Positions 1-10,754 of a stretch of 10,754 nt of DNA are shown in pieces (positions within the stretch are counted from its first letter, which is position 1; every line of letters begins with the position of its first letter). The DNA lies in the NCBI GenBank assembly GCA_964543975.1, contig CAZJBZ010000137.1, positions 1-10,754 on the forward strand, read 5' to 3'. A program made the translations under genes and the position numbers. The notes beneath the pieces were generated by a model. That model was not told the origin of the DNA, did not search any database, and worked only from the letters and a program-made list of their open reading frames with translations. Source of the stretch: an uncultured Spirochaetales bacterium. GTDB lineage: Bacteria > Spirochaetota > Spirochaetia > SPDA01 > CAZJBZ01.

Positions 1-85
1 AGAAATTTCAGTCCGGATAAAATGGTGATTTTTGCAAGTGCCTCACTTATATGTGGTAATTGCAGAATTTTAGTAAAGGTGTATT

Positions 86-2794
86 ATGGCAAAGAAAACC
101 CTCCGTTTAGATTTTTTAATTCCTTTTGTGGCGGCTGTCGCTTTCACGGCACTTCATTTCGTCGATTTTTATCAAGCCGGTGAAAACCGAATCTACGATC
201 AATTCCTGCATATTAAACCTGCCATAGAGGAAAATGAATCGATCCTTCTGCTCAATATCGACGATTTAGCAATTGCTAAAGTGGGAATGTTTCCCTGGAG
301 CAGGGCCGTCATGGCGGACGGCCTCCTTTTAATGCGTGAGATGGGCGCGCGGTATGCCGTATTCGATATTGAGTATACCGAAGAAAGCCCTCTCGGTGTA
401 AACAGCGCTCTTCTGAAAGAGGAAATTCCGGAGCTATTCGGCAACGAGTTTTCAGCGATTCGAGAAAACATCAAATCTCTCTTCTCCGCGATCGCCGGGG
501 GAAATATTCCATTGTCCGATGCTCAGGATTATATCCAGGATTTGGCAGGGCTTACCGATGAATCGAAAGAGACGCTCTTGAATAAGGTAAATGAAATTGT
601 CCGGGACAATGACATCTACTTAGGCCAAGCGGCCCGTTTTTTCGGGAACGCCTTTTTCACCGTTAATATGCTCCCCGACGAAGATAAGGACATTCCCGAA
701 GAGTTGAAGGAGTGGGTACACGACAACATAACACTACAGGACGTCAGGGTCGAGAGAGAATATCCGATAACGGCCACCGATATCCGTCCGGCAATCGAAC
801 CGATCATCACCAAAGGGGAGGGGGCGGGATTTCCCAATATCATCATCGACGTTGACGGTGTACGACGGCGGGTCCATCTCCTTATCGAACATGAGGGCCG
901 GTATTTCAGTCAACTCGCGTTTCGTGCCCTTTACCATTGGCTCGGTTCACCGCCGGTAATTATTGAGAAAGAAAGAATGATCTTACAAGGAGCCATTCTC
1001 CCCGACGGAGAAAAAAAAGACGTATCGATTCCTTTCGATGAAAACCATCGGGTCCTTATCAACTGGCCTAAAAAGCAGTTCGACGACAGTTTTTCCTCTC
1101 TCTCCTACTGGTATTTGGTACTGCACCGAAGACAGGAGGAACGGCTTATCGACAACCTTCGGATAATGAACGACGCCGGATTTCTCTCGTTCTATGAAGG
1201 TGATACCGACCTTATGAGCGCGTATGAATACGCCCAAAGCATTGAGCGGGACGTCTTGGATGGCGGAGATACCGAACAGATTGAAGAATACAAGGAGGTA
1301 AGGGAGTTTTTCTTTACCGAAGTGGGAGCGTTCCTGCAAGGAAACGGAGAGAGCTCAATACAAGCCGAATTGGACAGGGCCCTTGCAACCGAAGGCTTGC
1401 CGGAAGAGTATAAAGAGCGTTATCTGCAGATAAAAGAGGATGTAACGGAAACATTTGCCGCCACCGGAGAAATTTCGGAAAATCTTGCGCAAACCCGCGA
1501 GGTGTTAAAGGGGGCGCTGCCGGGCGCGTTCTGCATCATCGGATGGACCGGAACAGCTACGACCGACCGGGGAGTGAATCCTTTCGATGAAACCTACGAC
1601 AATGTCGGGACCCACGCGTCCATCGTCAATACGGTAATCAATACGAAATTTCTCGATATGCTGCCGTGGTGGTACTCGGCCATCGCCGGATTAATCTGTG
1701 CTTTTGCCGTTTATCTTCTTATTCGCGGATTGAATCCGGGACTCTCAATCGTGATCGGGGTAGCGTTCGTCATCCTGATAATCGGCGGCGGAGTGGCCTT
1801 TTTCATCTTCACCGGGAAATACTTTCCCATGATGACTCCGGTCCTCACTGCTTCTTCTACCTTTTTAGTCCTAACGGTGTTCAAGTTTCTATCGACAGCA
1901 AAAGAGCGTACCTATATTAGGAACGCGTTCAGTCACTATCTTTCAACCGACGTTATCAACGAGTTGATGGATGATCCGGATAAGCTTGCCTTGGGCGGAA
2001 CAAAGAAGAACCTCACTGCTATTTTTACCGATGTAAAAGGGTTTTCCACCATTTCCGAGTCGATGGACCCGACCGATTTGGTCCGCCTCCTCAATACCTA
2101 TTTAACCGAAATGAGCAATATCATTCTCGAGATGCGGGGTACAATCGATAAATACGAAGGAGACGCTATTATTTCCTTTTTCGGTGCTCCGATAGAGTTC
2201 GCAGACCATGCCCGCAGGGCCTGCCTGTCGGCAATTCGTATGCGGCGCGTGGAAAAAGAGCTCAACGAACGTGTCCTGGCTGAAAAGATGAGTGAGTACC
2301 CTCTCTATACCAGGATAGGTATCAATACCGGAGAGATGGTCGTCGGGAACATGGGGACCGCCCAGAAAATGGATTACACGATCATGGGAAATTCGGTCAA
2401 CCTTGCGGCACGGTTGGAGGGTGTCAACAAGCAGTACGGCTCATGGACGTTGATGAGTGAAGCGGTGTATGAAGCGGGGGGAAAGGATTTTGTCACAAGG
2501 CAGTTCGACCGGGTCCGCGTAGTCGGTATTAATCAGCCGGTACGGCTTTATGAACTGCTCGAAGAGTGGAATAATTTGAGCAGTGAGGAACGAGAAGCTG
2601 TCGATATTTTCCACCAAGGGTTACAACGATTCGAAGTAAAGGAGTGGGATGCCGCTAAAGCGCTTTTTTCCCAAGTGTTAAAGGTGAAGCAGGAAGACGG
2701 CCCAGCGCAAACCTATATAAAACGGTGCGACGACTTTAAAGTGAAGCCGCCCCCCGAGGACTGGGACGGTGTCTTTAACCTGACGATGAAGTAA
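86..2794 (+). CDS. CHASE2-domain sensor adenylate cyclase (class III; CHASE2 about 190-1657, 3-TM bundle about 1658-1890, cyclase catalytic domain about 2000-2565, helical TPR-like C-terminal tail)
   Basis: The 902-aa ORF has an N-terminal hydrophobic helix (LIPFVAAVAFTALHF), then a long extracytoplasmic region, then three hydrophobic helices (MLPWWYSAIAGLICAFAVYLL... / IVIGVAFVILIIGGGVAFFIF / VLTASSTFLVLTVFKFL). The canonical class III nucleotidyl cyclase core follows: FTDVKGFS (metal Asp), KYEGDAIISFFG (K-x-x-G-D: purine-binding Lys plus second metal Asp), and YTIMGNSVNLAARLEG (Asn/Arg transition-state pair, with Thr at the second specificity position, which is the class IIIb adenylyl pattern). 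RBS-like AAAGGTG sits 4 nt upstream of the ATG at 86. Confidence 0.85.
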   Translation: MAKKTLRLDFLIPFVAAVAFTALHFVDFYQAGENRIYDQFLHIKPAIEENESILLLNIDDLAIAKVGMFPWSRAVMADGLLLMREMGARYAVFDIEYTEESPLGVNSALLKEEIPELFGNEFSAIRENIKSLFSAIAGGNIPLSDAQDYIQDLAGLTDESKETLLNKVNEIVRDNDIYLGQAARFFGNAFFTVNMLPDEDKDIPEELKEWVHDNITLQDVRVEREYPITATDIRPAIEPIITKGEGAGFPNIIIDVDGVRRRVHLLIEHEGRYFSQLAFRALYHWLGSPPVIIEKERMILQGAILPDGEKKDVSIPFDENHRVLINWPKKQFDDSFSSLSYWYLVLHRRQEERLIDNLRIMNDAGFLSFYEGDTDLMSAYEYAQSIERDVLDGGDTEQIEEYKEVREFFFTEVGAFLQGNGESSIQAELDRALATEGLPEEYKERYLQIKEDVTETFAATGEISENLAQTREVLKGALPGAFCIIGWTGTATTDRGVNPFDETYDNVGTHASIVNTVINTKFLDMLPWWYSAIAGLICAFAVYLLIRGLNPGLSIVIGVAFVILIIGGGVAFFIFTGKYFPMMTPVLTASSTFLVLTVFKFLSTAKERTYIRNAFSHYLSTDVINELMDDPDKLALGGTKKNLTAIFTDVKGFSTISESMDPTDLVRLLNTYLTEMSNIILEMRGTIDKYEGDAIISFFGAPIEFADHARRACLSAIRMRRVEKELNERVLAEKMSEYPLYTRIGINTGEMVVGNMGTAQKMDYTIMGNSVNLAARLEGVNKQYGSWTLMSEAVYEAGGKDFVTRQFDRVRVVGINQPVRLYELLEEWNNLSSEEREAVDIFHQGLQRFEVKEWDAAKALFSQVLKVKQEDGPAQTYIKRCDDFKVKPPPEDWDGVFNLTMK

Positions 2795-2796
2795 GC

Positions 2797-3339
2797 ATGG
2801 ACAACAATTGGAACGTTCTCTCGAAAAAGAAAGTGCTCGAAAGCGGTAAATTCCTTTCCGCTTTTCAACACACAATACAACTGCCGGACGGACGGACCAT
2901 CGACGACTGGATTTGGCTTTCGATGCCCGATTATATCAATGTCGTGGTAGTAGACATGTCCGGGCGGTTTATCATGCTTCGGCAGTCTAAATATGGAATA
3001 GAGGGACAATCCTACGCTCCGGTTGGCGGGTTTATCGAGCCGGGGGAAGAACCACTCTCCGCGGCAAAGAGAGAAACGCTGGAAGAGATTGGATACGAAG
3101 CGCCGCAGTGGACCTTTCTCGGAAGCTACCGTGTAGATCCAAACAGAGGCTGCGGGACTGCGTACGCCTATCTTGCGACCGGAGCGGAAAAAACCACCGA
3201 ACCGAACGCCGATGACCTCGAGGCTCAAGAGATTGTTTTTTTGAACCGGGTGGAGGTTGAAGATGCCCTCTATTCCGGTGGTTTTAAAGTACTTCCCTGG
3301 GCCAACAACGTGGCGATGGCCCTTTTATATCTGAAATAA
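2797..3339 (+). CDS. Nudix hydrolase, ADP-ribose/ADP-sugar pyrophosphatase-like
   Basis: Canonical Nudix box G-x5-E-x7-REUxEExGU is read in GFIEPGEEPLSAAKRETLEEIGY. The N-terminal region (W-x-VL-x4-V-x2-G-x-F...LPDGR...NVVVVD) resembles the NudF/ADPRase family N-domain. The ATG at 2797 is only 2 nt after the cyclase TAA (2792-2794), which indicates translational coupling. Confidence 0.8.
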   Translation: MDNNWNVLSKKKVLESGKFLSAFQHTIQLPDGRTIDDWIWLSMPDYINVVVVDMSGRFIMLRQSKYGIEGQSYAPVGGFIEPGEEPLSAAKRETLEEIGYEAPQWTFLGSYRVDPNRGCGTAYAYLATGAEKTTEPNADDLEAQEIVFLNRVEVEDALYSGGFKVLPWANNVAMALLYLK

Positions 3340-3340
3340 C

Positions 3341-3358
3341 TGAGGCAATTGCCACAGC
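3341..3358. repeat. 18-bp near-perfect palindrome CTGAGGCAATTGCCACAG (16/18; perfect 10-bp core GGCAATTGCC at 3345-3354) immediately after the Nudix stop codon
   Basis: Reverse-complement comparison is read directly from the sequence. There is no downstream U-tract, so this is not a canonical intrinsic terminator. Confidence 0.4.
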
Positions 3359-3515
3359 CCCCCTGCGATAGAAGCCCAACCGAGATTCAAAACCCGAAAA
3401 TCACATCAGGATAGATTATTAAATCGGGAAATAGCTTTGATCGAATTACTCTTTTCATAGACTGAGTGGAGTTCTGTTTTTTCCTTTCTTGCTTCAATGA
3501 ACACCCTCTACCAAA

Positions 3516-3592
3516 CTAATAAAAATCGAAAAAAAGGTTGTCAAAATTGTACTAATGTATTAAACTCATATTGTATTATGACATTAGTACAA
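3516..3592 (+). promoter_or_regulatory. Candidate sigma70-type promoter of the GntR operon, with an A-tract UP-like element and a perfect 12-bp inverted-repeat operator pair
   Basis: A-rich tract AATAAAAATCGAAAAAAAGG (3516-3535) precedes TTGTCA (3538-3543, -35-like). After a 17-nt spacer comes TAAACT (3561-3566, -10-like, 4/6). An alternative -10 is TATTAT at 3574-3579. Half-sites TTGTACTAATGT (3547-3558) and ACATTAGTACAA (3581-3592) are exact reverse complements. Together they give GTAC...N...GTAC, the GT-N-AC architecture typical of GntR-family operators. Confidence 0.45.
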
Positions 3593-3595
3593 TAG

Positions 3596-4012
3596 TTGGA
3601 GGATGGCGTGACTGAAAAGGATAATGAAAAAACGCTGGATTTTAGTCTTGATCCCAAAAGCGGTGTCCCTTTTTATAAACAGATCATACTCCAGATAGAG
3701 ATGGCAATTGCGGACGGCAGATTGGTTAGCGGAAATCAGCTGCCGACGGTCAGGGGGTTGGCGGTGGAATTGAAGATCAATCCGAATACGGTAGCCAGAG
3801 CGTACAATGAACTGGAAATCAGAGGTGTCGTAACCACCCAACAGGGTTCCGGCACCTTTATCAGCGACAAAAAAATTGAAATGAACGAGGTAGAAAGAGA
3901 GCGCGTTCTTTCCGAATTGACCCGCTCTTTTGTCACCACCGCCGGTTCGTACGGTTTTACAATCGATGATATTATCGATGCCCTGGAAGAGTATACCAGG
4001 GAAAACAGTTGA
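3596..4012 (+). CDS. GntR-family transcriptional regulator, YtrA-like subfamily (short C-terminal domain)
   Basis: Winged-HTH GntR signature QLPTVRGLAVELKINPNTVARAYNELEIRGVVTTQQGSGTFIS, with only about 50 aa C-terminal to it. The ORF track begins at TTG 3596. A better start may be GTG 3608, preceded by GGAGG (3598-3602) at 5-nt spacing. The stop TGA is at 4010-4012. Confidence 0.85.
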   Translation: MEDGVTEKDNEKTLDFSLDPKSGVPFYKQIILQIEMAIADGRLVSGNQLPTVRGLAVELKINPNTVARAYNELEIRGVVTTQQGSGTFISDKKIEMNEVERERVLSELTRSFVTTAGSYGFTIDDIIDALEEYTRENS

Positions 4013-4023
4013 GGAGGGAAAAT

Positions 4024-5151
4024 ATGGACCTTGTACAGAAAAAAATCAGTCGTATAAAAAACCTGCAGCAGAAAGCGTTGCAGCGGGATTTCAGCTACAA
4101 TGTTTTTTCTTACCTTGTTTTTGGATTATTTCTCACGGTGGGAATTCTGGTGCAACACATTCTCGATCCATCGGTGAGAACCGAAGAAATTGTCTGGATC
4201 GGCGGGGGGGCCATCGCTGTAGGAGTCATTCTCACGTTGGTGCCGCTCTGGATCATCGTTGTTCAATTGATAATCGCTGCATGGATCTGTATGTACTTCT
4301 TTTTTTCGTTCAATTTTTATCCGGTCTTTGTCTGGATTTCTTTAGGTCTTGTGTTCTCGGCCTGTTTCGAACTTATCTATCAATGGGACAAGGTTGTCAT
4401 CTTGCGGTTTGGAAAGTTTAAAAAGGTGCATGACGCGGGACTCTTCCTCTTAGTCCCCTTTGCCGACCGAATTGCCTCGTTTGTCGATACCAGAATCCGG
4501 GCCACCGATTTCAGCGCCGAAAAGACACTGACCAGCGATACGGTGCCGGTGCATGTCGACGGTCTCGCCTTCTGGATGATATGGGACGCAAAGAGGGCCA
4601 TTTTAGAAGTGGAAAATTTCGTGGAAGCCGTCACCCTTTCAGCCCAAACAGCACTGCGGGAATCGATCGGTAATCACGATTTGAATACACTGCTTACCAA
4701 TCGAAGGACCCTCTACAAGGAAATCCAGAGTGTTTTAGATACCAAGACCAATTCCTGGGGCATCACCATTCTCTCGGTGGAGTTCACCGACATCAATATT
4801 CCTCAGGGTCTTGAAGATTCGATGAGTAAGGTGGCCCAGGCCGAACGTGAAAAACAGTCCCGGGTCATCCTGGGTACCGCCGAAGTGGAGATTGCAAAGA
4901 AGTTTGCCGAAGCTTCGGAAAGCTACAAGGACAATGAAACCGCGCTCCACCTTAGGGCGATGAACATGATCTATGAAGGCATTCGGCAGAAAGGATCGAT
5001 GATCATGCTTCCCGCGTCCGCGCTGGATTCGATGAACTTGGGAACAGTAATGGGGACCGCCGCGTTAAAATCGATAGAAAGCGAAGCCAAGGAAGAGCCG
5101 TCGACTGAAACAGAGAGAGATGAAAATGAGAAAGGAGAACAAAAGAAATGA
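4024..5151 (+). CDS. SPFH/band-7 (stomatin/HflK-C/flotillin-like) membrane protein with a polytopic N-terminal region and an acidic C-terminal tail
   Basis: The N-terminal 120 aa hold 3-4 hydrophobic helices (YLVFGLFLTVGILV, IGGGAIAVGVILTLVPLWIIVVQLIIAAWICMYFFF, PVFVWISLGLVFSACF). An SPFH core follows (VVILRFGKFKKV...LFLLVPF...VDTR...TLTSD...LAFWMIWDAKRAILEVENF...ALRESIGNHDLNTLLTNR). The tail is Glu/Lys-rich. The track start at 4009 is a TTG overlapping the GntR stop. ATG 4024 is preferred because GAGGAGGG (4012-4019) lies 4 nt upstream. The stop overlaps the next start (ATGA, 5148-5151). Confidence 0.85.
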   Translation: MDLVQKKISRIKNLQQKALQRDFSYNVFSYLVFGLFLTVGILVQHILDPSVRTEEIVWIGGGAIAVGVILTLVPLWIIVVQLIIAAWICMYFFFSFNFYPVFVWISLGLVFSACFELIYQWDKVVILRFGKFKKVHDAGLFLLVPFADRIASFVDTRIRATDFSAEKTLTSDTVPVHVDGLAFWMIWDAKRAILEVENFVEAVTLSAQTALRESIGNHDLNTLLTNRRTLYKEIQSVLDTKTNSWGITILSVEFTDINIPQGLEDSMSKVAQAEREKQSRVILGTAEVEIAKKFAEASESYKDNETALHLRAMNMIYEGIRQKGSMIMLPASALDSMNLGTVMGTAALKSIESEAKEEPSTETERDENEKGEQKK

Positions 5152-5828
5152 TAAAGGTAGATAGCGTAATCAAAGATTATATCGCGGGGGAAACAACCGT
5201 CCATGCGCTGCGCGGGGTGTCGCTACAGGTTGACGACGGTGAGTTTATCTCGATAGCAGGCCCTTCCGGTTCGGGTAAGACAACCCTTCTCAATATCATC
5301 GGGTGTCTCGATTCGGCCGATGCGGGGAAAGTGTTTATCGACAATGAATTGGTGACCGAGAAAGACAGGCGGGAACTGGCCCTCCTGCGGCGTCGGAAAA
5401 TCGGTTTCGTGTTTCAGTCCTTTAATCTTATTCCCGTACTGACCGCGTATGAGAACGTGTCATTCTCTCTTTCGCTCTTAGGGATCGGGGATGAAGAAGT
5501 TTACGACAGAACGATGGATATGCTTCGAGAGGTGGGTTTGGAGACGATGGCCGATCGGCGACCGGCGGAACTGTCGGGCGGACAACAGCAGCGGGTTGCC
5601 GTGGCGAGGGCCCTGGTAAAGGACCCGCAGATGGTGCTGGCGGACGAACCGACTGCCAATCTCGATTCAAAAACGGGAGAAGACATTCTTGCTTTGATGG
5701 AGGACCTGAACAAGACCCACAACACGACATTTGTCTTCTCTACCCATGATCCCATGGTTATGGATTTTGCCCACCGTTTGGTACAGCTCCATGACGGTCA
5801 TATAACCGATGATAAAAGGAGGAACTGA
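5148..5828 (+). CDS. ABC transporter ATP-binding protein (LolD/MacB-NBD-like)
   Basis: Walker A GPSGSGKTT, Q-loop VFQSFNL, ABC signature LSGGQQQRVAVARAL, Walker B VLADEPTANLD, H-loop FSTHD. At 226 aa it is the typical size of a stand-alone NBD. It is coupled to the upstream gene by a 4-nt ATGA overlap and to the downstream gene by a 1-nt TGATG overlap. RBS AAAGGAG lies upstream. Confidence 0.9.
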   Translation: MIKVDSVIKDYIAGETTVHALRGVSLQVDDGEFISIAGPSGSGKTTLLNIIGCLDSADAGKVFIDNELVTEKDRRELALLRRRKIGFVFQSFNLIPVLTAYENVSFSLSLLGIGDEEVYDRTMDMLREVGLETMADRRPAELSGGQQQRVAVARALVKDPQMVLADEPTANLDSKTGEDILALMEDLNKTHNTTFVFSTHDPMVMDFAHRLVQLHDGHITDDKRRN

Positions 5829-7102
5829 TGAAATTCCTTCTCTCATTGGCATGGAAAAATCTGTTTAGACACAGACGGCGGACGATGATTACCGCGAGTG
5901 CTATAGCGGTTGGGCTGGCAATGTTTATCATGATGGAATCGATGCTTACCGGTATGAGCCGGGAGACGGAGCGGAACCTGGTATGGTACGAAACAGCGGC
6001 AGGCAAGATAATGACGCAACAATTCTGGGAAGAACGGGACCAGATGCCGCTGAAACACGCGATTGAAAATCCTGAACCGATTTATGAAACGCTGCGGGAA
6101 CTCGCTATACCCTTCACTGCCAGGACAGCATTCAGCGGCGAACTGATCGTACAGCAGGACCCCTTTCCCGAGCACGGATCGATGCAGCTGCAGTTCGTCG
6201 CCATCGATCCGGAAACGGACGGCAGAGTATTCAAACTGGAAGAGTCGGTTGCCGCGGGCCGGTTTCTTGGACCGGGAGAAAACGGAATCATGCTTGGAGC
6301 GTGGCTGGCCGGGGATTTGGGCGCGGAACCGGGGTATCCGGTAACAATCGTTACCAGGACCAAAACCGGGTTTTTTCAAACGGTAGACCTCACCGTTGTG
6401 GGAATTCTCAATACACCCAACCCGGTGATCAATCGGTCGATGGCTTTCATAACGAAGGAGACCGCTGATACCTATCTGCAGATGGAAGGGGCTGTCACCG
6501 AAATCGATCTTGGTTTTTCCGATTGGATCGAACCTGACCCTGTTGCCGAAACGATCGATAAAGCCCTGCGTGAAAGTGGGGCCGCTGCCGCAGCGGGCGG
6601 GAACGAATTGACGGTAAAGACGTGGGAAGAACTTGCTCAGGATTTTATCCGGATCGCAAGTGCGAAAGAAGTGGGAAGTAAGCTGATTCTCTTCCTCGTC
6701 TTTGTCATTGCTGCCGTGGGGATATCCAATACAATGCTGATGGCTGTGTTCGAACGTATTCGGGAGTTGGGAATGATGCGGGCGATGGGGATGGAAGACA
6801 GGCATATCCGCTGGAGTTTTCTCATGGAAGCGGGAGGGATCGGTTTATTAGGCGGTACAATCGGTGTCGTTCTCGGAGTGCTCATTAATATTCCTCTTGT
6901 CAATGTCGGTATCGATTTTTCGATGTTTGTCGAATCGATGGATATAGGATATCGGACGACGGGAATTATGCGGGGAATTTGGAATATCCAGACCATTGTG
7001 ACCGCTTTTTTTTCCGGGATTATTATCGCTGTCGTCATTGCGTTTATTCCTACTCGAAAAGCATTGAGGATGGAGATTACCGATTGCTTGCGGCATCAAT
7101 AG
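5828..7102 (+). CDS. ABC transporter permease, FtsX/MacB-fold (LolC/LolE-like), paralog 1
   Basis: N-terminus LSLAWKNLFRHRRRTMITASAIAVGLAMFIM (TM1) is followed by a large extracytoplasmic domain of about 220 aa. The C-terminal FtsX-type three-TM module follows (LILFLVFVIAAVGISNTMLMAVFERIRELGMMRAMGM...). At 424 aa it has the four-TM MacB/LolC-type topology. RBS AAGGAGG lies upstream. Confidence 0.9.
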   Translation: MKFLLSLAWKNLFRHRRRTMITASAIAVGLAMFIMMESMLTGMSRETERNLVWYETAAGKIMTQQFWEERDQMPLKHAIENPEPIYETLRELAIPFTARTAFSGELIVQQDPFPEHGSMQLQFVAIDPETDGRVFKLEESVAAGRFLGPGENGIMLGAWLAGDLGAEPGYPVTIVTRTKTGFFQTVDLTVVGILNTPNPVINRSMAFITKETADTYLQMEGAVTEIDLGFSDWIEPDPVAETIDKALRESGAAAAAGGNELTVKTWEELAQDFIRIASAKEVGSKLILFLVFVIAAVGISNTMLMAVFERIRELGMMRAMGMEDRHIRWSFLMEAGGIGLLGGTIGVVLGVLINIPLVNVGIDFSMFVESMDIGYRTTGIMRGIWNIQTIVTAFFSGIIIAVVIAFIPTRKALRMEITDCLRHQ

Positions 7103-7124
7103 CGGCATCTATAGGAGGCGTTAC

Positions 7125-8357
7125 ATGAAATTGCGTGAAATTGCATTTAGAAATATACGTAGGAACACCAGAAGGAGCATCCTCTCATTGAGCGCGATTG
7201 CGATAGCTTCTCTCACATTCGTGTTCCTCTTTTCTCTTCTCGGCGGGATGAAGGCCGATCTTGCGGAAAACCTTCACACCTACTACACGGGAGAGGTGAG
7301 GATACGAAATAGTGAATACAGTAAGTACGATTATCTCAATCCGCTTCACCTCAATGTCTCATCACCGGAAGAGGTGATAGAACTGGTAGAAAACAACGCG
7401 GCGGTGGATTTGGTCTCTCCCCGTGTACAATTCGGAACAGGTATTTACCGGGAGGGGAATACTTTTCCGGCAATTGGGATGGGAGTGGATTTTACCCGGG
7501 AGCGAAAGTATCAAGATTTGGAGCGGAATTTGGTCGAGGGGACCGTCCCATCCAACGGCAGGAATGAGGCCCTTATTGCCAAAGGACTATCCGAAGAGAT
7601 CGGAATCGGGGTGGGAGATAAGATGACACTGTTAACAAAAACTATGCGGGGCGGAACGAACGCAATCACCTTGACCGTAACGGGGATTGTCTCGTTTCCC
7701 GTAGCGGGGCTCAACGGAAGACTGTTTTTAGCCCCGCTCGACCGGATGCAGTATTTTCTTCGGATGAATGAGGGGGCCACGGAAATCCTTTTGAAACTTG
7801 CCCCCGAAGAGGAGAGTGCCGAGACCGCCGAGCGGCTTACTGCCGTTTTCAAACGGGCTGGTAGGGAAGAACTCATCGCGGAATCGTGGCGAAACATGAG
7901 CGAAACCTACAGTGCGATACAGATAGGGGACACTGTCTACACCATTATGGCGTTTCTCTTTTTCATATTGGGCAGCACCGTTATTATCAATACGACAATG
8001 ATGGTAGTCTACGAGAGAACAAAGGAGATAGGGACAATCTCGGCAATGGGGATGACCGGACCGGAAATCGTCAAACTGTTTTTTCTGGAAGCTTTTTTTA
8101 TCAGTGTTATCGGTTCGGCCCTCGGAGTCATCCTCGGAATAGGCATAACAATACCTATTGCCCATACGGGATTGAACTTTGGAGATGCGATGGAAGGGGT
8201 GGACATGGAGATGTCACCTGTTTTTTATCCTGTCCTGAATTTGCGCTCGACGGTTTTCGTCTTTTTCTATTCGACAATCGTCGCCTCGCTTGCCTCCTTT
8301 ATCCCTTCCCGCCGGGCCGCCAAAATCGAGCCGGTGGAGGCATTGCGGATGATTTAA
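7125..8357 (+). CDS. ABC transporter permease, FtsX/MacB-fold (LolC/LolE-like), paralog 2
   Basis: N-terminus EIAFRNIRRNTRRSILSLSAIAIASLTFVFL gives the same architecture as the upstream permease. The C-terminal FtsX module is AFLFFILGSTVIINTTMMVVYERTKEIGTISAMGM.... RBS AGGAGG lies 7 nt upstream of the ATG at 7125. Confidence 0.9.
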   Translation: MKLREIAFRNIRRNTRRSILSLSAIAIASLTFVFLFSLLGGMKADLAENLHTYYTGEVRIRNSEYSKYDYLNPLHLNVSSPEEVIELVENNAAVDLVSPRVQFGTGIYREGNTFPAIGMGVDFTRERKYQDLERNLVEGTVPSNGRNEALIAKGLSEEIGIGVGDKMTLLTKTMRGGTNAITLTVTGIVSFPVAGLNGRLFLAPLDRMQYFLRMNEGATEILLKLAPEEESAETAERLTAVFKRAGREELIAESWRNMSETYSAIQIGDTVYTIMAFLFFILGSTVIINTTMMVVYERTKEIGTISAMGMTGPEIVKLFFLEAFFISVIGSALGVILGIGITIPIAHTGLNFGDAMEGVDMEMSPVFYPVLNLRSTVFVFFYSTIVASLASFIPSRRAAKIEPVEALRMI

Positions 8358-8393
8358 CGCCACAGAGATAATTGCAATAAGGAGTAAAAAAGA

Positions 8394-9173
8394 ATGAAAC
8401 GACGAAATATGATACAATCCACGAGAGCACACATGAATCTCAGCCGCATCCTGTTGGCTGCGGCTTTTTTTGTCATCGCTGCAGGCGCCGTGTGGGCGCA
8501 GGATGTTGACCGGATACTTGAACGCATGGAAGGGAACAGGATCCACGAAACGTCCCGCTCTGAAGGGAAGATGATCATCGAAGACCGTTTCGGTAAGAAG
8601 GTCAGTACGTTTATCTCGTACAGCAGGGGTGCGGAAGAGAGTCTTGTCGAGTTCACTTCAAAACAGGAGCAGGGGCAAAAAATACTGCGTACCGAAGATG
8701 AAATCTACCTCTACTATCCTGACGCGGAAGAGATAATCCGGATGCAGGGTTCGGCACTGCGTGAATCGGTCTTGGGCTCCGATTTCTCATACGAGGACAT
8801 GACGGGGGAAAAGAGTATCCTCGACACCTTCGAGCCGAAACTCCTTGGAACGGAAACGATAGATGGGCACGATTGCTATAAGATCGAGCTAAAGGCGAAA
8901 ACACGGAATGTACCCTATCCTAAAGAGATTGTCTGGGTCGATAAAGATCGATATATCGCGTGGCAGGTGCATAAGTTTTCCCTCTCCGGAAAGCTTCTGA
9001 AAGAGATGACGGTCCATGAGGTAAAGGAGGTGAAGGGTAAAGTAATTCCCACCCACATGACGATGGTCGATACCATGAAAAAGAACTCAAGTACCGAACT
9101 GATCATTGAAGAGATGAAAATCAATGTCTCACTCGATCCTTCTCTCTTCTCATTGGAGGAGCTTACATGGTGA
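8394..9173 (+). CDS. Secreted periplasmic protein resembling the LolA-fold 'outer-membrane lipoprotein-sorting protein' family
   Basis: Signal peptide MNLSRILLAAAFFVIAAGAVWA|QD has no lipobox Cys. The mature part is about 225 aa, beta-rich, with motifs I associate with LolA-like/DUF-type lipoprotein-sorting proteins (RFGKK..., GSDFSYEDM, IDGHDCYKIELKAK, VWVDKDRYIAWQVHKF). RBS AAGGAG lies 7 nt upstream of ATG 8394. A possible alternative start is ATG 8433. The family assignment comes from memory of motif patterns and needs an HMM check. Confidence 0.65.
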   Translation: MKRRNMIQSTRAHMNLSRILLAAAFFVIAAGAVWAQDVDRILERMEGNRIHETSRSEGKMIIEDRFGKKVSTFISYSRGAEESLVEFTSKQEQGQKILRTEDEIYLYYPDAEEIIRMQGSALRESVLGSDFSYEDMTGEKSILDTFEPKLLGTETIDGHDCYKIELKAKTRNVPYPKEIVWVDKDRYIAWQVHKFSLSGKLLKEMTVHEVKEVKGKVIPTHMTMVDTMKKNSSTELIIEEMKINVSLDPSLFSLEELTW

Positions 9174-10453
9174 GAGGAAGCTTCTTTCGAGCACCTTGCC
9201 GTGCCGTACTCTGCGGTTTCTTCTTATTGTTTTTCGCCGGTCACGGGTTCGCGGAAAATGTTGTCTCCGTCGATCTTCGACCCATGCTCTCATTAGCAAG
9301 AACACCGGAAAACGATGGGAGTGAGTGGCTCTTTACCGCTCTTGGTGATGCAGGCGTTACCTTTTCCTCGAGAGGCAATAAGAATGTTAAGGCGGAGCTT
9401 GACTTGGACCTGACGGTAGGGCAAAACGTCCTCTTTGATGTTTCTCGTGCCTATATCAAGGTGCGGTTCCCCTGGTTCAGGTCGGTCCTGGGTAAAAACC
9501 GGATTTCCTGGGGCGAAGGGGTGATGTTCAACGCCGGCGACTTGATCGCCCCATCTTCCGGTTTCTCAACAGATTTGACACAGAGTGTTTTTCACGATGC
9601 CGGAGTCTGGATGGTTGAAGGATACATTCCGTTAGGCCGTTTCGCTTTTGCGGAGATCGTGGTGCTTCCGCCTGTCCCCACTTTGTTCCCTGTCGAATTG
9701 ACTACCGCATTGAGCCAAGCCGTGTCCGGGGTGCCCGGCGAGGCCGACGGAACACCTCCTCCAGAATCGGTGGCCGGTCTTACCCTCCCCTCAATAGAAG
9801 AAACAGCGTTGGGCGGAAGGATCTACCTGAAACCGCTGGGCATAAAGACCGAGGCGGGATATCTTTTCGAAGGCGCACAAGAAGCAGTCAATATGAAGCA
9901 TCGGCCCTACCTCAGTCTGCAGTGGCATCTACTGGTCGATTGGCAGGTTTCCGCATCAACGATCATTCCTGGTGAAGCGAGCGAAGGAAAAGAGTTATCT
10001 GAGGAGGCGTGGGAGAATACTGAAATAAGCTGGGGCCTCTTTCACATGCACAATTTTCGTCGCGGCGGTTCAATATCCTTACGTCTGGAGAGTACGGTCC
10101 GGCCGGCCGGTTCGTGGGAGCCGATAGAACACTCGGTCGAAAACGGTACCGTCACTGCGATCGAAGGGCCCGAGGAAACGGAGTCGGGGGAGCGAAGCGG
10201 AGAACAATACGGTATCCTCCTCTATCCTGAGGTCGTCATAAGCCCGACTTCCTCGCTTTCGTTCATCGGACGGAGTGTCTTTTCTCCTATTGATGCCTCC
10301 GGTCTGGTTACGGTCGGTACAAGCTGGAATATCTATCAAGGGTTTACCTTGTTGGGTTTCGTTTCCGTTCAAGGAGGCGGCCCGAAAGACCTTTTCGGCT
10401 GGGACAGAGCAGGTGATTTTGCCGTCAACCTGGGAATGGAGTTTACTTTTTAG
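9167..10453 (+). CDS. Putative outer-membrane beta-barrel protein (signal peptide; C-terminal aromatic residue) of unknown function
   Basis: Signal peptide MVRGSFFRAPCRAVLCGFFLLFFAGHGFA|EN. The protein ends ...NLGMEFTF with a terminal Phe, the classic signal recognised by the OMP-assembly machinery. The sequence is rich in alternating hydrophobic/polar stretches and Gly/aromatic residues. Its start overlaps the upstream stop by 7 nt (ATGGTGA), and GGAGGAG lies 5 nt upstream. Confidence 0.6.
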   Translation: MVRGSFFRAPCRAVLCGFFLLFFAGHGFAENVVSVDLRPMLSLARTPENDGSEWLFTALGDAGVTFSSRGNKNVKAELDLDLTVGQNVLFDVSRAYIKVRFPWFRSVLGKNRISWGEGVMFNAGDLIAPSSGFSTDLTQSVFHDAGVWMVEGYIPLGRFAFAEIVVLPPVPTLFPVELTTALSQAVSGVPGEADGTPPPESVAGLTLPSIEETALGGRIYLKPLGIKTEAGYLFEGAQEAVNMKHRPYLSLQWHLLVDWQVSASTIIPGEASEGKELSEEAWENTEISWGLFHMHNFRRGGSISLRLESTVRPAGSWEPIEHSVENGTVTAIEGPEETESGERSGEQYGILLYPEVVISPTSSLSFIGRSVFSPIDASGLVTVGTSWNIYQGFTLLGFVSVQGGGPKDLFGWDRAGDFAVNLGMEFTF

Positions 10454-10633
10454 GCGGTTCCAGAGGCGGTAAAACCGGATTAGTCCGAATCCTCGATACA
10501 AGGGCTCGTATAGATGCTCCGTCGATCAATATAAAATAACAGTTTGTTATATCTTTTCATACCCTATCTATGGTTTTCGCTCATTATACGAATTACTATA
10601 TACCTCAGTTAACGCCTAATAACGAGGTATTGT

Positions 10634-10754
10634 ATGAATCCAAGGATAATCCACTCCCTGAAAAAGAGCATGAGGGTTTTTTCATTCCTACTCTTGATTT
10701 TTATTCCTGCTGTTAGCGGTCTGTCTCAATCGACATCCGAGCCTGCGGAGCGGT
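10634..10754 (+). CDS. Partial (5' end only) gene for a secreted/exported hypothetical protein; it continues beyond the window
   Basis: ATG 10634 is preceded by GAGG (10624-10627) at 6-nt spacing. The open frame runs to the window end without a stop. It translates to MNPRIIHSLKKSMRVFSFLLLIFIPAVSGLSQSTSEPAER, i.e. a positive n-region plus a hydrophobic core, which is signal-peptide-like. A 180-bp AT-rich gap separates it from the upstream operon, suggesting its own promoter. Confidence 0.4.
   Translation, partial: MNPRIIHSLKKSMRVFSFLLLIFIPAVSGLSQSTSEPAER

Follow-up and report, generated by a model that had tools for sequence, protein, structure and literature searches.

The locus described here raises the question of whether a spirochaete operon that combines an ABC transporter with a LolA-like protein and an outer-membrane barrel encodes a Lol-like shuttle across the cell envelope, as originally predicted, or a different kind of transport route. 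The window, the whole stretch of DNA that was analysed, is 10,754 nt long and contains all seven of the predicted open reading frames on the + strand. Profile-HMM searches matched GntR, Band_7, ABC_tran, MacB_PCD plus FtsX and PF17131 LolA_like, so that six of the genes carry the domains named in the original prediction, while the seventh (9167..10453) has no family match and is modelled as a barrel. The six gene junctions measured, in order, -4, -4, -1, +22, +36 and -7 nt, with intergenic gaps of 36 nt or less across the whole operon. The ATGA, TGATG and ATGGTGA overlaps were as described, although only five junctions had been listed for the six boundaries and the one between GntR and SPFH was omitted. 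An overlap at that boundary requires TTG 4009 as the SPFH start codon; ATG 4024, which is preceded by GGAGG, is the more likely start and leaves an 11-nt gap after the GntR gene. A search of Rfam gave no RNA families in the window. Terminator-like matches inside the operon numbered 14, compared with 8.2 ± 2.9 in shuffled sequences, and none was placed at a gene boundary in the manner of a transcript end.

The ATPase (5148..5828, +) matched ABC_tran with an E value of 1.6e-33 and belongs to the DevA/LolD/MacB/FtsE group. It scored 219 bits against DevA and 213.5 bits against LolD, both under the curated cut-offs (307.75 for the LolD equivalog TIGR02211), and similarly against DarD, FtsE and MacB. 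Permease 1 (5828..7102, +) contains four transmembrane segments and matched FtsX (7e-20) and MacB_PCD (1.4e-07), its best solved relatives being YtrF of B. subtilis (E 3.9e-14), LolE, LolF and MacB. Permease 2 (7125..8357, +; FtsX 2.8e-18, MacB_PCD 3.3e-16) is a paralogue of permease 1, with 27% identity and an E value of 1e-51 between the two, and its best solved relative is LolF (1e-19). The best NCBIfam match of the permeases was lolCE, with scores of 95.8 and 127.1 bits that fall below the cut-off of 362.45 for the equivalog TIGR02212. When permease 2 was aligned to LolF a stretch about 5 residues shorter was observed around residues 170–185, which we take to be approximately the position of the LolC-type Hook. 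The transporter is thus a heterodimeric type VII ABC system consisting of a stand-alone ATPase and two paralogous four-TM permeases of the FtsX/MacB fold with large periplasmic domains, in agreement with the MacB/LolCDE type originally proposed.

The permeases share MacB_PCD and FtsX domains with those of MacAB-TolC systems, including Treponema pallidum TP0962-TP0969, a heterodimeric transporter in which the ATPase is likewise a separate protein and the two permeases differ from each other (PMC8407342). However, MacAB-TolC needs a MacA/HlyD adaptor and a TolC duct, and neither was in or near the operon at any locus examined. The predicted lack of an HlyD/MacA adaptor held for the window and within 10 kb in three distant genomes, and no TolC-family (OEP) domain was detected among the neighbouring genes over the same range. 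A MacAB-TolC pump whose partners lie elsewhere in the genome was also considered but not kept as the leading explanation, since this pump is invariably encoded together with a carrier and barrel of its own.

Members of the PF17131/LolA3 and DUF1302/DUF1329 families occur widely, also in pathogens, and attention was recently drawn to them as "dark" proteins; we know of none with an identified cargo. The predicted LolA-fold carrier (8394..9173, +) is soluble, bears a type I signal peptide and scored above the Pfam gathering cut-off for PF17131 LolA_like (E 8.4e-55), with the fold of the solved members (TP_0789-like, LolA3 group). The LolA fold of the original prediction was therefore retained, but the protein is not a canonical LolA and falls instead in the PF17131/LolA3 subgroup. 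Its DUF1329 score was 21.4 bits, under the cut-off of 23.1. The conserved Arg and Leu are absent from LolA3, and the P. gingivalis protein does not bind LolB (PMC13103446, PMC11885536). Deletion of lolA3 in F. johnsoniae gave no phenotype in gliding or type IX secretion assays, whereas lolA1 and lolB1 deletions disrupt both processes; LolA3-type proteins stand outside general lipoprotein sorting, and the published experiments found no sorting phenotype for them (PMC13103446, PMC11885536).

The protein encoded at 9167..10453 (+) gave no Pfam or NCBIfam match and was confidently modelled as a closed 18-strand outer-membrane β-barrel ending in a C-terminal Phe. The model agrees with the closed barrel that had been predicted, but it resembles channels and not an insertase or acceptor: its nearest solved structures are OccD3, AlgE and Wzi, with OccAB4, ChiP and LamB also among the nearest. 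Searches of the solved-structure sequences with both the barrel protein and its family profile gave no match. An exact look-up of the barrel sequence retrieved no record, while NCBI contains an identical protein. An exhaustive search at E values up to 0.001 yielded only 463 representatives, indicating that the family is small, and a second, profile-based search found no members beyond Spirochaetota; none was found in Borrelia or Treponema genomes. The locus defines a spirochaete-restricted barrel family that lies beyond the current domain libraries. The barrel has neither a Wzi (PF14052) score over the Pfam cut-off nor the N-terminal helical plug of Wzi, and it is not a 16-strand Omp85 barrel of the TamA type, as found in BBJ25.

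A relationship to DUF1302 was suggested by several features of the barrel, namely the 18 strands, the Occ and AlgE neighbours and the position of the gene directly after that of a LolA-superfamily protein. The motif G-[KR]-x-R-x-x-W-G-x-G is common to the barrel family and DUF1302-like proteins, and hhalign aligned the two over 117 columns with an E value of 4.5e-4 and a probability of 33%, while HMMER gave no significant match. DUF1302 (PF06980) matched none of 85 family members at E values up to 1, and an HMMER comparison of the barrel profile with every open reading frame at the Vibrio, E. coli and Persicobacter loci turned up nothing beyond a motif match of 16 residues. The barrel is probably a remote DUF1302/Wzi-like relative, the homology to DUF1302 being only suggestive. 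A Persicobacter protein of 378 aa encoded two genes upstream of PF17131 was also considered and discarded as a relative, having no detectable homology to the family.

Conservation was counted over 56 related loci with enough upstream sequence. The gene order was found in Spirochaetota only, with all seven genes in the same order at 45 loci and five core genes (ATPase, two permeases, LolA-like protein and barrel) at a further 10, so that this core is kept across genera in 55/56. Co-occurrence is far beyond chance, as the original prediction had expected. It had also named four findings that would tell against it, these being a carrier without the LolA fold, a seventh protein that is not a barrel, permease periplasmic domains matching classic MacB efflux partners with a MacA adaptor conserved elsewhere, and a lack of co-occurrence; none of them was observed. 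The spacing of the LolA-like and barrel genes is between -10 and +40 nt at 75 of 76 loci, 65 of the 76 show a start-stop overlap (7 nt in 42, 4 nt in 20), and the two genes are translationally coupled. The pair also occurs without ABC genes at one locus, and one genome contains paralogous copies of the cluster. In several other phyla PF17131 or DUF1329 proteins adjoin such barrels together with MMPL/RND or FtsX-type ABC transporters. Prevotella, Burkholderia and Vibrio encode DUF1302-like proteins after PF17131 or an ABC permease, sharing with the spirochaete barrel the motif and a weak profile similarity; ABC genes accompany PF17131 and the DUF1302-like protein in Burkholderia, and ABC genes and the LolA-like/barrel pair are found together in Vibrio and E. 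coli O157. The same module adjoins lipid or polyketide synthesis genes in E. coli O157 and Sulfitobacter. The pairing of a LolA fold with an 18-strand barrel is thus maintained as a translationally coupled unit that can have a Lol/MacB-type ABC transporter as its driver, besides MMPL/RND pumps.

The first two genes form an exchangeable module. The regulator (3596..4012, +) matched PF00392 with an E value of 1.6e-17; its probable start is GTG 3608, with GGAGG 5 nt upstream, giving 134 aa. At 134–138 aa it aligned over nearly its full length with the 121–134-aa YtrA-type structures 4R1H, 4HAM and 3NEU, and it has the GntR winged helix and short C-terminal domain of the YtrA subfamily, whose members total about 120–135 aa, bearing out the predicted type. 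The SPFH protein (4009..5151, +) is a stomatin-type member of its family, with a Band_7 score of 112.4 bits against a cut-off of 23.6 (E 3.3e-32) and stomatin (2e-33), PH stomatin (2.8e-32) and QmcA as its best solved relatives. It has an N-terminal multi-span membrane anchor with hydrophobic segments at 30–48 and 62–124, and probably faces the cytoplasm, judging only from a hydropathy count and the positive-inside rule. In the related loci the SPFH gene is always accompanied by GntR and never found alone, and both are absent from 10/56 informative loci. GntR and SPFH are therefore optional and the functional core comprises five genes; SPFH is probably an accessory scaffold or membrane stabiliser that would be co-expressed only in the GntR-regulated version. 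Three loci without these genes were examined, and two had a TetR gene in that place and one a sigma-54 activator. TetR proteins are a class of regulator that usually senses small ligands. The module is thus plugged into varied regulators, mostly YtrA-type GntR with SPFH, and this modularity can usefully guide experimental work on the passage of hydrophobic molecules through periplasm and outer membrane when no TolC-type duct is present.

Among the closest known parallels are AmeABCD of Castellaniella defragrans, a monoterpene efflux system and the member of this type of module that has been studied, and the wider group of DUF1302, DUF1329 and RND (HAE3) modules. Both types of system combine an energised inner-membrane transporter with a LolA-superfamily protein and a dedicated barrel, and both lack a classical membrane-fusion adaptor or TolC. 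A published model of DUF1302 likewise shows an 18-strand barrel, with Occ channels and AlgE as its closest structural neighbours, and a DUF1302-DUF1329 complex was predicted by AlphaFold-Multimer with an ipTM of 0.84 (PMC13499233). Deletion of ameABCD lowered monoterpene tolerance and raised Nile Red accumulation (PMC6394551). The systems differ in that AmeABCD is driven by an RND pump instead of a type VII ABC heterodimer, has a β-propeller partner that the spirochaete operon lacks, and uses a DUF1329 carrier and DUF1302 barrel where the spirochaete carrier is PF17131 and the barrel has no DUF1302 Pfam match. Among spirochaetes, Borrelia burgdorferi BBJ23-BBJ29 is likewise a seven-gene cluster that encodes a MacB-like ABC transporter together with a LolA-like protein and a barrel; a computational study (Biosci Rep 2026) proposed that it exports a non-polar ligand from the inner to the outer membrane (PMC13078400). 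Orthology with this cluster was rejected because BBJ28 was not recovered when the LolA-like protein served as tblastn query against the plasmid collection. The Bacteroidota TetR-MMPL-PF17131 operons, considered together with P. gingivalis LolA3 (PGN0947, PDB 9TP6), differ from the spirochaete operon in their MMPL pump and TetR regulator and respond to iron limitation with an induction of up to about 100-fold (PMC10434189). The novelty implied by the original prediction is lower than it appeared, as AmeABCD (PMC6394551) and BBJ23-29 (PMC13078400) already embody the idea, and the locus is an ABC-driven spirochaete version of a widespread, poorly understood transport module and not a new kind of machine.

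The reading that we favour, and to which we give roughly even chances, is that the locus encodes a system, under the control of a repressor, that exports a hydrophobic or amphipathic cargo other than a protein across both membranes, be it a lipid, a glycolipid, a secondary metabolite or a toxic hydrophobe. The ABC transporter would use ATP to lift the cargo from the periplasm or from the outer leaflet of the inner membrane, the LolA-fold protein would take it up in its groove, and the barrel would provide its exit across the outer membrane. The tight coupling of carrier and barrel and the predicted DUF1302-DUF1329 complex agree no less well with a docked partner than with a free shuttle, and we lean slightly towards a LolA-fold protein that is mostly docked on the barrel, as predicted for DUF1329 with DUF1302, over one that diffuses in the manner of LolA. 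The Lol-like shuttle originally proposed, where the ABC transporter extracts a lipoprotein subset, the LolA-like protein diffuses and the barrel inserts the cargo or flips it to the surface, shares with LolCDE-LolA-LolB an ATPase, two paralogous FtsX-fold permeases and a soluble LolA-fold protein. This parts list and the absence of MacA and TolC stand, and the permeases keep lipoprotein extraction conceivable because their best solved relatives are LolF and LolE, with lolCE as top NCBIfam match. Spirochaetes are also reported to lack LolB, and how surface lipoproteins cross their outer membrane is unknown (PMC11326224, PMC13078400). What does not fit is the LolA3-type carrier, with the binding, residue and deletion data given above, the channel-type integral barrel in place of LolB, and the LolD and lolCE scores far under their cut-offs. 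The repressor, the interchangeable regulators and the presence of paralogous copies in one genome point to an inducible, accessory role, unlike the unregulated housekeeping LolCDE-LolA-LolB, and the barrel family was found in no Borrelia or Treponema genome; a true lipoprotein shuttle is judged unlikely. In a variant that we consider quite improbable, the transporter would hand an acylated cargo (a lipoprotein subset or glycolipid) to the LolA3-type carrier docked on its private barrel for delivery to the outer leaflet or surface. This dedicated spirochaetal surface export would, if true, assign a defined role to the LolA3/PF17131 and DUF1302-like families for the first time and supply the missing outer-membrane translocation step for spirochaete surface lipids or lipoproteins.

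The opposite direction of transport has to be weighed against export, as the nearest structures to the barrel include the uptake channels OccD3, OccAB4, ChiP and LamB, and P. putida DUF1302/DUF1329 mutants are impaired in growth on fatty esters (Tween 20, butyl stearate), which could mean uptake (bioRxiv 10.1101/2020.07.04.188060). A Thalassolituus MMPL-LolA-like fusion and an adjoining porin-like gene are induced by C28 alkane (PMC6304351). The barrel would then admit hydrophobic nutrients (long-chain esters, alkanes or fatty acids) and the LolA-like protein would ferry them inward. Against such a role in uptake and catabolism, no conserved catabolic genes adjoined the cluster in the 10-kb neighbourhoods of three genomes, and the barrel is structurally just as close to AlgE and Wzi, which have roles in the export of polysaccharides and in assembly at the surface. 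The characterised type VII ABC transporters (MacB, LolCDE, FtsEX) work in extraction, export or mechanotransduction, and we know of no importer among them; uptake is judged rather improbable. It is very unlikely that the ABC transporter instead acts on the cell wall or periplasmic enzymes, sensing or remodelling in the manner of YtrF, BceAB or FtsEX, with the LolA-like/barrel pair separate in function and merely co-transcribed. The B. subtilis ytrGABCDEF operon is similarly headed by a short YtrA-type GntR repressor and contains an FtsX-fold permease, YtrF, that is nearest to permease 1; this operon has been linked to cell-wall antibiotics. The ytr system, however, is Gram-positive and lacks both outer-membrane components and a LolA-like protein. 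The single locus where the pair lacks ABC genes is set against their association in 55/56 loci, the short intergenic gaps, and the ABC-containing loci of Vibrio, E. coli O157 and Burkholderia.

Under the favoured export reading GntR would occlude the promoter and repress the operon until a signal releases the repressor, the original suggestion for this signal being envelope stress. The sigma-70-like promoter (3538..3566, +) consists of TTGTCA and TAAACT separated by a 17-nt spacer, with a consensus score of 9/12. For the promoter predicted at about 3538–3580 the consensus match on its own is not above chance, as a scan gave 6 sites in the region compared with 7.6 expected. It gains support because the arrangement is conserved in related loci, with TTGAC upstream of gntR in 38/45 and an operator half-site 7–34 nt downstream of TTGAC. 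The candidate operator (3546..3593, no strand assigned) is an inverted repeat with 18-nt arms that are 89% complementary; it overlaps the promoter and is conserved among related loci. A palindromic candidate operator at the regulator's own promoter, adjoining ABC transporter genes, appears from the sequence to be a further YtrA-subfamily trait. Within it are TTGTAYTA half-sites at 3547–3554, 3571–3578 and 3585–3592, the only three matches in the 10.7-kb window, where 0.33 are expected. Over 45 related loci 93 such sites were found within 160 nt upstream of gntR compared with 26 in 782,814 nt elsewhere, giving a clear candidate operator motif for a YtrA-type repressor.

Nine genes were located on the + strand of the window, seven of which belong to the operon. 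These encode a GntR regulator (3596–4012; PF00392, E 1.6e-17), an SPFH/Band_7 protein (4009–5151; E 3.3e-32), an ABC ATPase (5148–5828; E 1.6e-33), two permeases each matching MacB_PCD and FtsX (permease 1, 5828–7102; permease 2, 7125–8357), a LolA-like protein (8394–9173; PF17131, E 8.4e-55) and a predicted outer-membrane barrel (9167–10453), for which Pfam and NCBIfam searches returned no match. The junctions from 5′ to 3′ measure −4, −4, −1, +22, +36 and −7 nt, confirming the tight spacing of seven ORFs described in the original prediction, although the overlap between the GntR and SPFH genes requires a TTG start codon. The likelier SPFH start is the ATG at 4024, which is preceded by GGAGG and would leave an 11-nt gap after the GntR gene, and the likelier GntR start is the GTG at 3608. 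No Rfam family was matched within the window.

A genome scan revealed 80 related loci, all from Spirochaetota (Marispirochaeta, Sphaerochaeta, Thalassospirochaeta and many metagenome-assembled genomes), and gene order was counted in the 56 that had at least 6.3 kb of upstream sequence. The expected co-occurrence of all seven genes was found, in the same order, in 45 of the 56; a further 10 contained only the ATPase, both permeases, the LolA-like protein and the barrel, and one contained the LolA-like/barrel pair alone. The GntR and SPFH genes were either both present or both absent in every locus. In most of 76 loci the LolA-like and barrel genes overlap, with an overlap length of 7 nt (42 loci) or 4 nt (20 loci). 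From these counts and overlaps the functional core therefore consists of five genes, with the carrier/barrel pair as its tightest unit. Three of the ten five-gene loci were inspected for regulators: a TetR gene lies directly upstream of the ATPase gene in two (L081 and L008), and a divergent sigma-54 activator lies upstream in the third (L017).

The GntR regulator gave near full-length alignments with the YtrA-type structures 4R1H, 4HAM and 3NEU, which contain 121–134 residues, and scored below the cut-offs of the Rv1152 and PmtR family models. Ahead of the gene lies an inverted repeat (3546–3593) whose arms are 18 nt long; it overlaps a sigma-70-like promoter match (3538–3566), although taken by itself that consensus match does not exceed chance. 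Only three copies of the half-site TTGTAYTA exist in the whole window, all within the inverted repeat, compared with an expectation of 0.33. In 45 related loci the 160-nt region before gntR contains 93 copies, against 26 in the other 782,814 nt, and 38 of these loci have TTGAC at a distance of 7–34 nt upstream from the first half-site. The candidate operator is absent from all ten five-gene loci, which have neither GntR nor SPFH. We read this arrangement as a conserved autoregulated promoter with a candidate operator, at which bound repressor would occlude transcription. The SPFH protein is stomatin-like by comparison with solved relatives, and its four predicted N-terminal spans and charge distribution indicate that it probably faces the cytoplasm; that it acts as a scaffold or stabilises the membrane is a conjecture.

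With 27% identity (E 1e-51), the two permeases are paralogues, and in each a ~245-residue periplasmic domain separates the first two of four hydrophobic segments. Among solved proteins they are closest to LolF, LolE, MacB and Bacillus subtilis YtrF, and every score against the Lol equivalog models fell far below the curated cut-off. Judged by sequence, the pump belongs to the type VII ABC transporters but is strictly neither LolCDE nor MacB. The predicted absence of an adaptor was upheld, since neither a HlyD-type adaptor nor a TolC-family gene was found in the window, or in the 10 kb around the cluster in three other genomes (Marispirochaeta aestuarii, Spirochaeta africana and one that is more distant). 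An adaptor-dependent spirochaete pump is exemplified by the heterodimeric MacB of T. pallidum, which has a MacA adaptor and TolC-like ducts (PMC8407342).

The LolA-like protein has a type I signal peptide without a lipobox, and a lipobox was found in only 2 of 60 relatives. The LolA fold proposed for this ORF proved correct because the sequence matches the solved proteins 3BUU, 9TP6, 3BK5 and 4Z48, 9TP6 being LolA3 from Porphyromonas gingivalis. Binding of P. gingivalis LolA3 to LolB is very weak, and the protein is missing the conserved Arg and Leu residues (PMC13103446). In Flavobacterium johnsoniae deletion of lolA3 leaves gliding and type IX secretion unaffected; deletion of lolA1 or lolB1 disrupts both (PMC11885536). 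These experiments place the subgroup outside general lipoprotein sorting.

The search for barrel homologues gave 103 sequences, none of them annotated, and those with an organism name belong to Spirochaetia. When 1.84 billion representatives were searched exhaustively with a profile, only 463 were recovered at E values up to 0.001. Of 85 family members, 82 end in an aromatic residue, and MOMP, ChiP, ScrY and LamB are among the structural neighbours of the barrel model. The most conserved stretch, S-W-G-x-G-x-x-F-N-A-G-D (residues 114–125; window 9506–9541), maps to the third outer loop of the model, a long loop predicted with lower confidence (pLDDT ~70). This position would correspond to that of the porin constriction loop, and the motif could form a constriction or binding loop.

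Annotated records outside the spirochaetes show that PF17131 genes follow the same logic. Vibrio sp. HDW18 has an ATPase, an FtsX permease, PF17131 and an unannotated 414-aa protein (L087, 7680–8924) with a signal peptide and C-terminal Phe. Burkholderia thailandensis has PF17131, an ATPase, a double FtsX permease and a 380-aa protein (L088, 9855–10997) slightly below the DUF1302 cut-off, and Prevotella nigrescens has two ABC ATPases, MMPL, PF17131 and a DUF1302 protein (L089, 6479–7786). In Persicobacter the order is TetR, an unknown secreted protein, ATPase, two permeases and PF17131, and in Sulfitobacter a type I polyketide synthase, MMPL and PF17131. The E. coli O157:H7 EDL933 locus (L086, 1–10854), which adjoins ycdU, contains an ATPase, a hypothetical protein, a permease, PF17131 and a 462-aa hypothetical protein (7528–8916) amid beta-ketoacyl synthase and ACP malonyltransferase genes.

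The motif G-[KR]-x-R-x-x-W-G-x-G recurs at an equivalent position in the barrel family and in the Prevotella, Burkholderia and Vibrio proteins, and profile-profile comparison gave an E value of 4.5e-4 and a probability of 33% over 117 columns. The Prevotella DUF1302 protein weakly matched the N-terminal part of the Wzi model, and so, in the same region, did 27 of 85 barrel family members. In a 2026 study DUF1302 was modelled as an 18-strand barrel, with an Acinetobacter carboxylate channel and AlgE as nearest structures, and as a complex with DUF1329 by AlphaFold-Multimer (ipTM 0.84; PMC13499233). From these results we take the operon's barrel to be, more probably than not, a remote member of the DUF1302/Wzi-like barrels. 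The AmeABCD system of Castellaniella defragrans combines an HAE3 RND pump with a propeller protein, an outer-membrane protein of the DUF1302 family and a LolA-superfamily protein of the DUF1329 family; its deletion lowers monoterpene tolerance and raises Nile Red accumulation (PMC6394551). Cofitness links DUF1302, DUF1329, BNR and RND genes in several bacteria, and export of an envelope component was proposed for them (bioRxiv 10.1101/072470); in Pseudomonas putida these DUF1302/DUF1329 genes contribute to growth with fatty esters (bioRxiv 10.1101/2020.07.04.188060). TetR-MMPL-PF17131 operons of Bacteroidota are strongly induced under iron limitation (PMC10434189). [quoted passage not shown]

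The operon is an ABC-driven variant of a known, poorly understood system type, with a spirochaete-restricted barrel family and a GntR and SPFH regulatory add-on. The type VII transporter would extract a hydrophobic cargo at the expense of ATP, the groove of the LolA-fold protein would capture it, and the cargo would exit through the barrel. The operon originally described is confirmed and the Lol-like shuttle proposed for it is partly supported, its carrier being of the LolA3 subgroup, which experiments place outside general lipoprotein sorting. A hydrophobic, non-protein cargo is favoured because of the behaviour of LolA3, the ligand-type (TetR) regulators of some loci and the lipid or polyketide genes adjoining in other phyla; the E. 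coli O157:H7 locus hints at a locally made lipid or polyketide. A carrier docked on the barrel is slightly favoured over a free shuttle.

Several loci depart from the common arrangement. In L082 (8210–10233) the LolA-like and barrel genes adjoin a PF00977 (histidine-biosynthesis-family) gene, the nearest 8 kb contain no ABC genes, and the pair is evidently able to persist without an adjacent pump. In L068 the LolA-like gene lies ~2.1 kb upstream of the barrel match, ~1.3 kb farther than in any other locus, which suggests an insertion. Candidatus Marispirochaeta associata has two copies of the module, L017 without GntR and SPFH and L018 with both, and the different regulators suggest paralogous systems with different inducers. 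In L004 a divergent TetR-MMPL-PF17131 trio (8–4174, minus strand) adjoins the seven-gene cluster, and one organism therefore has RND-type and ABC-type LolA-like modules side by side. Upstream of the operon a CHASE2-domain adenylate/guanylate cyclase (86–2794) is followed after 2 nt by a NUDIX hydrolase (2797–3339). Some related clusters, too, have cyclic-nucleotide signalling genes on their upstream side, a HAMP-cyclase in the case of L008 and a GGDEF response regulator in that of L081, which may be coincidence. Downstream, a + strand ORF with a signal-peptide-like N-terminus (MNPRIIHSLKKSMRVFSFLLLIF...) begins at ~10634 and continues past the window end (10634–10754).

Follow-up and report, generated by a model that had tools for sequence, protein, structure and literature searches.

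The HflK/HflC-FtsH cage, in which an SPFH oligomer lies round a defined membrane client, is a model for the idea that scaffolds of this superfamily may corral membrane machinery; its SPFH part faces the periplasm and is a hetero-oligomer of two paralogues, unlike what is predicted for the protein described here. In Bacillus subtilis, SdpR and SdpI form a two-gene autorepressed operon made of a repressor and a polytopic membrane protein. In human cells stomatin forms 16-mer domes, each with a single transporter inside, either an AQP1 tetramer or a UT-B trimer, and the roles of the stomatin domains (dome wall, cap) used below are taken from the same work (PMC12407830). Proteins of the SPFH1 group face the cytoplasm, and 229 of 353 SPFH1 genes have an NfeD gene as neighbour, a feature that is typical of the group and not strictly defining (PMC2636767). 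On the regulatory side, the YtrA subfamily of GntR repressors has been defined as proteins of about 120-140 amino acids with a winged helix-turn-helix and a short two-helix C-terminal part; it has been hypothesised that this small part cannot bind ligands, and it may lack a ligand pocket (PMC6746942). These repressors come first in operons such as ytrGABCDEF of B. subtilis, pmtR-pmtABCD of S. aureus and the Sulfolobus ytrA gene with its membrane-protein gene, where a palindromic operator lies over the promoter and is followed by ABC exporter and/or membrane-protein genes (PMC6746942).

The window analysed, a stretch of 10,754 nucleotides from an uncultured Spirochaetales bacterium (contig CAZJBZ010000137.1), holds nine open reading frames, and the slipin gene is the second gene of an operon, after a small GntR gene and before an ABC ATPase gene. 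The likeness to the YtrA-type operons lies in the small GntR in first position, in a putative operator and in the membrane-protein and ABC exporter genes further on, but here the membrane protein encoded after the repressor and before the ABC genes is an SPFH scaffold. The features are as follows.

3538-3566, + strand: promoter-like site, TTGTCA, 17-nt spacer, TAAACT (consensus scan, 9 of 12 matches; putative function)
3546-3593, no strand assigned: putative YtrA operator, 18-nt inverted repeat ATTGTACTAATGTATTAA / TTATGACATTAGTACAAT
3596-4012, + strand: YtrA-subfamily GntR repressor, 138 aa, winged helix-turn-helix plus short two-helix C-terminal part
4024-5151, + strand: gene for the slipin (stomatin-type SPFH protein), 375 aa and stop codon
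4024-4101, + strand: slipin residues 1-26, basic N-terminal tail with conserved R10, K12, N13 and D22, predicted cytoplasmic
4102-4365, + strand: slipin residues 27-114, four-helix membrane anchor (AlphaFold2, hydropathy)
4387-4878, + strand: slipin residues 122-285, SPFH / Band_7 domain (Pfam PF01145), predicted cytoplasmic
4879-5076, + strand: slipin residues 286-351, coiled-coil and C-terminal strand region, aligning with the stomatin dome wall and cap
5077-5148, + strand: slipin residues 352-375, acidic low-complexity tail (ESEAKEEPSTETERDENEKGEQKK)
5148-5828, + strand: ABC ATPase of LolD/DevA/MacB type (Pfam ABC_tran, E 1.6e-33)
5828-7102, + strand: FtsX / MacB-type permease 1 (Pfam MacB_PCD plus FtsX)
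7125-8357, + strand: FtsX / MacB-type permease 2 (Pfam MacB_PCD plus FtsX)
8394-9173, + strand: LolA-like periplasmic protein, PF17131, TP_0789-like (Pfam, E 8.4e-55)
9167-10453, + strand: predicted outer-membrane beta-barrel protein, ORF9, 428 aa (AlphaFold2, Foldseek)

The slipin reading frame opens with an ATG at 4024 preceded by GGAGG at 4013-4017, while the alternative start, a TTG at 4009, would share bases with the stop codon of the GntR gene. An artefact of gene fusion or of a wrong start was discarded, more than 100 homologues being the same single ORF of 355-423 amino acids. The Band_7 match (E 3.2e-32, 112.4 bits against a Pfam gathering score of 23.6) places the protein in the SPFH / Band 7 superfamily, and its best solved relatives are human stomatin (E 2e-33), PH1511 (2.8e-32) and QmcA (1.4e-25), with HflC (8.5e-9) and HflK (6.5e-8) matching far more weakly. 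HflK/C, flotillins and prohibitins are all more distant from it in sequence than stomatin, PH1511 and QmcA, and it has a membrane segment right before the SPFH domain, then a coiled-coil and a C-terminal strand, both of which are marks of the SPFH1 group. The HMMER alignment with human stomatin spans residues 86-331; the match to stomatin, PH1511 and QmcA covers the last membrane helix, the SPFH domain, the coiled-coil and the C-terminal strand. Identity with HflK or HflC was rejected on the NCBIfam scores (66.5 bits against a cut-off of 159.4 and 49.4 against 134.4, respectively) and on the presence of one SPFH gene alone in the operon, with no hflK-hflC pair; flotillin was rejected as well (FloT 17.7 bits, cut-off 700). 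By homology, the product of 4024-5151 is therefore a real stomatin-type (slipin) SPFH scaffold, neither an HflK/C nor a flotillin, and the initial annotation of an atypical SPFH/band-7 protein, for which an ordinary HflK/HflC was the alternative to exclude, is borne out. Its homologues carry the NCBI name 'slipin family protein'. The reading frame is no chance product, as around 8000 relatives are present in the database, the best 120 of them being full-length with 56-84% identity. Soil Acidobacteriota are rich in the two-helix form, with more than 590 metagenome stretches among the matches listed. Across phyla the SPFH domain shows unusual conservation, with an identity of about 50% to the Acidobacteriota and Verrucomicrobiota forms and 70 invariant columns, and the clade has motifs of its own (DTVPV[HNY]VD and LRAMNM[ILV]Y).

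What sets the protein apart from stomatin and the prokaryotic slipins is its N-terminal part, with three extra helices and a basic N-tail that have no relatives outside the lineage. The anchor helices of the AlphaFold2 model cover residues 27-47, 53-72, 76-93 and 96-114 (pLDDT 79-91), and the hydropathy peaks at residues ~25-45, 54-98 (of double length) and 96-119 agree with them. The anchor thus counts four helices, where one helix or a hairpin is usual, and reaches the upper end of the three to four transmembrane helices that had been proposed; the single transmembrane segment that would have contradicted this proposal was given by neither method. It is helix 4 that corresponds to the membrane segment of stomatin in the alignment, helices 1-3 being a lineage-specific extension. 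After the SPFH core the model has helices at 261-300 and 305-321; the SPFH part of this monomer model is poor (pLDDT 36-72). Although the N-terminal sequence is fast-evolving, its hydrophobic pattern and D22, P74, W76, W87, P100 and G108 are conserved over 63 homologues, and the number of helices outside Spirochaetia is two or four, hence even in all forms; conserved residues and even helix count together suggest a constraint on the anchor. Over the same 63 sequences the mean net charge is +3.9 in the N-tail and +3.1 in the stretch following helix 4, with loops 1 and 3 negative. By the positive-inside rule and family precedent, the SPFH domain would therefore face the cytoplasm (N-in/C-in, loops 1 and 3 outside), a prediction in line with the orientation of SPFH1 proteins. 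That the helices derive from a captured NfeD membrane part, or from some other known domain, was considered and found unsupported: the Pfam scan of the N-terminal helices returned no family even at E up to 1, and residues 1-120 had 19 matches among 1.84 billion representative proteins, of which the six inspected all belonged to the same slipin family and the remaining ones mostly look like fragments of it; the fast evolution of this part could mask such an origin. At the other end, the acidic low-complexity tail that had been noted is indeed present at residues 352-375. The homologous C-tails have 8-48 residues and a mean of ~6 D/E against 4 K/R, and their sequence is not conserved; the acidic tail occurs in the four-helix forms of Spirochaetia and of a deltaproteobacterial clade, while the two-helix forms lack it and end in ...GGAKP.

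The upstream protein matches the GntR Pfam family at residues 27-89 (E 1.6e-17) and has the size and architecture of the YtrA subfamily. Its best solved relatives are YtrA-type proteins of 121-134 amino acids (4r1h, 4ham, 3neu, 6sbs and 2du9), its matches to the Rv1152 and PmtR NCBIfam models are weak and far under the cut-offs, and its C-terminal helices are moderately conserved. A YtrA-type GntR gene lies immediately upstream of the slipin gene in 148 of the 149 loci with enough upstream sequence (Spirochaetia 58/59, other phyla 18/18, soil metagenome 72/72), a pairing that applies to the clade gathered by similarity to the window slipin (~45-90% identity) and not to slipins generally. The paired loci include Acidobacteriota, Verrucomicrobiota, Dormibacterota and deltaproteobacterial genomes, and L060, at first sight a locus devoid of the repressor, was dismissed as its upstream region is a run of masked N. 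As judged from gene order, repressor and slipin are an evolutionarily conserved unit present in at least five phyla. The open-access papers found on SPFH proteins, stomatins or slipins together with GntR or YtrA regulators do not describe this pairing.

The GntR gene is first in the operon and is preceded by a conserved inverted repeat, a putative operator recognised from sequence alone, over the only promoter-like site found upstream of it on the + strand. Four TGTAYTA half-sites lie in it at 3548, 3556, 3572 and 3585 (the last one reversed), and the putative operator extends over the -10 element and the probable start of transcription. TGTACTA occurs at only two places in the window, both in the putative operator, for 0.32 expected. 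Likewise, a GTAYTA...TARTAC pair in the 160 nt ahead of the GntR gene is found in 56 of 74 related loci compared with 5 of 5512 control windows; in the other 18 of the 74 the simple pattern did not find the pair. By the rule of the family, the operon would be repressed by YtrA. The Rfam scan of the window returned nothing.

The slipin gene ends in a 4-nt ATGA (ATG at 5148-5150, TGA at 5149-5151) shared with the ABC ATPase gene, so that both the position between the YtrA regulator and the ATPase and the overlap reported initially are correct. The stoichiometric co-production deduced from this overlap does not follow, overlapping or abutting junctions being the norm throughout the operon: the median junctions over the loci are -4 from GntR to SPFH (genes overlapping in 41 of 58 junctions), -1 from ABC to FtsX and -7 from the LolA-like gene to ORF9, and the median SPFH to ABC junction in Spirochaetia is a 4-nt overlap. 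The ATGA consequently points to tight packing. An SPFH dome requires many more copies than an ABC complex. The operon has no FtsH gene, and the reported lack of an NfeD partner nearby was confirmed, with none of the nine window ORFs matching the NfeD families in Pfam and no NfeD in the 21-kb annotated homologous locus L161; in 19 further loci, where most neighbours were clustered by similarity without a Pfam scan, no conserved NfeD-like neighbour was seen. Compared with stomatin and the prokaryotic slipins, the window slipin differs in having no NfeD partner and an invariant upstream YtrA repressor, besides its clade-specific motifs.

The genes downstream of the slipin resemble the LolCDE and type VII MacB systems with LolA in that they encode an ATPase, a pair of unlike FtsX/MacB_PCD permeases and a periplasmic protein of LolA fold (for which 3buu and 9tp6 are solved relatives). 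They differ in being far under the equivalog cut-offs, in a LolA-like protein that belongs to PF17131 and in a dedicated outer-membrane barrel encoded with them. The ATPase is under both the DevA and the LolD cut-offs (LolD 213.5 bits against 307.8) and the permeases reach 95.8 and 127.1 bits with the lolCE NCBIfam model, for a cut-off of 362; the genes thus share the fold class of LolCDE (MacB_PCD plus FtsX) and are not its equivalogs. The Pfam scan of ORF9 found no family, and its 103 homologues, all unnamed or spirochaetal, are found only in Spirochaetia. Its AlphaFold2 model (pLDDT 86.9) shows an all-beta barrel after a signal helix, the best Foldseek matches are porins (MOMP, OmpC, OmpF, AlgE; E ~1e-10) and the C-terminus reads ...MEFTF. 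The best reading of the ABC ATPase, the two FtsX permeases, the LolA-like protein and the predicted barrel is that of an envelope-spanning exporter.

A MacB-type ABC gene follows the slipin in 50 of 56 Spirochaetia loci and the full downstream set of five genes is kept in 33 of 37, so that the adjacency is not a one-off in this class. Cultured carriers include Sphaerochaeta halotolerans 4-11 (L035), Sphaerochaeta sp. S2 (L026) and Sphaerochaeta sp. PS (L036). Outside Spirochaetia most loci have no ABC neighbour. Four-helix slipins without a MacB-type ABC make up the other 6 of the 56 spirochaete loci, two of which (L007 and L058) carry downstream an exporter of the ABC-2 type instead, and the deltaproteobacterial clade has an ABC-2-type exporter upstream. 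The two-helix forms have no ABC neighbour, with a weak ABC match nearby in only 2 of 72 metagenome loci, and in total at least 88 loci whose flanks are usable have slipin and repressor but no ABC neighbour; some versions of the operon have two genes, the slipin being the sole product beside the repressor. No conserved downstream partner was found outside Spirochaetia, where only an ExbD-like gene recurs, in some Acidobacteriota. The tie to FtsX-type permeases proposed at first is consequently not specific, since the unrelated ABC-2 type in some loci indicates that the slipin-exporter link does not depend on one permease fold. The ABC exporter is best read as a Spirochaetia add-on to the repressor-slipin unit, other lineages having a different exporter or none.

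Taken together, the locus is probably an autorepressed YtrA-slipin membrane module which, in Spirochaetia, has been joined to an envelope-spanning exporter. A YtrA dimer bound to the operator would hold expression of the operon low until a membrane or envelope signal, possibly a stress, frees the operator, and the slipin would then be produced along with whichever membrane machinery follows in the operon. Given that its homology to stomatin extends through the coiled-coil to the C-terminal strand, the slipin would form a homo-oligomeric dome at the inner face of the cytoplasmic membrane, where it would organise or shield a membrane patch whose probable client in Spirochaetia would be the co-expressed ABC exporter. 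By analogy with the stomatin domes, enclosure of the exporter is plausible. The present data fit both a slipin that is a mere regulated effector and one that contacts the repressor or the exporter.

A narrower version of this idea, close to the one first proposed, in which the ring of slipin serves the ABC/FtsX exporter as a dedicated structural partner, enclosing it in a membrane microdomain and regulating it, with the additional helices and the acidic tail adapted to that client, is possible but rather doubtful. It agrees with the adjacency in Spirochaetia and its median 4-nt overlap, with the ABC-linked forms being the four-helix ones (Spirochaetia and the deltaproteobacterial clade) to which the acidic tail is confined while two-helix forms are unlinked, with the predicted cytoplasmic location of both the SPFH side and the ABC ATPase, and with the corral precedent of the human stomatin domes round AQP1 or UT-B (PMC12407830). 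It is at odds, however, with the loci, at least 88, that keep slipin and repressor and have no ABC neighbour and with the six spirochaete loci lacking a MacB-type ABC, two of them with the unrelated ABC-2 type, and the gene overlap gives no equal stoichiometry. A different view, in which the slipin is an ordinary QmcA-like protein, acting as a general quality-control or FtsH-associated scaffold, with neighbours owed to shared regulation or chance and neutral extra helices, accounts for SPFH, coiled-coil and C-terminal regions that align normally with stomatin and QmcA and for the fast evolution of the N-terminal sequence, and about one third of SPFH1 genes have no NfeD neighbour anyway (PMC2636767). 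Nevertheless, repressor synteny in 148 of 149 loci and a conserved operator motif are far beyond chance, and the conserved anchor residues and the even number of helices (two or four) argue for constraint, which leaves this explanation very improbable.

An intermediate place is taken by a slipin that would act as the sensor of the repressor, its dome or basic N-tail capturing or releasing YtrA according to the state of the membrane, in the manner of SdpR/SdpI, a functional analogy alone as the protein families are unrelated. PmtR, itself of YtrA type, senses ligands directly, and no SPFH protein is known to sequester a transcription factor. The sensor role, an unlikely one, is pure inference; it would nonetheless make sense of a pairing that is invariant across phyla and usually translationally coupled, of two-gene versions whose sole further product is the slipin, of the SPFH domain and the repressor being predicted in the same compartment, of the unusual conservation of the SPFH domain and of the hypothesis that the small YtrA C-terminal part cannot bind ligands (PMC6746942). 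The moderate conservation of the repressor C-terminal helices speaks against it, and a repressor with its regulated effector is a simpler account of a two-gene autoregulated operon. Combining enclosure and sensing, YtrA and slipin might be a self-contained membrane-state switch whose dome both encloses the exporter and captures a pocket-less YtrA, a distinctly unlikely arrangement in which the four-helix anchors contributed by at least 16 subunits could make up an almost closed protein wall round a membrane patch.

The preferred reading of an autorepressed membrane module bears on two families. The repressor-linked clade offers a defined system in which to ask about the role and the clients of bacterial stomatin-like proteins: the repressor and its putative operator are a handle for finding the inducing signal, the Spirochaetia operon supplies a candidate client in the form of a complete envelope-spanning exporter beside the slipin, and natural variants with two or four helices, with or without the ABC exporter, are available for comparison. 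The locus also bears on how YtrA-type repressors, seemingly too small for ligand binding, sense their signals. Should the switch be real, an SPFH scaffold would be a transcriptional signal transducer, and a bacterial stomatin would for the first time have a defined client and a signalling role.

The 375-aa protein encoded at 4024-5151 carries a Pfam Band_7 domain at residues 122-285 (E 3.2e-32), in agreement with the SPFH/band-7 call of the initial annotation. Among solved structures it is closest to human stomatin (E 2e-33 over query residues 86-331), followed by Pyrococcus PH1511 (2.8e-32) and by QmcA of E. coli (1.4e-25), HflC and HflK reaching only 1e-8 to 1e-7. HflK, HflC and FloT were rejected as identities, their NCBIfam equivalog scores being far under cut-off, and homologues are named 'slipin family protein' by NCBI. 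These comparisons consequently place the protein among the SPFH1 proteins or slipins, as defined in PMC2636767 and PMC2258279. As expected from the earlier reading, no NfeD family member is encoded in the window or in the annotated 21-kb homologous locus. The genes of the window all lie on the + strand, and no RNA family was found in it by Rfam. The features, with genes assigned by Pfam except where noted, are:

86-2794, +, CHASE2-adenylate cyclase
2797-3339, +, NUDIX hydrolase
3340-3595, intergenic gap of 256 nt
3538-3566, promoter-like site (TTGTCA, 17 nt, TAAACT)
3546-3593, putative operator overlying the promoter-like site: 18-nt inverted repeat with four TGTAYTA half-sites
3596-4012, +, GntR regulator, 138 aa
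4024-5151, +, SPFH (slipin) gene
5148-5828, +, ABC ATPase
5828-7102, +, FtsX/MacB_PCD permease 1
7125-8357, +, FtsX/MacB_PCD permease 2
8394-9173, +, LolA-like protein (PF17131)
9167-10453, +, 428-aa protein without Pfam family (ORF9)

At the edges of the window, the 902-aa CHASE2-sensor adenylate/guanylate cyclase and the NUDIX hydrolase encoded after a 2-nt gap (86-3339) may form a cyclic-nucleotide synthesis/hydrolysis pair, which is not conserved beside the slipin operon in related loci, and an ORF on the + strand whose start resembles a signal peptide (MNPRIIHSLKKSMRVFSFLLLIFIPAVSG...) runs from 10635 past the window end (10635-10754).

The slipin ATG at 4024 is preceded by GGAGG at 4013-4017. 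The start is ambiguous (4009-4026), a TTG at 4009 giving a TTGA overlap of -4 with the GntR stop, as usual in homologues, whereas the ATG has the better ribosome-binding site and agrees with homologue N-termini. The hydropathy profile contains three hydrophobic blocks, of which the middle one has double length, and the AlphaFold2 model, built on an alignment of 63 homologues, resolves them into helices 27-47, 53-72, 76-93 and 96-114 (pLDDT 79-91), so that the polytopic N-terminus of 3-4 helices initially proposed is now specified as four. This pattern, together with R10, K12, N13, D22, P74, W76, W87, P100 and G108, is conserved in homologues of 56-84% identity, indicating a real, constrained anchor rather than a mis-called start. 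The N-terminal extension matches no Pfam family, and a search against 1.84 billion representatives returned 19 matches, of which the six inspected all belong to the same slipin family. Averaged across these 63 homologues, net charge is +3.9 in the N-tail and +3.1 in the segment following helix 4, with negative values for loops 1 and 3, suggesting by the positive-inside rule an N-in/C-in orientation with a cytoplasmic SPFH domain; a cytoplasmic SPFH domain is reported for SPFH1 proteins (PMC2636767). Since the helix number is even (two or four) in all forms of the clade, the predicted orientation would be preserved. The acidic tail already noticed corresponds to residues 352-375 and varies in length and sequence among homologues, with retention of a polar, mildly acidic character.

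Conservation of the context was assessed on 80 loci from a scan with one genome per species, onto which the window proteins were mapped by tblastn; 61 are from Spirochaetia (Sphaerochaeta, Sediminispirochaeta, unclassified Spirochaetales). A GntR gene lies immediately upstream of slipin in 58/59 spirochaete loci, the sole exception (L060) having masked N in place of upstream sequence. In the nearest non-spirochaete relatives, from Acidobacteriota/Terriglobia, Verrucomicrobiia, Dormibacterota and deltaproteobacterial or Myxococcales genomes, similarity to slipin starts only at about residue 100 and MacB-type genes are absent; GntR is nevertheless upstream in 18/18 loci with room. A metagenome scan with the two-helix form confirmed at least 590 stretches among the 600 matches listed, and in the best 80 of these GntR is upstream in all 72 loci with room, with only two, weakly matching, ABC neighbours. 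The pairing thus totals 148/149 loci; the median GntR-to-SPFH junction is -4 nt, with overlap in 41/58. The two-helix slipin (289 aa) abounds in soil contigs of Acidobacteriota type (at least 590 stretches; L081-L160, also L064-L080), and in L064-L160 a YtrA-type repressor and a GTACTAG-N4-TAGTAC palindrome are always ahead of it. In the deltaproteobacterial locus L067 (7297-7686), the GntR gene fails to align with its relatives in its C-terminal part, which suggests a frameshift or assembly error.

The GntR protein is of YtrA type, with a winged helix-turn-helix and two C-terminal helices in 138 aa, and its top solved relatives are YtrA-like structures of 121-134 aa. Of the four TGTAYTA half-sites in the putative operator, those at 3548, 3556 and 3572 are direct and the one at 3585 is inverted, TGTACTA being absent from the rest of the window; the arrangement goes beyond a simple palindrome and resembles the core-plus-secondary half-sites of Sulfolobus YtrA. 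In 56/74 loci, against 5/5512 control windows, the 160 nt ahead of the GntR gene contain a GTAYTA...TARTAC pair, and the Acidobacteriota version is a clean GTACTAG-N4-TAGTAC palindrome. Gene position, operator motif and repressor architecture fit the YtrA rule, whereby the regulator is the first gene of the operon under its repression; such operons usually encode an ABC system, or membrane proteins in one subgroup, and the YtrA C-terminal part may not be large enough to form a ligand pocket (PMC6746942).

Downstream, the location of slipin between the YtrA regulator and the ABC ATPase with a 4-nt ATGA overlap (TGA 5149-5151, ATG 5148-5150) is as first described. Within Spirochaetia, a MacB-type ATPase gene follows slipin in 50/56 loci with room and the full five-gene set in 33/37, the SPFH-to-ABC junction having a median of -4 nt (overlap in 36/51); the recurring adjacency shows that the context is not a one-off. 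Scores, synteny and four helices leave without support the reading of an ordinary HflK/HflC protein or NfeD-partnered stomatin in a one-off operon context, and that of a single TM. The ATGA overlap, taken initially as a sign of stoichiometric co-production, is ordinary operon packing. Nor is the link FtsX-specific: in two Spirochaetia loci (L007, L058) a DrrA-like ATPase and ABC2_membrane_3 permeases lie downstream, and in the deltaproteobacterial clade an ATPase of this ABC-2 kind, plus a permease, immediately precedes the GntR-slipin pair. No ABC gene neighbours slipin in four spirochaete loci, and Acidobacteriota forms have no conserved downstream gene except an ExbD-like gene in some. Across three clades only, four-helix forms (Spirochaetia, deltaproteobacterial clade) combine an acidic or polar tail with a tendency to ABC linkage, and two-helix forms end in ...GGAKP without it. 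Several Sphaerochaeta loci contain an extra FtsX1-like permease paralogue of varying position: after ORF9 in L017, L020, L025, L033, L037 and L043, before GntR in L032, and between slipin and ATPase in L057.

The exporter genes of the window (5148-9173) form a Lol-like set of LolD-like ATPase, two distinct MacB/FtsX permeases and a PF17131 (TP_0789-like) LolA-fold protein; ATPase and permeases score well under LolCDE equivalog cut-offs. ORF9 is predicted with high confidence as a porin-like outer-membrane beta-barrel (AlphaFold2 pLDDT 86.9; porins as best structural matches, E ~1e-10); its family (103 homologues) is apparently confined to Spirochaetia and always last in the slipin operon. This set and ORF9 constitute a predicted envelope-spanning export route.

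No description of the GntR/YtrA-slipin module or of a polytopic slipin anchor was found in the open-access papers searched. YtrA would autorepress the operon until a membrane or envelope signal lifts repression. Slipin would then build a dome on the cytoplasmic side of the membrane, since its alignment to stomatin extends through both regions from which the 16-mer dome is made, the coiled-coil and the C-terminal strand, and this dome would organise a membrane patch. For Spirochaetia, the co-expressed exporter is the obvious candidate as client, for which the human stomatin dome enclosing a transporter is a direct precedent (base diameter ~140 Å, height 100 Å, containing one AQP1 tetramer or one UT-B trimer; PMC12407830). 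The corral role originally envisaged is plausible by this analogy, but the core role of slipin cannot depend on the exporter, since the GntR-slipin pair persists without any. An attractive, speculative idea is that slipin might in addition send a signal to the repressor, which may be pocket-less.

Taken together, the four-helix anchor, the invariant tight YtrA pairing and the conserved operator motif are secure. The proposed slipin-ABC/FtsX partnership holds as an adjacency conserved in Spirochaetia, but the primary conserved partner of slipin is the YtrA-type repressor; linkage to ABC exporters is lineage-specific and involves two unrelated permease types.

Follow-up and report, generated by a model that had tools for sequence, protein, structure and literature searches.

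How lipids and lipid-anchored molecules are delivered to and across the outer membrane in diderm bacteria without LolB, spirochaetes especially, is the wider question to which the locus described here belongs. The canonical Lol pathway joins a type VII ABC machine of one ATPase and two different permeases (LolCDE) to the carrier LolA and the outer-membrane partner LolB, itself a LolA-fold lipoprotein, in a logic of extraction, shuttle and outer-membrane acceptance. Spirochaetes are without detectable LolB, and the LolB-like step has been ascribed to their essential canonical LolA, which carries a loop for it and is conserved in these bacteria, environmental ones included (PMC11326224). The closest described analogue of our locus is the DUF1329/DUF1302 pair of Proteobacteria (Sama_1588-1591, PP_0765/0766, AmeABCD), in which a LolA-fold periplasmic protein adjoins an 18-stranded outer-membrane barrel, mostly in the company of a BNR protein and an exporter of the RND type. 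DUF1302 has Occ channels and AlgE as its top structural matches, and a complex with DUF1329, its LolA-fold partner, is predicted at an ipTM of 0.84 (PMC13499233). The DUF1302, DUF1329, RND and BNR proteins cofit, and export of an envelope component has been proposed for them (10.1101/072470). AmeABCD, which is such a DUF1302/DUF1329/RND set, has been linked to monoterpene tolerance (PMC6394551), while P. putida mutants in DUF1302/DUF1329 show fitness defects with fatty esters as carbon source (10.1101/2020.07.04.188060). The Nitrosomonadaceae cluster that forms the context of NE2245 (PDB 3BUU) holds an ATPase, two FtsX permeases, a PF17131 carrier and an outer-membrane barrel. To our knowledge, biochemical proof of function exists for no member of the class that combines a PF17131 or DUF1329 carrier with a barrel. 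[quoted passage not shown]

The window analysed here, which is an entire 10.7-kb contig, carries seven genes on the same (forward) strand, separated in sequence by overlaps of 4, 4 and 1 nt, gaps of 22 and 36 nt and a last overlap of 7 nt. An earlier note on this DNA had singled out the last two genes as an overlapping pair of a LolA-fold protein and a barrel; the pair is real, but the note missed that it is the distal end of an ABC-FtsX-FtsX-carrier-barrel operon. The first gene (3596-4012) encodes a short GntR-family regulator of 138 aa (PF00392, E 1.6e-17), which may be YtrA-like given its short C-terminal part, a subfamily assignment by length only. A YtrA-like repressor is no worse a fit for stress-induced detoxification than for constitutive envelope biogenesis, and speaks to that extent against the export of an endogenous cargo. 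The regulator gene overlaps by 4 nt with the gene of an accessory membrane SPFH/Band-7 protein (4009-5151; PF01145, E 3.3e-32), which in turn overlaps by 4 nt with the gene of an ABC ATPase of the MacB/LolD/DevA type (5148-5828; PF00005, E 1.6e-33). The top NCBIfam models of the ATPase are DevA (219 bits, cutoff 296) and LolD (213.5 bits, cutoff 307.75), and both cutoffs are missed. A weak sigma-70-like promoter match (3538-3566, forward strand, 9 of 12 positions in a consensus scan) lies upstream of the GntR gene; sigma-70-like sites in the region are no more numerous than in shuffled sequence, the terminator scan performed no better than on shuffled sequence, and the Rfam search of the window returned no matches.

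Permease 1 (5828-7102), with four transmembrane segments and a periplasmic MacB_PCD domain, and permease 2 (7125-8357) both combine the FtsX transmembrane domain (PF02687) with the MacB periplasmic core (PF12704), the feature of MacB-type (type VII) systems. Their best solved relatives are LolF, LolE, MacB and YtrF: permease 1 is closest to YtrF (3.9e-14), with LolE second, and permease 2 to LolF (1.1e-19, in an alignment spanning residues 82-408). Against the lolCE model they reach 95.8 and 127.1 bits, respectively, where the cutoff is 362.45; by these comparisons, permease 2 is the more Lol-like one. While the canonical MacB tripartite pump relies on an adaptor and a TolC-like duct, the operon has a soluble LolA-fold protein instead, and neither a MacA/HlyD adaptor nor a TolC-like duct was found among the nine window ORFs scanned or the called genes of the six loci whose gene tables were inspected.

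This LolA-fold protein (8394-9173, forward strand, 259 aa) is a periplasmic LolA-superfamily carrier that matches the Pfam HMM PF17131 (LolA_like/TP_0789-like) with 185.7 bits (cutoff 30, E 8.4e-55) over 183 of the 184 profile positions, and it has the unclosed beta-barrel of the LolA type in common with the solved PF17131 members. The N-terminus (MKRRN...LLAAAFFVIAAGAVWA, followed by QD) reads as a Sec signal peptide ending in ...AVWA before QD; there is no lipobox cysteine and the first 160 of the 259 residues are cysteine-free. Judged from these residues, the carrier is predicted to be a soluble, non-lipidated periplasmic protein. It is homologous to NE2245 (PDB 3BUU, E 4.5e-18), and LolA3 of P. 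gingivalis (9TP6) is a further PF17131-type relative. The carrier is set apart from canonical LolA, for it has no Pfam LolA match, scores 13.9 bits against the LolA1 model (cutoff 100) and gives no sequence match at E<=1 to solved LolA structures, Borrelia LolA included. Many of its orthologues also show a weak precomputed match to MucB_RseB (PF03888), and the RseB/MucB similarity of the carrier is much weaker than its similarity to PF17131 carriers.

The last gene (9167-10453, forward strand) encodes a protein of 428 aa with a type I signal peptide (aa 1-29, ...GHGFA before ENV) and the C-terminus ...GMEFTF. That this second protein is an outer-membrane beta-barrel, as had been suggested, is supported by a confident structural model with 18 strands in canonical OMP topology, the first strand starting at residue 30; a soluble or periplasmic non-barrel protein, the outcome that would have spoken against this view, was not what the model gave. 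All of the invariant charged residues (R100, E163, R218, E229, R306, E308, E355, R369) face the lumen in the strand-parity analysis. Loop L3 (aa 112-146; 9500-9604, forward strand), with the signature SWGEGxxFNAGD, is long, ungapped and conserved, whereas L4 and L7 are variable; its region holds the invariant G109, G118 and N122 and the near-invariant W115, G116, F121, A123, G124 and D125, and the loop probably folds into the barrel lumen. The turns on the periplasmic side, among which FPWF, RF and QG are conserved, measure just 2-5 residues and therefore do not provide an evident domain on which the carrier could dock. Occ channels and AlgE are among the best structural matches, the nearest structures being the substrate-specific uptake channels ChiP, Occ/OprD and maltoporin, and OmpC-MlaA complexes are included in the Foldseek matches. 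Substrate-specific diffusion porins, which this fold resembles, need no carrier, a point against a shuttle. No Pfam or NCBIfam model matches the barrel, and its family profile found no match among PDB sequences at E<=10. The barrel family is a new, unannotated OMP family of Spirochaetota.

The 7-nt overlap reported for the two genes was confirmed: the carrier gene ends in ...ACA TGG TGA, and nucleotides 9167-9173 (ATGGTGA) are common to both ORFs (8394-9173 and 9167-10453), with the barrel ATG at 9167-9169 and the carrier TGA at 9171-9173. This coupling junction (9155-9173, forward strand) also includes a Shine-Dalgarno-like GGAGGAG (9155-9161) inside the last codons of the carrier, 5 nt before the barrel ATG; with the GTG at 9170 as alternative barrel start, the overlap would still be 4 nt. 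Across 79 junctions the consensus is CTG GAG GAG CTN ACA TGG TAA. An overlap of 7 nt was found in 58 and one of 4 nt in 10 of them (68/79 together), the Shine-Dalgarno core in 62/79, and in 66/79 an A or G occupies the wobble position that gives rise to the start codon. The overlap is maintained although the proteins are only ~34% identical; it exceeds chance, with selection at the codon level for the embedded start and Shine-Dalgarno sequence. Conservation of the translational coupling supports the assumption that the two products are tightly co-regulated.

In each of the 74 related loci from Spirochaetota whose sequence extends far enough upstream, the carrier gene directly precedes the barrel gene, so that the lack of joint conservation, set beforehand as an outcome that would speak against the pair, did not occur. 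The ATPase, the two FtsX/MacB-type permeases, the carrier and the barrel are found together in 60/61 loci, and the most divergent barrels (26-27% identity) are located in the same operon type; locus L079 retains the carrier-barrel pair without the ABC genes. Both the GntR and the SPFH gene are present in 45 of the 56 related loci with at least 6.3 kb of upstream sequence, the regulator being absent from 11/56. In a motif-dependent genome scan, the small barrel family was confined to free-living Spirochaetota, and one genome carries two copies (L014, L015). A chance neighbour or a generic porin was considered for the barrel and is rejected in view of the 74/74 adjacency and the conserved coupling. 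The spirochaete operon keeps no conserved cargo or biosynthetic gene, which is a further point against the export of an endogenous cargo. In free-living spirochaetes, carrier and barrel are the last two parts of an envelope transport operon of five to seven genes, most likely an accessory route. The locus defines a compact, strictly conserved five-gene unit with translational coupling of its last two genes, and it joins three sets that have been described apart, namely the PF17131 "lipoprotein-sorting" proteins, the proteobacterial DUF1329/DUF1302 pairs and the MacB-type extractors.

As in the proteobacterial DUF1329/DUF1302 systems, a LolA-superfamily periplasmic protein is encoded here beside an 18-stranded outer-membrane barrel and tied to an inner-membrane exporter, and both barrels have Occ channels and AlgE as best structural matches (PMC13499233). 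However, the energiser is a MacB-type ABC machine in Spirochaetota instead of an RND exporter, a BNR protein is missing, the carrier is of the short PF17131 type (~250 aa), and the barrel is smaller (about 345-430 aa, compared to 480-600 aa for DUF1302). The PF06980 (DUF1302) HMM gave no match at E<=1 in any of 49 barrel members. Alignment with hhalign reached non-significant probabilities of 6% and 2%, with only 1-3 close sequences on the DUF1302 side, and aligned only FRLTxGKTRLSWGEG, the L3 motif, with FDFRxGRQHIVWGEM of DUF1302; membership of the barrel in DUF1302 is therefore not claimed. L3 is also the sole region with weak similarity to Wzi (PF14052; PDB 2YNK). The window barrel has no Pfam match to this family, while 16 of 49 barrel relatives match it below the threshold (best E 0.0012; 15.4 bits for P0094 versus 30.1), and membership is not claimed since all matches stay below the cutoff. 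Wzi has an N-terminal helical domain that closes the periplasmic end of its barrel. In the barrel described here, strands follow directly after the signal peptide without such a domain, and capsule genes were found neither in the window nor in the related loci.

The Nitrosomonadaceae cluster has the same five parts and forms an independent parallel, but its barrel is a DUF1302 protein and its genes form divergent units, in contrast to the co-directional operon with carrier-barrel coupling in the spirochaetes; acyltransferases of the Acetyltransf_5/FeeM type and a fatty-acid desaturase are its neighbours, and it has neither a GntR nor an SPFH gene. The plasmid-borne BBJ23-BBJ29 genes differ from the operon by an Omp85-superfamily barrel domain, a homodimeric permease and TPR proteins, and no relationship was detectable between the two barrels. 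Unlike for the carrier described here, no linked barrel has been reported for the Bacteroidota LolA3 proteins or for TP0789 of T. pallidum, the namesake of PF17131. TP0789 presumably adjoins TP0790, an AcrB-like RND protein (PMC8407342), as far as locus numbering alone indicates; our literature search on TP0789 and its neighbours found nothing on function. Fjoh_0605 of F. johnsoniae is tied to the PF17131-type LolA3 of P. gingivalis by the shared name LolA3.

From the gene content, order, coupling, folds and co-conservation observed for the operon, we infer how the cargo is handed over, in which direction it moves, what kind of molecule it is and that carrier and barrel touch physically. Our preferred reading, which we put forward tentatively and at somewhat less than even chances, is that the pair forms the distal half of a self-contained, Lol-like accessory envelope export module that passes cargo from the inner membrane to the carrier and on to a dedicated barrel. 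In its favour are the arrangement of all seven genes on one strand, the domains and relatives of the permeases, the soluble LolA-fold protein in a window without adaptor or TolC-like duct, the barrel model with its charged lumen, the co-conservation of the operon, and the parallels in Nitrosomonadaceae, in the DUF1329/DUF1302 systems and in BBJ23-BBJ29. A heterodimeric MacB/LolCE-type (type VII) ABC machine, whose one ATPase and two different permeases mirror LolCDE, would spend ATP on extracting a cargo of amphiphilic or lipidic nature from the outer face of the inner membrane and would pass it to the soluble PF17131 carrier. The carrier would then move the cargo over the periplasm to its partner, the 18-stranded barrel. 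This barrel may receive the cargo at the outer membrane or serve as its exit channel, and the polar portion would go through the conserved charged lumen narrowed by L3. The likeliest cargo would be a lipid, glycolipid or lipid-anchored molecule of the cell's own envelope, rather than the bulk lipoprotein pool. Translational coupling would keep carrier and barrel at a fixed ratio, and the module is frequently extended by an SPFH protein and the short GntR regulator. Of the roles that the earlier note had considered for the barrel, that of a dedicated channel or acceptor for the cargo of the carrier is the better reading and matches the DUF1329/DUF1302 precedent. Should the hand-over from carrier to barrel be true, it would represent a widespread, uncharacterised principle of envelope transport, for which the spirochaete version provides a clean genetic handle, because the pair is encoded in one operon and the barrel is simple with few extra domains; should it be false, the barrel remains a new unannotated OMP family of Spirochaetota.

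The same shuttle could also serve inducible efflux, in which the cargo would be a xenobiotic or antimicrobial in the inner membrane or periplasm, the barrel its exit pore and the GntR repressor a sensor of stress. MacB-type pumps often export toxins or antibiotics and the permeases match MacB; the operon opens with a short GntR regulator and contains no biosynthetic genes. Furthermore, the B. subtilis YtrA operon, to which the best solved relative of permease 1 (YtrF) belongs, is induced by cell-envelope antibiotics (PMC12772383), and the tolerance phenotype of AmeABCD (PMC6394551) points in the same direction. On the other hand, the regulator is missing in one fifth of the loci (11/56), and drug efflux, for which a continuous adaptor-TolC duct is the norm, does not usually involve a soluble carrier of the lipid type. 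We also know of no inducer of, or resistance phenotype for, this operon, and consider efflux unlikely.

Improbable to a somewhat greater degree is a bolder reading, in which the barrel would be a new kind of translocon in the outer membrane: it would receive a lipid-anchored cargo, such as a surface lipoprotein or glycolipid, directly from the LolA-fold chaperone and bring it to the cell surface. Inner membrane and surface would then be connected by a complete route that does not need LolB, which would make the operon the prototype of a class of LolA-like carriers with 18-stranded barrels, the proteobacterial DUF1329/DUF1302 pairs included.

We give still less credit to inward or retrograde traffic of the Mla or FadL kind, in which the barrel would admit either a hydrophobic nutrient or a lipid of the outer membrane, the carrier would bring it inward and the ABC machine would insert it into the inner membrane. 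The similarity of the barrel to the uptake channels ChiP, Occ/OprD and maltoporin, the OmpC-MlaA complexes among its Foldseek matches and the poor fitness of the P. putida DUF1302/DUF1329 mutants on fatty esters (10.1101/2020.07.04.188060) would be in line with such a function. However, PF17131 is not a family of solute-binding proteins, and linked catabolic genes were not found in the operon. Among type VII (MacB-fold) ABC systems, moreover, we know only of extractors, exporters and mechanotransducers, and of no importers.

The suggestion that the barrel could stand in for LolB implies that the operon performs the general lipoprotein sorting of the lineage, with the barrel replacing LolB as outer-membrane acceptor. 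No LolB-like gene was found in the window by Pfam and NCBIfam profile searches, which confirms the respective statement of the earlier note, and the 428-aa protein is itself no LolB, being a transmembrane 18-stranded barrel with a type I signal peptide. The lack of detectable LolB in spirochaetes (PMC11326224), the parallel between LolCDE-LolA and an ATPase, two permeases and a LolA-fold carrier, including the common logic of extraction, shuttle and acceptor, and the closeness of permease 2 to LolF would favour general sorting. It is nevertheless poorly supported and very unlikely, because none of the inner parts is a canonical Lol component: the carrier stays below the LolA models, as do the permeases and the ATPase, by a wide margin, below the LolCE and LolD equivalog cutoffs, and the outer-membrane partner is an integral barrel in place of a LolA-fold lipoprotein. 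In addition, the barrel family is small, found only in free-living Spirochaetota in the motif-dependent scan, duplicated in one genome and located behind a repressor, the conserved canonical LolA of spirochaetes bears its own LolB-like loop (PMC11326224), and deletion of lolA3 in F. johnsoniae, by its name a putative counterpart of the P. gingivalis protein, had no detectable phenotype (PMC11885536).

Just as hard to credit is a role outside transport, in which an ABC-FtsX mechanotransducer, like FtsEX and possibly YtrEF, would switch a periplasmic partner and a LolA-fold lipid sensor of the RseB/MucB kind would gate or regulate the barrel. The weak PF03888 matches of many carrier orthologues and YtrF as nearest solved relative of permease 1 are consistent with it, but the RseB/MucB similarity is far below that to PF17131, and the operon contains neither a hydrolase nor an anti-sigma partner. 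Finally, the notion that the barrel is itself the cargo, escorted to the outer membrane by a private LolA-like chaperone, draws on the strict pairing and translational coupling only and is exceedingly improbable, given that OMPs reach the outer membrane in unfolded form by way of Sec, periplasmic chaperones and BAM, that LolA-fold cavities hold acyl chains, and that an ABC extractor would have no role for a Sec-released OMP and is yet co-conserved with the pair in 60/61 loci.

Relatives of the barrel turned up at 80 loci in a pattern scan across 185,579 species genomes. Every one of these loci is in Spirochaetota (Marispirochaeta, Sphaerochaeta and Thalassospirochaeta, besides many uncultured Spirochaetales), and the proteins of the window were mapped onto them. 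All 74 loci that extend 900 nt or more upstream have a LolA-like gene directly 5' of the barrel gene, the full set of ABC ATPase, two FtsX permeases, carrier and barrel is present in 60 of the 61 with at least 4.7 kb upstream, and GntR and SPFH genes accompany it in 45 of the 56 with at least 6.3 kb upstream. Even the barrels that diverge most, two with 26-27% identity, belong to the same operon. The sole exception to the full set, locus L079 (7210-9233) of a high-GC Spirochaetia genome, retains carrier and barrel genes overlapping by 4 nt, and no ABC or FtsX genes were found within the ~7 kb searched upstream. This solitary pair indicates that the carrier and barrel, not the whole operon, form the most indivisible unit. 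The earlier note would have abandoned its reading if the pair were not kept together or if the 428-aa protein were no barrel; both points were tested and neither went against it. Carrier and barrel form a true functional unit under strong selection.

The window, a complete contig of 10.7 kb, has nine genes that run in the same direction on the forward strand. A 902-aa CHASE2-adenylate/guanylate cyclase (86-2794) and a NUDIX hydrolase (2797-3339) precede the module, followed by a 256-nt gap (3340-3595) that contains one weak sigma-70-like match (3538-3566) and matched no Rfam family. The subsequent seven-gene run comprises a short YtrA-like GntR regulator (3596-4012), an SPFH/Band-7 membrane protein (4009-5151), the ABC ATPase (5148-5828), two FtsX/MacB_PCD permeases (5828-7102 and 7125-8357), the PF17131 LolA-like carrier (8394-9173) and the barrel (9167-10453), which has no family match. 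Its junctions are, in order, overlaps of 4, 4 and 1 nt, gaps of 22 and 36 nt, and an overlap of 7 nt.

This last overlap, as described in the earlier note, is exact (...ACA TGG TGA, with the barrel ATG at 9167), and a GGAGGAG element lies within the final codons of the carrier (9155-9161). Among 79 junctions, the 7-nt overlap recurs in 58 (start codon ATG in 47, GTG in 10, TTG in one), ten have a 4-nt overlap and another ten a gap of 1-10 nt. The consensus is CTG GAG GAG CTN ACA TGG TAA, with a Shine-Dalgarno core in 62/79 and A or G at the wobble base creating the start codon in 66/79; the wobble positions of CTG and GAG favor G, and the one preceding TGG favors A or G. The encoded C-terminal peptide of the carrier, F-S/T-L-E-E/N-L-T/S-W (window 9146-9173), is conserved as well. 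Consensus, Shine-Dalgarno core and wobble bias together indicate that the stretch coding for FSLEELTW also serves as the translation-initiation region of the barrel. Since the 3' end of the carrier gene supplies both Shine-Dalgarno sequence and start codon, constraints at the protein and translation levels are superimposed. This conservation argues for selection for synthesis of carrier and barrel in a coupled manner and at a fixed ratio.

The assignment of the 428-aa protein to the outer-membrane beta-barrels was borne out by a strand-parity analysis of the family alignment. The strands have one hydrophobic and one polar face, all invariant charged residues are on the polar, lumen-facing side, the long loops all occupy extracellular positions and the periplasmic turns span 2-5 residues; the C-terminus (...GMEFTF) is typical of outer-membrane proteins. 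The third extracellular loop (L3, 35 aa) is ungapped, conserved and bears the family signature SWGEGxxFNAGD, whereas L4 and L7 vary and contain many insertions. Most relatives have about 370 aa; the window barrel carries acidic or proline-rich insertions in L4 (9668-9805, aa 168-213) and L7 (10100-10213, aa 312-349), in columns with about 50% gaps across the family and low pLDDT.

The module resembles the Lol pathway in its type VII ABC system, two different permeases and soluble LolA-fold carrier. Both permeases have the MacB/LolCE architecture; the best solved relative of permease 2 is LolF (1e-19), and that of permease 1 is YtrF (4e-14), followed by LolE. However, the permeases scored only 127 and 96 bits against the lolCE equivalog model (cutoff 362), the ATPase reached 213 bits against that of LolD (cutoff 308), and the carrier failed all tests for canonical LolA. 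The module is therefore Lol-like in its logic but not the Lol pathway; neither an HlyD-type adaptor nor a TolC-type duct was found in the system.

The earlier note had considered the barrel as a LolB-function analog, or alternatively as a substrate-specific channel. Spirochaetes are reported to be without LolB (PMC11326224), and their canonical LolA, essential and conserved also in environmental spirochaetes according to the same study, has a LolB-like loop thought to provide the insertase step (PMC11326224), which argues against the barrel as a substitute in general lipoprotein sorting. The narrow distribution of the family, two copies in one genome, a repressor ahead of the operon and, if Fjoh_0605 belongs to PF17131, the fact that no phenotype has been reported for lolA3 of F. 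johnsoniae (PMC11885536) point the same way. We therefore favor a dedicated outer-membrane partner or channel.

In the mechanism considered most likely, the ABC complex would pull an amphiphilic cargo out of the inner membrane on its periplasmic side and load it onto the carrier, with the LolF-like permease 2 as the likelier docking partner. The carrier would then hand the cargo to the barrel as outer-membrane acceptor or exit; a polar moiety may pass through or bind in the lumen, as its conserved charges and L3 suggest. Because of the YtrA-like regulator, stress-induced detoxification is still a serious alternative. Uptake or retrograde traffic, a mechanotransducer role without transport, and the barrel itself as the cargo, also raised in the earlier note, are less likely.

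The closest precedent was reached through the solved carrier relative NE2245 (3BUU). Nitrosomonas and Nitrosospira have a gene cluster that unites all five of these parts, with DUF1302 as the barrel. Acyltransferase genes (Acetyltransf_5 PF13444, FeeM-type N-acyltransferase) and a fatty-acid desaturase flank this cluster (L084 8890-9657; L085 354-1187, 8925-9938 and 10996-11739; L086 8823-9644), which makes an N-acyl amino-acid or ornithine-type lipid a candidate cargo there and hints at lipids for the carrier-barrel class as a whole. DUF1302 has been described as an 18-stranded barrel whose best structural matches, an Acinetobacter Occ channel and AlgE, are also those of the spirochaete barrel; it usually adjoins the LolA-fold protein DUF1329, and AlphaFold-Multimer predicted their complex with an ipTM of 0.84 (PMC13499233). 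Both cofit with RND and BNR proteins in several bacteria, for which export of an envelope component was proposed (10.1101/072470); other proposals are monoterpene efflux (PMC6394551) and involvement in fatty-ester use (10.1101/2020.07.04.188060). PF06980 (DUF1302) matched none of 49 barrel family members, hhalign gave a probability of 2-6% with an alignment limited to the motif that runs up to and into L3, and 16 of the 49 matched Wzi (PF14052) below threshold in this same region. As sequence homology could not be shown, we do not assign the spirochaete barrel to DUF1302 but regard it as its counterpart in position and structure, perhaps very distantly related. Borrelia BBJ23-29 offers a further parallel, with a MacB-like ABC system, a LolA-like protein and an Omp85-type barrel (PMC13078400). 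The barrel family is new, and the spirochaete system, ABC-driven, is of an already known kind.

The module varies in its permease complement. In several Sphaerochaeta loci (L047, L058, L059, L063, L067 and L072) an extra FtsX-type gene lies directly 3' of the barrel, about 1.0-2.4 kb past the barrel start, and L078 and L080 have two extra permease genes in that place. In L065 one is inserted between carrier and barrel (6555-7802), and in L046 one lies 5' of GntR (5.6-6.8 kb upstream). The two module copies of Candidatus Marispirochaeta associata JC231 (L014 and L015) are on different contigs, one with GntR and SPFH and one without, and a cyclase-like match replaces both genes 5' of the ABC gene in L005. 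A divergently transcribed TetR regulator and an MMPL/RND transporter stand beside the most divergent module copy (L082 1-3174), recalling the presumed pairing of T. pallidum TP0789, the PF17131 namesake, with the RND protein TP0790. Beyond the barrel gene of the window, a partial ORF (10635-10754) with a signal-peptide-like N-terminus (MNPRIIHSLKKSMRVFSFLLLIFIPAVSGLSQ...) begins after 181 nt and exits the contig; in L001, the one locus checked, the gene in this position differs, encoding a DUF5312 protein on the opposite strand.
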